NCBI GenBank assembly: GCA_049676965.1
Contig: JBAUBR010000097.1
Coordinates: forward strand, 606 to 64,605
Direction of reading: 5' to 3'
Source of the DNA: Terracidiphilus sp.
GTDB taxonomy: Bacteria > Acidobacteriota > Terriglobia > Terriglobales > Acidobacteriaceae
Length of the DNA stretch: 64,000 bases
Positions 1 to 64,000 of the stretch are shown here, piece after piece. Position 1 is the first letter of the stretch. Each line of letters begins with the position of its first letter. Under the pieces are notes generated by a model. The model saw nothing but the letters and a program-made list of their open reading frames with translations. It was not told the DNA's origin and ran no database searches. The position numbers and the translations under genes were made by a program.

Positions 1-437
1 TTTGCTCTCCCTCGCCTTCTCGCCGGTTTCCTGCGCTCCTCGAGCGCCTTCGATGCGGGATGGAAGCACCGTCCGGGCTTGCCTGGAGAGCTTCCGGCGC
101 GCTGTCTGCGCAGGGAATGTTGCGCCATCCACCATGCCAAGAACGATCAGAGAGGATAAGAAAAATATTCCACGCGTCACGCGTATCGCGCTTTGCGGCA
201 TGGTCTCGATTTTCTTCCGTCCGATCGCCAATCGCCATAGCCACTTTTTGCATCCACAAATAGCCGGTAGACGCGGATTTGCGTCGGAATGGAAAACGGT
301 ATGGCTCGAACCGCGACATGGAGTGAAGCTGGATTGGACATCGATTGACGCATATCGAAACGCTGTTTGCACCGGCCTGGCACATTCCTGAACCGGAGAG
401 CGACAAAGCCGCTTGAACTAGTCCAGAAGAAAAGTAC

Positions 438-464
438 TAAAGTTATTTCCCGCCGCTCCGATGA
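438..464 (+). promoter_or_regulatory. candidate sigma-28 (FliA/SigD-type) promoter for the flagellin gene
   Basis: TAAAGTTA (438-445), an 11-nt spacer, then TCCGATGA (457-464). The textbook consensus is TAAAGTTT-N11-GCCGATAA. The site lies about 120 nt upstream of the flagellin ATG. Confidence 0.55.
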
Positions 465-584
465 AGGGGAAGGATGCGAACGGCGTCCAGCCGGAACCCT
501 TGAGAGCTCGCCGGAAACCGAGCTACTCCAATCGAGCGGGCCGGGCGGGACCTCAATCGCGCATTCGAGAAGGAGCGACCTCCA

Positions 585-1865
585 ATGGCCATCGGTGTCT
601 TGAACAACCTGTCAGCGATCTACGCGGAGAACTACCTGAACAATACGAACAACAGTCTGCAGACAGTCTTGCAGCAGTTGTCGTCAGGTTCACGCATCAA
701 CTCCGGCGCCGACGACGCCGCGGGCCTATCGCTCGTCAACGGCCTGGCGGCTAACTCCGCCGCCTTGACCCAGTCGGCCACTAACGCCACGGAGGGCGTA
801 GGCCTGCTTGACGTCGCCGACGGCGCCCTCTCGCAGGTGACCAACCTGCTCAACCGCGCCATTACACTGGCCACGGAAGCATCGAACGGCACACTCGACA
901 CCGCACAGGAGTCGGCGGCCAACCAGGAGTACCAGTCGATTCTGGCCGAGATCAACAACATCGGCTCGACGACAACCTACAACCAGAACCAGGTCTTTAC
1001 CGGCAACCAGGCCGGCGTCGCCATCTATACCGGCGATTCGTCGCAGACCGGTTCAACCATCGACAACCTGTTCTTCGCCAAGCTGACATCCGCAAGCGTA
1101 GGCGACTCCGGCGGCACCGTGCAGCAGAGCAACGCCGGCCTGTTTGTCGATCTTTCCAAAGACGCGGCCGGCCCGGTGCTTTCCGTTGCCGCGCAACAGA
1201 CCGATACTCTCGCCGGAACCGGCGTCAAGTTCACCATCACCAATCCCGACGGCACCACGAGCACGTTGGTCACCACCGCGACGACCGTCGCCGGCCTGAT
1301 CACCGAGATCAACAAGGACGGTATCCCTGGCGTTACCGCGACCTTTACCACAGCGGCCGCGGTAGGCGACGCCGCGGTGGCTAGCGGCGACACCGGTATT
1401 TTGCTTTCCAACACCAACGCCAACGTGGCCATCGCTGCGGCCAACGTCAACGTGTCCGATTCGACCACCGGTGCGGCCACCAGCAACGCCGCGTCAACTG
1501 CCGCCACAACCACCATCAGTTACGTAACGGCAGCCGGCGGCGACAAGACCTCCGATCTCTCCACTACCGATCTCAGCACGCAGGGCAACGCGCAAAACGC
1601 CGAGTCCGTGCTCAACAACGCCATCAGCTACGTGGCCGCGCAGGACGGCTATATCGGCGCGCAGATCAACACGCTGAACTCCGTGAGCCAGGTGGTCAGC
1701 ACGCAGCAGGAGAATGTGCTCTCCGCGCAAAACGCCATCCAGGCCACGGACTACGCCTCGGCCACGTCCAATCTTTCGAAATACGAGGTCCTCAGCCAGA
1801 CCGGCATCTCCGCGCTCGCCCAGGCCAACACCCTGCAGCAGGAAGTAACCAAGCTCTTGCAATAG
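585..1865 (+). CDS. fliC: flagellin
   Basis: 426 aa. It has a conserved flagellin N-terminus (LSSGSRINSGADDAAGLSL) and C-terminus (ATDYASATSNLSKYEVLSQTGISALAQAN) around a T/A/S-rich variable middle. AGGAG sits 9 nt before the ATG. Confidence 0.95.
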   Translation: MAIGVLNNLSAIYAENYLNNTNNSLQTVLQQLSSGSRINSGADDAAGLSLVNGLAANSAALTQSATNATEGVGLLDVADGALSQVTNLLNRAITLATEASNGTLDTAQESAANQEYQSILAEINNIGSTTTYNQNQVFTGNQAGVAIYTGDSSQTGSTIDNLFFAKLTSASVGDSGGTVQQSNAGLFVDLSKDAAGPVLSVAAQQTDTLAGTGVKFTITNPDGTTSTLVTTATTVAGLITEINKDGIPGVTATFTTAAAVGDAAVASGDTGILLSNTNANVAIAAANVNVSDSTTGAATSNAASTAATTTISYVTAAGGDKTSDLSTTDLSTQGNAQNAESVLNNAISYVAAQDGYIGAQINTLNSVSQVVSTQQENVLSAQNAIQATDYASATSNLSKYEVLSQTGISALAQANTLQQEVTKLLQ

Positions 1866-1911
1866 GGCAGGGACTAAGGGACTAAGGGATATAGGGATCA
1901 AGGGACCAAGG
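1865..1911 (+). repeat. G-tract array: five tandem AGGGAnnA octamers (six GGG runs) directly after the fliC stop codon
   Basis: Read directly: tAGGGCAGGGACTAAGGGACTAAGGGATATAGGGATCAAGGGACCAAGG. The octamers start at 1869, 1877, 1885, 1893 and 1901. Confidence 0.85.
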
Positions 1912-1973
1912 CCGCGAAGGCGACGAGTTTCAATTCACGCAGGACTGGACCACTTCAACAAAACCCAGGGACA

Positions 1974-2011
1974 GGGCGGCGGCCGGGAGCAATCCTTGCC
2001 GCCCATTTTTT
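1974..2011 (+). terminator. rho-independent terminator of fliC
   Basis: GGGCGGC (1974-1980), a 17-nt loop, GCCGCCC (1998-2004), followed by ATTTTTT. Confidence 0.7.
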
Positions 2012-2029
2012 CTGTTCGAAGCAAGGCGC

Positions 2030-2100
2030 CCCAGGTTCGTCGGGTGCCCCAGGTTCGGCGCAGCAGTATCGCGCCTAACCTGGGATATAACTATAGCTCC
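2030..2100 (+). repeat. REP-like array abutting the RAYT stop codon: one 18-nt unit plus a terminal hairpin
   Basis: CCCAGGTTCGTCGGGTGC, then CCCAGGTTCGGCGCAGCAGTATCGCGCCTAACCTGGG (an imperfect palindrome), then ATATAACTATAGCTCC. The sequence is near-identical to 2787-2838. Confidence 0.8.
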
Positions 2101-2610
2101 TTACAGCCTTTTAACCCCCTCCGCACATTCCCTAATCGCAGCCGTCCAGAACGACTCAATCCCCACTGTTCCCCGTTCTCCCGTAGCGTAATGTCGAAAG
2201 CTCGACCACTTCCAATCCTCCGGTTTCTCCACCAATCCACGCCTTACCGGGTTGCGATGAATATAGCGAAGCTTTTCCACGCGCTTCCTCTCCGAAAAGA
2301 CATTAAAGTCGTAATAGCGAGCTTGCCAGAACGGCCGCTGGGCAGATAGCTTGGACATCGACAACTTAAGCGCGTGAATCGCCTTGGCAAGTGGAACGCC
2401 AGCAGGTTCGCTCAGCAAAAGGTGGACGTGTTCCGGCATAATGACATAGCCGATCACATAAAACTTGTACCGAACTCGCGTTCGCTCCAAGACTTCTTCG
2501 AATAGCGTTCGAGCGGAAACTCTGGCGAGATACGGGTTCAGGCCATGACAGCTGAATGTAATGAAGTGAAAGTCGCCTGTAGCTTGGTAGCGCTTGAGGC
2601 CCTCGGTCAT
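2101..2610 (-). CDS. REP-associated tyrosine transposase (RAYT, IS200-like Y1/HUH transposase)
   Basis: 169 aa. It has the HUH motif in MPEHVHLLLSEP and the catalytic-Tyr region LRYIHRNPVRRGLV. REP-like hairpin arrays flank it. Confidence 0.85.
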   Translation of the reverse strand: MTEGLKRYQATGDFHFITFSCHGLNPYLARVSARTLFEEVLERTRVRYKFYVIGYVIMPEHVHLLLSEPAGVPLAKAIHALKLSMSKLSAQRPFWQARYYDFNVFSERKRVEKLRYIHRNPVRRGLVEKPEDWKWSSFRHYATGERGTVGIESFWTAAIRECAEGVKRL

Positions 2611-2732
2611 CAGGCGATCTTAAACTTGCTGAGCGAAGCTGTAAAAAGCTAAAAGGCTAAAAGCCTATAGATACATATCCCAGCTTAGGCGCGATGAAAC
2701 TGCGCCGAAGCTGGGGCACCCATATTACTTCT

Positions 2733-2838
2733 CCCAGGTTCGGCGAGTGCCCCAAGTTCGGCGGGTGCCCCAGGTTCGGCGGGTGCCCCAGGTTCGGCGC
2801 GGCAGTATCGCGCCTAACCTGGGATATAACGATAGCTC
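2733..2838 (+). repeat. REP-like array: three tandem 18-nt units plus the same terminal hairpin
   Basis: Units CCCAGGTTCGGCGAGTGC, CCCAAGTTCGGCGGGTGC and CCCAGGTTCGGCGGGTGC, then the hairpin CCCAGGTTCGGCGCGGCAGTATCGCGCCTAACCTGGG and ATATAACGATAGCTC. It has the same orientation as the 2030-2100 copy. Confidence 0.85.
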
Positions 2839-2842
2839 TTTA

Positions 2843-2979
2843 TGGTCTCTCATCACCCCTGCACATTCTCCCAGCGCCACCGTCGGGACCGACTCGATCT
2901 TTGCGATTCCGCGCTCTCCGGTAGCGCGGAGTCGACACCTTCTAACCCCCACCAACCCTAGCTTTACCTGCTTCCACAC
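2843..2979 (-). pseudogene. C-terminal remnant of a second RAYT copy
   Basis: The minus-frame translation KLGLVGVRRCRLRATGERGIAKIESVPTVALGECAGV parallels the intact RAYT tail RGLVEKPEDWKWSSFRHYATGERGTVGIESFWTAAIRECAEGV. It lies next to a REP array in the same relative position as the intact gene. No N-terminal part is present. Confidence 0.6.
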
Positions 2980-3158
2980 AACATTGCAGATTATTTCGCC
3001 AAAGCGCGTACCATGTTCTCAAGTGTCCTCCCCGGCGGCTCCGGTTCGCGGGAGGAAGCGAAAAATACCCCCCCTCCCCATCCGTACCCCGGTAGGGTAT
3101 TGAACGCCTCTAGAGCTCTGGTTTCGCCAGATATTCGCCATCATGCTATCATCCCAAA

Positions 3159-5150
3159 ATGGACTTTCAACTGGTGGCCGACTACAAGCCTCGCGGCGAT
3201 CAGCCCCGCGCCATTCGCGAACTGGTCGACGGACTCGGCGCCGGCGACAAGCACCAGGTGCTGCTGGGAGTGACCGGCTCCGGCAAGACCTTTACGATGG
3301 CCAAGATTATCGAGGAGTCCAACCGCCCCGCGCTCATCCTCGCGCACAATAAAACGCTCGCCGCGCAGCTCTACCACGAGTTCAAGCAGTTCTTTCCCGG
3401 CAATGCAGTCGAATACTTCGTGAGCTACTACGACTACTACCAGCCCGAGGCCTACATCCCCGCCGGCGACCTCTACATCGAGAAAGAAGCCACCATCAAC
3501 GAGGAGCTCGACAAGCTGCGCCTCTCGGCCACGCGGTCGCTCTTCGAGCGGCGCGACGCCATCATCGTCAGCTCCGTGAGCTGCATCTACGGCCTCGGTT
3601 CGCCGGAGGCCTACTACGGCATGTTGCTGCTGCTCGAAAAAGGCCAGCGCATCTCGCGCCAGGACATCACCCGCCGCCTCGTCGAAATCCTCTACGACCG
3701 CAGCGAGTCCGACTTCCGCCGCGGCACCTTCCGCGTGCGTGGCGACGTCATCGAAGTTTTTCCCACCTACGACGAGAGCGCCTACCGCATCGAGCTCTTC
3801 GGCGACGAGATCGAATCTCTAGCCCAGATCGATCCGCTCTTCGGCACCGTGAAGCAGAAGTATTCGCGCCTGCCCATCTATCCCAAGAGCCATTACGTGG
3901 TGCTGCCGGAGCGCAAATCGCAGGCCATCGACTCCATCGTTTCCGAGTTGAACGAATGGGTTCCGCAACTCGAAGCCGAAGGCCGCATGGTCGAGGCGCA
4001 GCGCGTCCACCAGCGCACGCGCTTCGATTTGGAAATGATCAAATCCATGGGCTACTGCCATGGCATCGAAAATTACTCGCGGCATTTTTCCGGCCGCCTG
4101 CCCGGCGAACCTCCGCCCACGCTCCTCGATTATTTCCCGCGCGACTTTCTGCTCTTCGTCGACGAGAGCCACGCCACCATTCCCCAAGTGCACGGCATGT
4201 GGTTCGGCGACCGCAGCCGCAAGCAGAACCTCGTCGACTACGGTTTCCGCCTGCCCTCGGCGATGGACAACCGCCCGCTCAAATTCGAGGAATTCGAGAA
4301 TCGCGTGGGCCAGGTGATCTACGTCTCCGCCACGCCCGGGCCCTACGAACTCACCCGTTCCGCCGGCGTAGTCGTCGAACAGGTCATTCGCCCCACGGGC
4401 CTCGTCGATCCGCAAGTCGAGATCCGCCCCGTCAAAGGCCAGATCGATGATCTTCTCGGCGAAATCCGCGATCGCGCCAAGCGCAACGAGCGCGTTCTGG
4501 TGACCACGCTGACCAAAAGAATGGCTGAGGACCTTGCCGGCTACTACACCGAAGTCGGCGTGCGCTGTCGCTACATGCATTCCGAAATTGAAACGCTGGA
4601 GCGCGTGCGCCTGCTCGCCGGCCTGCGCAAGGGCGAGTTCGACGTGCTCATCGGCATCAACCTGTTGCGCGAAGGCCTCGATCTGCCCGAGGTTTCGCTG
4701 GTCGCGATTCTCGACGCGGACAAGGAGGGCTTTCTGCGTTCGACGGGTTCGCTCATCCAGACCGTAGGCCGTGCCGCGCGCCACGTGGAAGGACGCGCCA
4801 TTCTCTACGCCGACCGCATGACGGACTCGATGCGCCGCGCCATCGACGAAACCGACCGGCGCCGCGCCATCCAGGAGGCGTTCAACGAGGAAAACGGCAT
4901 CACGCCGCAGTCGATCATCAGCCAGGTGGATATGGGTCTGGCGCAGATTCTCAAGGCCGAATACGGCGAGGTAGCCGAAGAAGAGATTGTAGGATTGCCG
5001 GAGTTCAAGACCCAGGCCGAGGTGGAAGCTTACATCGCCAAACTCGAAACCGAGATGCGCGAGGCCGCGCGCAAATTCGAATTCGAAAAGGCCGCCAGGC
5101 TGCGCGACTCCATCAAGGAGCTGCGCGAAAAGGAGTTCCTCGTCGGCTGA
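3159..5150 (+). CDS. uvrB: excinuclease ABC subunit B
   Basis: 663 aa. It has Walker [11 protein letters not shown], helicase motifs and a C-terminal UVR coiled coil ([18 protein letters not shown]). Confidence 0.97.
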
Positions 5151-5172
5151 TTTCCTGCCTCAGCGGGACAAT

Positions 5173-6465
5173 CTATTTCTTCTCCGGCTTGACCCAGAAG
5201 TATCCGCGGCGTGCCTGCAACTCGAGCCCTCCTCGATCGACCTTCACTTTGAGCGTGTGATATCGGCCATCGGGCTTGCCCTGGTCAAGTAAAAGTTCCA
5301 ACAGGTAGATCGCCTCCGGCGCAGCCGCGAGACGCCTGAAGCCCGCCGCAAGGTCGTTGTCGTTATGAAAAAACGTCCCGCCTGTGCCGTCTGCCAATTC
5401 GGCCATCGGATCCTCTGCCAGCCTCATCTCGTTGCGTCGGTATGTTGGGTTCTGTCCGCCAGCTCCCGGTCCGCGCTCACTCGCGGAAAGCTCCGACGTG
5501 TACAGCCCTCTTGCATCGAGGGCGCTGATGGTGATGTCGGACTGCGCAGCCAGGTCGAGAATCTGCGATTGAGCGGTCATGGCCTCGGCCTCGACATTCA
5601 AGAAGCCGGGTGATACGAGAATCATCGACTTTTGGCCGGGCAATGTAGCCAGCCTGCGCACCATCGCCGCGATGGTTCCATAAGTGGTCTGCACATCGAG
5701 CCGGCCAATCTCCATCACTCGCCGCGCCGCCGAGCTCACCTGCCGTTCAGTCATCTCCCGGTCGCCATTGCTGAGCTGGATGCTCCTGTTGCAGACGGCT
5801 ATCCTTGTCACCGCGTCGTTCAGGGCAGTGCTGTCGTGCTTGTTCTCAATCAGGTCGGCCTGGTAGTAGTCGATCGCGCCGCACTCGCCCGTCTCGATTC
5901 GATACAGCAGCTGCGGTTGAATGCCTGCGATCGCCGCATCGAGTTTTGTCCGGTCCCGCGTCAAACCGCTGTTCGTCTTGCCCGAGATCGAGACCACCAC
6001 GGCCAAATCCGAGCCGGCGAGCGCTTGGTCCAGTGCTGCATCAGCGGCGCTCTTCACACGCGCGAGGTCGTCGAAGTTCAGATGCAGATCGTCGAAAACG
6101 AAGACCGTGATTCGGCCGGGCACGCTGCGTGACGGCGCGGCAACTCCAGTGGATTTGTCCGCCGGTCCGGCGGCTACCGTCTCCGAATTGGCCTCAGCAT
6201 CACTCGTTTCACGAGTTTCGATCGTGAAGCTGGAGATCGTCCGCGGCTTGCCATTGTCGAAGACGGCAAAATCGGATTCCTTCAAATCACCGACGGAACG
6301 ACCCTGCCCATCCCGGACCACAACCGGTACGAGAATGCGTTCGACATTCAACTGCAGGTTGGGCGGCGTGCCTTGCTGTGGTTGCGTGGCCTGCGCGCTT
6401 GCGAATCGGGCGAAGGCAAAGATCGAAAGACAGAGCAGCTGAGTCGGATTCGCTCGCGCGCACAT
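5173..6465 (-). CDS. secreted VWFA-related domain protein (acidobacterial type)
   Basis: The N-terminal module ILVPVVVRDGQGRSVGDLKESDFAVFDNGKPRTISSF is followed by a VWA-like region (ITVFVFDDLHLNFDD). I placed the start at MCARAN... (signal peptide, GAGG 9 nt upstream) rather than at the ORF-track start 6549. Confidence 0.8.
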   Translation of the reverse strand: MCARANPTQLLCLSIFAFARFASAQATQPQQGTPPNLQLNVERILVPVVVRDGQGRSVGDLKESDFAVFDNGKPRTISSFTIETRETSDAEANSETVAAGPADKSTGVAAPSRSVPGRITVFVFDDLHLNFDDLARVKSAADAALDQALAGSDLAVVVSISGKTNSGLTRDRTKLDAAIAGIQPQLLYRIETGECGAIDYYQADLIENKHDSTALNDAVTRIAVCNRSIQLSNGDREMTERQVSSAARRVMEIGRLDVQTTYGTIAAMVRRLATLPGQKSMILVSPGFLNVEAEAMTAQSQILDLAAQSDITISALDARGLYTSELSASERGPGAGGQNPTYRRNEMRLAEDPMAELADGTGGTFFHNDNDLAAGFRRLAAAPEAIYLLELLLDQGKPDGRYHTLKVKVDRGGLELQARRGYFWVKPEKK

Positions 6466-6719
6466 ACTCAAACCTCGATTCCCGGCAAAGAAAGCGGTCA
6501 TGCCGCGCCATCGACATGATATGGCCAAACTTTCCCGTCCCGCCTGCACTGCGGCCGATCACGCTCCCTCGTCCGATTCGACCCTCTTCGACGGTCCTCG
6601 GTTACGGCGTGTCTGGATCAGTCAGGCAACCGAATCGCCCCGCAATCCATCGTAGGCAAGTAGGCCAGCAAAGTTGCGCCACCGGGCGAACGGAGGCGTC
6701 TGCGCTCGGCGAGGAGACA

Positions 6720-7097
6720 TTGGCGACCATTCTTCTGGTGGATGACGAACCCCTTCAGGCCTCATTCCGCAAGTCGGCCCTGGAGCAGTATTTTGACGAC
6801 GTGCAGCGGGTTCCCGATGCTGCCGAGGCGCTGTGCATGGTGGAGCAGCCGGGCTTTGCCCGCAACCTTGGTCTGGTAATCGCGGGCCATCACGCGGCAG
6901 GATTCGGCGGCCCGGCCTTCGTTCACGAGCTGCACGACCGGCTCCCAGCGGTGAATGTTGTCGTGATCGGCAACAACGGCGAATCGCCCACCGATTACGC
7001 AGGTAGCAAAGTATACTTCCTTCCCAATCAGTCTGAAGTCGACGAGTTGGCGGCAATCTCCGGATTTCTGCTCGAAAAGCGCGACCGCGCGGCCTGA
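6720..7097 (+). CDS. stand-alone receiver-like (CheY-fold) protein with an atypical phospho-acceptor site
   Basis: TILLVDDEP...LVIAGHHAAGFGG...VVVIG. A TTG start follows GAGGAG (6711-6716). The position normally occupied by the acceptor Asp reads AGH. Confidence 0.55.
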   Translation: MATILLVDDEPLQASFRKSALEQYFDDVQRVPDAAEALCMVEQPGFARNLGLVIAGHHAAGFGGPAFVHELHDRLPAVNVVVIGNNGESPTDYAGSKVYFLPNQSEVDELAAISGFLLEKRDRAA

Positions 7098-7311
7098 CAG
7101 GCAAGCCCAGCGCATGTCCCGCAAGCTCAGATCACGCCCATTGGTCTGAGCCGCGCGCCGATCGTCCTCTGCCCAGCTTGATCCCAGCGCCCAACCCACC
7201 CATGGTGTGAGGCAAATCACACCCCGAAGGCCTATGATGAGAAGAGAATAACCTCACGGGGAAGCAGATCGAAGCTCCCCATCCGCACGCGAGGATGATC
7301 CCGGAGCCTTC

Positions 7312-9390
7312 ATGGCAACCTTCGGTAGTCTTGCCCTCATTCTTGCCCTGGCGCTGGCCGCCTACAATTTGCTGGCCGGCACCGTGGCGCTCAGGCTGAT
7401 TGCCACAGGCCAGGCGGCGCGCATTTCGCCCGAGCGCCTGGCGGACACCGCTCGTCGGGCCGGAATTGCCGGGTTCTATGCGGTCACGGCGGCCGCATTC
7501 GCGCTGGTCTGGTCGGTCTTCACCAACGATTTCTCCATCGTCTATATTCTTGAGCACTCCAACCGCGCGCTGCCCGCTCCCTACAAATTTGCTGCACTGT
7601 GGAGCGGCCAGGAAGGATCGCTGCTCTTGTGGGCGTGGTTACTGGGAACGTACGGATTCGTTCTGCGCCTTACGCACAAGACCGATGTGAAGCTCTACGC
7701 CTACGCAGGCACCATCCTTGCCGGAGTCCAGGTCTTCTTCCTCTCCGTCCTCAACTTCGCTGCGCCGCCGTTTTCGCTGCTTCCAGGGTATGTAAGCGGC
7801 AGCGCCCTCCCCGCCGACGGAAACGGACTGAATCCCCTGCTGCAGTATCCAGAGATGGTCATCCATCCGCCCATGCTCTATCTCGGCTACGTCGGTTTCT
7901 CCGTTCCGTTCGCGTTTGCGCTGGGCGCGCTGATGATGCGCTATCCCGGCGAAAAATGGATCAGGGTCACTCGTGTGTGGACGATGGTGACCTGGCTTTT
8001 CCTGACCATCGGCATCTTTCTCGGCATGCACTGGGCCTACGCCGTGCTCGGCTGGGGCGGCTACTGGGGCTGGGACCCGGTCGAAAACGCGAGCTTCATG
8101 CCCTGGCTTACCGGCACCGCCTTTCTCCACTCCGTGATGATGCAGGAAAAAAAGGGCATGATGAAGAGCTGGAACGTGTGGCTCATCTTCTCCACCTTTC
8201 TGCTCACCATGCTGGGCACGCTGCTCACGCGCGCGGGCCTGGTCAGTTCCGTTCATGCTTTCGCCCAATCCTCCATCGGCGCATGGTTCGTCACCTTTAT
8301 GTGCATCGTCGCCGCGGTATGCGTCTTCACATACATTCTGCAGCGCAGCCATCTACAGAGCGAGCACCAGTTGGAGTCGCTGGTGAGCCGCGAGTCAAGC
8401 TTCCTGTTCAATAATCTGGTCCTGCTCACCGCGTGCTTCGTGATTCTATGGGGAACGCTCTTCCCAATTCTTTCCGAATACGTGCAGGGCACCAAAGTGA
8501 CGGTCGGCGCGCCCTGGTACAACACGGTCGCCGTGCCCGTCGGTCTCTTTCTCCTGTTTCTTACCGGCGTGGGACCGCTGCTGCCCTGGCGCGCCGCATC
8601 GTTGCGCAGCATTCGCCGCAATTTCGTGCTTCCGGTAATCGCACTGTGGGCGGTGGTCGTTGTCTGCCTCATCGTCGGCGTGCGCCCCTGGAAAGATGGC
8701 GCATTCGACGCGGGCCATTTCTACGCGCTGGTGGCTTTTGCCTTGGCGGCGAGTGTGCTTACCGCGATCGTCTCCGAGTTCCTGCGCGGCGCCGGCGTCA
8801 TCTCGCGGCAGACGGGGCGCAACTTGCTCTCGGCCACATGGCTGCTCACGCGCCGGAATACGCGGCGCTATGGCGGATACATCATCCACATCGGCATTGT
8901 CATCATCGTGGTGGGACTGGCCGGCCAGGCCTTCAACCGCAACCAGGAGCAGGAACTGGCGCTGCACGACAAAATGGCGATCGGCCCGTACACGCTGGTG
9001 TGCGTCGGCGCCACGCAGGACACAAACCCCAACTACAACTCTGACTACGCGCTGCTCGATGTCTATAAAAATGGCAAGAAGCTCTTCCAGATGAGCCCCG
9101 AGAAGCGCTTCTATCTGGCCAGCGGACAGCCTCAAACCATGGTGGCCATTCACTCCGTTCCAACTTGGGACTTATACGTGGTCTATGAGGGAACCAATCC
9201 CGATACCGGCCAGCCGATTATCAAGGCATTCCTAAATCCGCTGGTAAGTTGGATTTGGGCCGGGCTCGTGATTATCGTTTTCGGCACGCTGGTGGCGTTG
9301 GTTCCCAGTCTCACTCCGGCAGCCGCTTCGCCGCGGGTGCCGGCGCGTGTGCAAGACGCCGAACCGGTGCTGAAGGGCGGCCATTCTTGA
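7312..9390 (+). CDS. ccmF: cytochrome c-type biogenesis protein CcmF (heme lyase)
   Basis: 692 aa, polytopic. It carries the WWD-type motif WGGYWGWDPVENASFMPWL. Confidence 0.93.
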   Translation: MATFGSLALILALALAAYNLLAGTVALRLIATGQAARISPERLADTARRAGIAGFYAVTAAAFALVWSVFTNDFSIVYILEHSNRALPAPYKFAALWSGQEGSLLLWAWLLGTYGFVLRLTHKTDVKLYAYAGTILAGVQVFFLSVLNFAAPPFSLLPGYVSGSALPADGNGLNPLLQYPEMVIHPPMLYLGYVGFSVPFAFALGALMMRYPGEKWIRVTRVWTMVTWLFLTIGIFLGMHWAYAVLGWGGYWGWDPVENASFMPWLTGTAFLHSVMMQEKKGMMKSWNVWLIFSTFLLTMLGTLLTRAGLVSSVHAFAQSSIGAWFVTFMCIVAAVCVFTYILQRSHLQSEHQLESLVSRESSFLFNNLVLLTACFVILWGTLFPILSEYVQGTKVTVGAPWYNTVAVPVGLFLLFLTGVGPLLPWRAASLRSIRRNFVLPVIALWAVVVVCLIVGVRPWKDGAFDAGHFYALVAFALAASVLTAIVSEFLRGAGVISRQTGRNLLSATWLLTRRNTRRYGGYIIHIGIVIIVVGLAGQAFNRNQEQELALHDKMAIGPYTLVCVGATQDTNPNYNSDYALLDVYKNGKKLFQMSPEKRFYLASGQPQTMVAIHSVPTWDLYVVYEGTNPDTGQPIIKAFLNPLVSWIWAGLVIIVFGTLVALVPSLTPAAASPRVPARVQDAEPVLKGGHS

Positions 9391-9416
9391 GCATTGCGAA
9401 CCGATTCGGGTTCTGG

Positions 9417-9908
9417 ATGAAGGCGGCGCAGGCCGCAGTCCTCGCGGTGTGCGTTTGCTTTTCGCTCGGCGCCACTGATGCCGGCACCCGCGTCGAAAGC
9501 CTCAGCCACCGCTTGATGTGCACCTGCGGCTGCGCACAACTGCTGGGCGAGTGCGACCATTATGGCTGTCCCGATCGCGGGCAGGAGTCCGACGAGTTAA
9601 ATGCCGCGGTCGCAGCCGGCAAAAGCGACCAGGATGTCTTCACGTCCTTTGTGGCAAAATATGGAGCCACGGTGCTGGCCGCGCCCACCACCCATGGCTT
9701 CGACCTGGTGGCGTGGATCGCTCCGTTCCTCGTGCTCGCCGCGGGATTGCTCGGTACCGTAATGCTGGTGCGCCGCTGGAAAATTGACCCCGCGGTTACG
9801 CAAAGTGCGGCAGCGGTATCCGATGCGGCGAGTCGGGATCCCGCCGCAACCGCATTGCGCGAAAGGATTCGACGGGAAACCGACTTCGATGGAGGCACCG
9901 GCCGATGA
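9417..9908 (+). CDS. ccmH: cytochrome c-type biogenesis protein CcmH/NrfF-like
   Basis: Signal peptide, Cys-rich motif LMCTCGCAQLLGECDHYGC, and a C-terminal TM helix. It directly follows ccmF. The start is at MKAAQAAV. Confidence 0.75.
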   Translation: MKAAQAAVLAVCVCFSLGATDAGTRVESLSHRLMCTCGCAQLLGECDHYGCPDRGQESDELNAAVAAGKSDQDVFTSFVAKYGATVLAAPTTHGFDLVAWIAPFLVLAAGLLGTVMLVRRWKIDPAVTQSAAAVSDAASRDPAATALRERIRRETDFDGGTGR

Positions 9909-10183
9909 CCGAATCGATGGGATTGATCTGCGGCGCGCTGCTGGCGCTCGCGCTGTTTGTTTACACCTTCTGGCCGGAAAACGCGTTTGCCAGCCAGCGC
10001 GAAAAAACCCGCCTCGATTTTCTGCTGGAGCGCAAGGAGCAGCTTTACGAGAACCTGCGTGACCTAAACTTCGAGTACCGCGCGGGCAAGTATCCCGAAG
10101 AGGATTTTCTAGCGCAACGCACCCAGCTCGAAAACGAAACCGCACAACTGCTGGCAGAAATCGAGCTACTGCAGCAAGCGTGA
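9905..10183 (+). CDS. small membrane-anchored coiled-coil protein, translationally coupled to ccmH
   Basis: 92 aa. ATGA overlap with the ccmH stop. One N-terminal TM helix is followed by a charged helix. Possibly CcmI-like, but I do not recognise it with confidence. Confidence 0.55.
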   Translation: MTESMGLICGALLALALFVYTFWPENAFASQREKTRLDFLLERKEQLYENLRDLNFEYRAGKYPEEDFLAQRTQLENETAQLLAEIELLQQA

Positions 10184-10207
10184 ATTCTTATTGCGATAAG
10201 GATTGCG

Positions 10208-10357
10208 CCTTGCAGATGGCTCGGACTGCAACGATTCCAGATGGCTCGGATTGCAATGATTCCAGATGTCTCGCAAAGAGATGATTCCAGATGACTCGCA
10301 AAGCGATAATTCCAGTTCGCTCGGATTGCAACGATTCTCGCCCCGCTGGCTGAGCGC
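10208..10357 (+). repeat. six degenerate tandem copies of a 25-nt unit
   Basis: GATTCCAGATGnCTCG-type cores start at 10208, 10233, 10258, 10283, 10308 and 10333, giving a period of 25. Confidence 0.85.
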
Positions 10358-10366
10358 GGTTCGAAT

Positions 10367-10435
10367 GAAGGGTACGGGCTTCAGCCCGTACATTTGAGGT
10401 CCAATAGAATCCGGGGCTTTAGCCCCTGAGGGATG
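10367..10435 (+). repeat. conserved two-hairpin interspersed module (copy 1)
   Basis: GAAGGGTACGGGCTTCAGCCCGTACAT, including the perfect hairpin GTACGGGC-TTCA-GCCCGTAC at 10372-10391. Further on come GGGGCTTTAGCCCC and CTGAGGGATG. The second copy is at 54523-54592. Confidence 0.85.
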
Positions 10436-10437
10436 TT

Positions 10438-11706
10438 TTGATCGGACTCATGAGATCGACGAAGGTATTTTCGCGGATCGCCGCTGCAAGCTTTTGCTTT
10501 TTTGCGCTTCTAGCTCACGCCGCCCAGATCACCGGCACGGTAACCAACAAGACCGACGGCAAGCCTGCCGCTGGCGATACGGTTGTCCTGGTCGATGTGC
10601 AGGCAGGCATGGCGGAAGTTGCTCGCGCCACTACTGACGCGCGTGGCCACTACTCGCTGAACAAGCCAGGCGCCGGGCCATATCTCGTTCGCGTAACTCA
10701 CCAGGGTGCGGGTTACTTCATTGCCGCGCCGGACGGCGCCGCTCCCGGAGATATTCCCGTGTACGATTCGGCGCCCAAGGTGGAAGGCATCTCCATCGAA
10801 GCCGATGTGCTCGAGCTCGAGACGGACAACGGGCAGCTCAAGGTGAACGAGCGCTACTTTGTGCACAACACCAGCTCTCCGCCGCGCACCGAGTACAGCA
10901 CGCATTCGCTGGAGATCGTAATCCCCGCCGATGCCGTGGTGGATGGCGCGGCCGCGCGCCGGCCAACCGGCCTTCCCACCTCGACCAATGTCACGCCCAC
11001 CAGCCAGAAAGGCCATTTTACCTTCGACTTTCCCATCCAGCCCGACGAAGGCGACAAGGACACGCTGTTCCAGGTGACCTATCACATTCCTTACAGCGGC
11101 AAATTCACATTCAAGCCGCAACTGCAGTTGCCTGCCGATAATGTCGCCGTGCTCATGCCCAAGGGCATGACCTTCGACTCCGGCCCGGGGCTCATGTTTC
11201 AGCCTGTCAACGAAGATCCCAACATTCAGACCTATGTAGCAAAGAATGCGACTCCGAGCAAGACGATCGAATTCACCGTCTCCGGAACGGGATCGATGCC
11301 GCGTGAAGGGCAGGGGCAGCCGGCCGCCGACAGCGGAGCTCAAAGTTCGGCTACTCCGGGCAGCCAACCCGGCGGCGGCATTGGCAATCCCATCGATACA
11401 CCCGACCCGCTGTCGAAGTACAAGTGGTGGATCCTCGCCGGCTTTACGCTGTTGCTCGCGGCTGCCGCGGCGTTTCTCTTGCGTAAGCCGGCCGTCGCCA
11501 CGGCCGGCGGCCCCGCGATTGCCGATGCTGCGGTGCCCGTGTTCGGTTCGCCCGCGGCAAAAAACACGGCCCTCTTGAACGTGCTCAAAGAAGAGCTTTT
11601 CGCTGTTGAGAGTGAAAAACTCTCCGGAAAGATGAGCCTCGACGAGTATGCCGAAGTGAAGTCGGCGCTTGAGACGGTGCTGAAGCGGGCGCTCAACAAT
11701 AAATAA
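10438..11706 (+). CDS. secreted CarboxypepD_reg-like domain protein with a C-terminal TM anchor
   Basis: Signal peptide, then AQITGTVTNKTDGKPAAGDTVVLVD...TDARGHYSL. A late TM helix (WWILAGFTLLLAAAAAFLL) is followed by a coiled-coil tail. The start is TTG 10438 (after GAGGGA) or ATG 10450. Confidence 0.75.
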   Translation: MIGLMRSTKVFSRIAAASFCFFALLAHAAQITGTVTNKTDGKPAAGDTVVLVDVQAGMAEVARATTDARGHYSLNKPGAGPYLVRVTHQGAGYFIAAPDGAAPGDIPVYDSAPKVEGISIEADVLELETDNGQLKVNERYFVHNTSSPPRTEYSTHSLEIVIPADAVVDGAAARRPTGLPTSTNVTPTSQKGHFTFDFPIQPDEGDKDTLFQVTYHIPYSGKFTFKPQLQLPADNVAVLMPKGMTFDSGPGLMFQPVNEDPNIQTYVAKNATPSKTIEFTVSGTGSMPREGQGQPAADSGAQSSATPGSQPGGGIGNPIDTPDPLSKYKWWILAGFTLLLAAAAAFLLRKPAVATAGGPAIADAAVPVFGSPAAKNTALLNVLKEELFAVESEKLSGKMSLDEYAEVKSALETVLKRALNNK

Positions 11707-11833
11707 GACTGAAAAATTGAATCGATTATCGGAGGACCTCAACATCGGGGTCGCCGATGCGTGCACGCTCCAAATTCCTGAACCCTCCCTACCGACGCGC
11801 GAATCCAAAGCGAGACAGGAGAAGAAGCGCCTC

Positions 11834-12577
11834 ATGGCACAAAAAATTGCATTCATCACCGGCGGAAATCGCGGAATTGGATTCCAGACTGCGCTCGAAT
11901 TGAAGGATGGCGGCGCGAAAGTCATCATCGGTTCGCGCGACCTCAAGCAGGGAGAACAGGCGGTCAAGAAGCTTCACGCCGCGGGCGTGGACGCCCACGT
12001 TCTTCAATTCGACGTGACAAACCCCGCGGACCACAAGGCCGCATACGACTACTTCAATTCGAAGTATGGACGTCTTGACATCCTTGTCAACAACGCCGGA
12101 ATCGCAGGCGGTACGTTTCCTGGAACCGGCCCCGAGCATTCGGCCGCCGATGTTCCCCTCGATCTGTTGCATCGCGTCTTCGAGACAAACTTCTTTTCCC
12201 AGGTGGCGCTTACCAAGACGCTGCTGCCGCTGCTCAAGAAGAGTCCCGCGGGCCGCATCGTCAACTTATCCAGCATCCTTGGTTCGCTCACCTTGCATGC
12301 CGACCCCAAGTCGCCCATCTACGACGCAAAATCGTTCGCGTATGACGCCTCGAAAAGCGCCCTCAACGCATTTACGATCCACCTGGCTTATGAATTGCGC
12401 GGCACGAACGTAAAGGTCAACTCCGCGCATCCCGGCTGGGTAAAGACCGACATGGGCGGCGAGCAGGCGCCGATGGAGATCACCGAAGGCGCCAAGACCA
12501 GCTTCGCACTGGCTACGCTAGCTGAAGACGGCCCCTCCGGCGGATACTTCCATCTCGGCAAGCCGCTGCCCTGGTAA
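11834..12577 (+). CDS. short-chain dehydrogenase/reductase (carbonyl-reductase-like)
   Basis: TGGNRGIG cofactor motif, NNAG, and the YDASKSALNAF catalytic YxxxK. The start is at MAQKIAFITGG. Confidence 0.9.
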   Translation: MAQKIAFITGGNRGIGFQTALELKDGGAKVIIGSRDLKQGEQAVKKLHAAGVDAHVLQFDVTNPADHKAAYDYFNSKYGRLDILVNNAGIAGGTFPGTGPEHSAADVPLDLLHRVFETNFFSQVALTKTLLPLLKKSPAGRIVNLSSILGSLTLHADPKSPIYDAKSFAYDASKSALNAFTIHLAYELRGTNVKVNSAHPGWVKTDMGGEQAPMEITEGAKTSFALATLAEDGPSGGYFHLGKPLPW

Positions 12578-12584
12578 GCGCGAA

Positions 12585-12932
12585 TTACTTCGGCTTCAGC
12601 GTCTTGACGTGCTCGTAGCTGATTTCCAGATATTTCTGCAGCGTCTTTGTGTTCTTCAAAAGGGCGGCGGGCACCGTCGCCCAATCCTTCTTTACCGCGC
12701 CATAGCTTTCGAAGAGAGTTGTCTTGTATTTCTTCAGGAATGTGTGCAGTTCCTCTTCCGGAAGCCGAATCCCCATCGTGCCTGTCTGGTCCAGATAAGT
12801 AAACATGTGGCCGCTTACCGACGTATAGGGATGAACGTCTCCCCTCTGCTCGATCTTGGGATTCGTAGCAATGAGCTTTTCGTATAACTGCAGGCTCTCA
12901 ACGGGGATTGCGCTCTTTTTCTTGGTCGCCAT
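12585..12932 (-). CDS. conserved hypothetical small protein
   Basis: 115 aa with a clean ORF and protein-like composition. Convergent with the SDR gene. I do not recognise the family. Confidence 0.65.
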   Translation of the reverse strand: MATKKKSAIPVESLQLYEKLIATNPKIEQRGDVHPYTSVSGHMFTYLDQTGTMGIRLPEEELHTFLKKYKTTLFESYGAVKKDWATVPAALLKNTKTLQKYLEISYEHVKTLKPK

Positions 12933-12949
12933 GCACCTCTCCTTTCCCT

Positions 12950-14497
12950 TTACTCAGCCTGCCGGGTTGCTCTTATTACAATGTCCTCTTTGAACGGAGG
13001 CAATGTAACTTCGGTCTTATCGCCGCCTCGGACTTCAATCGCCGGAGAGTATTCGCCAGTCACCGGCGAATAAAGCCACAAATCATAAGTTCCCGCCGGA
13101 AGCGAAACGGTGACCTTTCCCGCAATTGACTCTCCAGCCGTCGGATCTGCTAATTCGCGATCGTCCGCCATATAGGCCACAAAATCCCGTCCGGACGCAG
13201 CCAGGGAAGATACCACCAGGTGCTGCGGCTGCGCGGCGATCCAGTCCGGCGCGGGCTTCGAATGTACATAGTCGAATGAGTCCATGAACTCGGACAGATG
13301 TTGCATCCAGGCCCGGATGGCCGCGCGCGAGGCAGCGGTACCGGCCTCGCTGCCGACCGTGATCGAAAAATCGATGTAATCGTAATGGCAACCGCTGAAG
13401 AGGGCCGTCCATGATCGTTTGCGGTGAATCGTCCAGCCCGTCAAGTCGCGATACATGCTTGCGGCATTGTCTTCGTCGAGAACGACCGGCTTCGGCCGTT
13501 GATAAGTGACGCGGCAGAAGCCCTGCACGCCGTCAAGCCGTAGCTGCTTCGACATAAAGTCGCCCATGTCGAATGTTTTGCTGTCGAATTGCGTGTTCGG
13601 CAGCGGATGGTCGTTCACGATATCGAAGTTCTTACTGTTGAAAGTCGCATCCATGGGAAACGCGTTCTCCTTGCCGTAGCTGAAGGCCTGCTGGCCGGAG
13701 AGCAAATGCGGATGGTTCTGGCGCTGCATTTCTTCGCGCAGAACCCGCGCCATTTCGGTCTGCCAGGCGTCTACATCTGCGCTGCTCGCGTGGCCGGGAA
13801 CACCGCCGCCCGGCTCATTGCAGATCTCGTAATAAACGTTGTCGTACCCGCTGGTCTCCTGAATGATTTTTCGGGCGAACGCGGTCTGTCGCCGCACAAG
13901 TTCGGGATCTTTCAGTGAAATATAATCCTCCCATTCGACCGCTCCGACGTGCTGCAAGTTATTCGCCGCGCGCAACGGGTTCAGCGCCCAGATGTTATCT
14001 ACATAAGTATTGCTAAAAACTGTTAACTCGACGACGATGCCTCGCTTTGATGCCGCGTCGAGAAAGCGGTGCAAACGATCGAAGTACTCTGGGTTCCACT
14101 TATCCAGGTCATACATCGGTTCGCCGTCCATGGCTTTGCCCGGTCCAGTGCGGAGGTAAGGCGAGATGTAGTCAGGCGATTCGGGCTTGCACGGCGACGA
14201 CGGATTGCGGGCGCTCTGCAACTCGCGATAAAGCAGAAACGTCCGCGTGACGGTTATCTTGTGCTTTTGAGCGTCGTCCAGATATTTCTCAAAATCGAAG
14301 GGACGGTTGATGACCGATCCATAGTGCTCGGATGCGGAGACAAGGACCAGCGGCTTGCCGCGAAAGACAAGATACTTCGGGTTCTCGGGATCGATTTTGA
14401 CTGCGTCCTGAGCGTGCAGCGCGGCTGAAGTCGCCACACATAAGACCAACATCTCCATCCAAAAAGTGCGGCTGAACATAGGTTTCCTGTGCTCCAT
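12950..14497 (-). CDS. secreted glycoside hydrolase, GH5-like TIM barrel
   Basis: Signal peptide (MLVLCVATSAALHAQ). YYEICNEPGG resembles the NEP acid/base motif of clan GH-A enzymes. Confidence 0.7.
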   Translation of the reverse strand: MEHRKPMFSRTFWMEMLVLCVATSAALHAQDAVKIDPENPKYLVFRGKPLVLVSASEHYGSVINRPFDFEKYLDDAQKHKITVTRTFLLYRELQSARNPSSPCKPESPDYISPYLRTGPGKAMDGEPMYDLDKWNPEYFDRLHRFLDAASKRGIVVELTVFSNTYVDNIWALNPLRAANNLQHVGAVEWEDYISLKDPELVRRQTAFARKIIQETSGYDNVYYEICNEPGGGVPGHASSADVDAWQTEMARVLREEMQRQNHPHLLSGQQAFSYGKENAFPMDATFNSKNFDIVNDHPLPNTQFDSKTFDMGDFMSKQLRLDGVQGFCRVTYQRPKPVVLDEDNAASMYRDLTGWTIHRKRSWTALFSGCHYDYIDFSITVGSEAGTAASRAAIRAWMQHLSEFMDSFDYVHSKPAPDWIAAQPQHLVVSSLAASGRDFVAYMADDRELADPTAGESIAGKVTVSLPAGTYDLWLYSPVTGEYSPAIEVRGGDKTEVTLPPFKEDIVIRATRQAE

Positions 14498-14621
14498 CTT
14501 GTGATCCTTTTTCCGCGGCGAACCGAATACTACTTCCGGTGACGGGAACAGTCAAGAATCGGCGCATTGAGGATTACCGCAATTTTCCCGAACGACGATT
14601 GCGAGCAAGGAGTATCGCGGT

Positions 14622-15113
14622 TCAGGCTCGCGCCGTCTCTGCTTTGGCTACCAGCACCACCGTTGCGAGCCCAAACAAAATGATTGCTTGTTCAACGTAC
14701 ACGCTCCTGTTGTGGAGCTTGTTGAAGTCGGCGGTGTAGGGGCTGGCTATGTCGTTAGTGTCGATCGATCCTCCCGCGGCAATGCGATCGCGCTCCATCG
14801 TCGGAATGATGCCGAATTGGGAGTAAGCCGTGAGTGCGATCATGATCAGGATGAGAATCATGGGCGCCATCACCGTTCGCGGTTTGTAAATGTTCCATGC
14901 CGGGGCAAGAGCCAGCAGGGCCAGCAATACGATTCCGCAGACGAATCCCATGCCGTGCAGATTGCGCAGCAGCGAGCCCACAATCGTCCCGGCGCTGTGC
15001 GGATCGGTCCGCAGCGTAGTGAATGCCGTGGCGGCGACCACAGGAAGGAAGATCTCCGCGCCCAGCCAGACGATGAGCGCGAGGTAAAGCAGCGTGCGAA
15101 GGAGAGTCTTCAT
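14622..15113 (-). CDS. integral membrane protein (DUF4149-like)
   Basis: About 163 aa from MKTLLRTLLYLALIVWLGAEIF, with 4 predicted TM helices. Confidence 0.6.
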   Translation of the reverse strand: MKTLLRTLLYLALIVWLGAEIFLPVVAATAFTTLRTDPHSAGTIVGSLLRNLHGMGFVCGIVLLALLALAPAWNIYKPRTVMAPMILILIMIALTAYSQFGIIPTMERDRIAAGGSIDTNDIASPYTADFNKLHNRSVYVEQAIILFGLATVVLVAKAETARA

Positions 15114-15217
15114 GCGCGTAAGGATACTAGGGACGGGGGACGAGGTGCGAAATTCCATTGCACCTCGGACGCCGGCGACTTACCAGCGCGCATAGATGCG
15201 CGGTAAAATGGAGATGC

Positions 15218-16150
15218 ATGGATCTCCCGCCGGAAAACTCACTCGCACAATTTACAGCGCCTGCCATTGAAACCGATCCGCGGCGTGCGGCCGACCTGTT
15301 TGAGCAGGCGGTGAGCATCATGGCGAGGCTTCGCGCACCGGGTGGCTGCCCCTGGGATCGCGAGCAATCGTTCGATTCCATCCGCAAATACACGCTCGAA
15401 GAGGCCTACGAAGTTTTCGACGCCATCGAGCGCCGCGACTGGCCGCATCTCGCGGAGGAACTGGGCGACCTTCTGCTGCAGGTGTTGTTTTATGCGGAGA
15501 TGGCCGCCAACGAGGGCCGCTTCACAGTCGCCGACGTGCTGGACCACCTGAATCGCAAGCTCATCCGCCGGCATCCGCACGTATTCGGCGAAGAAGCTTC
15601 GCGCGCGGCGGGAAATCGCGCGGATGTGGACGCAGATGTGGAGGGTTCGGCGATCGCAGTTCTTCGCAACTGGGAGGAGATCAAGGCGGCGGAAAAGAAT
15701 CGGGCCGGAAGCTCCGATGGCGCGTCAACCTCGCGGCTGGCGACCGTGCAACGGGCGCTCCCTGCGCTGGCTGAAGCTGCGCAACTTGGCGCCAAGGCGC
15801 GCAAGGCCGGCTTCGATTGGCCGCAATGGCGTGACCTGCTGCCCAAGTTGGCGGAGGAGATCAGGGAACTCGAAGCGGAAGCCGATTCCGGCGATCCGGC
15901 GCGAAACCCGGCCGTTGAGGCCGAGCTGGGCGATCTGTTGTTCACCGCGGTGAATTTGGGCCGGCATCTAGATGTGGACGCGGAGATGGCGCTGCGCGGA
16001 TGCAATCTGCGCTTCCGGCAGCGGTTCCGGCAGATGGAGCTCGACGCGGCGCAGCCGTTGGAGGAGCTTCCGCCCGATGCGCTCGAAGCGCTGTGGGCGC
16101 AGGCGAAGCGCAAGCTCGCCCAAGCATCCGGCGCGGAGGTCCCGCGATGA
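15218..16150 (+). CDS. mazG: nucleoside triphosphate pyrophosphohydrolase MazG
   Basis: CPWDREQSFDSIRKYTLEEAYEVFDAIE, and two EELGDLL-type MazG repeats. Confidence 0.9.
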   Translation: MDLPPENSLAQFTAPAIETDPRRAADLFEQAVSIMARLRAPGGCPWDREQSFDSIRKYTLEEAYEVFDAIERRDWPHLAEELGDLLLQVLFYAEMAANEGRFTVADVLDHLNRKLIRRHPHVFGEEASRAAGNRADVDADVEGSAIAVLRNWEEIKAAEKNRAGSSDGASTSRLATVQRALPALAEAAQLGAKARKAGFDWPQWRDLLPKLAEEIRELEAEADSGDPARNPAVEAELGDLLFTAVNLGRHLDVDAEMALRGCNLRFRQRFRQMELDAAQPLEELPPDALEALWAQAKRKLAQASGAEVPR

Positions 16151-16956
16151 TCGTGATTCGTTCCTGCGAGGGGTTCGATGAACTGGAAGCTTGCGTCCAG
16201 CTCGAAATCGACACCTGGGGCTACGACCCGGCCGATATCGTGCCACGCAAGTCGTTCTTATTGGGACAGAAAATCGGTGGTCAGGTGATCGGTGCATTCG
16301 ACACGGATCTTCCCGGCGCGCTTCCGCAGGGTGGCCCGGAATCGCTGGTCGGATTCGCCTTCTCTTTGCCCGGAATAAAGACCGGCCAAGGCGAACCGCG
16401 GCCATATCTCCACTCCCACATGCTGGCCGTGAAGGAATCGCACCGCAACCGGGGGCTCGGCGCACAACTCAAACTGAAACAGCGGGATGAAGCGCTTTCG
16501 CGCGGTATACGGCACATGGAATGGACGTTCGATCCGCTGGAGATTAAAAACGCTTTCCTCAATATCCACAAGCTGGGGGCTGTTGTTTGTGCATATCGGG
16601 TGGATTTCTATGGTATATCCTCATCTCGTCTGCAGGGTGGGCTTCCAACGGACCGGCTGCTGGCGGAGTGGTGCCTTGATTCGCCAAGAGTGATGGCCAT
16701 CCTGGAAAACCGTCCGATAGTCGAATGCATCGTAAAGGAACGAATCAAAGTTCCAGCCTCAATCTATGAGTGGAAGGCCTCCGAAGGAGGACGCGAACGA
16801 GCTCTTTCAGTTCAGTTGGAAAACCGGGAGAAGTTTCAGCGGGCATTTTCGCGAGGCCTGGCCGTAATCGGCTTCCAGCGGGATGCTGAAGGAAATGGAA
16901 TCTTCGAACTAGGTTCCCCCAACCAAACCGAATCGTGTCTAGAGTCAGGAACCTGA
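16147..16956 (+). CDS. GNAT-fold acyltransferase-like protein
   Basis: ATGA overlap with the mazG stop. HRNRGLGAQLKLKQRDEALSRG...WTFDPLEIKNAFLNIHKLGA fits a GNAT acyl-CoA site. It sits 8 nt upstream of the enolase-superfamily gene. Confidence 0.65.
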   Translation: MIVIRSCEGFDELEACVQLEIDTWGYDPADIVPRKSFLLGQKIGGQVIGAFDTDLPGALPQGGPESLVGFAFSLPGIKTGQGEPRPYLHSHMLAVKESHRNRGLGAQLKLKQRDEALSRGIRHMEWTFDPLEIKNAFLNIHKLGAVVCAYRVDFYGISSSRLQGGLPTDRLLAEWCLDSPRVMAILENRPIVECIVKERIKVPASIYEWKASEGGRERALSVQLENREKFQRAFSRGLAVIGFQRDAEGNGIFELGSPNQTESCLESGT

Positions 16957-16963
16957 AAAATCT

Positions 16964-18088
16964 ATGAGAATCGATGCAATCATCCTTCGCGAACTGCACC
17001 TGCCCTTGGTGCGCCCGTTTGAAACCAGCTTCGGCGTCACACGCGACCGTCGCATCCTGCTTGCCGAAATCCGGTCGGAAGGCCTCACCGGATGGGGTGA
17101 GTGCACGGCGGGCGAGCGGCCATTTTTCTCCGCCGAATCGACCGACACCGCCTGGCAGGTGATCACAAAAGAACTGGGCCCCATGCTGGCGGCGGAATCG
17201 CCGCAGCATGGCGGCGATTGCCCCAGGATCTTCCGCCAGGTGCGCGGAAACCGCATGGCCAAGGCCGCGCTGGAGAACGCGATCTGGGACCTTGAAGCGC
17301 AGCGCGAAGGCGTCTCGCTGTCGCAAATGCTGGGCGGCGTGCGCGAGACGATTCCATGCGGCGTTTCCCTGGGCATTCAGTCTTCCATTCCCGAGCTGCT
17401 TTCGATTATCGAAAGGGAGCTGGCTGCGGGCTACCAGCGCATCAAGCTCAAATGCAAGCCCGGCTGGGATATCGAGGTATTTGAACGCGTGCGCAGCCGC
17501 TGGCCCGGGATCATGCTCAGTTGCGATGCGAACTCCGCCTACCGGCTGGGAGACATCGAGCACCTGGTAGGCTTTGAAGCGTTCGACCTCCTCATGATCG
17601 AACAGCCGCTGTGGCACGACGACTTCTACTACCACTCCATGCTGCAAAAGCAAATGCGGACGGCCATCTGCCTGGATGAGTCGATCCGCAACCGGCGCGA
17701 CGCGCTGGCTGCCATCGAGATGGAGTCGTGCCGGATCATCAATATCAAGCTGGGGCGCGTGGGCGGGTTCTCCGAGGCGATTCACGTGCACAATGCGGCG
17801 CAGGAGCGCGGCATTCCGGTGTGGTGCGGTGGAATGTTGGAGTCCGGAGTGGGGCGCGCGCATAATATCGCGCTGGCGTCGCTCGAAAACTTCTCGCTGC
17901 CGGGCGACGTTTCGGCTTCGGCCCGCTATTGGCGCGAAGACATCATCGAGCCGGAGGTCACGGTCTCGCCGCAGGGTGAGATCGTCATTCCCGACGGTCC
18001 CGGCCGCGGCTACGAAGTAAGGACCGAACTGGTCGAGCGGCTGACCGTGCGCAAGGAGACGATTCGCGCCTTTGCCCTGGTGGGTTGA
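16964..18088 (+). CDS. o-succinylbenzoate synthase / N-acylamino-acid racemase family (enolase superfamily)
   Basis: 374 aa with the KLKxKPGW, SCDANSAY and MIEQP metal/base motifs typical of the MenC/NSAR subgroup. Confidence 0.85.
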   Translation: MRIDAIILRELHLPLVRPFETSFGVTRDRRILLAEIRSEGLTGWGECTAGERPFFSAESTDTAWQVITKELGPMLAAESPQHGGDCPRIFRQVRGNRMAKAALENAIWDLEAQREGVSLSQMLGGVRETIPCGVSLGIQSSIPELLSIIERELAAGYQRIKLKCKPGWDIEVFERVRSRWPGIMLSCDANSAYRLGDIEHLVGFEAFDLLMIEQPLWHDDFYYHSMLQKQMRTAICLDESIRNRRDALAAIEMESCRIINIKLGRVGGFSEAIHVHNAAQERGIPVWCGGMLESGVGRAHNIALASLENFSLPGDVSASARYWREDIIEPEVTVSPQGEIVIPDGPGRGYEVRTELVERLTVRKETIRAFALVG

Positions 18089-18232
18089 GAACCCGCTGCC
18101 CTCGTGGATAGAGGAACCGCGCAGCCTTCCGATGCGTACATCTTTCTGGCGGCGCAACTTTGCAGGCGCGTGCGCGTCTTATGCTGAGGCGCGCCCGGCG
18201 CAAGTCGTTGCCGGCTGCCGGAGGTTGATGAA

Positions 18233-19183
18233 GTGACTCCCCAGGAACAACAACTCCTCGACTCGCTGGTCGAGCGCGTGAACTCCACCCAACTGCAGGA
18301 AAAAGATCCCGATGCGGAGGCGCTTCTCAACAAGGCGCTGGGCTCCAACCCCGATGCGCATTACATTCTTGCGCAAACCGTCTTGGTGCAGAACATCGCA
18401 CTGGAGCAGGCCAAGGCCCAGGTCGCTCAACTGCAGCAGGCACAGCAGGGGCAGGCGCAGCAGCCGCCTCGAGCGACGAGCTTCCTCGGCGGTCTGCTTG
18501 GCCATCGCGATCCGGCGCCCGCGCCGCAGCAATCGTACGTGCCTCCTCCGCCGCCTCCCGTGTACAGCCAGCCGGAGTATCAGCCGCCGCAGTATCAGCA
18601 ACCCCAGTATGCGCCGGTCGCATCCGGAGGGCCGAGCTTCTTACGCGGCGCCATGCAGACGGCGGCCGGCGTTGCCGCGGGCGCGCTGGCCTTCGAGGGC
18701 GTGGAAGCGGTCCTCCACGGCCTGGGCGGTTTTGGCCACTCAGCGTACGGATTTGGTGGGCCGGGGATTGGAATGGGTGGATTTGGGATGGGCGCGGGGA
18801 TGGGACCTGGAATGGGTATGACGGGAGCCGGCTTCGAACGCCCAGTCGAAGAGACAGTAGTCAACAACTACTATGACCAGCCGGGCGGCGGTCACGAAGG
18901 CTCGGGGTCGGGATTTACGCCGGGCGGGGAAGAGCAACACTTCCGCGAGTCGTCGGATGACTCGTCCAACCAGGGAGGGGCGCAGTTCGCGGATGCGAGT
19001 TACAACAAGTCGCCTGGCGGCGATATGAGCAACGATCAGGGCGGCTTCGATAACTCCGTTGCCGACGATAACTCAGGCTACGATAACTCGGGCCAGGACG
19101 ATAGCTCGGGATTTGACAGCGGCGGTGGATTCGATGATGGAGGCGGCGGAGGCGGCGGGGATGACGGCGGGGGATTGCTGTAG
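18233..19183 (+). CDS. DUF2076-like protein with a Gly/Asp-rich low-complexity tail
   Basis: GTG start 8 nt after GGAGG. N-terminus MTPQEQQLLDSLVERV...DPDAEALL...NPDAHYILAQTVLVQNIALEQA, and a G/M/P/D-rich C-terminal half. Confidence 0.7.
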   Translation: MTPQEQQLLDSLVERVNSTQLQEKDPDAEALLNKALGSNPDAHYILAQTVLVQNIALEQAKAQVAQLQQAQQGQAQQPPRATSFLGGLLGHRDPAPAPQQSYVPPPPPPVYSQPEYQPPQYQQPQYAPVASGGPSFLRGAMQTAAGVAAGALAFEGVEAVLHGLGGFGHSAYGFGGPGIGMGGFGMGAGMGPGMGMTGAGFERPVEETVVNNYYDQPGGGHEGSGSGFTPGGEEQHFRESSDDSSNQGGAQFADASYNKSPGGDMSNDQGGFDNSVADDNSGYDNSGQDDSSGFDSGGGFDDGGGGGGGDDGGGLL

Positions 19184-19677
19184 GTGGTTTCCCGAAAAAT
19201 GGCCTTTGCACGCTGCCTGAACTGCCGCCTGTTCAAGGCTGTTTTTCGGCCTCATATCTCGTGAGGCCCAAGGAATTCCAAAGAATGCCGCGAATCGGTG
19301 GATTGCTGCACGGACCTCCGCAGGTCCCATCGAATTAGGATTCTCCGTTCGTTCGCCTTGCCTGGATCGAAAACATTCCCCGCCTTTTTGCAATTTCGGG
19401 GCTTGACACAGATCATGAAAATGATGTTTCCTTGTGAATACTGAATCAAGTTTATCTCCTGAAAACACCGGCATTACAGGTTAGTCTGCGTTGCCACGAG
19501 GGGAAAAGACTCGTGCGGAGGACAGGAGCAAGTCTGGCGGGAAAATGAGACGATATTGACCCGCCACTCAGACTCCCCCTTTGCAAGGACTTCTGGCGCC
19601 GTCGAGCACATTGCCTCTTTTTGCGGATCCGGTCGGTCATCGGACCGGAACGCTGTTCTCCGTTGCCTGGAGGCCTC

Positions 19678-20499
19678 GTGTTCAAGCGCATGATCGATGT
19701 GATTTCTGCGTTCCTGCTGCTCACCTTGTCACTCCCTTTGCTGGCCATTGCGGCCATTCTCATCAAACTGGATTCCGACGGCCCCATTCTTTTTCGCCAG
19801 GCTCGAATGGGACGAAGCTTTCAGCGTTTCCAGTTGTATAAGCTGCGCACCATGAATCTCGGCGGCGACGGCCCGGCTTACACCCTGGGCGCCGATCCGC
19901 GTATTACCCGCGTAGGGCAATGGTTGCGCCGCTTCAAGGTCGACGAGTTGCCGCAACTCTGGAACGTGCTGCGCGGAGATATGAGCATCGTCGGACCACG
20001 CCCGGTGATTCCCGAACTTGCCTTGGAATTCGAGACCGCTTACAAACGGCTGCTCGCCGTTCGCCCCGGTCTCACCGATCCGGCCTCGCTCAAATACTGT
20101 TACGAAACGGAAATACTGAAGGCGGTCCCCGATGCCTACGGCTACTTCAAATCCGTCGTGACGCCGGACAAGATCCGGATCTCACAGGCTTATCTTGAAC
20201 GTGCAAACCTCTGGAGCGACTTGGTTGTTGCAGTTCAAACGGTTCTTGCTTTGGCCTTGCCGCAGGTTCAGAAAAGATTCAGCGGGCCGATTCCGCGGCC
20301 GCAGCCCAAGCCGAAGACCGCGGGAGTGCTCTACTTTCCCGCAGGCGCGAGAAGCAACGCTGCCCAGGCGTACCTGGAGAACTTGTCGACGGCAACAAAA
20401 GTTGATTTGCCGCCGGCGATTCTTGAATTACCGCCGGCTATGCTGGAAAGTCCCAACCTGCCTCGGTCAGTTGCCAGAGGGGAGTCGCTGTCGGTCTAG
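19678..20499 (+). CDS. polyprenyl-phosphate sugar-phosphate transferase (bacterial sugar transferase family) with a roughly 80-aa C-terminal extension
   Basis: [14 protein letters not shown]...LYKLRTM...[24 protein letters not shown] start after TGGAGG. Confidence 0.85.
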
Positions 20500-20651
20500 C
20501 GGGCTGCGGAAGAACTCGATTCACAGGGAGGCGAGGGGCTGCGCCGGCGGCTCTATGGTCCAAATTTCACACCGTCGCCTGAGTTGGTAAATTAATAAGA
20601 TGCCGGAACCGCGCCGCCGGCGTTCCTCCTGAATTAGACCCGAGTCGACAC

Positions 20652-21827
20652 GTGGCCAAAGTACGCCTTGATTCATGGAAATCGATTGCGGAATATTTGC
20701 GGCGAAGCCCGCGCACCGTGCAGCGATGGCACGCCGATTTCGGCTTGCCCGTCCACCATTTTGGAAGCGGCAAAGGCCCCGTCTTTACTTATTCGGATGA
20801 ACTCGATGCCTGGCTCTCCGGATTAGCCGCGGAGCCGGGCGACGGCAAAGGGCAGATAGAGGAGCTGCTGGAAGGAAAAAAACGGCGATCGATGGAGTTG
20901 ACGGCGCAAGGCGATGCCTTATGGGAGCTGCGCTCCGAAGACAATCTCAGCACCATTGCGGGGCTCTATCGCAATGCCATCGATCGCGATCCGGGCAATG
21001 CATCGGCTTTCATCGGGTTGGCCAACTCCCTCATCGTCGCTTCGCTGGTTGGCCTCATGCGCGGTTCAGCGGCATATCCGCGCGCCATTGAAGCCTTGCA
21101 GCGGGCCGTTCGGCTCGGTTTTGATTCCGCCCAGACGCGATGCACCGCTGCGTGGCTGCAGATGATACGCGAGCGCAAGTGGGAATCGGCAAGGGAAGGT
21201 TTCGACCAAGTTTTGATCCGGCAACGGCGCTCGTCTTTCGCTCTATGCGGCCGCGCGTTACTCCACGTCGTCGAAGGAAATCTCCAGGACGCGCTTCGCC
21301 GCCTCCAGGAGGCCTGGCGGCAAAACACTCTCGCTCCGATTTCGAGCGCATTTTTTTGCTGGGTTCAGTACCTGGCAGGCGATTATGAGCAGGCTCTTGA
21401 TACCATTGCGCATTCTCGGGCAGGCGGAGATAACAGCCTTCTGTCTACCGAGATAGAGGCTCTTGTCTCGATGCAGCCTGGTCCGGTTGCTCCGCTGCTC
21501 AAGCGTCTCGAAGCCGTGGCGGGCGCCAATCCGCAGAGCAAAATCCTGCAGGGCGCATTGGGATATGCCTACGCGACTTCGGACCAACCCAATCGGGCGC
21601 AGGAGGTCCTTCGTAATCTGCAGAAACTCAAAAGTGCGCCCTCATATCCACTTGCGGTCGTATTGATGGGCCTTGGCGAGCGGCATCAGGCGGCCTCTTG
21701 CCTCAAGGCATCTTTTGCTGAAGGGTCGCTGTGGAGTCTCGGCTTGCGCTTCGATCCAATCTTTCAGCCCCTGCACGGCGACCTTCGATTCGACTCGCTT
21801 TTGCGCAAACTTCCGCCCGCAGGATAA
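20652..21827 (+). CDS. HTH (excisionase/MerR-like) plus TPR-like repeat protein, putative regulator
   Basis: N-terminus WKSIAEYLRRSPRTVQRWHADFGLPVH, and a helical-repeat C-terminal two thirds. GTG start. Confidence 0.6.
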   Translation: MAKVRLDSWKSIAEYLRRSPRTVQRWHADFGLPVHHFGSGKGPVFTYSDELDAWLSGLAAEPGDGKGQIEELLEGKKRRSMELTAQGDALWELRSEDNLSTIAGLYRNAIDRDPGNASAFIGLANSLIVASLVGLMRGSAAYPRAIEALQRAVRLGFDSAQTRCTAAWLQMIRERKWESAREGFDQVLIRQRRSSFALCGRALLHVVEGNLQDALRRLQEAWRQNTLAPISSAFFCWVQYLAGDYEQALDTIAHSRAGGDNSLLSTEIEALVSMQPGPVAPLLKRLEAVAGANPQSKILQGALGYAYATSDQPNRAQEVLRNLQKLKSAPSYPLAVVLMGLGERHQAASCLKASFAEGSLWSLGLRFDPIFQPLHGDLRFDSLLRKLPPAG

Positions 21828-21844
21828 GGGCGGGACTTCGACCG

Positions 21845-23041
21845 TCAACGTGTAGCTTCGCGCATCACGTCTTCAACAACTTCGCAGGTTAGTTCGATAT
21901 GTTCTTCACACAAGGTAGGGTGCACCAGAAACATGAGACTTGTTTCGCCAAGCTCGCGTGCAATCGGTAGGCGGCTCGCTGGTCTCATCTCGGGAGGGAA
22001 GGCCTTTTCCAGATAGACTTCGCCGCAACCTCCATGCAGGCAGGGAATCCCGCGCCCCACGATCTCCTCGATGATCCGATCTCGATTCCAACCACTGCGA
22101 AGCGCCTCGGGCCGGACAAATACGTAGTACTTATAATAAGAGTGCGAGATACGCTCAGAAGGCGGGGTGACGCGCAGCCCGGAAAGTTTCTCGAAGCAAT
22201 TGCTCATTCTTGCCGCATACTTTCGACGAGTGCTCACCCAGAGGGGAAGCTTTCGCAATTGCAGCCGCCCGATTGCGGACTGAACCTCGGTCAACCTCCA
22301 GTTTGTTCCGAACGATTCATGCAGCCAGCGGAATCCTGGGGCATGAGTGCGGCGATAAACAGCATCGTAACTCTTGCCGTGATCCTTGTAAGCCCACGCC
22401 CGCCCGAACTGCTCGTCGGAGTTCAGGACGATCATGCCCCCTTCTCCCGCGGTGGTGAGAATCTTATCCTGGCAGAACGAAAATGCCCCGATGTCTCCGA
22501 TGGAGCCAACCGGCCGGCCCTTGTAAGTTGCTCCGATTGCCTGCGCGCAATCTTCAATGACCTTCAGACCGAATTCCCGCGCGAGATCCATAATCTCGTC
22601 CATCTCGCAAGGCCATCCGGCGAGATGCACGGGGATGATTGCTTTAGTCGCGGAACTCATGACCGACCGGATCGATTCGGCGGTGATATTCTGGCTGCAT
22701 CGATCTACCTCCGCGAATACCGGACGAGCGCCTACGACGACCGCGCTGCTGGCTGATGCTACGAACGTTCGCGGTGAGGTGATCACCTCGTCCCCGGGAC
22801 CAATCCCGAGAACTCTGAGCGCCAGCTCCAGCGCCACGCTTCCGTTCGCAAGCGCAATGGCGTGGCGCGTACCGGCATGCGCGGCAAACTCCTTCTCGAA
22901 TTCACGGCCTTCGTCGCCGGTCCAGTAGTTCACTTTGCCGGACGTGAGGACTCGTGTCGCGGCCTCCACCTCATCCGGCTCGAAGCAGGGCCAGCGCGGC
23001 AGGCTGCCGGCACGCCTTATAGATTTCACTTGAGTTGCCAT
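21845..23041 (-). CDS. DegT/DnrJ/EryC1/StrS-family sugar aminotransferase
   Basis: IEDCAQAIGATYKGRPVGSIGDIGAFSFCQDKILTTAGEGG, which includes the PLP-lysine region. Confidence 0.9.
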   Translation of the reverse strand: MATQVKSIRRAGSLPRWPCFEPDEVEAATRVLTSGKVNYWTGDEGREFEKEFAAHAGTRHAIALANGSVALELALRVLGIGPGDEVITSPRTFVASASSAVVVGARPVFAEVDRCSQNITAESIRSVMSSATKAIIPVHLAGWPCEMDEIMDLAREFGLKVIEDCAQAIGATYKGRPVGSIGDIGAFSFCQDKILTTAGEGGMIVLNSDEQFGRAWAYKDHGKSYDAVYRRTHAPGFRWLHESFGTNWRLTEVQSAIGRLQLRKLPLWVSTRRKYAARMSNCFEKLSGLRVTPPSERISHSYYKYYVFVRPEALRSGWNRDRIIEEIVGRGIPCLHGGCGEVYLEKAFPPEMRPASRLPIARELGETSLMFLVHPTLCEEHIELTCEVVEDVMREATR

Positions 23042-23766
23042 GTCCGTTCGTCCGCGCCTTCTATAACAGCAAGATCGCATGCCGCGTAGAGCCAGGCAGC
23101 TAAGTCCCCCAACGTTCGGAACTCGCGATCGGCGGCAAACTCGGGTAATCGCGCTTCCAGATCATGCCGCAGTTGCTGCTCCAGGCGCAGACGGGCCGTG
23201 TGCCAACCTAAGGCTCGTGGAGCGCAAAAGTCCTTTTCCGGATTGTCTCCGATGTAAATCAATTGCGTCGGCGGGATATTCCAAATCTCCATTACAGCTT
23301 CATAAGCGCGCCCGTGAGGTTTGCGAAACTCCATTCCCCAGGCATCGGTGACAAGGATCGGCGCAAATAGCTTGCCGAGCTTCAGAGCAGCAGCCTTGTT
23401 CGATTGGGCGGCAACGGAACCATCGGTGATCAGAGCAAGTCGAATACCCTTTGACTTAAGCCCTTGCAGCAGGTAACTCATCCCTGGCAGCAGTTGAATA
23501 ACAGGTTTGTGCGAACGATACATCTCCACCAAATCGCCAACATTCCATCGCAAACCCAGCTCAGGGTATTCCGCGACAAGGCAATCGAAGGCGTTGCCGC
23601 GCACACCCGCCTCGAACCCGCTCTGAAGAAACCGGAGTATGCGTTCGGCCGCGCAGCCGTCTCCTCCTATAGTCGCTGCGACGTAGCGGAATCCGCTCAA
23701 CGCGTAATCCCGCTCAAGATAAAGCGTATCGTCTAAATCAAATACAGCACCGCGGACTAACTCCAT
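23026..23766 (-). CDS. HAD-superfamily hydrolase
   Basis: The DxDxT motif in AVFDLDDTLY and the late IGDNPEKD motif. It overlaps both neighbours. Confidence 0.8.
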   Translation of the reverse strand: MELVRGAVFDLDDTLYLERDYALSGFRYVAATIGGDGCAAERILRFLQSGFEAGVRGNAFDCLVAEYPELGLRWNVGDLVEMYRSHKPVIQLLPGMSYLLQGLKSKGIRLALITDGSVAAQSNKAAALKLGKLFAPILVTDAWGMEFRKPHGRAYEAVMEIWNIPPTQLIYIGDNPEKDFCAPRALGWHTARLRLEQQLRHDLEARLPEFAADREFRTLGDLAAWLYAACDLAVIEGADERTWQLK

Positions 23767-24731
23767 AGCAACTCTTCCGTAAAGTGCTCAACATAATAAC
23801 GGGTCATATAGAGTCCCCTGCGGTATTTGCCGAAACAAGGCGTGAGCTTCTCACCCTCCATATTGCGAAGGATCCACTCGGGATACTTGCCGCCAGCGGC
23901 GTAAGTAAGAGGAAAGCCGCCGCCAAATCGTGCGTTGATTTCTGTGAGAACGGGTCCGCTCTCTGTAAGAAACGCCTGAATGGTAAGTGGACCGCGTCCA
24001 CCAAGTGTCGAGGCGAATTCCAGGACCTCGACCACCCAAGGACGCAGCTCCTCGTCGTCGATTGTGACGCCTTCAATCGACTCTCCGCCAAGAGTGCGCA
24101 TGCGCCGCCTGGGTACGAAGTGAATCGGCTGACCGTCGAGATCGAGTAGGGCATCAATTGTGACCTCTTGCCCTTCGAGTCTTTCCTGGATGATCGCGTT
24201 GGGTACCAACGGGAGCATCTCCTCCAGGCGTTCGCGTCGCAACGAATAGGCATCCTTACTTGCGCTTCCGTCGCGTGGCTTGATAAAAATCCGATCGGGC
24301 AGCTCCCTCTCATCGAGTCCACCGGGCAGCCAGGAACGCGGAACGCGAATCCCGGCCTCAGCGCAGGTGCGGACGGTGAGCCATTTATCGGATGTAACAT
24401 CGACTAACCGCGGAGATGAGACCAAAGCCAGGCATCGCTGACACTCGAAATGCCTGGAATTTCGCGAAAGAACTGGAAGCTCGGTGTCGATCGTAGGCAC
24501 AATGAGCCGAACGTTGTTGCTTTCCACCAGCGTGAGCAAGCTCGGGATATATTCGGGAACCAATACTTGCGGCAGATAATGTCCTGCGTCGGCAAGGTAG
24601 AGCGTCGGCGCCAGAGGGTTACTATCGGCTGCAAGTATGCGGCCACCAATTTCGTGTACTGCGGAACGAAAGAAACTCAACAGGGACGTCCTTCGTCCTG
24701 CGCAGGTCAATAACACTGTTGGACCATTCAA
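23757..24731 (-). CDS. ATP-grasp domain enzyme
   Basis: 324 aa with a carbamoyl-phosphate-synthase-L-like ATP-grasp pattern (FIKPRDGSASKD...IIQERLEGQEVTIDAL...EINARFGGG). Confidence 0.8.
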   Translation of the reverse strand: MNGPTVLLTCAGRRTSLLSFFRSAVHEIGGRILAADSNPLAPTLYLADAGHYLPQVLVPEYIPSLLTLVESNNVRLIVPTIDTELPVLSRNSRHFECQRCLALVSSPRLVDVTSDKWLTVRTCAEAGIRVPRSWLPGGLDERELPDRIFIKPRDGSASKDAYSLRRERLEEMLPLVPNAIIQERLEGQEVTIDALLDLDGQPIHFVPRRRMRTLGGESIEGVTIDDEELRPWVVEVLEFASTLGGRGPLTIQAFLTESGPVLTEINARFGGGFPLTYAAGGKYPEWILRNMEGEKLTPCFGKYRRGLYMTRYYVEHFTEELLWS

Positions 24732-24843
24732 AATGTTTTCCGGACCTCTTGATCAGACTCCTCGCTGAGTATTCGGAAGCAGAGGGCGCATCTCAGCGGC
24801 AAGGCGGCAAAAATAAAAGCAAGCTGCGGAGGGATAAACCGAA

Positions 24844-25461
24844 TCAGGATTTGCCGTCGCTGCCCATGAAAGTTTCCATAGTCGCATGTCCAGGGCTGGA
24901 AACGCCTGAGCGCCTGATAACTCGCGATGCGGTTAGCAGGAGGACGCGAAGATCGAGGCCGAAGCTTTGGTGGTCGACATACCAAACATCTAGTGCGAAC
25001 CTCTCATCCCAACTCACCGCGTTGCGGCCGTTCACCTGAGCCCATCCAGTGATGCCTGGCGTTACTTCATGCCGGCGTGCCTGTTCTGGAGTATACCGTG
25101 TCAGGTATTCCACAAGGAGCGGACGAGGCCCAACAAGGCTCATGTTGCCTTTGAAAACATTCCATAGCTGCGGCAACTCATCCAGACTTAGACTGCGCAC
25201 CAACGATCCTATGCGGGTGAGACGGTCCTGATCCGGTAGCGATGCGCCGCGTTCGTCGCGTTCGTCGGTCATGGTACGAAATTTAAGGAGACAAAAGAGC
25301 TTTTCGCCTCGTCCTGGACGCATCTGGCGAAAGATGACCGGCGGGCCGAATTTGATCCGGATCACCAGCGCAATGGCAAGAAACAGTGGGGACAAAAGGA
25401 TGAGCAATACCGGGGCACTGACAAGATCGAGGGCGCGCTTTCCATATCTTCGGTAGAACAT
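24844..25461 (-). CDS. small monotopic phosphoglycosyl transferase (PglC/WbaP-C-like)
   Basis: 205 aa. [21 protein letters not shown]...LLKFRTM...[21 protein letters not shown]. Confidence 0.9.
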
Positions 25462-25494
25462 ACGCCTGCATTCCTTTTCGGTCAGAAAGACATT

Positions 25495-26745
25495 CTAATC
25501 CGATGACAATTCAGGCCTGGCGCCGCTGCTCCCCAACGCGCTTGAGACCAACACCCTCTCGAACCGGTCAACGCCGGAGGAAATCGATAGATTCCGCTGA
25601 TAGAACGCTTTTCCGTTACGACCCATCTCCGCCAATCGAACTGGCTCGGCTTCGGCCAACTCCTTCACTGCTTCAGCCATGCTCTGTGGATCGCCCGGCG
25701 GACAGGTCAGGCCTGCTCCAGCTGAGATGACCAGTTGAGCGGCGTCTCCGCTCACCGCCATCAGGAGCGGCCTCCCGGCAGCAAGGTACGCCTGCGTCTT
25801 GGACGGAATGGTGATGCGGAACAACGGATCGTCTTTCAAGTGCACGAGTAAGGCATCCGCCCCGGCCAGCATTCCGCCCATCGCATGCATAGGCTGGCGA
25901 GGCAGGAAGCGGACGTTGTCGAGTTGCATCTCCTCAGCCATTCTTTCAAGCTTGGCGCGCTCGACGCCGCCCCCGACAAGGACAAACTCCGCGGTCGGCG
26001 CCGTTGTTCGGCAGATCTTCGCCGCCTCAAGCACGGTTTCCAGCCCTTGTGCTTTTCCCATGTTTCCCGCGAAGAGAATGCTGAATCGGCCCTCTCTGCT
26101 GGCCAGGCGCATTGCAGGCTCATCGCCGAGTTTTATCGCATTCTCGTCGCACCAATTGTAGATGACATCGATTTTATCGCGGCTAACTCCACGGCTGGCC
26201 AGTTCTTCCTTGAAGCCAGGCGACAGCACTACGAGGCGCCGGGCGTGCCGATAAACGAACCTGCACATCTTACTCAGCAGGCCAAGAGCGGCGGTGTTAG
26301 TCATCATTCCTGTAGCCGCAACTGTGTCGGGCCAAAGATCTTGGATGTCGTAGACGAAAGGAGCTCTGCGAAGAACCCCGATAACCATGGCCGCAAAACC
26401 AACCGTAATCGGCGGATGGTAGACATACATCACATCCGGCTTGCGAATCAGGCATGTACCCATGACCGCGGCCGACACTGCAAAACTCGCATAATTGAGG
26501 ACTCTAAGTGTGCCGGATCTGTTGTGGCTTGGAAATAGAGCCACGCGCAACACACTTATCCCGTCGATTCTTTCACGAACCCAAGGCCGGATCCGATAGC
26601 CAGGATAAATCTTTCCACCGGGATAATTCGGAAAGCCCGTGAGCACCTCCACTTCGTGGCCGCGAGCAGCCAACTCTCGCGCAAACAGCAGCCCCTTGAA
26701 GGTAGGCTCAGGATCAAACCACTGCGTGAGAATGAGAATCCTCAT
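25495..26745 (-). CDS. glycosyltransferase family 4 (WcaI-like)
   Basis: MRILILTQWFDPEPTFKG...FPNYPGGKIYPGY, with a GT-B C-terminal domain. Confidence 0.88.
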   Translation of the reverse strand: MRILILTQWFDPEPTFKGLLFARELAARGHEVEVLTGFPNYPGGKIYPGYRIRPWVRERIDGISVLRVALFPSHNRSGTLRVLNYASFAVSAAVMGTCLIRKPDVMYVYHPPITVGFAAMVIGVLRRAPFVYDIQDLWPDTVAATGMMTNTAALGLLSKMCRFVYRHARRLVVLSPGFKEELASRGVSRDKIDVIYNWCDENAIKLGDEPAMRLASREGRFSILFAGNMGKAQGLETVLEAAKICRTTAPTAEFVLVGGGVERAKLERMAEEMQLDNVRFLPRQPMHAMGGMLAGADALLVHLKDDPLFRITIPSKTQAYLAAGRPLLMAVSGDAAQLVISAGAGLTCPPGDPQSMAEAVKELAEAEPVRLAEMGRNGKAFYQRNLSISSGVDRFERVLVSSALGSSGARPELSSD

Positions 26746-26798
26746 AGCGCCATCTAAGATACTTCTGCTCCTTGCCGGACTTCATTCATTTCGGGGAT

Positions 26799-27767
26799 TC
26801 AGCGCAGCTTTACATTCAGGTGGTAAACGTCGATCATCCATTCGGCAGTCAGGCGGAGGCCGTCTTCGAGGCTGTAGGAATTCTTGTGATCCAGATCGCG
26901 AACTGACTTGGATACATCCACAACCTTTCGCGCGGTAGTCAGGATTTCGGAATCGCGGTAGTGCACGAGTTTAGGATCCGCGCCGGTAACTTTCAAAATT
27001 ACGTCGGAAAGGTCTTCAATCGAGTGCAGTTGGTCGCCGCCAATGTTATAAGTTTCTCCAGGCGTGAAGTTTTCATTGATATTGGCGAGCGTGCGGCAGG
27101 TGTCGGTGAGGTAAGTGGAGGTTCTTGCGTGGCCCCGAAACACCGTGTAGGGCAGATTGTTGAGGGCGCAATACAAAAACCGGCAGTTTACCGAGCGGTA
27201 CGGGCTATAGTATTCACCCGGGCCGTAGGTGTTGAACAGCCGGACGACCACCGACTCGGTGCCATATTGGATCGCGGAATTTCGAATCTGCATCTCGTTT
27301 ACCCACTTGGTCATGCCATAGTCGTTCATCTGCTTGATTTCATGTTCGTCCATGACTGTTTCCACCATGATGTTCGGCCAATCGGCATATACCTCGGACG
27401 ATGAGAAGTGAATCAGCCTGAACTTCAACCTTTCCTGCAGACGAATAACGTTCTTGGTGCCGATCGCATTGGTTCGCCAGAGGATCTCATAAAAATCCTC
27501 TCCGTTCCAACGCCCAAATTCCGCGGCGCAGTTGTACACATAGTCAAACGGGCCAAGCCGTTCGAAAACGCGCTCGATTTGACGAAACTCGCCAATGTCA
27601 CACCGCGCGTATAGGGGAGTCTCGACGTCGGTGCGAAGCGAGAAGCCCACCTCGTCGGATTCGTGGCGCAGATCGCAGGACACGACCCTGTGTCCCCGCC
27701 TGCGCAATTCAGTCATGAGCTGTGCCCCAACAGTGCCCAACCCGCCGGTCACCAGAATTCTGGCCAT
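26799..27767 (-). CDS. NAD-dependent sugar epimerase/dehydratase
   Basis: ILVTGGLGTVG Rossmann motif and YGMTK catalytic motif. AGGAG precedes the ATG at 27767. Confidence 0.88.
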   Translation of the reverse strand: MARILVTGGLGTVGAQLMTELRRRGHRVVSCDLRHESDEVGFSLRTDVETPLYARCDIGEFRQIERVFERLGPFDYVYNCAAEFGRWNGEDFYEILWRTNAIGTKNVIRLQERLKFRLIHFSSSEVYADWPNIMVETVMDEHEIKQMNDYGMTKWVNEMQIRNSAIQYGTESVVVRLFNTYGPGEYYSPYRSVNCRFLYCALNNLPYTVFRGHARTSTYLTDTCRTLANINENFTPGETYNIGGDQLHSIEDLSDVILKVTGADPKLVHYRDSEILTTARKVVDVSKSVRDLDHKNSYSLEDGLRLTAEWMIDVYHLNVKLR

Positions 27768-27872
27768 GATTCTCCTGATCGTCTTTGCGATTGATTTAGT
27801 TAGGAAGAAGATCAAGCGGCAATCTCGCTACGATCTCAACACAACTATTGCGAAGCGGCGCGTATTTGTTCT

Positions 27873-30395
27873 TCATCGAAGGGACGACGATCCCATCGTG
27901 ATTGCCGTGAGCTTCACACTCCCGGTCCCCGAGGCCTTCACTGCGAGCCTGGTTTCTCCCTCGACGAGCACTGGCGATCGATCGGCGGACACGGTACGCA
28001 GCAAAAAGCCATTCCGATCGAAGACACGGATCGGTCCGTCTCCCCAAAACTCGGCATAATCTCCCGTCTTCATTTCACCGGGAATGGAGAGGCTGGCCTG
28101 CCCCGCGGATATCTCTAAGTCCTTCAAGCCGCTATTACGCTCCGCAAGTGCCTCGACTGAATCGACCCGGCATCGAACTCCGCTGCCCATCGGGTAACGC
28201 ATCCAGCGCAGGTTGAGAGCCACTATGTTCGCGTAATTGAACCTATACATCGCCGCCTTGAATCGATAATTCGAGTAGGCGGGCCTGAACTCGGCTAGCA
28301 TTCTGTCCGTCCCAGGCTCAGGGACGAGCACGGTCTTGCTTCCCCTGAAGTTCAAATCGATATAGTAGTCGCGATAAGTCTTCCCGCCTGCTTCCAGTTG
28401 AAAATTCAAGACTGGACTTTCGGCTGCATTCTGCTCCGGACCCTCGACTGTCAGCCGCACAGCCAGAGCGCGATGAGCTGTCAGGTCGAACCCCTGGGTG
28501 AGCGCGTGGCCGGTCGGTCCCACAAACCACACGCTTTCTTGATCCTGCTTGAACCTGTTCAATTCGATGCGCCCCACCAGCGCACCAGGCATCGCATCTT
28601 TCTCCCCAGGCGGTTCGACTTCCAGCGGTTCTTTGGTCCGCAGCAGCGGGATATTCGCAGAATTGCTTGTTGAAGCCAGCGCGGGCATCACTTGCAGCCG
28701 AAACTTCAATGGCTGCTCCTGGAATGTGTTCCTGACAATGACTTCTCCCGGCGCAGTGAGCAGTTGCGGGTCGTACCGGATAGGGTGAAATTCTCCGGGC
28801 GTTGTCATGTGCCATTCGCCTTGCACCAGGCGTTTCCGTACCGCCGCGGGCACAGCGCCGCTTTGCTTCAGTTGTTCATAGGCATTCAGCAGATTGAGCA
28901 TCTCTTGCGTACGTCCATTTGCCTTCAGAGCGCTCAAGGTAGTTTCAAAAGAAATAGCCGAATCCAGTGCGAGCATGCGCACAGCGTAGTATTCCACTTC
29001 GTCAGGAGTGGTAGCAGGATGATCCGGTGAATCTTGAAGCAATCCGACCCACCCGAGGTCGGAAGGCATAAAGGCGTTGTGATTTGGCCTCCAATAATCA
29101 GGTATCTTATGATAGTCGAGGTACTGCTTGACGGCAACGGCGGCGAAGTCGTCGCATACACCGCGCGTAAAGATATGCCACGTCCAGTCCGTGATGCCCG
29201 AACCCTGCACCAGCAGGTTGCCCCTGGTTCGCTTCCATATCTGCGACTGCTGAATACCTCCCCAATACCACGTGGGGTTCTGTGTGTTAAATCCGGCATC
29301 AAAATAGATCATGTCAAACCCGACCTGGTTGATTACATTGGCGATCCGATTAGTGATCGCGTCCGCTAGAGGCAAACGCAGATCCGCCACATAACTGCCA
29401 TCTATTAGCACTGGTGCTCCATCGACATCCTTGAGCAACCCAATGTCAGGTTCTGCCAGAGCAAGCGGATCGTCTTTCTCGATAAAGCTGGTCATCATGT
29501 GCATGCCAACCTTGAGCCCTGCGGCGTGGCACTTGTCGATCACGAACTTAAGACCGGCTTCTCTGTGGGGAAAGTTCACGGTATTGATCCGGTACGATCC
29601 AAACGACGTGGACCAAGTTCGCGCGTAGATAAGGATGTATCGGAATCCGCCTAGCTTCGCATAACGTATCGTGTCGTCCACGTTGGCTTCGGTCAGGTCG
29701 GTCAAGAGATAGTTTGAGCTTGCGTCGGGCGAAAGCTTGGCCCACACGCCGTCAATCGTCGGAGCGGGAGAGAACAGCCGGAAATCGCTCTCCACATTCT
29801 GTATGACACTTAGAAACTGCTGCGTGGGTTCGGCGATAATCGCTACCCGCCGGCCCTGCATGCCAAACTCGGGATAAACGGACGCCGAAATCATCGAGCC
29901 CGAAATCGCGGTATTCACTTCCTGATCCAGGCCCATCAGACAGATGGCGAATTTATCGTCCCAGCGCACGCCGAGAAGCGTGCCGCCTGAATTTGCCAAG
30001 CCGGTGCTGACTTGCATCAATTCCAGCTTCTCAATGCCTTCTCCTTGAACCGCCGCCAGTTCCACTACGATATATTCCGCGGAAGCAGTGATGCGATAAT
30101 CCGCGGAGATGCCCGAGCTCCCAAAAGTGACATGAAAGAGGGCGCCGTGCCGCTCAAATCTCGTTGCAGGGAATTGTTTGCCGTGCTGCGTGACCACCGC
30201 AAAAGGCAGCCCCGCCGGATGCAGCTCCTCCATTCCATCGTGCCTATCGGTCAGACTGCTCGCCACCGCGTTCGGCTGGATTACCAGTTGAGCGGCGTGT
30301 GTCGCGAACGCGAAATTTTGGGCGTATGCGGCATTCGTAACCGCAAAGGTCAAAGCGAAAGCCAGCGTCAGTCTTGCTATGTTCGCCTTCCGCAT
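27873..30395 (-). CDS. large secreted protein, possible TIM-barrel polysaccharide hydrolase
   Basis: 840 aa with a signal peptide (LAFALTFAVTNAAYAQ). The central region (GGFRYILIYA...HAAGLKVGMHMM...FDMIYFDAG) looks like a glycoside-hydrolase barrel. The family is not recognised. Confidence 0.65.
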   Translation of the reverse strand: MRKANIARLTLAFALTFAVTNAAYAQNFAFATHAAQLVIQPNAVASSLTDRHDGMEELHPAGLPFAVVTQHGKQFPATRFERHGALFHVTFGSSGISADYRITASAEYIVVELAAVQGEGIEKLELMQVSTGLANSGGTLLGVRWDDKFAICLMGLDQEVNTAISGSMISASVYPEFGMQGRRVAIIAEPTQQFLSVIQNVESDFRLFSPAPTIDGVWAKLSPDASSNYLLTDLTEANVDDTIRYAKLGGFRYILIYARTWSTSFGSYRINTVNFPHREAGLKFVIDKCHAAGLKVGMHMMTSFIEKDDPLALAEPDIGLLKDVDGAPVLIDGSYVADLRLPLADAITNRIANVINQVGFDMIYFDAGFNTQNPTWYWGGIQQSQIWKRTRGNLLVQGSGITDWTWHIFTRGVCDDFAAVAVKQYLDYHKIPDYWRPNHNAFMPSDLGWVGLLQDSPDHPATTPDEVEYYAVRMLALDSAISFETTLSALKANGRTQEMLNLLNAYEQLKQSGAVPAAVRKRLVQGEWHMTTPGEFHPIRYDPQLLTAPGEVIVRNTFQEQPLKFRLQVMPALASTSNSANIPLLRTKEPLEVEPPGEKDAMPGALVGRIELNRFKQDQESVWFVGPTGHALTQGFDLTAHRALAVRLTVEGPEQNAAESPVLNFQLEAGGKTYRDYYIDLNFRGSKTVLVPEPGTDRMLAEFRPAYSNYRFKAAMYRFNYANIVALNLRWMRYPMGSGVRCRVDSVEALAERNSGLKDLEISAGQASLSIPGEMKTGDYAEFWGDGPIRVFDRNGFLLRTVSADRSPVLVEGETRLAVKASGTGSVKLTAITMGSSSLR

Positions 30396-30463
30396 AGGAA
30401 CATCCTCGCAACTCGATGGGACGATGATGACTCACGGCTCGCAGGCAGAAATTTCGCCAACAC

Positions 30464-31705
30464 TCAAGGCCTGCAGCGCCCTCCGGACCGCATGGCAAGC
30501 GCGGCTTCAAACATAGCCAAGTGCTGACTAACCGCCTCCTCCACTCCAAAACGGCGACTGTATTCCTGGGCGCCGTTGAGAGATGCGGTGTAAGTCTGTT
30601 GGTCCATATCGACGCAATTCTGGATCGCGGCCACCCATCCTCCGGGATCATTCAATGGAATGTCGAACCCGGCGTATGCCTCCCTCAGGCCGGTCCATGG
30701 AGTTCTGTCGCTGAGAATGACGGGCGTGCCGTTGATGAATGATTCCACCGCGGCGTGGCAGTAGTTCTCGCCCCTGGTAGGAAGGACAAAGAAGTGATGA
30801 TCGCGAAGAGTCTCCGGTACGGCGGAGTGATCGAGCGGACCACGATATTCGACTTCGATGTTATCTGGAAGTTTTGTGAGCAGCGCTTTGCATTTGTCCC
30901 AATACGCCACATCGTTTTCGGCCACGGGGCCAAAGATGTTGAATCGTAACTTCCCATGGATATTACTCAGCAGCTCAAGGATGAAGTGTAGATTCTTCTT
31001 CTCGCTGATCCGGGAAATGAAAACAAGCTTGACCGCTCCAGCCTGCTTAAGCGGGTGGGGAGCGTTCGACCCAGGTCCCTCAGTGATGTTGTGGGCGACA
31101 AAGATCGCGTCCGGATCGAGTTGGCGCGCGGGCGCGGCCCGCAATATCTCCAGTTTTTCGAGGTGAGCTGTAGCCTGCCAGAGCAGATCTTCGTGAAAGC
31201 CGAGCATTTTGGAGGCCTGACGGTAGAGTCGCTTCTTGATCGGCTTGATTTCCATTGCGCCGGGAGAAAGCTCGCCTCGCGGGGCCAGCACGACCGGAGT
31301 ATTCCCAAGTACGCCGACGCGGCGGAGTAAAACGGTTACCAGCGTGAACGTGTCCTGAATCGAATTCAGAAGTATGATGTCCGGGCGCACCTCTCGAAAG
31401 ACTCTTCGCAAAACTCCAGCGCTCACCGAAGAACAATAGAGGACCCGGGCGCTGCCGACAAGATACCACTGTCCGGGAGTTATTCCGGAATAGGTCTGCG
31501 TCTCCGTCGCGTCTCGATTTCTGGTGATTACATAGAAATCGAAATATGGGCTCAGGTGAGAGACCATATTGACCACGGAACGAATCGGCCCGCCGGACTT
31601 GTATCCTGGCAAGTAATGCCCTGCGAAGACCAGCACGCGCTTACGCTCTGCGCCATCGCGCGCCGAATGCACGTCCTCCACTATCGCTTCGAACATCGCA
31701 TGCAT
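30464..31705 (-). CDS. glycosyltransferase (GT-B, GT4-like), paralogue 1
   Basis: HYLPGYKSGGPIRSVVNMVSHL...FFVLPTRGENYCHAAVESFINGTPVILSD. About two thirds identical by eye to 33925-35121. Confidence 0.8.
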   Translation of the reverse strand: MHAMFEAIVEDVHSARDGAERKRVLVFAGHYLPGYKSGGPIRSVVNMVSHLSPYFDFYVITRNRDATETQTYSGITPGQWYLVGSARVLYCSSVSAGVLRRVFREVRPDIILLNSIQDTFTLVTVLLRRVGVLGNTPVVLAPRGELSPGAMEIKPIKKRLYRQASKMLGFHEDLLWQATAHLEKLEILRAAPARQLDPDAIFVAHNITEGPGSNAPHPLKQAGAVKLVFISRISEKKNLHFILELLSNIHGKLRFNIFGPVAENDVAYWDKCKALLTKLPDNIEVEYRGPLDHSAVPETLRDHHFFVLPTRGENYCHAAVESFINGTPVILSDRTPWTGLREAYAGFDIPLNDPGGWVAAIQNCVDMDQQTYTASLNGAQEYSRRFGVEEAVSQHLAMFEAALAMRSGGRCRP

Positions 31706-31742
31706 AACGATGAATCACGCCTCCAGCAACAACTCGAATCCT

Positions 31743-33670
<1,928 letters not shown>

Positions 33671-33924
33671 CTCTTATCAACGACGCAGGACCCGGCCGAG
33701 TGGGTTCGCCTTGAGAATCTGTTAGTTTTGCCGACGTTGCTAAAGTAAAAAGCTTGCAGCAGATTCGTCGCTCCGTTCGTTCTTTTGGAATGAAGCTTCA
33801 AGATAGGCAGGGATTATGCGGCGCCGGCTGGAATGACGATGCTCAAACTCGTCTGATCGATCGCCCGCCTGGGTTCCGCGTTGTTCCACTGCGAAGGTCT
33901 GCGACAACCGAACTGCGAGACAGT

Positions 33925-35121
33925 TCAACGTTGGCGAAGCCTGTCCGGCCTCGCCGCAAATGCGGATTCGAACATCGCAAGATGTTGCCCGACCGCTTCT
34001 TCTATTGAGAAGCGGCTGCTGTATTCCTTCGCACCTTCGAGAAAGGAATTGTATATTGACTGGTCCATGTCGACGCATTGCTGCAGGACAGCGACCCATT
34101 CATCTGAATCATTCAAGGGAATATCGAATCCAGAGTATGTCTGTCTGAGCCCAGTCCATGGCGTTTCATCGCTGAGGATGACCGGCGTGCCGTTGAGGAA
34201 TGACTCAACGGCGGCGTGGCAGTAGTTCTCGCCTCTCGTCGGCAAAACAAAGAAGTGATGTTCGTGAAGTACCTGCAGCACGGCTGAAGGCTCGACCGAA
34301 CCATGGTATTGAACCTCGATGTTTTCTGGGAGATTGTTCAACAGCGCCCGGCATTTTTCCCAATACGCGGCATCCTTCTCGGTCACCGGGCCGTAGATGT
34401 TGAATTCGATCCGTCCCCGGATTTGGCGCAGCAGCTCCAGCACGTAATGCAGATTCTTCTTCTCGCTGACCCGGGAAATAAAAGCGAGCTTGACCGTTCC
34501 TGCCTGCTTGTCGAGATGAGAAGCGCTGAATACCGGCTGCTCAGTGATACTACGGGCGACAAAGATCGAATCCGGATCAAGCCGACGCGCCGGCGCGGCC
34601 TCAAGGATTTCTTGCTTCTCGCGGGGACCCATTGCCTGCCACAGCAACCCCTCATGCAAGCCGAGCATTTTGGCCGAGTAGCGGTAAATGCGTTTTTTCG
34701 TCCGCTTGATCGCCATGGCGCCGGCAGAAAACTCGCCGCGCGGCGCCAACACGACCGGTGTATCTCCAAACGCACCAATGCGCCGCAAAAGTACTGCAAA
34801 AATCGTAAACGTGTCCTGAAACGAACCCAAATGAATGAGATCTGGACGTACCTCTTGAAAGGCTTTGCGCAAGACGCCCGGGCTGACACGGGAACAATAA
34901 AGAACGCGCGCCTTGCCCACTTCGTGCCATTCTCCTGGCGTGATTCCTTCGTACGGCCTGTCGTCCCCCGCATCGCGGTCGCGAGTGATTACATAGAAGT
35001 CGAGGGACGATCCCAAGTGCGTGATCAAATTGACGACGGAGCGAATAGGCCCGCCCGACTTATAGCCGGGTAGATAGTTCGCAGCGCAAATGAGTATCCG
35101 CTTGCGCATTCTGTTCGTCAT
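33925..35121 (-). CDS. glycosyltransferase (GT-B, GT4-like), paralogue 2
   Basis: NYLPGYKSGGPIRSVVNLITHL...FFVLPTRGENYCHAAVESFLNGTPVILSD. I placed the start at MTNRMRKRILI. The ORF track extends to 35178. Confidence 0.8.
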   Translation of the reverse strand: MTNRMRKRILICAANYLPGYKSGGPIRSVVNLITHLGSSLDFYVITRDRDAGDDRPYEGITPGEWHEVGKARVLYCSRVSPGVLRKAFQEVRPDLIHLGSFQDTFTIFAVLLRRIGAFGDTPVVLAPRGEFSAGAMAIKRTKKRIYRYSAKMLGLHEGLLWQAMGPREKQEILEAAPARRLDPDSIFVARSITEQPVFSASHLDKQAGTVKLAFISRVSEKKNLHYVLELLRQIRGRIEFNIYGPVTEKDAAYWEKCRALLNNLPENIEVQYHGSVEPSAVLQVLHEHHFFVLPTRGENYCHAAVESFLNGTPVILSDETPWTGLRQTYSGFDIPLNDSDEWVAVLQQCVDMDQSIYNSFLEGAKEYSSRFSIEEAVGQHLAMFESAFAARPDRLRQR

Positions 35122-35380
35122 TCTTGGCGCCACATTCCACCGGTCGGTCCCATCTGCGTGCGTACAATAGCCACGCAACGGTTTTCAGGCAACTTCCAGC
35201 GGGAGCATCATTGAAGAGAACTCTGCCCGGAGCGCAGGGACAACAGGCGGACGAACACCCTATTTCAGTTTTGGAGTGCCCTCGCCACTGCATGAATTCG
35301 GCATGGACAATCGCCACCCGCGTCGGCACGCAGAATGATCTGCTCGGTCATTGACCAAGCCACCTTGGACTCGGCGAGGG

Positions 35381-36649
<1,269 letters not shown>

Positions 36650-37046
36650 CTATTGGTGTGTGAATTGCTGTTTTCTGTTACGCGTCGGCAAACCATCGTC
36701 TGACCCGATACGCAAGTCGCCCCAACCTCAAACCGAGACCGGGCCCCTGAACTTCGCTAGAACGTATTCAACGACAGCCGAGAGCACTCAATATTCCAGT
36801 TTCGGGGAAATCACAACCGGGATGAAAGCAGTCCGGGATGAACGGTCGTGCAGACTGGGATAGAACAGCTTGAATCGCGCACTCCACTTCCTTGACTGTG
36901 ACCGGGAGAATATACTCCCTTCCCAAGGCGACGCAAGTATTCTCTGTGTGGCATTGTGACGCTGGTCACGCGGCGCATCCGACCGAAATCCGAATCCGGA
37001 AACGTCACGCCCGCCGAGTCCGCGCGGGTCAGGCTTCCGGCATGGT

Positions 37047-37850
37047 TCAGATTTGGGCCGGCCCGCGAAATGCGCGCACTTCAGAGCGCGGGCTGGCGTA
37101 GTGATCGATCTCGGCCCCGACCTCGGAGAATCCCTGCGACTGGAGCCTCGCGACGAGCGCCGGAGTGCGGGGCAAGTCATGAAACTCGATCAGCAGATTC
37201 CTGATCTTTGCAAGCACACGATCCGGGCATGCTTCCAGGGCTTCGTACTCCGCACTTTCGATGTCCATCTTGCATAGATCGATAAGCTCGCCCGCGAAGT
37301 ATTGGTCGTAAAGCATCTGCACACTCGCAGTCCGCACGGAAAGCCGACGCTGTTCCGAGTCGGGCTGATGGTCATACATGCTTTCCCCGACGTCCCCGCG
37401 GCTCGGCGCCAGCCGAATCTCGGAATCCTTCGCCCCGCAAACCGCGGCATTCAATGCGACCGCATCCGGGCCCAGGTTCGTCATCAGGTTGATCGCCAGC
37501 CTCTGGTAGACAATCGGATTCATCTCGACGCAGACCACTCGCCCCAGCTCGATCCCCATGATTCGCAGCAGCAGAGGAAAGCCGCCGCCGTTTGCGCCCA
37601 GATCGAGCACATTGTTCGGTCCGGACAACGAGAGCCGAGTCAGGTATTTGGGGTACATGTCGGTGACAATGCACGCGCGCGTACCGTTACAGTCCCCGCC
37701 GCGGTGATCGACCAGGATCTCAAGCCCGTTCTTTCGATAAACCACAAATCCCGCGCGGCGGTCGAACAAGCGCTCCAGCAGGAGCATCGGCCAGTTATCG
37801 AAGGAGAGAATCGCACGCAAGCCGTCAAGGCTGCTCTTGGGTTTCCACAT
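37047..37850 (-). CDS. FkbM-family SAM-dependent methyltransferase
   Basis: VLDLGANGGGFPLLL...VCVEMNPIVYQRL...LCKMDIESAEYEAL. Confidence 0.8.
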   Translation of the reverse strand: MWKPKSSLDGLRAILSFDNWPMLLLERLFDRRAGFVVYRKNGLEILVDHRGGDCNGTRACIVTDMYPKYLTRLSLSGPNNVLDLGANGGGFPLLLRIMGIELGRVVCVEMNPIVYQRLAINLMTNLGPDAVALNAAVCGAKDSEIRLAPSRGDVGESMYDHQPDSEQRRLSVRTASVQMLYDQYFAGELIDLCKMDIESAEYEALEACPDRVLAKIRNLLIEFHDLPRTPALVARLQSQGFSEVGAEIDHYASPRSEVRAFRGPAQI

Positions 37851-37888
37851 CTCGCCCTCTTGGTCGAACTCGGATCCGTATGTTGAAT

Positions 37889-38974
37889 TCAGAGCGCGAC
37901 AGTGGCCGGGCTTGCAATCGGCCTCAATACTGCGTCAACGGCGCGCTCCATTTCACCCACGGTCACGGACAATATGCACTTCTTTCCCATTTCCACGCAG
38001 GTCTCGAGTCCACACGTCATGCAATCCGTGCGATGGTAGATGACTTGATTCTTTCTTCCGAACGGAAACCACACGCCCGGCTTGTTCCGCGCGGAGAAGA
38101 CGACCACCGAAGGCACTCCGACGCTGGCCGCCAGGTGCATCGGGCCGGAGTCGTGACCCAGAAACGCCACGGCATGTCCGATCACAGCCGCCGACTCGCG
38201 CGGATTCAGCCTCCCTGCAAGATTCAGCTTCGGGCCGGCCCACTCCTGCGCCGCGTACTCGCAATACTCCGTCTCTTCCTTTGCGCCGAGAGTGGCCAGC
38301 GCGTAGCTGGGATACCGCTCGGACAGGCGCCCCAGCAGGGCGCGCCAGTTCTCCTGTCCCCAATCGTTGGCCTGCCTCTTGGTGCCCGGCCCGCAAACCA
38401 TCAACGGCCGCCCTGCCAGTGGCGCGAGAGCCCTGCGAGCCTTCTCCTGTTCGTCGGGGCTCAGGTGCAGGCTCCAGTTCTCCGGGTTCTCCACGTCCGC
38501 ATCGCCCAGCTCGGCGATCGAGCGCGCCAGCAGCGAGGCCTGCGCTTCGTACATTCCGGTGGCGGGATCGCAGCGGTGCACCGGCACTTCCGTGCCCAGT
38601 CCCACGATGCGCCGCACGCCTGCCAGCCGGAAAAAAATCTGGTCGCGGCGCATCTCTTTAAGCGAGCCGCGCGGCATCAGGTGGACGAGCACATTGGGAC
38701 GATAGCGGCGAATCTCGCGCAGTGTGCTTAGGATCTCGCCCACTTTGCGCGTTGCCCCCGGGTAGCGCATGTCGCGATGCACCAAGCCTGTTCCGCTGAG
38801 CACCGCCATTGCCGTGGGAGCCTTCTGGCGGACGGGAATATCGGTCAGAAGCACCCGCTCCGCCGAGGGAAACGCACGCGCAATCTGGTGAAAGCAGGGC
38901 AGCGCGACCACTGTGTCGCCCAGGCTGCCGGTGCGATAGATCAGAACTTTTCGAACCGCTTGGTCGGGGTACAA
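37889..38974 (-). CDS. glycosyltransferase family 9 (heptosyltransferase-like)
   Basis: VLIYRTGSLGDTVVALPCF...GHDSGPMHLAASVGVP. Confidence 0.85.
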   Translation of the reverse strand: MYPDQAVRKVLIYRTGSLGDTVVALPCFHQIARAFPSAERVLLTDIPVRQKAPTAMAVLSGTGLVHRDMRYPGATRKVGEILSTLREIRRYRPNVLVHLMPRGSLKEMRRDQIFFRLAGVRRIVGLGTEVPVHRCDPATGMYEAQASLLARSIAELGDADVENPENWSLHLSPDEQEKARRALAPLAGRPLMVCGPGTKRQANDWGQENWRALLGRLSERYPSYALATLGAKEETEYCEYAAQEWAGPKLNLAGRLNPRESAAVIGHAVAFLGHDSGPMHLAASVGVPSVVVFSARNKPGVWFPFGRKNQVIYHRTDCMTCGLETCVEMGKKCILSVTVGEMERAVDAVLRPIASPATVAL

Positions 38975-40476
38975 GAAGCTCCTCTCTGACCGGATATTTC
39001 TCTAGACCCGCGGCTCAACGAGAAAAGGGGCCCGCCGTACACGAGCCATGAGAGGAATAGCACGATACAACCGGTCTCGACAGCCGAACCGATCAAGGCC
39101 ACGACATCGCGCTCGGAAACTGTCGTAATCGGAATTAGCGTAGTCAGATAAAAGAAAAGTCCTCTTTCAGAGAGACCACCTTTGATCCGGTTCATGTATG
39201 TTTGTAAAATTGCTCCCCAAAGGAACATGCCCGCGGGAATCGCCCAAACTCCGCCTAGGGCATACATGTCAGCGATCGCCGGTATATTCTCGGAATTAGC
39301 GGTGCCGATGCCGAGGGCCTCGCTCATGCGATGCCCCTTGTCGAACACCGGCTTCCCCTTCCAGAGCGGGCGAGGAATGAAAGGGTAAAAGGGCGCCATC
39401 CATACCTTTTCTTCGCCATTCAGCAAGTCGGGACTAGGCAACTCGATTACATTGTGGAAAAGGGCAAGGGCCGAAAGACGCTCGCTTGCCGTCTGGAAAG
39501 CCGAAGCATTGTGTGAGCCCCGCGAGTTCCGGCTGCCCGAGATGGCATCTTCGAACGATTTGCCGAGCACGCTGATAAGACCGTCAGCCGTACCGATCTG
39601 CGTGGCATACCCGGAGTTGAGGTTGGATCGGTAAGCATTCATGAAAGGCTGCATTATCAAATAGAAAGCTGGCAGCGCCCAGGCAAGTCGTGGGAGTCGG
39701 CCGCGCACGATACCCAAAAGCGCGACTAGCGAGAAGATGGGCATGAGGAGGTCTACTTTAAGTCCCCAGACCAGCCCAAACCCGAGACAAAGCACAAGCG
39801 AAACCACGAAGAGCAGGCGCGTGGCATAAGAGGGCGCGCGCTTACCCAGGATCTCGATGGCCAATATGACCATGGCCATCTGCAGCGCCTGGCTTGCGGC
39901 ACTGAAGGCCCCGACCAGCGAAACGTCGGCGGAATACTGCATGGTCGCCAGTTCGTAGCCAATGAGTCCCAACCTCCAGAGAATGGTCTTAGCGGCTCCG
40001 CCAATAAGGAGAAGGAGCGCTGCTGCGCCTAGAACTCTCGGATGGGTTAAATGGCTTTGTGGCGAGAAGATGAAAAGGTGTGGCTTGCGCAGGAACCAGC
40101 AGGCAAGCCAGAAGGCGGAGAAGCCCACCAGCAAGTAGACCATTGTCCGCAGGTAGCCGGCATCAATCTGGTCCTGGTTGGTTGCGAAAAGATAAAAGGG
40201 CACAATCGCAAACTCTACGCTTGCCAGGAGAGTCATGAAACCGGGCGCAGCGAACCACTGCGAGCGGAGCGGGCCTGAGGCAACCAGGAAAATACCAGCG
40301 AGGGCAAGAAAGAGGATCGCCATCGACCCGAACGCCAGGAAATCGACGCCTCGTTCCCAAGCCAACAAAGCAAAGGTCGCGAGCGCGAGCGGCAGCGCAA
40401 GCGTGGGGATCAACAGCGCCACGCCCCGATTCGATTGCACTCTCGCTGGATTTGCTACGATTGTCGCCATCCTCAT
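38941..40476 (-). CDS. polytopic membrane protein, candidate Wzy-type polymerase
   Basis: 511 aa, more than 10 TM helices, located between the flippase and a GT gene. The call rests on context only. Confidence 0.5.
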   Translation of the reverse strand: MRMATIVANPARVQSNRGVALLIPTLALPLALATFALLAWERGVDFLAFGSMAILFLALAGIFLVASGPLRSQWFAAPGFMTLLASVEFAIVPFYLFATNQDQIDAGYLRTMVYLLVGFSAFWLACWFLRKPHLFIFSPQSHLTHPRVLGAAALLLLIGGAAKTILWRLGLIGYELATMQYSADVSLVGAFSAASQALQMAMVILAIEILGKRAPSYATRLLFVVSLVLCLGFGLVWGLKVDLLMPIFSLVALLGIVRGRLPRLAWALPAFYLIMQPFMNAYRSNLNSGYATQIGTADGLISVLGKSFEDAISGSRNSRGSHNASAFQTASERLSALALFHNVIELPSPDLLNGEEKVWMAPFYPFIPRPLWKGKPVFDKGHRMSEALGIGTANSENIPAIADMYALGGVWAIPAGMFLWGAILQTYMNRIKGGLSERGLFFYLTTLIPITTVSERDVVALIGSAVETGCIVLFLSWLVYGGPLFSLSRGSREISGQRGASCTPTKRFEKF

Positions 40477-41804
40477 TCGCCCGCAATCGGAGATTCTCGT
40501 TGAATTCGCGGTGTGCTGCCTAGAAGAAGTATGCGAAGCGGCAATTCCAGCAGCCTGTGTGCGAGGACAACCATAACCAGGAAGCTGACAGTGTATGCAA
40601 CCGACGAGACGATCGCCGCTCCAATATAGCTATAGTGCGGAACGAGAAGATAAAGCCCGATAGCCGTGACCGCCACACTCACGCCTTCAGCAAAGGAGGG
40701 AAGTCCGGGCCTGCCCAGCGCGCTCGATCCGTTGTAAAGTACTTGATTCATCCCGATCATCACAGCCCCCGGCAATAAAATCCGGCATGCAATAATTGAG
40801 CCCTCGAATGCCGGGCCGAGTAAAAGGCGGATTAGAAACGGCGCGAATATGTAGAGCGCGGAGCAGGCGAGCAACAACCAGATCAGCGAAGCCCGGAAGG
40901 AACGCCCGATCGTCGCCTTGGCGTCTTCGCTTTGCTGGCTCGATCCATGGGAGAAGGTTACAACTCCTGCCGCAACGGAAAACACCGTCACTGCTGTGGA
41001 GAGAGTTACGGCGACGGCATAGAATCCTAATTGCCGGGGCGGAATAATGAGCGACAGGATCAACTGATCGATGCGTTGGTTGAAAAGGCTGGCCAGGTTC
41101 GTGGCCTGTATCCGGTATCCATAGTTGACGAGCCGCGGAATTGCCAGCCGGTTCCACTGCCAGTGAGGCTTGAGAAGGCTCCATACCAGTACCGAACCGA
41201 GCGCCAATGCCAGTGCATAGCCTGCTAACTGGGAGTAAATCACGCCGCTCAGGCTGGAACGATGGGAAAAATACAACCCGGCCAATCCCAGGAAATAAGT
41301 GAATGGAGCTACTACCCTGATGATGTTGAAGCGAAGTAGATCCTGCGTGCCCTGAAAGAAGTTGCTTGTATATGCACTTAGAATCAGGGCCGGCGTGAGA
41401 AAAACGAATACCATGCCCAGGTGTTTGGCCTCCACGGAATACTTGGCCAGGGTGTATCGCACCAGAAGGAGGCCGATAAGGATAGAAAGTGCGCTCTGGA
41501 CCAGGCCAATTGCCGTTGCCGCTGTGGCCATCTCTGAGATTGTGAACGCCCGCCGCCCGATACTGAACACAACGGCCTGATTGATCCCAAAGTAAAGCAC
41601 CGTGGCGATCCAGGTAGGCCAAATGCACACCGCAACGTATTCGCCTCGTTCCGCAGGTCCCAACATTCTTGCCGATAGAATGCCCGTCAGTATCCCCAAC
41701 CCCAGAACAGCTCCCTGTCCCAGGACCGTCGAGCCGTAGTGTTCCATAAATCCGGGCTTTCCTTTGGTCGGGAAAACTATAGCTGCTCCTTCGGATGTAT
41801 TCAT
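40473..41804 (-). CDS. wzx: Wzx-type oligosaccharide flippase (MOP superfamily)
   Basis: About 12 TM helices with a polysaccharide-biosynthesis-protein pattern. I took the start at MNTSEG. The ORF track extends to 41891. Confidence 0.75.
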   Translation of the reverse strand: MNTSEGAAIVFPTKGKPGFMEHYGSTVLGQGAVLGLGILTGILSARMLGPAERGEYVAVCIWPTWIATVLYFGINQAVVFSIGRRAFTISEMATAATAIGLVQSALSILIGLLLVRYTLAKYSVEAKHLGMVFVFLTPALILSAYTSNFFQGTQDLLRFNIIRVVAPFTYFLGLAGLYFSHRSSLSGVIYSQLAGYALALALGSVLVWSLLKPHWQWNRLAIPRLVNYGYRIQATNLASLFNQRIDQLILSLIIPPRQLGFYAVAVTLSTAVTVFSVAAGVVTFSHGSSQQSEDAKATIGRSFRASLIWLLLACSALYIFAPFLIRLLLGPAFEGSIIACRILLPGAVMIGMNQVLYNGSSALGRPGLPSFAEGVSVAVTAIGLYLLVPHYSYIGAAIVSSVAYTVSFLVMVVLAHRLLELPLRILLLGSTPRIQRESPIAGE

Positions 41805-41943
41805 CGTTCGATCGGGCGATTCGCCGGAAGGCTGCTCCGCTGCAGGTACCGCCCCTGAAGGCTCCGGACCCTGGAAATCTACTAGCCTCATGAATCATAC
41901 CGTTCCGTCCGAGTCATATCTTTTAGCCTCAACGGCAACCAAC

Positions 41944-42150
41944 CTAATGCCGGCAGCCCATCTTCTTGAGGCGCATCGCCGCGTCTTTCAGTTGCCGCGC
42001 AGTTATGGATATGTCCTGGGAACTGGCAATCTTGCAGGCAGCCCTTGATATGGAACCGTACATGTCCTTGTCCGAATAAAGTCTCATCATGCAATCGGTC
42101 AACGCATCGATATTGTCAAACGGATAAACGAGGGCATTCTCGCCGGCACG
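41944..42150 (-). pseudogene. orphan 3'-end fragment (68 codons) of a glycosyltransferase gene
   Basis: It translates to RAGENALVYPFDNIDALTDCMMRLYSDKDMYGSISRAACKIASSQDISITARQLKDAAMRLKKMGCRH*. The last 68 aa of the GT at 43096-44424 (RAGENALVYPFGDIDALTDCMMRLYSDKDMYRSMS...) align with it. About 100 nt are roughly 90% identical at DNA level. Confidence 0.7.
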
Positions 42151-42173
42151 CGAAGGTGGTTTGCAGCGTCCAC

Positions 42174-43037
42174 TCAGGTCAGCGGTTGTATTTTGACGAC
42201 GCTATAGGGCGTCTGATGAATTCCAGTAATTGACGAGGTGTTTGGAAGGCGCTCCACGACCGCAATCGCAGCACGAGCGCGATCCAGGTAGGCTACATCG
42301 ACAGGCCACCGGAAAGTCCGCGCCCTTGACCGCCAGGAGATCTCCTTCTCACGTCTTAGTTCCTCGCTCAATACAAATTCGATTTTTGGGAACGCGCTTC
42401 CTCCATGGGCCATTTGGAGCGCCGGAATGACCGGAAAATCGTCGTCGAAAACCGCCATCCCGAAACCCCGCTCCTGTGCCTCCAACAAACGGCGAGCTTG
42501 ATCGACGTGGTCGTCAAAATAGACGAGAGTTCGCTGTCCGCTGCGTGCACCGAACTCAACTTCTGTCCAATCCTGTTGGCGGTATTGCACCCTCGGCGCT
42601 CGCCATCTGAGTGCTGAGAGATCGATATCGAAGCTCCACACCTCTGCGTTCAGCGCTCCGAACGAGAGGGCCCATGCGCTCGCACCCTCAAACGTTCCGC
42701 TGTCGACTACGACCGAGGGGTCGAACGCGCGCGCGAGGATCGACAGCCACAAGCAATTGTTGAACCGGCTCCCCTCGGGTTGTTCGCGAAATGGAGTCTT
42801 CATGTAAGCAAAGAAGAAGTCTCTGACCATAGCTTCGATATCGAAGCCAACCGCTTCGAAGCAGGCCTGCCCCTTTAGCCATTCATTCGCACAGGTCGCG
42901 AAATCGCGGAAGAGCCATTGCTGAACGGTCTCATTTAAGGGAAACTGTTCAAAATCCTTCTTGAGTACATGCAGGCGCATCCCGAATCGCGAAAGGACGC
43001 GATTGATTGACCTGAAGGTGGCCCGTTTAATCCCCAT
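42174..43037 (-). CDS. hypothetical protein, possibly a Rossmann-fold methyltransferase-like protein
   Basis: 287 aa. VVVDSGTFEGASAWAL is weakly reminiscent of a SAM-binding loop. The gene is bracketed by the duplicated GT 3' end. Confidence 0.55.
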   Translation of the reverse strand: MGIKRATFRSINRVLSRFGMRLHVLKKDFEQFPLNETVQQWLFRDFATCANEWLKGQACFEAVGFDIEAMVRDFFFAYMKTPFREQPEGSRFNNCLWLSILARAFDPSVVVDSGTFEGASAWALSFGALNAEVWSFDIDLSALRWRAPRVQYRQQDWTEVEFGARSGQRTLVYFDDHVDQARRLLEAQERGFGMAVFDDDFPVIPALQMAHGGSAFPKIEFVLSEELRREKEISWRSRARTFRWPVDVAYLDRARAAIAVVERLPNTSSITGIHQTPYSVVKIQPLT

Positions 43038-43095
43038 TGCGTTGAACCATGATGTTGAAGAAAGTTGCGCATCCAGAGTCTCGATGCCGCCAGTC

Positions 43096-44424
43096 CTATC
43101 GCCGGACGCCCATGTTTTTGAGGCGGACAGCGGCGTCCTTGAGCGCCAGAGCCGCTACCGCGATGTCCTGGGATTCCGCAATCCTGAGCGCCGCCCTGGA
43201 CATGGAACGGTACATGTCCTTGTCCGAATAAAGCCTCATCATGCAATCGGTCAACGCATCGATATCGCCAAACGGGTAAACGAGCGCATTCTCGCCGGCA
43301 CGCGCCGTATCGGACATCCCTATGCACCCTAGCCTGTCACTTACGATAGCAGGTAGGCCGAAGCAGCCCGCTTCAGGCAGGACAAGCGGATGGGGGTCAT
43401 ACGCCGATGGAACCACCAGCACTTCGGATGCCGCATAGTATTTTCCGATCGTGCTCTGGTTCACGAATCCCGCCAGGACCGCATTTTTAGAGCGGAACTC
43501 GCGTATCGATTCTTCCATCGAGTCCCGCTCGCTTCCTTCTCCTACAAAGAGCGCCCAAATTCTGGCTCCGCGTTCCCAGCACCGCCGAACGGCCTGCAAA
43601 AGGTGAATGGGCGATTTGCGCGTGGACAGCTTGCCGGAAAAAATGGCCACAAACGCATCATCCGGTATCCCATATTTGGCTCGGATCTCTCGGCGCGCAA
43701 CGGGGCGATCGCCTGCCGACTGCGTGAGCCGCTCCTGGTCAATGGTTAACGCCCCGGGAAACAGCCTGTCTTTTGTAAGCCCATAGCGGAGGTGATAGTC
43801 GTAGTTATTATCTCCGACGAAGCAGGCGCCATCCACCCGGCGATAAAACAATCCCACCACAATTGCCTTCACAAGTCTTTTCCAAAGGGGCACTCGCGCT
43901 GCTGCATTTGAGTCCGTGAAAAGCAACACCGGAATTCTGTGTCGGTGGCACCAGTCAACTGCTCGCCACATAGTTCGATGCGCGTAGCCGAAGACTTGCA
44001 CCACGTCAGGCTGAAAAATCTGGAGGGCAGCTCCAATGGAAGGGTTGTCGCATCCCGTAAATCCCAGCCACTTGGCATTCTCCTTGCCGGGAAGAAGCTC
44101 CGATGTGTAGCCATCGAGCAAGGGAATGTCCCATTTCAATTCAATACCGAATTCGCGGTCGAAATAAGACTGTGCACCCCAGTTAGCACAGAAGAACACC
44201 TTCAATTCAATCCCGCCAACAGACGCCAGCTTTCTATGAAGCGGGGCAAAATGTTGAATAGGATGGGTGACGACGACAGCAATTCGAATCGGCCGCTCCG
44301 CGACTCGTTCCTCTTGCGGGCGGTCACAGTGGCCGTCGAATGGGGTGCCGTTCTCGACGAGTGCACGGGGTTTATCGATCGCTTGTGCCGTCATTTCCGT
44401 CTTCATTTTCCGGCTCCTTTCCAC
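43096..44424 (-). CDS. glycosyltransferase family 1/4
   Basis: GT-B C-terminal domain with VVPSAYDPHPLVLPEAGCFGLPAIVSD. Confidence 0.85.
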   Translation of the reverse strand: MERSRKMKTEMTAQAIDKPRALVENGTPFDGHCDRPQEERVAERPIRIAVVVTHPIQHFAPLHRKLASVGGIELKVFFCANWGAQSYFDREFGIELKWDIPLLDGYTSELLPGKENAKWLGFTGCDNPSIGAALQIFQPDVVQVFGYAHRTMWRAVDWCHRHRIPVLLFTDSNAAARVPLWKRLVKAIVVGLFYRRVDGACFVGDNNYDYHLRYGLTKDRLFPGALTIDQERLTQSAGDRPVARREIRAKYGIPDDAFVAIFSGKLSTRKSPIHLLQAVRRCWERGARIWALFVGEGSERDSMEESIREFRSKNAVLAGFVNQSTIGKYYAASEVLVVPSAYDPHPLVLPEAGCFGLPAIVSDRLGCIGMSDTARAGENALVYPFGDIDALTDCMMRLYSDKDMYRSMSRAALRIAESQDIAVAALALKDAAVRLKNMGVRR

Positions 44425-44641
44425 AGCAATTCGGCGGGAGGTATTAGTAAAGACAGTTTGGCCGTTCGTAGATGCACCGCATGCCCAGCGCTCCCAGTGA
44501 ACTTGATCGTCTGCAGGTGTAAATGGGCAAATGTGGAAAATGCCTCAACTAGTCCTGCGCCGGACATGCCGCGAGGGTCCGATTCTTGGACCGAAGTCCG
44601 AGAGGATCCATGAGCATCGAAGGCGGGAAAGGTTTTTCGGT

Positions 44642-45511
44642 TTAGTGGGTCCATTCGTGCCGTCCGAAAATGTGCAAATTGCGGAAGCTTCGATGTATAA
44701 ATCCATGTCTGGATGTGGCATTCAATACAGCATTGAGGCATTCAGGTCCATGGACCTCAATCACCAGGAAACCTGTGCGCGAGAGCCATTGGTCCGCATC
44801 GAACGAAAACAATTCCAGCTCCGCGCCTTCAATGTCGCACTTGAAGATGTCCAGCCGGGGAAAGTCATATTTCTCCATCAGCTCGGGAATAGTCATGCCC
44901 AGGCAATCGCCGTCGCCGGTGTCCAGAACCTGTATAGCGTCCTTGGCCTGATCGCTCCGCAGCGACAATCTCGCTGGTCTGGGCCAGACCGCGGCCTGTA
45001 CGGGGATCGAACGCTCGCCATAGGGAACACAATTTCGCGAGAGTAACCTGAAGTTTTCCGGATCGGGCTCTACCGCGATCAATCGGGCTTTTGGGTAGCG
45101 AGTTAGCAACCAGGCAGCGGTGTCGCCCATATTCGCACCGGCATCGAAGACGAACTCTGCTTCGTATGGGGGAAGGTGCCTGCCATAGGTTTCTCTTACG
45201 ACAGTGTAGATAAATTCGTCCACGTCGCTGGTCCCAGAGCGAATGTAGAACGGGTGCGACAGATTCAAAGACGATATGGAAAACAAGTCAGCCGTGCGCT
45301 CGGCCGCATGGGACGCGCGCATCCGCCACAGCAGGCGGCTTTGCCTCCAACCGAGCGTCCGGAAGGCAAGGCTCCAATCAAGAGAGTGAGATAAAGCAGC
45401 ATACGTTCTCCGCGGCGCAATTGAACGTATCGAAGATCGCGCCATTTCGGAGAATGATCGCAGGGGCCTATCCATAGGCCAACGATAACCCGGAGGTAAA
45501 GATCGCGCCAC
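44642..45511 (-). CDS. FkbM-family SAM-dependent methyltransferase
   Basis: FVFDAGANMGDTAAWLL...LIAVEPDPENF...IFKCDIEGAELELF. Confidence 0.8.
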   Translation of the reverse strand: MARSLPPGYRWPMDRPLRSFSEMARSSIRSIAPRRTYAALSHSLDWSLAFRTLGWRQSRLLWRMRASHAAERTADLFSISSLNLSHPFYIRSGTSDVDEFIYTVVRETYGRHLPPYEAEFVFDAGANMGDTAAWLLTRYPKARLIAVEPDPENFRLLSRNCVPYGERSIPVQAAVWPRPARLSLRSDQAKDAIQVLDTGDGDCLGMTIPELMEKYDFPRLDIFKCDIEGAELELFSFDADQWLSRTGFLVIEVHGPECLNAVLNATSRHGFIHRSFRNLHIFGRHEWTH

Positions 45512-45543
45512 CCATCGGCCGGTATCTTGTCTTGTTCACGGTC

Positions 45544-46575
45544 CTAGTAGACTGCCGTAGCATAAATGCTGGCGGAAGTTGCTGCGGCTAGAATACCTTG
45601 TGTATTGATGAAGGCGGATTTGAGCTTGCTGTTTGGGACATACACAACGTCCGTGGCGTGTAGTTGTATGTCGGAGCGCTTGCCGCGCTGCATCTGATTG
45701 AGTGGCAGTTCAATTCTTACCGCACTTCCATCGGGCTCGCGGCGAAGGAGAAATATCGTTCCCACGGATGCCGACAGGGTGGTGCCGTCGGCGAGCGAGA
45801 TGGCCTCGAGCAGGGTCAGTGTGCCGTCTTCCTCCATCACATATCCTCCCGGCTTGAATACGGCTCCTAAAACGTAAACGATGCCCGCGCGCTTGACCTG
45901 CACGGTGTCGCCCGGGTGGACGATGGTGTCTTGCACAACTTTCGCGCTGGTGGCCTTGGAGAAGTGGATCGTTTCGGACTGTGGTGCCGTGCCGGTGTGG
46001 GATATCTGGATTTCATTGCCGGCCGCTACGGTAAGTCCTCCCGCAAGGGCCAGTACATCGGTAAGGCTCCGCGGAGCGAGCAGAGGGTATCTGCCTGGGA
46101 CAGTCACTTCCCCAAGGATCGCTACTTCGGACGCCGCATATTCGACGACTGTCAAATTGACCTGCGGGCTGTTGAGAATACCGTCTTTGAGCAATCGCTG
46201 TTGGATCTGCTCCCTTGCTTCAGAGGCCGTTTGGCCGTCCACGTGAATGGAACCGAGGATGGGGAGCGCCAGGTCGCCCCGCTGGTCGACCCGAAAATCC
46301 CCATCGAAGTCCGGATCGTCGAGGACATCCAGGGTGACAAGAAATCCCGGCGCAAGCTTGAGGTCGGCAAAATCCGGCGGTACGGCCGTAAGTTCGGGGT
46401 GCAACGCATTTGAAACGCCGGGCGGAACGCGATTGTTGCTTGGCAAGTTCGACGGAGGCTGATTCAAGTTTTGAGATGCAGGAGGCATTTGCTGGGCAAA
46501 GCTCCGCCCGGGGAAGGCGGCCGCAAGGACCAACATGACCAGCAAAAAATGAGTCGACTTATGCGCCATGTGCAT
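45544..46575 (-). CDS. wza: polysaccharide export protein (Wza-like, PES plus SLBB domains)
   Basis: Signal peptide. GDLALPILGSIHVDGQTASEAREQIQQRL..., followed by SLBB-like repeats. It overlaps the wzc stop. Confidence 0.85.
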   Translation of the reverse strand: MHMAHKSTHFLLVMLVLAAAFPGRSFAQQMPPASQNLNQPPSNLPSNNRVPPGVSNALHPELTAVPPDFADLKLAPGFLVTLDVLDDPDFDGDFRVDQRGDLALPILGSIHVDGQTASEAREQIQQRLLKDGILNSPQVNLTVVEYAASEVAILGEVTVPGRYPLLAPRSLTDVLALAGGLTVAAGNEIQISHTGTAPQSETIHFSKATSAKVVQDTIVHPGDTVQVKRAGIVYVLGAVFKPGGYVMEEDGTLTLLEAISLADGTTLSASVGTIFLLRREPDGSAVRIELPLNQMQRGKRSDIQLHATDVVYVPNSKLKSAFINTQGILAAATSASIYATAVY

Positions 46576-48931
46576 TCTTCTTCTCTCCCTTTTCCTTGTC
46601 CGTGTAGTAAGAGCCATAGCCATAGCCGGCTTCGCCGCTACTTACTCCGTTGACCACGAAACCGATAACTGGCATTTGATGGCGGTCAATCATTCCGTTC
46701 GCGCGGTTGAGATAGGGTCTGGTAACAACGCCGGCGCGCGAAATCCATACTACGGCATCAACCAGGGACGCTATGGAGATGGGATCTGCAACCAGCAATG
46801 CCGGAGGACTGTCGAGCAAAACGAGATCGTATTGTGCACGGAGCCTTTGAAGCAGCTCCGCGAAGGCCGAAGATCCTAGTAACTCCGACGGATTTGGCGG
46901 CTGCGGGCCCGCGGGCAGAATATCCAGCGTGGGCAATTGGATCCCGCGAACAATGGCGTCCTCTATTGACGCCGTCGCGGTAAGTACGTTGCTCAGACCG
47001 ACCTCGCTCGAAACATCCATCACGTGCGTCATTCGCGGCCTGCGCATATCGGCTTCCACGATAAGAACCTTTTTGTTGTGCTGCGCGAAGGCTGCGGCGA
47101 GGTTGGAAGTCACCGTTGTCTTGCCCTCGCCGGGAACGCAGCTGGTAATCAAGAGTGTTTTGGCGCCTCCGCCGGCGCGAGAAAGCATGATGGAAGTGCG
47201 CAGCGACCGGAAAGCCTCCGCGGCCACGGAGTCGGGATGAGCCAGCATCCAGACCTGCAATGTTCCCGGCGCCTCCTCCTCGGCAGATTTAGACAAGGGC
47301 CTTCGAAGATAGGCGCCATAGGATTTTCCCGATTTCATAAGGTCGGGAATGATACCAATTACTGGCCTGCCCGTGATCTCTTCCACCTCCTCCGGAGTGC
47401 TTACGGTGCGGTCGAGGCTGTCGACGGTGTATGCGGCGGCGAGCCCGGCGAAGATGCCAATCAGGACACCAAGTGCGAGATACATCACCGGCTTTGGCCG
47501 TATAGGCTCGGACTCGGTGCGTGCAGGAGATACAACGGTAATATTGGTTGCCTTGATCCCGGCGGAGATATTGGCTTCTTGTAGCTTGGTGTAAAGGTCC
47601 TCGTAGAGAAGCTTATGCGACATTGCTTCATCGCTCAACACCGCGAACTGGATGGCAACGTCGTTCAGTTTGCTCGCTGCGGCTTGCTGTTGGTCAAACC
47701 GGCGCCGGATCTCATCTTCGGTCTGCTTGGCCAGTTGGAAATCGGCCCGCGCACGTTTGGTGATTAGCTGCAATTCTTGTGTAATCTGATCGTTAACCGA
47801 TCCAATCTGGACTTCCAGATCTTTGAGGTGACGGTTATTCGGGCCGAAAGCATTCGATTCCTGCGCCAACTGGACTTTCAACAGGCCAAGTTGCGAGCGC
47901 AGATTCTGCAGATTCGAGAGCCCTCCACCCTCCGTGAGTACCATGGATTGTTCGGCCAGCGCGTTGCTTTGCAGGCCGAGAACCACGTCGGCATCGCCGC
48001 TCTGCGTGAGATGGTAGATTGCTTCTTTGCCGATGCGGTCTGCTTCCGCCTGGGTCAACTCATGGTTGAGTTCATCGAGCTTTTGGATGATCGGGCTATG
48101 AATCTCGGGGTTCCCGTTTCCAACTCCGCTGCTAAGTGGCTCATTGCCGAAGGTGCTGGCCGGCGCCGCCATATTGAAGCTGAGAATTCCGTTCGCCTTT
48201 TCGAAATCGGTCAGCTTCTTCTCGGCTTGTTCGACATTCGTCTTCAGGTCCGTCAACTGCGTTGTTAGCCAGCCCGAAGTTTCAGTTATGGCATCGTAAT
48301 GGGTTTGGCGGTAATTGCTTTTGTAGGCTTCGACCAATTGGTTTGCAACTTCGGCGGCTAAGTTCAGGTCATGGCTTGAAAAGCTAACTTGGATCAAGCG
48401 GGTGCCGCGCTCCGGTACCACTCTCAAATGACGACTGAATACCTTTAAAAGGCGGGTTCGGGTAACGGGCGCTTGTTCAAGGGGAAATCCTGCCTCGGCC
48501 TTTTCTTCTTTGCTAACGCTGCCAGTTAAAGCAAAAGGTGGTTTGGTAGCGAGATTAAGCTGCTCGATTACCGCGAGGGCCAGTGAATCGCCCTCCAGGA
48601 TTGCCGTTTCCGTCTGCAAATCGGTGAGCAGAGCCTCGTTGCCTCCGCCCAATGTCGAACTCAACTCCTCGCCGAGACCCAGATCCATGCCGGAGCCCTG
48701 CTTGTTCAGCTCAATCGTGGCGGTCGATTCATAAGTGGGCTTCATCAAAAGCGTAATGGCCAAGGCAAGCGACTCACAGACTACGATCGCGGCAATGATC
48801 CACTTGCGCCGCTTGCTAATCACGCGTATTAGCCCGTGCAGGGCATCTGAAGTTTGAAATTGTTGACCGGTCGCTGGCAAAGGCACGGCAGGCGCTTCAA
48901 CTCGAGCGTTAGCAGGTTGGTGATTGCTCAA
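46559..48931 (-). CDS. wzc: polysaccharide co-polymerase / tyrosine autokinase (Wzc/GumC-type)
   Basis: 790 aa with an N-terminal Wzz-like TM/coiled-coil region. Walker A GEGKTT, A' VLIVEADMRRP, B DLVLLDSPP, and a C-terminal Tyr cluster GYGYGSYY. Confidence 0.9.
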   Translation of the reverse strand: MSNHQPANARVEAPAVPLPATGQQFQTSDALHGLIRVISKRRKWIIAAIVVCESLALAITLLMKPTYESTATIELNKQGSGMDLGLGEELSSTLGGGNEALLTDLQTETAILEGDSLALAVIEQLNLATKPPFALTGSVSKEEKAEAGFPLEQAPVTRTRLLKVFSRHLRVVPERGTRLIQVSFSSHDLNLAAEVANQLVEAYKSNYRQTHYDAITETSGWLTTQLTDLKTNVEQAEKKLTDFEKANGILSFNMAAPASTFGNEPLSSGVGNGNPEIHSPIIQKLDELNHELTQAEADRIGKEAIYHLTQSGDADVVLGLQSNALAEQSMVLTEGGGLSNLQNLRSQLGLLKVQLAQESNAFGPNNRHLKDLEVQIGSVNDQITQELQLITKRARADFQLAKQTEDEIRRRFDQQQAAASKLNDVAIQFAVLSDEAMSHKLLYEDLYTKLQEANISAGIKATNITVVSPARTESEPIRPKPVMYLALGVLIGIFAGLAAAYTVDSLDRTVSTPEEVEEITGRPVIGIIPDLMKSGKSYGAYLRRPLSKSAEEEAPGTLQVWMLAHPDSVAAEAFRSLRTSIMLSRAGGGAKTLLITSCVPGEGKTTVTSNLAAAFAQHNKKVLIVEADMRRPRMTHVMDVSSEVGLSNVLTATASIEDAIVRGIQLPTLDILPAGPQPPNPSELLGSSAFAELLQRLRAQYDLVLLDSPPALLVADPISIASLVDAVVWISRAGVVTRPYLNRANGMIDRHQMPVIGFVVNGVSSGEAGYGYGSYYTDKEKGEKKNAHGA

Positions 48932-49220
48932 TGGGCGTCCTCTGATTTACGTCTCCCGTCGCATGACAGAAGCCGTGTATTCGATCCGACAGTTGGGATT
49001 GTCTTCCCCAAAATGAAGCCACACTTGGGGAGCGACTTGCCCAGCCACCCAACCCTCAAGCTTCGATTCTGCGATTCGCGATCGTTGGGCGGCGAAACGC
49101 TTCGCCGCCGGAAGGCTGAATTTTACGGCGTTTATTACATGACGTGAATTATTCGAAATCGCGATGGGTCGGCGCGATCCCCGCAGTGCCGGAGCCGGGT
49201 GCGGTCCATCAGCCGCGCAC

Positions 49221-51221
49221 TCAATTCATGCGGGTTGCCGAAACCAGCTTCTTCACCGGCACAGGGCCTTCAGTTTGTCCGGCAGGGATCTGCATCTTGG
49301 TAGGACCGGATTTATGGGTCGGCTCAGTGGATAAGGCAATCTTGAGCAGCTCCGAGCCAGGATTGTAATCGGGAATCAGCTCCTTCAGCAGCAGGACCAA
49401 AGCGGGAACGTCGTGAGCATTGACGATCTGCTGCAATTCCTGCATATATGCCTTGATCCGCCTGACATCCGGATCGTACGGCGATACATAGCTCCTGATC
49501 TGGGCGTGCGAAGTGGGAACGAGATGCTCGTCATGCAAATTCAGCTCTTCGAAAAGCTTTTCCCCCGGCCGCGGTCCGGTGAATTCGATTTTTATGTCGC
49601 GGTCCGGCTGGAGACCTGAAAGCAGGATAAGATCCCTTGCTAAGTCCACGATCTTGACCGACTCGCCCATCTCGAGAACAAAAACTTCTCCACCTTTGCC
49701 AATGGCGAAAGCCTGCAGTACAAGTTGCGCTGCCTCGGGAATGGTCATAAAGAAGCGGCGCATTTCAGGGTGCGTGACCGTGACCGGCCCCCCGGCGGCA
49801 ATCTGCTCTTTGAAGATCGGAACCACGCTGCCATTGCTTCCCAAAACATTACCGAAACGGACGGCAACGAACTTGGTGCCGCTCTCCATTTGCAAAGCGC
49901 GAATCACCAGCTCTGCTACCCGCTTTGTCGCGCCCATCACGCTGGTTGGGCGAACCGCCTTATCGGTCGAGATCATTACAAAGTCCTCGACCCCCTGGTT
50001 GGCCGCGGCGAGGGCCACGTGCCAGGTGCCGAAGATGTTATTCTCGACCGCGGCGAATACATGCCTTTCCATCATGGAAACGTGCTTATAGGCGGCGGCA
50101 TGATAGACAATCGACGGCTCATAGCGCTGCATCACGCGGCGCAGAGTATCGGGGCGCGAGATACTGCCAATCTCGGCATGAAATGCCAGATCCGGAAAGT
50201 TCTTTGCCAGCTCGCGCTCGATCTGGAAGAGAGGAGTTTCCGCATCGTCGAAGCCAACCACGGCCAGGGGATGGAATGGCGCGATTTGGCGGCATATCTC
50301 GGAACCGATCGAGCCTCCGGCGCCGGTCACCATCACGACCTTGCCTTGGATGCGCTCGCGGATCAGGTGCTGATCGAGCTGCACCGGCTTTCTGCCCAGC
50401 AGATCCTCGACAGCGACGTCGCGAATTTGCTTGCCCAGATCGGTCCCCTGAATGAGCTCGCCGAGGCTGGGCACCATCTTGTAGTCCACTCCCGCGTCGA
50501 TGGCGAACTTTAGAATGCGCACCATCTGCGGCCCCGTGGCAGAGGGAATGGCGATCAACACGCGTTTCACGCCGTGTTTGCGCGTCAACTCCCCGAGTTC
50601 CTCTCCCGTGCCAAGCACCGGCTTGCCGTCGAAGATCAAGCCCAGAGTCTGCGGGTTGTCGTCGATCAGGCCCACGACGTCGAACATCAGCGATGGATTT
50701 TGCCGCAACTCCCACAGCAGCGCCAGCCCGGCCGCTCCGGCGCCGTAAATCAGGGTTCTGGTGCGTGTGCCTTCGGCTTGCCGCTTCCTCCTGGCGGTGG
50801 CGAGCACGCGTGCGCCGAGCCGTCCTCCGAGGATGAGAAAGCAGGAGAGGATCCACTCCAAAACATATACCGAGCGCGGAACCGCCCACTCGCCGAGCAG
50901 GAAGAAGATCGCAAGTCCGCCCACGATCGATCCCGCCGTGTTGGCAAGAATGATCCGCTGGGCCTCATAGATGGAGGTATGGCGCCATTGTTCCTGGTTC
51001 ACCGAGCCTACGATGAACGCTGCTGTTTTGACCGTCACCCAAATGCACAGAGCTACCTCCATCGCGTGGAAATACCTGGCCGGCAAGTCGCCGTCGAACC
51101 GCAACCCGAATGCGAAAAATGCGGCAAGAGCAAAGAAAAGCAGGTTTTTGAGATATGCAAAGAGCCGGCGCGAGATGCGTCCCGAGCCAAAACGTCGACT
51201 CAGCAAACTTGGAGAGCTCAT
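49221..51221 (-). CDS. capD: membrane-anchored NDP-sugar 4,6-dehydratase (CapD/WbpM/PglF family)
   Basis: 666 aa with N-terminal TM helices and two Rossmann regions (TLIYGAGAAG and VMVTGAGGSIGSE). Confidence 0.92.
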   Translation of the reverse strand: MSSPSLLSRRFGSGRISRRLFAYLKNLLFFALAAFFAFGLRFDGDLPARYFHAMEVALCIWVTVKTAAFIVGSVNQEQWRHTSIYEAQRIILANTAGSIVGGLAIFFLLGEWAVPRSVYVLEWILSCFLILGGRLGARVLATARRKRQAEGTRTRTLIYGAGAAGLALLWELRQNPSLMFDVVGLIDDNPQTLGLIFDGKPVLGTGEELGELTRKHGVKRVLIAIPSATGPQMVRILKFAIDAGVDYKMVPSLGELIQGTDLGKQIRDVAVEDLLGRKPVQLDQHLIRERIQGKVVMVTGAGGSIGSEICRQIAPFHPLAVVGFDDAETPLFQIERELAKNFPDLAFHAEIGSISRPDTLRRVMQRYEPSIVYHAAAYKHVSMMERHVFAAVENNIFGTWHVALAAANQGVEDFVMISTDKAVRPTSVMGATKRVAELVIRALQMESGTKFVAVRFGNVLGSNGSVVPIFKEQIAAGGPVTVTHPEMRRFFMTIPEAAQLVLQAFAIGKGGEVFVLEMGESVKIVDLARDLILLSGLQPDRDIKIEFTGPRPGEKLFEELNLHDEHLVPTSHAQIRSYVSPYDPDVRRIKAYMQELQQIVNAHDVPALVLLLKELIPDYNPGSELLKIALSTEPTHKSGPTKMQIPAGQTEGPVPVKKLVSATRMN

Positions 51222-51327
51222 TTGATTCTCCCGGTTTCAGGTGTCAGTGCTGGTGCAGTTCAGTGCGAGATAGGAATCAAGGCCTTCGGAGAATTCCAAG
51301 GCGGATCCGGTTGCGGAACGAATCGGT

Positions 51328-51984
51328 TCAGAAGCTCGCTCTTTTGGTCCTTGTCGCCGGCCGTTGCAATGGCACTGGCCTTGGAGTCAGCACATCCAGC
51401 CAGAACTTGGTGTACGCGCTTGCCGCTTCCCGGCTTCCGGGGTAGGATAGCCGATCCCCGTCAATCAGTCTTGAAATCTCCGCATGAGTCATTACCGTGG
51501 TCACTAGCGCCGCTGTCACCATGGTCGGGTCCAGGTTGCGCACCCGCTCATTGGCGATGTTCATTTCCACGTAGCGGTTGATCGCGGAGAAGATCGGGGA
51601 GAGAAACTCCTGGCAGAAGGCCTCCGTTTTCCAGTGCAGCTCCAGAAACGCGACCGCAATCAGGCGCAGCAACTCGGGCTTGAAGATCACCGTGTCGACC
51701 AGCAGATCGATAATCTTCGGCAGAACGACTTCGGGATCGTCGCCCCCGGTGATTCCATCGAGCAGATCGCGGCGCAGTTTCAGCCCCGTCGAGCGCGACC
51801 GCAGGGCGGACCAGAACAGGTCCTCCTTGTGGTCGAAATGCCGGAACAGGGTGTTTTCGCTTACGTCGGCAAGGCGGGCGATCTCACGGGTGCTTGTTCC
51901 ATGATATCCCTGCCGGGCAAACAGTTGTGCCGCAGCCTGCAATATCTTGTCTGTCCGCTCTGAGTTCCTTGGCGCTAAAGGCAT
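51328..51984 (-). CDS. TetR-family transcriptional regulator
   Basis: ILQAAAQLFARQGYHGTSTREIARLADVSENTLFRHF. Confidence 0.88.
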   Translation of the reverse strand: MPLAPRNSERTDKILQAAAQLFARQGYHGTSTREIARLADVSENTLFRHFDHKEDLFWSALRSRSTGLKLRRDLLDGITGGDDPEVVLPKIIDLLVDTVIFKPELLRLIAVAFLELHWKTEAFCQEFLSPIFSAINRYVEMNIANERVRNLDPTMVTAALVTTVMTHAEISRLIDGDRLSYPGSREAASAYTKFWLDVLTPRPVPLQRPATRTKRASF

Positions 51985-52222
51985 TTGCCACTCTCGCTAT
52001 CGAAGGATGGGAAGGACGGAGTTTGCCGGAGGGAAGGATGTCTCGCCGGGCTTGCAAAGTGAAATGCCCGGATCCCGAATGGATTGTTGGCCAGGAATTA
52101 CGATGAGATCTCAGCGACCGCGGAGAATTCCGATGGGACCGGCCTGAAGAACACAAGTCTCGGCGGCCAAATCGGTCCTTCGGCAATCCCGGCTCTTTGC
52201 CCCGGCGGAGGGGTTTACTCTC

Positions 52223-52846
52223 TCAACCGGTCACCGGCTCCATGTCTTCCGCGTTCACTTCGATCGCCGCATGCTGATTGATCATTTGAATGGTGAGGAC
52301 AAAGCGGAGGCGGCTGTTCCTTCTTACCAGCGTGCCTTGCACGCCGCTCATGATTCCGCTTTTGATGCGCACCCTGTCTCCAATGACAAGATCGCGGTAG
52401 GGCTCCACCCTGCGCCGGCAAACGCCGGAGCGAAGAAGCTCAACCTCCGCATCGGCGAGCGGAAGCGGCTCCCTGTGATTGCCCACAATGTGGAGCACGC
52501 CCGGACACCGCAGAACCTTTCCGCGTTCGGCGCGATTGATGCGAACGAAGACGTAAGTCGGAAAGAGCGGCAGCGTGACCTTTTTCCGTTGCCGGTTCTT
52601 CCAGACGCGAACCGTTTCATAGGTGGGAAGAAACGATTCCACGCTCCGAATGTCCAGTTGCTTCAGGACCGACTTCTCGTTCTGAGGCAGGGTGAACGTG
52701 GCGAACCATTTGCGTTCAGCCGCGGGGTCGGCTGCTTGCGGCAGGTCTGCGCCGGTTTCGCCGGATGCTCGATCGACACTTTGCAAGTTCACTCGATAGC
52801 CCCTCGATCGGAAAACGCGCATGGCTTCGCCAAGCTGACTTAGCAT
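52223..52846 (-). CDS. NusG paralogue (UpxY/RfaH-like operon-specific antiterminator)
   Basis: NGN-like WFATFTLPQNEKSVLKQL...LPLFPTYVFVRI and a KOW motif GDRVRIKSGIMSGVQGTLV. It is the first gene of the long minus-strand polysaccharide operon. Confidence 0.8.
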   Translation of the reverse strand: MLSQLGEAMRVFRSRGYRVNLQSVDRASGETGADLPQAADPAAERKWFATFTLPQNEKSVLKQLDIRSVESFLPTYETVRVWKNRQRKKVTLPLFPTYVFVRINRAERGKVLRCPGVLHIVGNHREPLPLADAEVELLRSGVCRRRVEPYRDLVIGDRVRIKSGIMSGVQGTLVRRNSRLRFVLTIQMINQHAAIEVNAEDMEPVTG

Positions 52847-53321
52847 GGCTAAGCCCGATCAGCCCGGGATTCGAGAGCTCAACAGCGCACGACTCCACGA
52901 ATCACGACGCGACCAACGCGATCAACTCCAAGGCATGTAGGCTGAGAGCGAAAATCGAGCCACCGGAACACGGGGGAACCCGGCGGCTTGGATTGTTTTG
53001 TTTACTACTGAAAAGAGAGTAAGCCGATGCTCATTTTTTGTGAAGTGCTAAGTTACGACAAAACATGTCAAAACTTGCCAATAACGCAATCTTAACAGGA
53101 AACGTATGACGATTCGGTGACCAAAACACCATTACTTTGGTACCTGGTATTGTTAGGAGCAAGCACGTGCTGTCGCCGATCGGCCTGTGGTGCGGCATTT
53201 GCCATTCGGGTTGTCCGCAGTCTCGAGACCACCCCGCGCACGTCCTGCGGGGCGAAGACTCCCGCTTTGAGAAGGACGCCCACAACGGCTAGTGAGCTCG
53301 TGAAAGAGAGGACTCCGCTGA

Positions 53322-54395
53322 GTGGTACCCTTTGACGAGATCGCGATGACTGCCGGGAAGGACAAATTCGTCGCCATGGTATCGGCGAAGGCCGATGTGG
53401 ACCTGCGCCTGAGCGACTTCCATCCCCGATCCGAATTGATCGTTCCGGATCGCACCCCGTTGAAGGCCCGATTTCCAGTGATCGACTACCACAATCACCT
53501 GGATTCGATGGACCCGGAAACAGTGCTGCGCATAATGGATGATTGCGGTGTGGAGCGCGTGGTCAACATCACGATGCAGACGGGTGATGCGGCGCTCGAA
53601 ATGCTGCGCCGGTTCCAAAACGCCTCGCGCCAGCGGTTCGCCACCATTGCCTGGATGGATTGGGCCGGAGTGGAGCGCGAGGATTTCGTGCGGCTCTCCT
53701 GCGACCGGCTGGAGCGGATGGTCGAGCTCGGCGCCTGCGGCATCAAGTTCTGGAAGGACCTCGGCCTCTCCGTGCGCGATGAGCGAGGCAGGCTGTTGCG
53801 GGTCGACGACGAACGCTTTGCGCCAATATTCGATAAGGCCGCGGAGCTGAATATCCCGGTGATGTTCCACACTGCCGATCCCAGCGCCTTTTTCCGCCCA
53901 ATCGATGCCGCCAACGAGCGCTACGAGGAGTTGGCGGCACACCCGGATTGGAGCTTTAACGGCGCACAGCATTCGAAAGACGAGTTGCTCGCGCAGCGCG
54001 ACGAAGTCATCCGCAGGCATCCGCACACGACCTTCGTTTGCGCGCACATGGGCGAGAGCGGTGAAGACCTGACTCGCGTAGCGCGCCTGCTCGAATCGAA
54101 CCCGAATCTATACATCGACATCAGCGCGCGCGCGGCGGAGTTGGGCCGGCAGCCCTACACCGCGCGCCGGTTCTTTCTCCGCTTTGCCGATCGCATTCTG
54201 TTCGGCACCGACCTTCTGCCCGAGACGCAGATGTATCGCCTCTACTTCCGCTTCCTGGAAACAGACGACGAGTACTTCGAATACCCATCCCATGCTTCGC
54301 GCCAAGGCCGCTGGAATATCTATGGGCTGTACCTTCCAGACGACGTTCTGGAGAAGTTATATCGCCTCAACGCCCTGAAATTGCTCGCGCATTGA
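53322..54395 (+). CDS. amidohydrolase-family metal-dependent hydrolase (TIM barrel)
   Basis: The HxH motif in VIDYHNHL, with later FHTAD and HMGE metal-ligand-like motifs. The start is GTG 53322 or ATG 53346. Confidence 0.8.
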   Translation: MVPFDEIAMTAGKDKFVAMVSAKADVDLRLSDFHPRSELIVPDRTPLKARFPVIDYHNHLDSMDPETVLRIMDDCGVERVVNITMQTGDAALEMLRRFQNASRQRFATIAWMDWAGVEREDFVRLSCDRLERMVELGACGIKFWKDLGLSVRDERGRLLRVDDERFAPIFDKAAELNIPVMFHTADPSAFFRPIDAANERYEELAAHPDWSFNGAQHSKDELLAQRDEVIRRHPHTTFVCAHMGESGEDLTRVARLLESNPNLYIDISARAAELGRQPYTARRFFLRFADRILFGTDLLPETQMYRLYFRFLETDDEYFEYPSHASRQGRWNIYGLYLPDDVLEKLYRLNALKLLAH

Positions 54396-54431
54396 CCGAG
54401 CCAACGCTTCGACAGTCGATGATCTAGGAAA

Positions 54432-54523
54432 CCTCCAAATAAGTCGATATGAATCCTCTAAATAAGTCGATAGGAAGTATCGGAATAAGCCGATGACAAA
54501 CATCTGAATAAGTCCATGTTTCG
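54432..54523 (+). repeat. four degenerate tandem copies of a 23-nt unit
   Basis: AATAAG(T/C)C cores at 54438, 54461, 54484 and 54507. Confidence 0.75.
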
Positions 54524-54592
54524 AAGGGTACGGGCTTCAGCCCGTACATAAAACCCAGCAGAATCGACGCGGCTTTAGCCGCTGAGGGAATG
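54523..54592 (+). repeat. conserved two-hairpin interspersed module (copy 2)
   Basis: GAAGGGTACGGGCTTCAGCCCGTACAT is identical to 10367-10393. It is followed further on by GCGGCTTTAGCCGC and CTGAGGGAATG. Confidence 0.85.
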
Positions 54593-54626
54593 CAGGCTCC
54601 GAAACAGAGACCGATGCAAAGATCCC

Positions 54627-55103
54627 TCAAGTCTCTTGCAGCGAGGATCGCCGCGGATTGAGACTGTCGATCAGCTCGCCCACCGTCCCGATGAGCCGCG
54701 GCAGCGCAGCTTCGAGAGTGTCAGTGAGCGCATCGCCGTGTTCAAAGGATTTCCCCGCGATCGAAATCGTAAACGCGCGTGGGGAAACGCCATAAAGCTG
54801 CCGGCAGAGAGCGATGACTTGTTGCGGAGTGAGATGGTGCGAAGATTTCGCCGGCTGCCCGGAGGAGCCGATTTCAGCGACAACGATTTGGCCCGGTTCG
54901 CCGTCGCAGGCTGCATCGATAAAAATCAGATCGTCCGCACGGCTCGCATCTTCGGCAACCTCCGGCGTGAGCTGGTGAACGCAGAAAATCTCAGTTGAAG
55001 GAGCAGGGAACTCGCGCCGGAGCAGCTCGGCCGCATGCCACGCGATCCCATCGTCCGAGCGCAGCGGATTCCCGTAAGCGACGATCAGGATGCGAGGCGC
55101 CAT
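54627..55103 (-). CDS. hoxW: [NiFe]-hydrogenase maturation endopeptidase (HoxW/HycI family)
   Basis: [22 protein letters not shown]...IFIDA...HHLTP. The reading frame is open further upstream and continuous with the hoxH remnant. Confidence 0.75.
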
Positions 55104-55118
55104 CGGACTTCGGGCATC

Positions 55119-55316
55119 AATGCCGCAGATGCGCGCCATGAGCGAGGGCATCTCCGCGAACGGCCGCCCCTCGCAGAACTTTTCGAAGCCCCGGAACTGT
55201 GTCACATGGAAGCGGGCATCCTCGACCTTGCCCTCGTCGTTCAGGTGCAGCGTGATCTTGGAGTGGCCTTCGATGCGGGTCACCGGATCGATGACGATGG
55301 TTCTGCGCTCTGCCAT
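55119..55316 (-). pseudogene. hoxH: remnant (first 66 codons) of the [NiFe]-hydrogenase large subunit HoxH
   Basis: [23 protein letters not shown]...[11 protein letters not shown] stops inside the N-terminal Ni-binding RxCGxC motif. It continues in frame (DARSP) into the protease. Confidence 0.75.
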
Positions 55317-55319
55317 TTT

Positions 55320-55853
55320 TCACGCTCCAAAACGGGTTCGCGAACTCAACTCCGGCTGGCGCCCGGCGAGCAGTTCAGTCAGCGTGTAATGGATCACGTC
55401 GGCGGAAGGCGGACAACCTGGAATGAAGAGATCGACGGTCACCACTTCGTGAACCGGTCGCGCATATGGCAATAGACGAGGCACGATCTTGTCCGGAGTG
55501 CCCGGCGCAAGGGTGACATTTTCTCGATACGCGCGATCGTAGATCGCCTGCACCGGAAAGGGATTGCGCATCGCTGGAACATTCGCCGTCACAGCGCAAT
55601 CGCCCAGCGAAACCAGCAGCTTGGTCCGGCCGCGAATCGCCTTGATCTTGTGCAGATCCTCGTCGCTGCTCACCGCTCCTTCGACCAGGGTGATATCCAC
55701 ATCGGGAGGAAATTCCTTGGCATCCACCAGCGGGCTATAGACCAGTTCGACCAGCGCGGCAAGATCGATGAGGCGCTCGTCCATATCGAGGAACGACATG
55801 TGGCAGCCCGAGCAGCCGTCGAGCCAGACCGTGGCCAGCTTCTTCCTGCTCAT
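55320..55853 (-). CDS. hoxY: NAD-reducing [NiFe]-hydrogenase small subunit (NuoB-like)
   Basis: [17 protein letters not shown]...GDCA...PGCPP. Confidence 0.88.
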
Positions 55854-56569
55854 TCGTGCTCCTTGCGCATGATCGTCAAGTATGGGAGGAATTGACGCCG
55901 CTTCTCCATCTCCGCCACCGAGCGGCCTTTCTCAACCAATGCCCCCGTCGGGCACACCTGCACACATTTTCCGCAGCTGGTGCACGACTCCGACTCGCCC
56001 CAGGGTTGATTCAAGTCCGTGATCACCTTTGCCTCGATGCCGCGCCCCATCACGTCCCATGTGTGCGCGCCCTCGATCTCGTCGCACACGCGCACGCAAC
56101 GCGTGCACAGAATGCATCGATTGTGATCGAGGATGAAGCGGTCGTGCGAGGCATCCACCGTCTTCTTCGGGTATCGGTAAGGAAGATGAATGTGTGTCAC
56201 GCCTAGCGTCTGCGCCATGGTTTGCAGTTCGCAATGGTTGTTGGAGACGCAGACCGAACAAATATGGTTTCCCTCGCTGAACAAAAGCTCCACGATCATT
56301 TTGCGATAGTTTTGCAGGCGATCGGAACTGGTGGTGACCTCCATTCCTTCTTCAACAGCGGTCACGCAGGCGGGGAGCAGTTTGTTCGAGCCCTTCACTT
56401 CCACCAGGCACAGGCGGCACGCGCCCACGGTCGAAAGCCCTTCGAGCGCGCACAAGCGCGGGATGAAAACGCCGTTCTCTCGAGCGACATGGAGAATCGT
56501 CTCATCGGGCCGTGCGCTGCAGTCGCGGCCATCGATCTTGAGCGTCTTTACGCTGGTCGTCACACTCAT
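55850..56569 (-). CDS. hoxU: diaphorase Fe-S subunit (NuoG-N-terminal-like)
   Basis: A 2Fe-2S region ([10 protein letters not shown]) plus several 4Fe-4S Cys clusters. ATGA overlaps at both ends. Confidence 0.88.
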
Positions 56570-58212
56570 GCGCTTGCCTCTTCCAGGACTCTCGCGCGAC
56601 ACACGCCTGCAGGGCATCTCTGCTCATGAACGTGCGCCTTGTATTCCGCAATGAAATACTTCAGCGTGCTCAACACCGGGTTTGGCGCCGATTGGCCCAG
56701 GCCGCACAGGCTGGTGTGTTTCACCAGGTCGCAAAGCTCTTCCAGCAGCTTCAGATCCTGCTCCGTCGCGGACATATCCGTAATCGCGCTCAGGATTCTG
56801 TGCATCTGATACGTGCCCACGCGGCAGGGGACACACTTGCCGCAGGACTCGGTCATGCAGAAATCCATGAAATACTTCGCCACGTCCACCATGCAGGAGC
56901 TCTCGTCCATCACGATCATTCCGCCGGAGCCCATGATCGAGCCAGCCCTCGCCAGCGACTCATACTCCACCGGCATGTCGAGAGTTTCGGCCGGCAGGCA
57001 CCCTCCCGAAGGCCCGCCGGTCTGCACGGCCTTGAACTCCTTGCCCTCGGGAATGCCGCCGCCAATGTCGAACACCATCTCGCGCAACGTGATTCCCATT
57101 GGCACTTCGACCAGGCCGGTATTACGCACGCGCCCGGCCAGCGCAAACACCTTCGTACCTTTGCTCTTCTCGGTGCCGATCCGCGCGTACCACGCGCCTC
57201 CGTTACGAACGATGGGCGGCACGTTGGCGTAGGTTTCCACGTTGTTGATCAGAGTCGGCTGACCGAGCAGCCCCTCCATCGCGGGATACGGAGGCCGCGG
57301 ACGCGGCGTGCCGCGTTTGCCTTCGATCGACGCAATCAATGCCGTCTCTTCTCCGCAGACAAAGGCGCCCGCGCCAATGCGTATCTCGATGTGTAAGCTG
57401 AAGCCCGTTCCACAAATGTTTGCACCCAGCAGCCCGAGCCGCTCCGCCTGTCGGATCGCGGTCTTAAGCCGCTTGATCGCCAGCGGATACTCCGCGCGGA
57501 CATAGATGAAGCCTTCCGACGCGCCCACGGCGTGAGCTGCGACGAGCATTCCTTCCAGCACGCGATGCGGATCGCTCTCGAGCACGCTGCGATCCATGAA
57601 CGCTCCGGGATCGCCCTCATCCGCATTGCAAATGACGAATTTCTGTTTCCCCACGGCCTTTGCGACCGTGCTCCACTTCAGCCCCGTCGGGTAACCCGCG
57701 CCGCCGCGCCCGCGCAGTCCGCTGGTAGTGATCTCGGCGATCACTTCCTGTGGCGTCATCTCGGTCAAAACCTTCATCAGCGCGAGATACCCGTCGCGCG
57801 CAATGTACTCCTCGATCCGCTCCGGATCGATAACGCCGGAGTTTTCCAGTACGATCTTTCGCTGGCGCTGGAAGAACGGTGTGTCGGTGGGACAATGCAG
57901 GCGCGCGATCGGCTTCGCCTCCAGGCTGTCGAGCAGTTCGCCCGCATCGGCCGCGGACACATGCTGGTAAAGATGGCCGGTGCTGGTTGAGACCAGCGGT
58001 CCTTCGGAGCACAGTCCCATGCAGCCGACGCCTTTAATCTGGCACCGCTCGCCGGTCCCGCGACGCGCGACCTCGCCGGCGAGTGCGCTCTGAACCCCAT
58101 CGCTCTGGCATGAGAGGCATCCCGCGGCGACGCACACACTCACGCGCCGCGGAAACCTCTGCTGCGCTTCGCGTTCTTTTTCTGCAATCTCGTCGAGTTC
58201 GTCAGGAGTCAT
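56566..58212 (-). CDS. hoxF: diaphorase NAD/FMN-binding subunit (NuoF-like)
   Basis: 548 aa. [23 protein letters not shown], and [10 protein letters not shown]. Confidence 0.92.
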
Positions 58213-58708
58213 GGTGAGCCCACTTCTCGAGATGTCTGTGCAATGACCCGGTGTCGACTTTACCCGCGACTTCCTGGTCGTAGACCACCGCCGGCGCCAG
58301 TCCGCACGAGCCCAGGCAGCGGGCCGTCAGCAGCGAAATTTCGCCGTCCGCGGTGGTTTCGCCGGGAGCGATGTGCAAGCTTTCCCGCACCGCGTCGAAA
58401 AGATGCCGGGCTCCCTTGATGTAGCACGCGGTGCCAAGGCAAATCACACAGGTGTGCCTGCCGCCCGGCTTCAGCGTGAAGAAATGATAAAAAGTGGCGA
58501 CGCCGTAGGCGCGGCTGAGCGGCACATGCAGGCACAACGCCACGTAGCGCAAGGCTTCCTCATCGAGAAACCCAAAGGCCTCCTGCACGGTATGAAGCGT
58601 CTCAATCAGGCCATGCGAACTCCCGCCCGTCTTGCGCATGGTGGCGTCGACGAGTTTCCATCGCTTGTCGGTGTTGGGCGGCGCCGGCCTCGCCCCATAG
58701 ATCGCCAT
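58202..58708 (-). CDS. hoxE: diaphorase 2Fe-2S subunit (NuoE-like)
   Basis: [11 protein letters not shown]...[11 protein letters not shown]. Confidence 0.88.
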
Positions 58709-59236
58709 GATGGCCTCGTGAGAGGTGGTGACAGAGTGTACCGCAACACTTCAAGTTAGGACGTTAACCCTTCTGCAACCGTGATGGCAATCACCTCCGC
58801 TCGTGCAAAAGGGGACAGGCGTTCACATTGGGAATGCAGGCCCCAATCCCTCTGCGCCGAATCCGCACGCGCCCAACCCCCTGCGTAAGATCCAAAGGTC
58901 GCGAGAGGCCCGGTGTGGAAGCCTGACCGCCCAACACACTGGTCAAATAAATTCCTCGCCCACGATTGTAAACCGTGTCGAGCTTGCTGCAATCGGCGCT
59001 TTTCCCTGTTAATTCGTGGATTGTGGTCGTACTGTTCAAGAGCGAAGCGCGCCGGGATCGGTTAAACTACGGTCAGCGACCAGTGTTGCGCCCCAAAGGG
59101 TCGCCCCATAAATGGTGTCATCCTGCGCGACCCTGAGCGAATCGAACAGGGAGTCGAGGGACCTCCATTTGAAACGCTCGACTGGCCGAATCGGCTCGGA
59201 AGGTTTGCAATGAACTGTGGGACACCATACTAGCGC

Positions 59237-59277
59237 GGAGAGGTGGCAGAGCCCAGTTGAATGCACCTGACTCGAAA
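59237..59277 (+). pseudogene. tRNA-Ser(CGA)-like 5' half (acceptor, D-arm, anticodon stem 5' side and loop only)
   Basis: GGAGAGG-TG-GCA-GAGCCCAGTTGAA-TGC-A-CCTGA-CTCGAAA matches the tRNA-Ser layout up to the anticodon loop. The following AGTGA cannot pair with CCTGA, and no T-arm or 3' acceptor follows. Confidence 0.45.
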
Positions 59278-59579
59278 AGTGATTTTGGCCCCGCCGCACC
59301 GAACCGCATCTTTCCGCATAGAGCCGCCTATCCGCAATAAATAGATTGAGTTATACTGATCGCAAGCGAAGCAGAGTGCCGCATGCGACCGCATCTTTTC
59401 CGAAACCGAACGGACACCAGAACGGACACCAGAGCAATTATCCGCCACCTCGCCCACAAATACCCAAACAAGCAGGAATTGGGTCATTGTCCGCAATTTT
59501 CATCCCCTCCTCCGCCACTTGCGCTGATTCACTTGATCGCCAACCCACCCAAACATGCCCAAACACTTTGGAGCTTCGC

Positions 59580-60020
59580 ATGAAGATTGTCAGCCAGTCG
59601 GATCTCATGGAACGGGTCACCAAGGCCCGTTCCGGGTGCTGGATCTGGGAAGGCGCCAAGAGCAAAGAAGGTTACGGAGTGCTCCGTCTCGACAATGGCC
59701 AGCGCCAGGCGCCGCGTCTGTTTTGGGAGACTTTCGTAGGGCCGGTTCCTGAGGGATACACCGTACGCTCCCGGAAGCTTCCCGTCTGCGTCGGTAAAGC
59801 CTGTTGCAATCCTGCTCACCACCGGCTGCAGGGGCCGGTTGTCTGGACCGAATTCCCGGCCTGCAAAGAGGGCCATCTGTTGACTGCTGACAATGTCGTG
59901 ATCGAAAACCGCAATGGCCGGCTCTTCAAACGCTGCCGCATCTGTCGCCGGGAGGCATGGAAGGGCTGGCAGAAACAACACTCTTCCCCTGCCGGAGGTG
60001 GGAGGAAGAAATCAGAATGA
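59580..60020 (+). CDS. HNH_3/AP2-like endonuclease-family protein
   Basis: GGAG 6 nt before the ATG. GCWIWEGAKSKEGYGVLRL...CCNPAHH, then C..GH...N...RCRIC. The ORF-track TTG start at 59346 would add 78 aa translated from repeats. Confidence 0.7.
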   Translation: MKIVSQSDLMERVTKARSGCWIWEGAKSKEGYGVLRLDNGQRQAPRLFWETFVGPVPEGYTVRSRKLPVCVGKACCNPAHHRLQGPVVWTEFPACKEGHLLTADNVVIENRNGRLFKRCRICRREAWKGWQKQHSSPAGGGRKKSE

Positions 60021-60165
60021 TTCCACTTTTGCGATATTTCTCTTGTTGAATGCCTCCCACACGACCGATGCTCTACAGGACCAGGAATGCGGCGACATCA
60101 AACTAGCTTGCCAATCGTGGGGCGGACTGATGATGTGAACTCGGCTGTTCGCCAAGACAGCTGTT

Positions 60166-60534
60166 CTATGAAGGTTGATCGGCGTGCTCAATTTGATTGA
60201 AAGACTCCTCGGAGAAGAGCCATTTCTGGTCAAGTGGTTCTTTGCGAGAACCAGGCGGGGAGTACTTGAGATAGCCGTGGTCAAACGCATACTTCTTTCC
60301 GCGGCCGTGTGCATTGCCGTGACATCCGTTGCATGTACAGGCCCGCGAGAGCCCATGCTTGTCGTTCGCATAGCAGCGAGGCGAGCAAAATGCTGCGTGC
60401 GGGATCGGACCGGCTGGTCCCGTTGCGGAGAGAATCGGATTCTTTGTTTCCAAGGTGCTGTTCGCCAACCGCACAAGCGTGTCATCCGCTCTTCCGTTCC
60501 GTCCTTGTCTCTGTTGCTGCTTAAAGATATCCAT
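60166..60534 (-). CDS. Cys/His-rich small protein, family unknown, last gene of the E2/E1-JAB operon
   Basis: 122 aa from MDIFKQQQ, with the core FCSPRCYANDKHGLSRACTCNGCHGNAHGRGKKYAFDHG. The start is 35 nt downstream of the JAB stop. The third-codon-position GC bias is coding-like. Confidence 0.5.
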   Translation of the reverse strand: MDIFKQQQRQGRNGRADDTLVRLANSTLETKNPILSATGPAGPIPHAAFCSPRCYANDKHGLSRACTCNGCHGNAHGRGKKYAFDHGYLKYSPPGSRKEPLDQKWLFSEESFNQIEHADQPS

Positions 60535-60569
60535 TCCGCCCTTTTGTGTTTGCACGATTCGATCCAACG

Positions 60570-61091
60570 CTAGGAGTCCAGGACGATCTCCGACTCGCCT
60601 TGACCACAATAGAGCGACATAAACAAGCCAACTGGAAATCGTTCGGTCCCCGCGATCAGCAAAATGAAGCCATTCAGATGATGCTTCGAATCTCTGACCG
60701 CGTGACGGATACTTCGAATGTCAGACGCGGATGGCCGAGGGTGCGGTTCCGGGTGAGTGTGCCAATCGCCAATAAAGTGCAGCCCGCGTCCATGCAACGC
60801 GTCAATTTCTTCCTGTTCATGCCTACGATCCGGTACATAGCCGTACCGGGATCGACGATCGGATATCCTAGGTCCCGTTGCGTGTTCGACACGAATCTCT
60901 TCATCAGTAAAGCGAGCAAATAATTGTCCGCCTGCCTCCGCTGAGAAGGACTCGATCTGTTGGAACATTGCTATATGGTTGAGAACAGTTGGTGTGAAGA
61001 CGAGGCGCTGTCCGGAGTTTCCGATCCTGAAGCGAAGGCTGCGCCAGTAGCGCTTCCACCGCAGACCGGGCAGAGTTCGTCCTTCCGCCAT
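60570..61091 (-). CDS. JAB/MPN+ (JAMM) metallopeptidase, Cap3-like
   Basis: E-x-GG (FSAEAGGQLFARF) and H-x-H-x7-S-x2-D (HTHPEPHPRPSASD). I placed the start at ATG 61091 (MAEGRT) so the first beta-strand (RLVFTPTVL) is included. The ORF track opens at a GTG at 61316. Confidence 0.8.
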   Translation of the reverse strand: MAEGRTLPGLRWKRYWRSLRFRIGNSGQRLVFTPTVLNHIAMFQQIESFSAEAGGQLFARFTDEEIRVEHATGPRISDRRSRYGYVPDRRHEQEEIDALHGRGLHFIGDWHTHPEPHPRPSASDIRSIRHAVRDSKHHLNGFILLIAGTERFPVGLFMSLYCGQGESEIVLDS

Positions 61092-62857
61092 TCGAGCTCC
61101 TCTTGGAATCCGCCACACTCTCGTTCTGGGTGCCCAACTAACCATGTCTGAGACCACTTGCCTCCTGACTCGACCAAAAGTGCGTGCGGGCCAGCCCAGA
61201 CCCGATGAACAGTTCGATGAACCTTTCCTAACAGAGAATCTAACGCCAAAGATGCGGATAACGATAGAGCCGCTTGCAATTCCACCGGACCATACGGTTG
61301 GAAAATCGCGCCGCACGCAGGCTCGTGACGCGTTTCATCGCCTTCCGGCCATTCCGTGACGTTGGCGCGCGCTTTGCCTCCCAGTGTCATACCGCATTGA
61401 AGGCAGGGGCTCGACGAAAAAAGTAAGACTGCATGTCCCGCACAGGCGTGCGCCTCGGTCCAGGTGTAGAGAACAGGTCCAGTAAACTCCCCTTGAACAT
61501 GCTGAAGATTTAAGAGACTTTCTGCTTCCCATTCTGCCGTAGCCGAGATAATCAAATCAGCGTCCCGCATGGCGGGGAAATCCCTCAATGCCAACTCTTC
61601 ATAAGAGGCATTGAATCCTCGAATTGAGGCATGCGGATAGCTTCGCTGTAGCTTTTCAGCAAGCGCCTCTGCCTTGTTTCGTCCGACGTATTCTGCACCA
61701 AGCGGATGTCGCCCAATGTTTGCCCAATCGAGAGTTCCCGGATCAACGAGATCCAAGTGCCCGATCCCTGACATCACTAAATGCTGCGCTATCGGCGCTC
61801 CAACCGAACCGCAGCCGATAACAATTACCCTCTTCTTCGATAACCTCGCGTGATGTAGATCGTACCCACGACCATGAATCCACGCGGAATCCACGCGCAC
61901 TACCTTTAAACGCGATGCTGAACTGGCGTCCGAAAATAACCGCGAAGTCACGATGGATTCCGGAACCTTGCCCGGCCGAAAGCCGTTCAACGTGCCGTTT
62001 CGTCTTTTTCCTCGGACGTCCACGCTTGACGATGTGCGTGTCACGACGCCTGCCAGACACGGGCCGTTTCCACTGTCTGCTCCCAGAATGAAATAGAAGC
62101 GATTCTTTCCCTTGCGGCTGAACTGTTCCAAGAGAAGTTTGCCACCTGACGTCATTTGGGCCAGACGGTAGATGTCACCCGCGGTACGCGGATACTGTTT
62201 CGGAAGCAGCGCCTTAGGGAGCCAAAGAAAGCAAGCCAAATCGGTCGAGTCGAACTGGGGCTGCTTGCCATAGGAGTGCTGTAACCAGGAGAGTACCTTT
62301 TCTTCAGACTCCCCAACCACCGACCAGGCTTCCCCTCGCCATATCCGAACAAGTCTGCAAGGGCCGTCTGAGGCCAGCAAGCTGTAGATCCAGCCGGGTG
62401 ATTCTTCTAAGTCGCGATTCCAATAGGAGTAAAACTCAGTTCGAAAATCGTCCTCGTTGGAGCCTGCTTCACACGCGCAGATTAAATCCACCGCTTGGCC
62501 CAGCAGAATTCCCGCGGCTTCCGCTGGATGATCGGGTTTCGCTACTTTATTCTCAGCCTGGAGGCACAGACGGCCATCCTCTTCGATATGCGGCCACGTG
62601 AGGAACTCCGGGCGGTCCATCAGGAAGAAATGGGGCAAAGAGAAGGGGAACCGATGATCCAGCAAGACCTGGAGGCGCCTCGTCATCAGGACGGTCTCGA
62701 TGTGAAACTCCCAACCAGCGGTCAATGATCCAATCCGATATGCTCCGACTTCCTCCGGAGTCAGTCGGCGCGCGTTGCACACTTGTGTCAGGAAGGAATC
62801 GAGTTTGCAAATTCCTTCCTGACACAAGCGGACCGCGACGCTGGCCGTTTCAGGCAT
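60971..62857 (-). CDS. E2 (UBC-like) / E1 (ThiF-like) fusion protein, Cap2-like
   Basis: 628 aa. The E2-like active-site context is WPHIEEDGRLCLQ (Cys98). The E1 Rossmann region is RVIVIGCGSVGAPIAQHLVMSGIGHLDLVDPGTLDWANIGRH. Zinc pairs are CLQC and CPVC. Confidence 0.85.
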   Translation of the reverse strand: MPETASVAVRLCQEGICKLDSFLTQVCNARRLTPEEVGAYRIGSLTAGWEFHIETVLMTRRLQVLLDHRFPFSLPHFFLMDRPEFLTWPHIEEDGRLCLQAENKVAKPDHPAEAAGILLGQAVDLICACEAGSNEDDFRTEFYSYWNRDLEESPGWIYSLLASDGPCRLVRIWRGEAWSVVGESEEKVLSWLQHSYGKQPQFDSTDLACFLWLPKALLPKQYPRTAGDIYRLAQMTSGGKLLLEQFSRKGKNRFYFILGADSGNGPCLAGVVTRTSSSVDVRGKRRNGTLNGFRPGKVPESIVTSRLFSDASSASRLKVVRVDSAWIHGRGYDLHHARLSKKRVIVIGCGSVGAPIAQHLVMSGIGHLDLVDPGTLDWANIGRHPLGAEYVGRNKAEALAEKLQRSYPHASIRGFNASYEELALRDFPAMRDADLIISATAEWEAESLLNLQHVQGEFTGPVLYTWTEAHACAGHAVLLFSSSPCLQCGMTLGGKARANVTEWPEGDETRHEPACGAIFQPYGPVELQAALSLSASLALDSLLGKVHRTVHRVWAGPHALLVESGGKWSQTWLVGHPERECGGFQEELEWRKDELCPVCGGSATGAAFASGSETPDSASSSHQLFSTI

Positions 62858-63590
62858 ACCGACTATTACCGCCCTTCTGAACTGCCTCAGCTTCGGCAGC
62901 CTTGCGGCGGATGTCGTCGACGAGCGGCCTCGTCAGCACATACGGGGCCCCGATGGATGCCTGCTTTACAGACCTCCGGAGTGCTTGATCGGAAAGTGTG
63001 AACTCCATGGGTGTCGGACTAGCCTCGGTCGGATTCTCTCCCGTACAGAGAAATTCTCCCTTGGCACCTTTGACGATGAATTCATACTCCTTTTTCGCCG
63101 CCTGGCTCGGCGGGTCGCAGTCGTCGTCCTTGATCGCACGGCTGCTTGAGACGACGCGGCCGCCATCGCGAATCTGTGACAGCGCCGACTTGGCATCAGG
63201 TGAAACCTTCGCCTTATCTCCGAGATCGGAACGACTGTCGTACGACAAGGAATGCCAGGAGCAATGGTGCGGAGTTTGAAGAAGATCGTACTTGAGCACA
63301 GCCGGGGCCTGCTTGTGCTTGGCCCACAGTTTCTCCCAAATAATTACTTCGGCATCGCCACCGCTGAGGAAGTTCTTGACGGTCTTGCGGCCTTCATCGT
63401 CTGCAAGCTCCATGTTCAAAATGACGCTGGAGTGGTTCTTGCGGTACTCTTCTTCTTCCTCATCACTCTCGGACTTCGGCATGGGGGCGAGCAGCCGCCC
63501 CTTGAAGACCTTGCTCTCTGAGCCATTCACCTTTGTGATGTCCTGATCGACTTTCACAACGATTGCCAGAATGTCATCCGTCTTCCCCAT
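62850..63590 (-). CDS. MBL-like protein resembling the C-terminal two thirds of a ComEC/Rec2-type metallo-beta-lactamase domain, with a C-terminal ...KGGNSRYA tail
   Basis: NHSSVILNMEL...FLSGGDAE...YDLLQTPHHCSWHS...VVSSSRAI...DPP...LCTGE parallels N.S.VL / LLTGD.E / LKVPHHGS / ISSG / HP / T. No HxHxDH motif is present. Its stop overlaps the E2/E1 ATG by 8 nt. Confidence 0.65.
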   Translation of the reverse strand: MGKTDDILAIVVKVDQDITKVNGSESKVFKGRLLAPMPKSESDEEEEEYRKNHSSVILNMELADDEGRKTVKNFLSGGDAEVIIWEKLWAKHKQAPAVLKYDLLQTPHHCSWHSLSYDSRSDLGDKAKVSPDAKSALSQIRDGGRVVSSSRAIKDDDCDPPSQAAKKEYEFIVKGAKGEFLCTGENPTEASPTPMEFTLSDQALRRSVKQASIGAPYVLTRPLVDDIRRKAAEAEAVQKGGNSRYA

Positions 63591-63812
63591 CCAACACTCT
63601 CAAACGATCAACGCAAGATTGTCGAAGCCGACTACTGCATGGAGGCCGGACAGTTAAACCTTCGTGTCCAAGAAGCACTTCTTCTCTATCATTTGGATCA
63701 TCTCGGTCTTCTTGAGCTGCCAGAGAATCCGAGGAAACACCTTAGTCTCAAGAATCGTGATGCTCTCCGGCCGTTTTTTCAAAAACACGGCATCAAGCAA
63801 GGATGAGGAAAG

Positions 63813-64000
63813 ATGGCAAAGTCTCTCAAACAAAAGAACCAACCACAACTGATCACCTTCGTCGTCTCGAATGCGATCGGCTTAGGTTTGATTGCTTTGG
63901 GCCCGTCCCGGCTTCTCGCCGTTCTTCAGGAGCTTTCGAAAGGCGACTGGACGATACTCGGTAAGCTAATCGCCATTCCAGCCTTCCTGTCGCTGATCAC
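63813..64000 (+). CDS. partial ORF running off the window, hydrophobic N-terminus (possible membrane protein)
   Basis: The ATG at 63813 is preceded by GGATGAGGAAAG. It translates to MAKSLKQKNQPQLITFVVSNAIGLGLIALGP...IAIPAFLSLI. It is divergent from the E2/E1 operon. Only 62 codons are visible. Confidence 0.3.
   Translation, partial: MAKSLKQKNQPQLITFVVSNAIGLGLIALGPSRLLAVLQELSKGDWTILGKLIAIPAFLSLI

Follow-up and report, generated by a model that had tools for sequence, protein, structure and literature searches.

Related Conjugation Systems

The combination of an MBL-fold protein with E2, E1 and JAB functions was described as operon type 6a by Iyer, Burroughs and Aravind (2006; PMC1779556), and the species listed there for this operon type include some whose plasmid loci were found in the present analysis. 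In passages of later papers, it appears as the anti-phage "6A-MBL" system, with reference to van den Berg (2024), or under "MBL pathways related to Type II CBASS." A further mechanistic paper on Cap2 and Cap3 with an MBL-fold partner was not found in the literature searched. The NCBIfam equivalog models for 6A-MBL are NF058524 for the enzyme (6A-MBL_enzyme), named "anti-phage 6A-MBL system MBL-fold protein," and NF058523 for cap2_3.

The locus described here is located at the high-coordinate end of a stretch of 64,000 nucleotides from a Terracidiphilus sp., which was analysed as a whole and is called the window below. It is very likely an anti-phage operon of the 6A-MBL type that has been inactivated by a deletion. 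This reading is based on the identity of the domains, a gene layout and a C-terminal tail that are both conserved, and the deletion, each of which is documented in the following sections. The original prediction had considered the locus an undescribed variant of ubiquitin-like (Ubl-type) signaling, but the operon type has been known since 2006 and NCBIfam models for it exist.

As in other 6A-MBL systems, the MBL gene is located immediately upstream of the E2, E1 and JAB functions, a divergent WYL regulator gene is often present, and the MBL tail ends in a small residue. The MBL of an intact orthologous locus belongs to the NF058524 family and is 52-58% identical to the MBLs from plasmids of X. 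citri, Acinetobacter and E. coli. In contrast, E2-E1 and JAB are encoded here by two genes instead of one for a triple-module cap2_3 protein, the E2 domain is of the Prok-E2_B instead of the Prok-E2_A type (P0128), and the MBL tail is an unextended ...RYA, where the other systems have ...PRAG, PHG or TYG plus 1-4 further residues. Moreover, the MBL copy in the window is truncated and falls under the equivalog cutoff.

With Type II CBASS (Ledvina, 2023; Jenson, 2023), the locus shares Cap2 and Cap3 proteins of the same PADLOC clusters as a canonical pair, the adenylation site of Cap2 along with its two catalytic cysteines, a similar tail on the candidate substrate (...GRFA in CdnD and ...SRYA in the MBL) and, probably, a C-terminal conjugation that is reversed by a JAB peptidase. 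It differs by having an MBL-fold hydrolase in the position of the CD-NTase, and neither a CD-NTase nor a recognisable cyclic-nucleotide-sensing effector is encoded. The Bil/Bub systems also use E1, E2 and JAB chemistry in anti-phage defence, but there E1 and E2 are separate proteins and are accompanied by a beta-grasp Ubl, whereas E2 and E1 are fused here and an Ubl gene is absent. Finally, like CapW-controlled CBASS and BrxR-controlled BREX, the intact relatives of the locus have a divergent, CapW-like WHD_BrxR+WYL+BrxR_CTD gene directly upstream; in the window, this gene is reduced to its last ~74 codons.

The Cap2 and Cap3 Genes

The ORF list of the window contains three ORFs on the minus strand at the cassette, i.e., 62850-63590 (246 aa, MBL-like), 60971-62857 (628 aa) and 60570-61316 (JAB). 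As originally noted, they are co-directional, the ATG of the E2/E1 gene and the stop codon of the MBL gene share 8 nt (62850..62857), and all motifs that had been quoted are present.

The original identification of the 628-aa protein (60971..62857, minus strand) as Cap2-type and of the next gene as Cap3-type is supported by Pfam and PADLOC matches and, for the 628-aa protein, by PDB matches. The 628-aa protein is an E2-E1 fusion and appears intact. It contains WPHIEEDGRLCLQ at residues 88-100 with the catalytic Cys98 of the E2 domain, IGCGSVG at 347-353, DLVDPGTLDWANIGRH at 369-384, and CLQC and CPVC at 485-488 and 596-599, respectively. Its ThiF/E1 Rossmann domain has G348-x-G350-S351-x-G353, D372, R383 and K395, and Cys515 is the putative E1 cysteine. 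Pfam detected Prok-E2_B (4.9e-14) and ThiF (1.1e-24) domains, as well as Prok-JAB (1.5e-11) for the next gene, and the PADLOC E1-E2 model PDLC00836 matched over the full length (3e-192); chance matches are far exceeded by all of these. The best PDB sequence matches are the Cap2 structures 7tsq, 7tsx and 7to3, and C98, C515, GxGSxG, D372 and R383 are invariant in eight Cap2 sequences, including one canonical CBASS Cap2. The canonical CBASS Cap2 of control locus L018 matched PDLC00836 with 2.9e-187, and the fused proteins of X. citri and Acinetobacter matched the PADLOC Cap2 models with only ~1e-19. Against NF058523, the model for the fused cap2_3, the window Cap2 scored 71 bits and a canonical CBASS Cap2 61 bits, at a cutoff of 320.

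The JAB ORF encodes a Cap3-type JAB/JAMM isopeptidase. It contains AEAGG and HTHPEPHPRPSASD, and its metal site consists of E-x-GG and H-T-H-x(7)-S-x-S-D. The gene most likely starts at ATG 61091, giving a protein of 173 aa (60570..61091, minus strand) and a 121-nt overlap with the 3' end of the Cap2 gene. An AGGAG sequence is found 6 nt upstream of this ATG, position 2 of the PADLOC profile PDLC00891 (4.3e-58) aligns with ORF residue 94, and Cap3 homology, both in profiles and in other loci, including CBASS locus L018, begins upstream of the Cap2 stop codon. The NCBIfam Cap3 model NF050170 matched with 5.8e-19 but only 68.8 bits, well under its cutoff of 200.

In the cassette part of the window, neither a CD-NTase gene nor a small Ubl gene is present. 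A beta-grasp gene was found neither in the ORF lists and gene calls of the cassette nor in family searches with its proteins, and genes for patatin, endonuclease, TIR or SAVED proteins, i.e., cyclic-nucleotide-activated effectors, were not seen at the cassette. CD-NTase, cyclic-nucleotide effector and Ubl are equally absent from 16 related loci, and thus the original statement that these components are lacking holds beyond this copy. The low-coordinate flank of the cassette in the window is a hydrogenase operon rather than the defence island that had been assumed. A second in-frame deletion, ~8 kb away, has joined the large subunit of the hydrogenase and its maturation protease into one protein. 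The window contains no tRNA gene or obvious integration site. A scan for promoters and terminators did not exceed shuffle expectation, and a sigma-70 scan, with a model that is uninformative for Acidobacteria, gave nothing relevant on the minus strand.

The MBL ORF Is a Remnant

The MBL-like gene had been considered complete. Its assignment to the 6A-MBL family is confirmed by NF058524, but the gene is not intact. The 246-aa ORF (62850..63590, minus strand) is a 3' remnant rather than a complete gene, since its close homologues are all ~412 aa long, the profile is covered from position 150 to 344 only (of 346), and a DNA junction is located inside the ORF. It corresponds to the 3' 59% of the 412-aa family, matching residues ~169-412, with 93% identity over the remnant. 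The match to NF058524 (E 7.4e-61, 206.2 bits) falls below the cutoff of 220 bits, and that of the full-length orthologue P0001 reaches 423.5 bits. Neither the remnant nor the full-length MBL had a match in Pfam; the protein was identified via NCBIfam, PADLOC and a fold search.

In the remnant, the motifs GGDAE and PHHCSWH are preserved, as is the ...KGGNSRYA tail at the C-terminus. The N-terminal half of the protein, equivalent to profile positions 1-149, is missing, and with it the motif H73-x-D-x-D77-H78. H73, D77 and H78 are invariant in the family, and the missing 168 N-terminal residues occur in ~900 homologues. The motif-2 variant H-P-D-x-D-H of this MBL is atypical. The first three codons of the remnant (MGK) originate from across the deletion junction, on the antisense strand of the regulator gene, and ATG 63590 is fortuitous.

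A Single Deletion Removed the Regulator, the Promoter Region and the MBL N-Terminus

In DNA alignments with locus L003, 1,286 bp (L003 9221-10506) are missing from the window. The deletion was defined against relatives that are 91-96% identical to the window. Its junction (63582..63583, 8 nt inside the MBL ORF) shows a 2-nt AA microhomology. The segment lost comprises regulator codons 1 to ~227 (of 301), which encode the WYL domain and the one for DNA binding, the 98 bp with the promoter between the divergent genes, and MBL codons 1-168 with the metal-binding motif. What is left of the regulator gene is a 3' remnant of ~74 codons plus stop codon (63583..63806, plus strand), which encodes a sequence 87% identical to residues 218-301 of the BrxR-type protein of L003 and ends with ...RPFFQKHGIKQG*.

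Two Logan contigs that were separately assembled from different runs, L033 (SRR28061177) and L034 (SRR27973877), are 100% identical to the window. L033 spans the identical junction and extends 2.5 kb past the window end; a 55-aa ORF with a weak BrxR_CTD match was called on it at the regulator remnant. L034 covers Cap2 and Cap3 and stops before the junction. Relocation of the MBL 5' half by an insertion or rearrangement was also considered and rejected: the flanks on both sides of the junction are collinear with the intact loci L003, L007 and L001, and the deleted segment has no copy elsewhere in the window. A copy past the window end is unlikely, because the next 2.5 kb in L033 are taken up by p224 (see below), a 262-aa gene and an AbiJ-like gene.

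Since the deletion took away the regulator domains, the promoter region between the divergent genes and the catalytic MBL N-terminus (168 residues), the cassette is very probably non-functional, despite the intact Cap2 and Cap3 genes. The dN/dS values between window and L003 are low for all three genes (0.12-0.17; 0.12 for the MBL remnant) and Cap2 and Cap3 are of full length, so that the sequence alone gives no sign of decay. This comparison with L003 reveals no relaxed selection on the MBL remnant, and it neither dates nor confirms the pseudogenisation. The deletion may be recent, or Cap2 and Cap3 may still be expressed by read-through transcription.

Layout of the Intact Relatives

Intact relatives have five genes: those for the regulator and a small four-TM protein in one direction, and those for the MBL (412 aa), Cap2 and Cap3 in the other. 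Conservation of the trio had been proposed as a check on its relevance, and the MBL-Cap2-Cap3 neighbourhood is indeed conserved across relatives: it occurs with overlapping stop and start codons in 16 acidobacterial loci (Cap2 identity 50-100%) and in the distant IMG/VR loci L025 and L027, which do not contain a CD-NTase gene either. The MBL is of full length in all 16 other loci. Overall, an MBL gene directly upstream of, and co-directional with, E1/E2/JAB genes was found in 16 acidobacterial, 11 IMG/VR and five plasmid loci, and the MBL family adjoins E2-E1-JAB fusions on plasmids of X. citri, Acinetobacter, E. coli, Klebsiella and C. perfringens. The control CBASS locus L018 encodes a patatin and a DncV-like NTase (2.9e-21). 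Some members of the MBL family are fused to an AGS-C sensor domain, which is found on CD-NTases and cyclases.

A BrxR-type gene is present in every other locus that reaches far enough upstream, in L015 as two ORFs. The intact regulator of the relatives (291-301 aa, WHD_BrxR+WYL+BrxR_CTD) is encoded divergently and directly upstream. In all acidobacterial loci, its gene is followed by that of p224, a conserved protein of ~215-225 aa with 86 homologues, which hydropathy shows to be a four-helix membrane protein. The window contains the first 62 codons of p224 (63813..64000, plus strand; the gene continues past the window end), and these are 97% identical to residues 1-62 of the L003 protein. The AF2 model of p224 is all-helical (pLDDT 81.7). 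The protein has no match in Pfam, NCBIfam or PADLOC, and the best PDB match of its model (E 0.33) is not significant; a role as SLATT- or S-4TM-like effector was considered and is unsupported by any family or significant fold match. At the cassette, this unclassified protein is the sole candidate for a cyclic-nucleotide-activated effector. Unrelated small multi-TM proteins adjoin 6A-MBL operons in Acidobacteria, Xanthomonas, E. coli, Klebsiella and Clostridium.

The MBL Tail and a Possible Mechanism

The C-terminus ...RYA is invariant in 111 of 111 close MBL homologues. Among 74 diverse full-length family members, 54 end with G or A; most members of the family have [HY]G or YA at the end, and some have 1-4 extra residues past HG or YG, resembling Ubl precursors. 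In the AF2 model, the tail is disordered, with pLDDT <50 at residues 401-412. The proven Cap2 substrate CdnD of E. cloacae ends with ...KTGRFA. Furthermore, the tails covary with the enzymes: YA tails are found with split Cap2 and Cap3, and PRAG, PHG and TYG tails with fused Cap2_3. This covariation gives good in silico support for the MBL as the conjugated substrate. Thus, the original suggestion that the MBL is the conjugated partner is strengthened, the invariant ...RYA tail and its CdnD-like end making it the best candidate.

In Foldseek searches with the AF2 model of the MBL, the ComEC MBL domain 9ic4 was the best match (E 5e-12), followed by Pce, PNGM-1, phosphodiesterase tw9814, RNase Z and Apyc1; a PDB sequence search gave a marginal match to ComEC only (E 0.37). 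Since the fold is closest to ComEC-type and phosphodiesterase-type MBLs, the enzyme would most likely act by hydrolysing phosphodiester bonds in a nucleic acid or a nucleotide. By analogy with Type II CBASS, the operon would be held off by the WYL repressor until induction. The exposed C-terminal Ala412 of the MBL would then be adenylated by the E1 domain of Cap2, and the enzyme would move via thioesters from Cys515 to Cys98 and be ligated to a target, by which it may be primed or localised. Cap3 would undo the conjugation.

Alternative Explanations

In the original prediction, the 246-aa protein was taken as a complete MBL-like effector and the trio as a functional, previously undescribed Ubl-type conjugation system. 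The co-directional, overlapping ORFs, the apparently intact catalytic sites of Cap2 and Cap3 and the conjugatable tail of the remnant fit with this, but it is very improbable, as 168 N-terminal residues including H73, D77 and H78 are missing, the ATG originated beyond the deletion junction, the promoter region is lost, and such systems have already been described. Only marginally more credible, and still highly unlikely, is that the truncation arose in the assembly, as an artefact or a chimera, while the operon is intact in the organism. Metagenome mis-joins can occur at short repeats, and the junction has a microhomology of only 2 nt; two deletions as close together as this one and that in the hydrogenase operon could also hint at a collapsed assembly. 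However, contigs L033 and L034 from different runs are identical to the window, with L033 crossing the junction, and collinear flanks are what a simple deletion predicts.

That the locus is a degenerate Type II CBASS without CD-NTase and effector, next to an unrelated MBL gene, is also hard to believe. Its Cap2 and Cap3 do share PADLOC clusters with the canonical CBASS pair, and Cap2 remains below the NCBIfam cutoff for the 6A-MBL cap2_3, but the overlapping MBL-Cap2-Cap3 arrangement is kept in 16 acidobacterial loci and in L025 and L027, all without CD-NTase, the real CBASS control contains its patatin and NTase genes, and the MBL tail mimics that of a CD-NTase. A deletion-inactivated 6A-MBL-type operon thus remains the preferred reading. 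Somewhat less remote, although doubtful, is the idea that the intact acidobacterial relatives, unlike the dead copy in the window, form a hybrid sub-type without an explicit description so far, in which a 6A-type MBL was captured by split Cap2/Cap3 of the CBASS clade and acquired the CD-NTase-like ...RYA tail; the four-TM protein would possibly be the effector, and the MBL would generate or process a signal rather than kill. The recurring multi-TM neighbours and the AGS-C fusions hint at such roles.

Significance

The system encoded at the locus is of a kind already known, and the copy found here is probably dead. As the MBL gene, the promoter and the regulator are destroyed, which had escaped the original prediction, the 60.1-63.8 kb cassette is probably a dead allele for expression and conjugation work. 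In itself, the locus matters little: the system of which it is a decayed copy was catalogued in 2006, has been cited as anti-phage since 2024 and is modelled in NCBIfam. The deletion allele is an example of the natural loss of a defence system, in which one event removed regulator, promoter and enzyme. For research on bacterial ubiquitin-like conjugation, the family comparison offers the modest points that conjugation modules appear to have been exchanged between CBASS and MBL systems and that the tail covaries with its partner enzymes, and the small membrane protein that recurs beside MBL operons is of interest to this field.

Cap2 and Cap3 in the Window

An ORF scan of the minus strand at 60570-63590 revealed three overlapping reading frames, whose products measure 246 aa, 628 aa, and at most 248 aa. 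The 628-aa protein, Cap2 (60971-62857), contains Prok-E2_B at residues 61-149 (4.9e-14) and ThiF/E1 at residues 337-492 (1.1e-24) according to Pfam, and from end to end it aligns with PDLC00836, the PADLOC model for CBASS "E1-E2" (3e-192). Its closest solved structures in a sequence search of the PDB are the Cap2 entries 7tsq, 7tsx, and 7to3. The motifs that the original prediction quoted for this protein, including Cys98, are all located where it placed them. When it was aligned with seven further Cap2 proteins, including a canonical CBASS Cap2, the invariant residues were C98, the GxGSxG loop, D372, N380, R383, K395, and C515. The latter cysteine, in "PACGxxFQPYG," we take to be the E1 cysteine.

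The ORF downstream encodes a Cap3-type JAB/JAMM peptidase (Prok-JAB, 1.5e-11; PADLOC JAB model PDLC00891, 4.3e-58). Since its profile homology begins 5' of the Cap2 stop codon, as it does when compared with Cap3 of other loci, including a CBASS one, the real start is most likely the ATG at 61091, which is preceded by AGGAG 6 nt upstream. The product would then be 173 aa (60570-61091), with a 121-nt overlap with cap2.

Truncation of the MBL Gene

The observations of the original prediction are largely correct. However, the gene it placed first in the operon (62850-63590, minus strand; MBL-like protein) is only a stump, which it overlooked. The 246-aa ORF has 981 homologues in a sequence search; among the top 120, almost every protein is 410-412 aa long, and the ORF aligns to the C-terminal 59% of the full-length proteins. 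These start with FFPVxNGDMTL...ILxDCNI...HPDQDH, the MBL motif-2 region, which is wholly missing from the window. Consistently, the intact orthologue P0001 scores 423.5 bits against NF058524, the NCBIfam model "anti-phage 6A-MBL system MBL-fold protein" (cutoff 220), whereas the truncated ORF reaches 206.2 bits and aligns only to positions 150-344 of the 346 in the profile.

The conserved layout in relatives consists of p224, a gene for a protein with four transmembrane (TM) segments, following a WYL/BrxR regulator gene in one direction, and the genes for MBL (412 aa), Cap2 (~625 aa), and Cap3 (~170 aa) in the other. Intact examples occur in the genome of Terriglobus roseus (LT629690 positions 683348-704580; genes for a BrxR-type protein, MBL, Cap2, and Cap3, with a neighbor of 214 aa that has no sequence similarity to p224), in one ENA MAG contig, in four JGI or ENA contigs carrying the protein P0002, and in twelve more Acidobacteriota genome contigs. 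Identity to the window across these loci is 69-100% for MBL and 50-100% for Cap2. As the original prediction had remarked for the window, no CD-NTase is located beside Cap2 and Cap3, and none is present in any of the intact loci either. Among the compared loci, a truncated MBL was found only in the window allele, which was also assembled in the Logan contig L033; apart from it, the regulator is defective only in L015, where the BrxR-type gene is divided between two ORFs. A single relative without MBL was recovered, a Thalassospira locus (L018; Cap2 identity 31%). It encodes patatin, a DncV-like CD-NTase, Cap2, and Cap3, the textbook composition of a Type II CBASS, and served as a positive control.

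The origin of the stump became evident from a DNA alignment with L003, a metagenomic contig that is 91-96% identical. Window positions 64000 to 63583 are collinear with L003 8802-9220, and those from 63582 downward with L003 from 10507 onward. Therefore, 1,286 bp (L003 9221-10506) are missing from the window. The junction, with AA microhomology, reads GGATGGGGAA followed directly by GACGGATGAC. The missing DNA comprises codons 1 to ~227 of a divergently transcribed 301-aa regulator (WHD_BrxR+WYL+BrxR_CTD), the 98-bp intergenic region, which must contain both promoters, and MBL codons 1-168. The last ~74 codons of the regulator remain (63583-63806, plus strand), and p224 starts next to them (63813 onward, plus strand). 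The ATG at 63590 belongs to the regulator's side of the junction and is thus a start codon by coincidence. The deleted segment was not found elsewhere within the 64-kb window. The Logan assemblies L033 and L034 stem from different sequencing runs and match the window at 100% identity, the former also across the junction; thus, the deletion allele appears real.

Residues H73, D77, H78, E137, R140, R141, D245, H274, and H275 are invariant in the MBL family. Because the first six of these are within the deleted part, the window copy is probably catalytically dead, and its promoter and regulator are lost as well. The dN/dS values of the window vs. L003 (0.12 for the remnant, 0.16 for Cap2, and 0.17 for Cap3) mostly mirror the history before the deletion and say nothing about decay.

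The MBL Tail and the Proposed Mechanism

The proposal that the MBL protein is the conjugated partner is well supported at the family level by the conservation of its tail, and agrees with the published view. All 111 close homologues share an invariant ...RYA tail, and in a diverse set of 74 full-length family representatives, 54 have G or A as the last residue. In the AF2 model of MBL (pLDDT 84.5), tail residues 401-412 are disordered. E. cloacae CdnD, which was observed with an adenylated C-terminus in the active site of Cap2 (Ledvina preprint), ends in ...KTGRFA. In the structure 7TO3, the CdnD tail is docked in the adenylation site. Furthermore, tail type covaries with the type of partner enzyme: tails ending in ...[RG]YA at the stop codon go with split Cap2 and Cap3, i.e., in Acidobacteria and two distant IMG/VR loci (L025 and L027), and those with ...PRAG, ...PHG, or ...TYG plus 1-4 extra residues go with a fused Cap2_3.

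Cap2 would adenylate Ala412 of MBL, carry the enzyme on Cys515 and then on Cys98, and ligate it to a target, whilst Cap3 would remove conjugated MBL. In the G-tailed clades, the JAB domain probably trims the tail extension as well. The WYL protein probably represses the operon, like CapW and BrxR.

In a Foldseek search, the nearest fold to the MBL model was that of the nuclease domain of ComEC (9ic4; E 5e-12; TM 0.70 relative to the target), followed by Pce, PNGM-1, phosphodiesterase tw9814, RNase Z, and the anti-Pycsar nuclease Apyc1. Given these matches, phosphodiester hydrolysis is the most likely chemistry.

Neighboring Membrane Proteins

Hydropathy and an AF2 model indicate that p224 is all-helical, with a pair of hydrophobic helices at both the N- and the C-terminus. 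A search gave 86 homologues; no family match was found in Pfam, NCBIfam, or PADLOC, and no fold match in a structure search with the model. Proteins of 172-224 aa that belong to no known family and are predicted to have several TM helices adjoin the WYL regulator or the MBL operon in 6A-MBL loci of Acidobacteria, Xanthomonas, E. coli, Klebsiella, and Clostridium at equivalent positions (window 63813-64000, plus strand; L003 8315-8989; L020 3340-3975; L035 2481-2999; L037 3216-3890; L002 8232-8876). Among them, similarity to p224 is detectable only for the protein of X. citri (36% identity), whereas those of T. roseus, E. coli, Klebsiella, and C. perfringens show none that is significant. The small TM protein could be a further component of the system, e.g., an effector.

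Two MBL family members, P0124 and P0160, carry a C-terminal AGS-C sensor domain (PF18134), which is also found on some CD-NTases and cyclases, and one protein of 1166 aa, P0128, combines MBL, Prok-E2_A, ThiF, and JAB in a single polypeptide. The TM neighbors and AGS-C fusions are compatible with, though no proof of, a pairing of signaling enzyme and membrane effector like that in CBASS.

Flanking Genes

Past p224, just beyond the high-coordinate end of the window, L033 contains a gene for a 262-aa protein without a family match and one for an AbiJ_NTD4 protein (L033 91-930 and 1149-1937). The latter matches the PADLOC candidate PDC-S32 (4.3e-21), and therefore the context on this side, outside the window, is that of a defense island. 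On the other side, ~270 bp located 3' of cap3 in L003-L006 (L003 13629-13898) are missing from the window at ~60467-60570; this segment includes part of a 69-aa ORF (L003 13560-13769). Between cap3 and a hox-type operon (54627-58708), an ORF at 59346-60020 (plus strand) possibly encodes a homing or HNH endonuclease; it matches HNH_3 weakly (E 0.063) and displays the pattern C-x-I-W-E-G...C-C-N-P-x-H-H. The hox-type operon itself contains a second large in-frame deletion (54627-55316, minus strand): at the place of the [NiFe] hydrogenase large subunit, a 229-aa ORF retains only the first ~63 residues (NF033181 positions 2-63 of 507), joined to an entire maturation protease (positions 1-142 of the 145 in TIGR00072). 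The HoxE-, HoxF-, HoxU-, and HoxY-like genes upstream appear intact.

Relation to Known 6A-MBL Systems

The original prediction considered the system undescribed. However, operons combining MBL with E2-E1-JAB are already known, as type "6a" (Iyer, Burroughs and Aravind, 2006; PMC1779556) and from the NCBIfam model. Later papers citing van den Berg et al. (2024) name "6A-MBL" as an anti-phage and jumbo-phage defense system, and Ye et al. is cited as well for the system being of a known kind. A tblastn search of plasmids with MBL yielded 278 records, including X. citri, G. oxydans 621H, P. naphthalenivorans CJ2, and C. perfringens, all of which are listed as 6a species by Iyer (PMC1779556). In X. 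citri pCuR, Acinetobacter pAS80-1, E. coli pSE11-2, and one Klebsiella and one C. perfringens plasmid, MBL is followed by a fused ThiF/JAB protein of 726-760 aa, and a divergent WYL gene precedes MBL in those plasmid loci with complete annotation. On pAS80-1 (L021 8492-9562), a second, different MBL-fold gene, matching the PADLOC candidate PDC-M48B (7e-153), is located directly 3' of the fused Cap2_3 gene; thus, two MBL-based modules adjoin there.

The window Cap2 departs from classical 6A-MBL, as it scores only 71 bits against NCBIfam "6A-MBL_cap2_3" (NF058523; cutoff 320), similarly low as the CBASS Cap2 of L018 (61 bits), whereas both proteins match PDLC00836 at ~1e-190. In contrast, the fused proteins of X. 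citri and Acinetobacter match Cap2 models at ~1e-19 only, and P0128, a fused member of the family, contains Prok-E2_A instead of Prok-E2_B. Judging from these profile matches, the acidobacterial systems combine a 6A-type MBL with split Cap2 and Cap3 of the CBASS clade. The locus in the window is a broken member of an already known kind of system.
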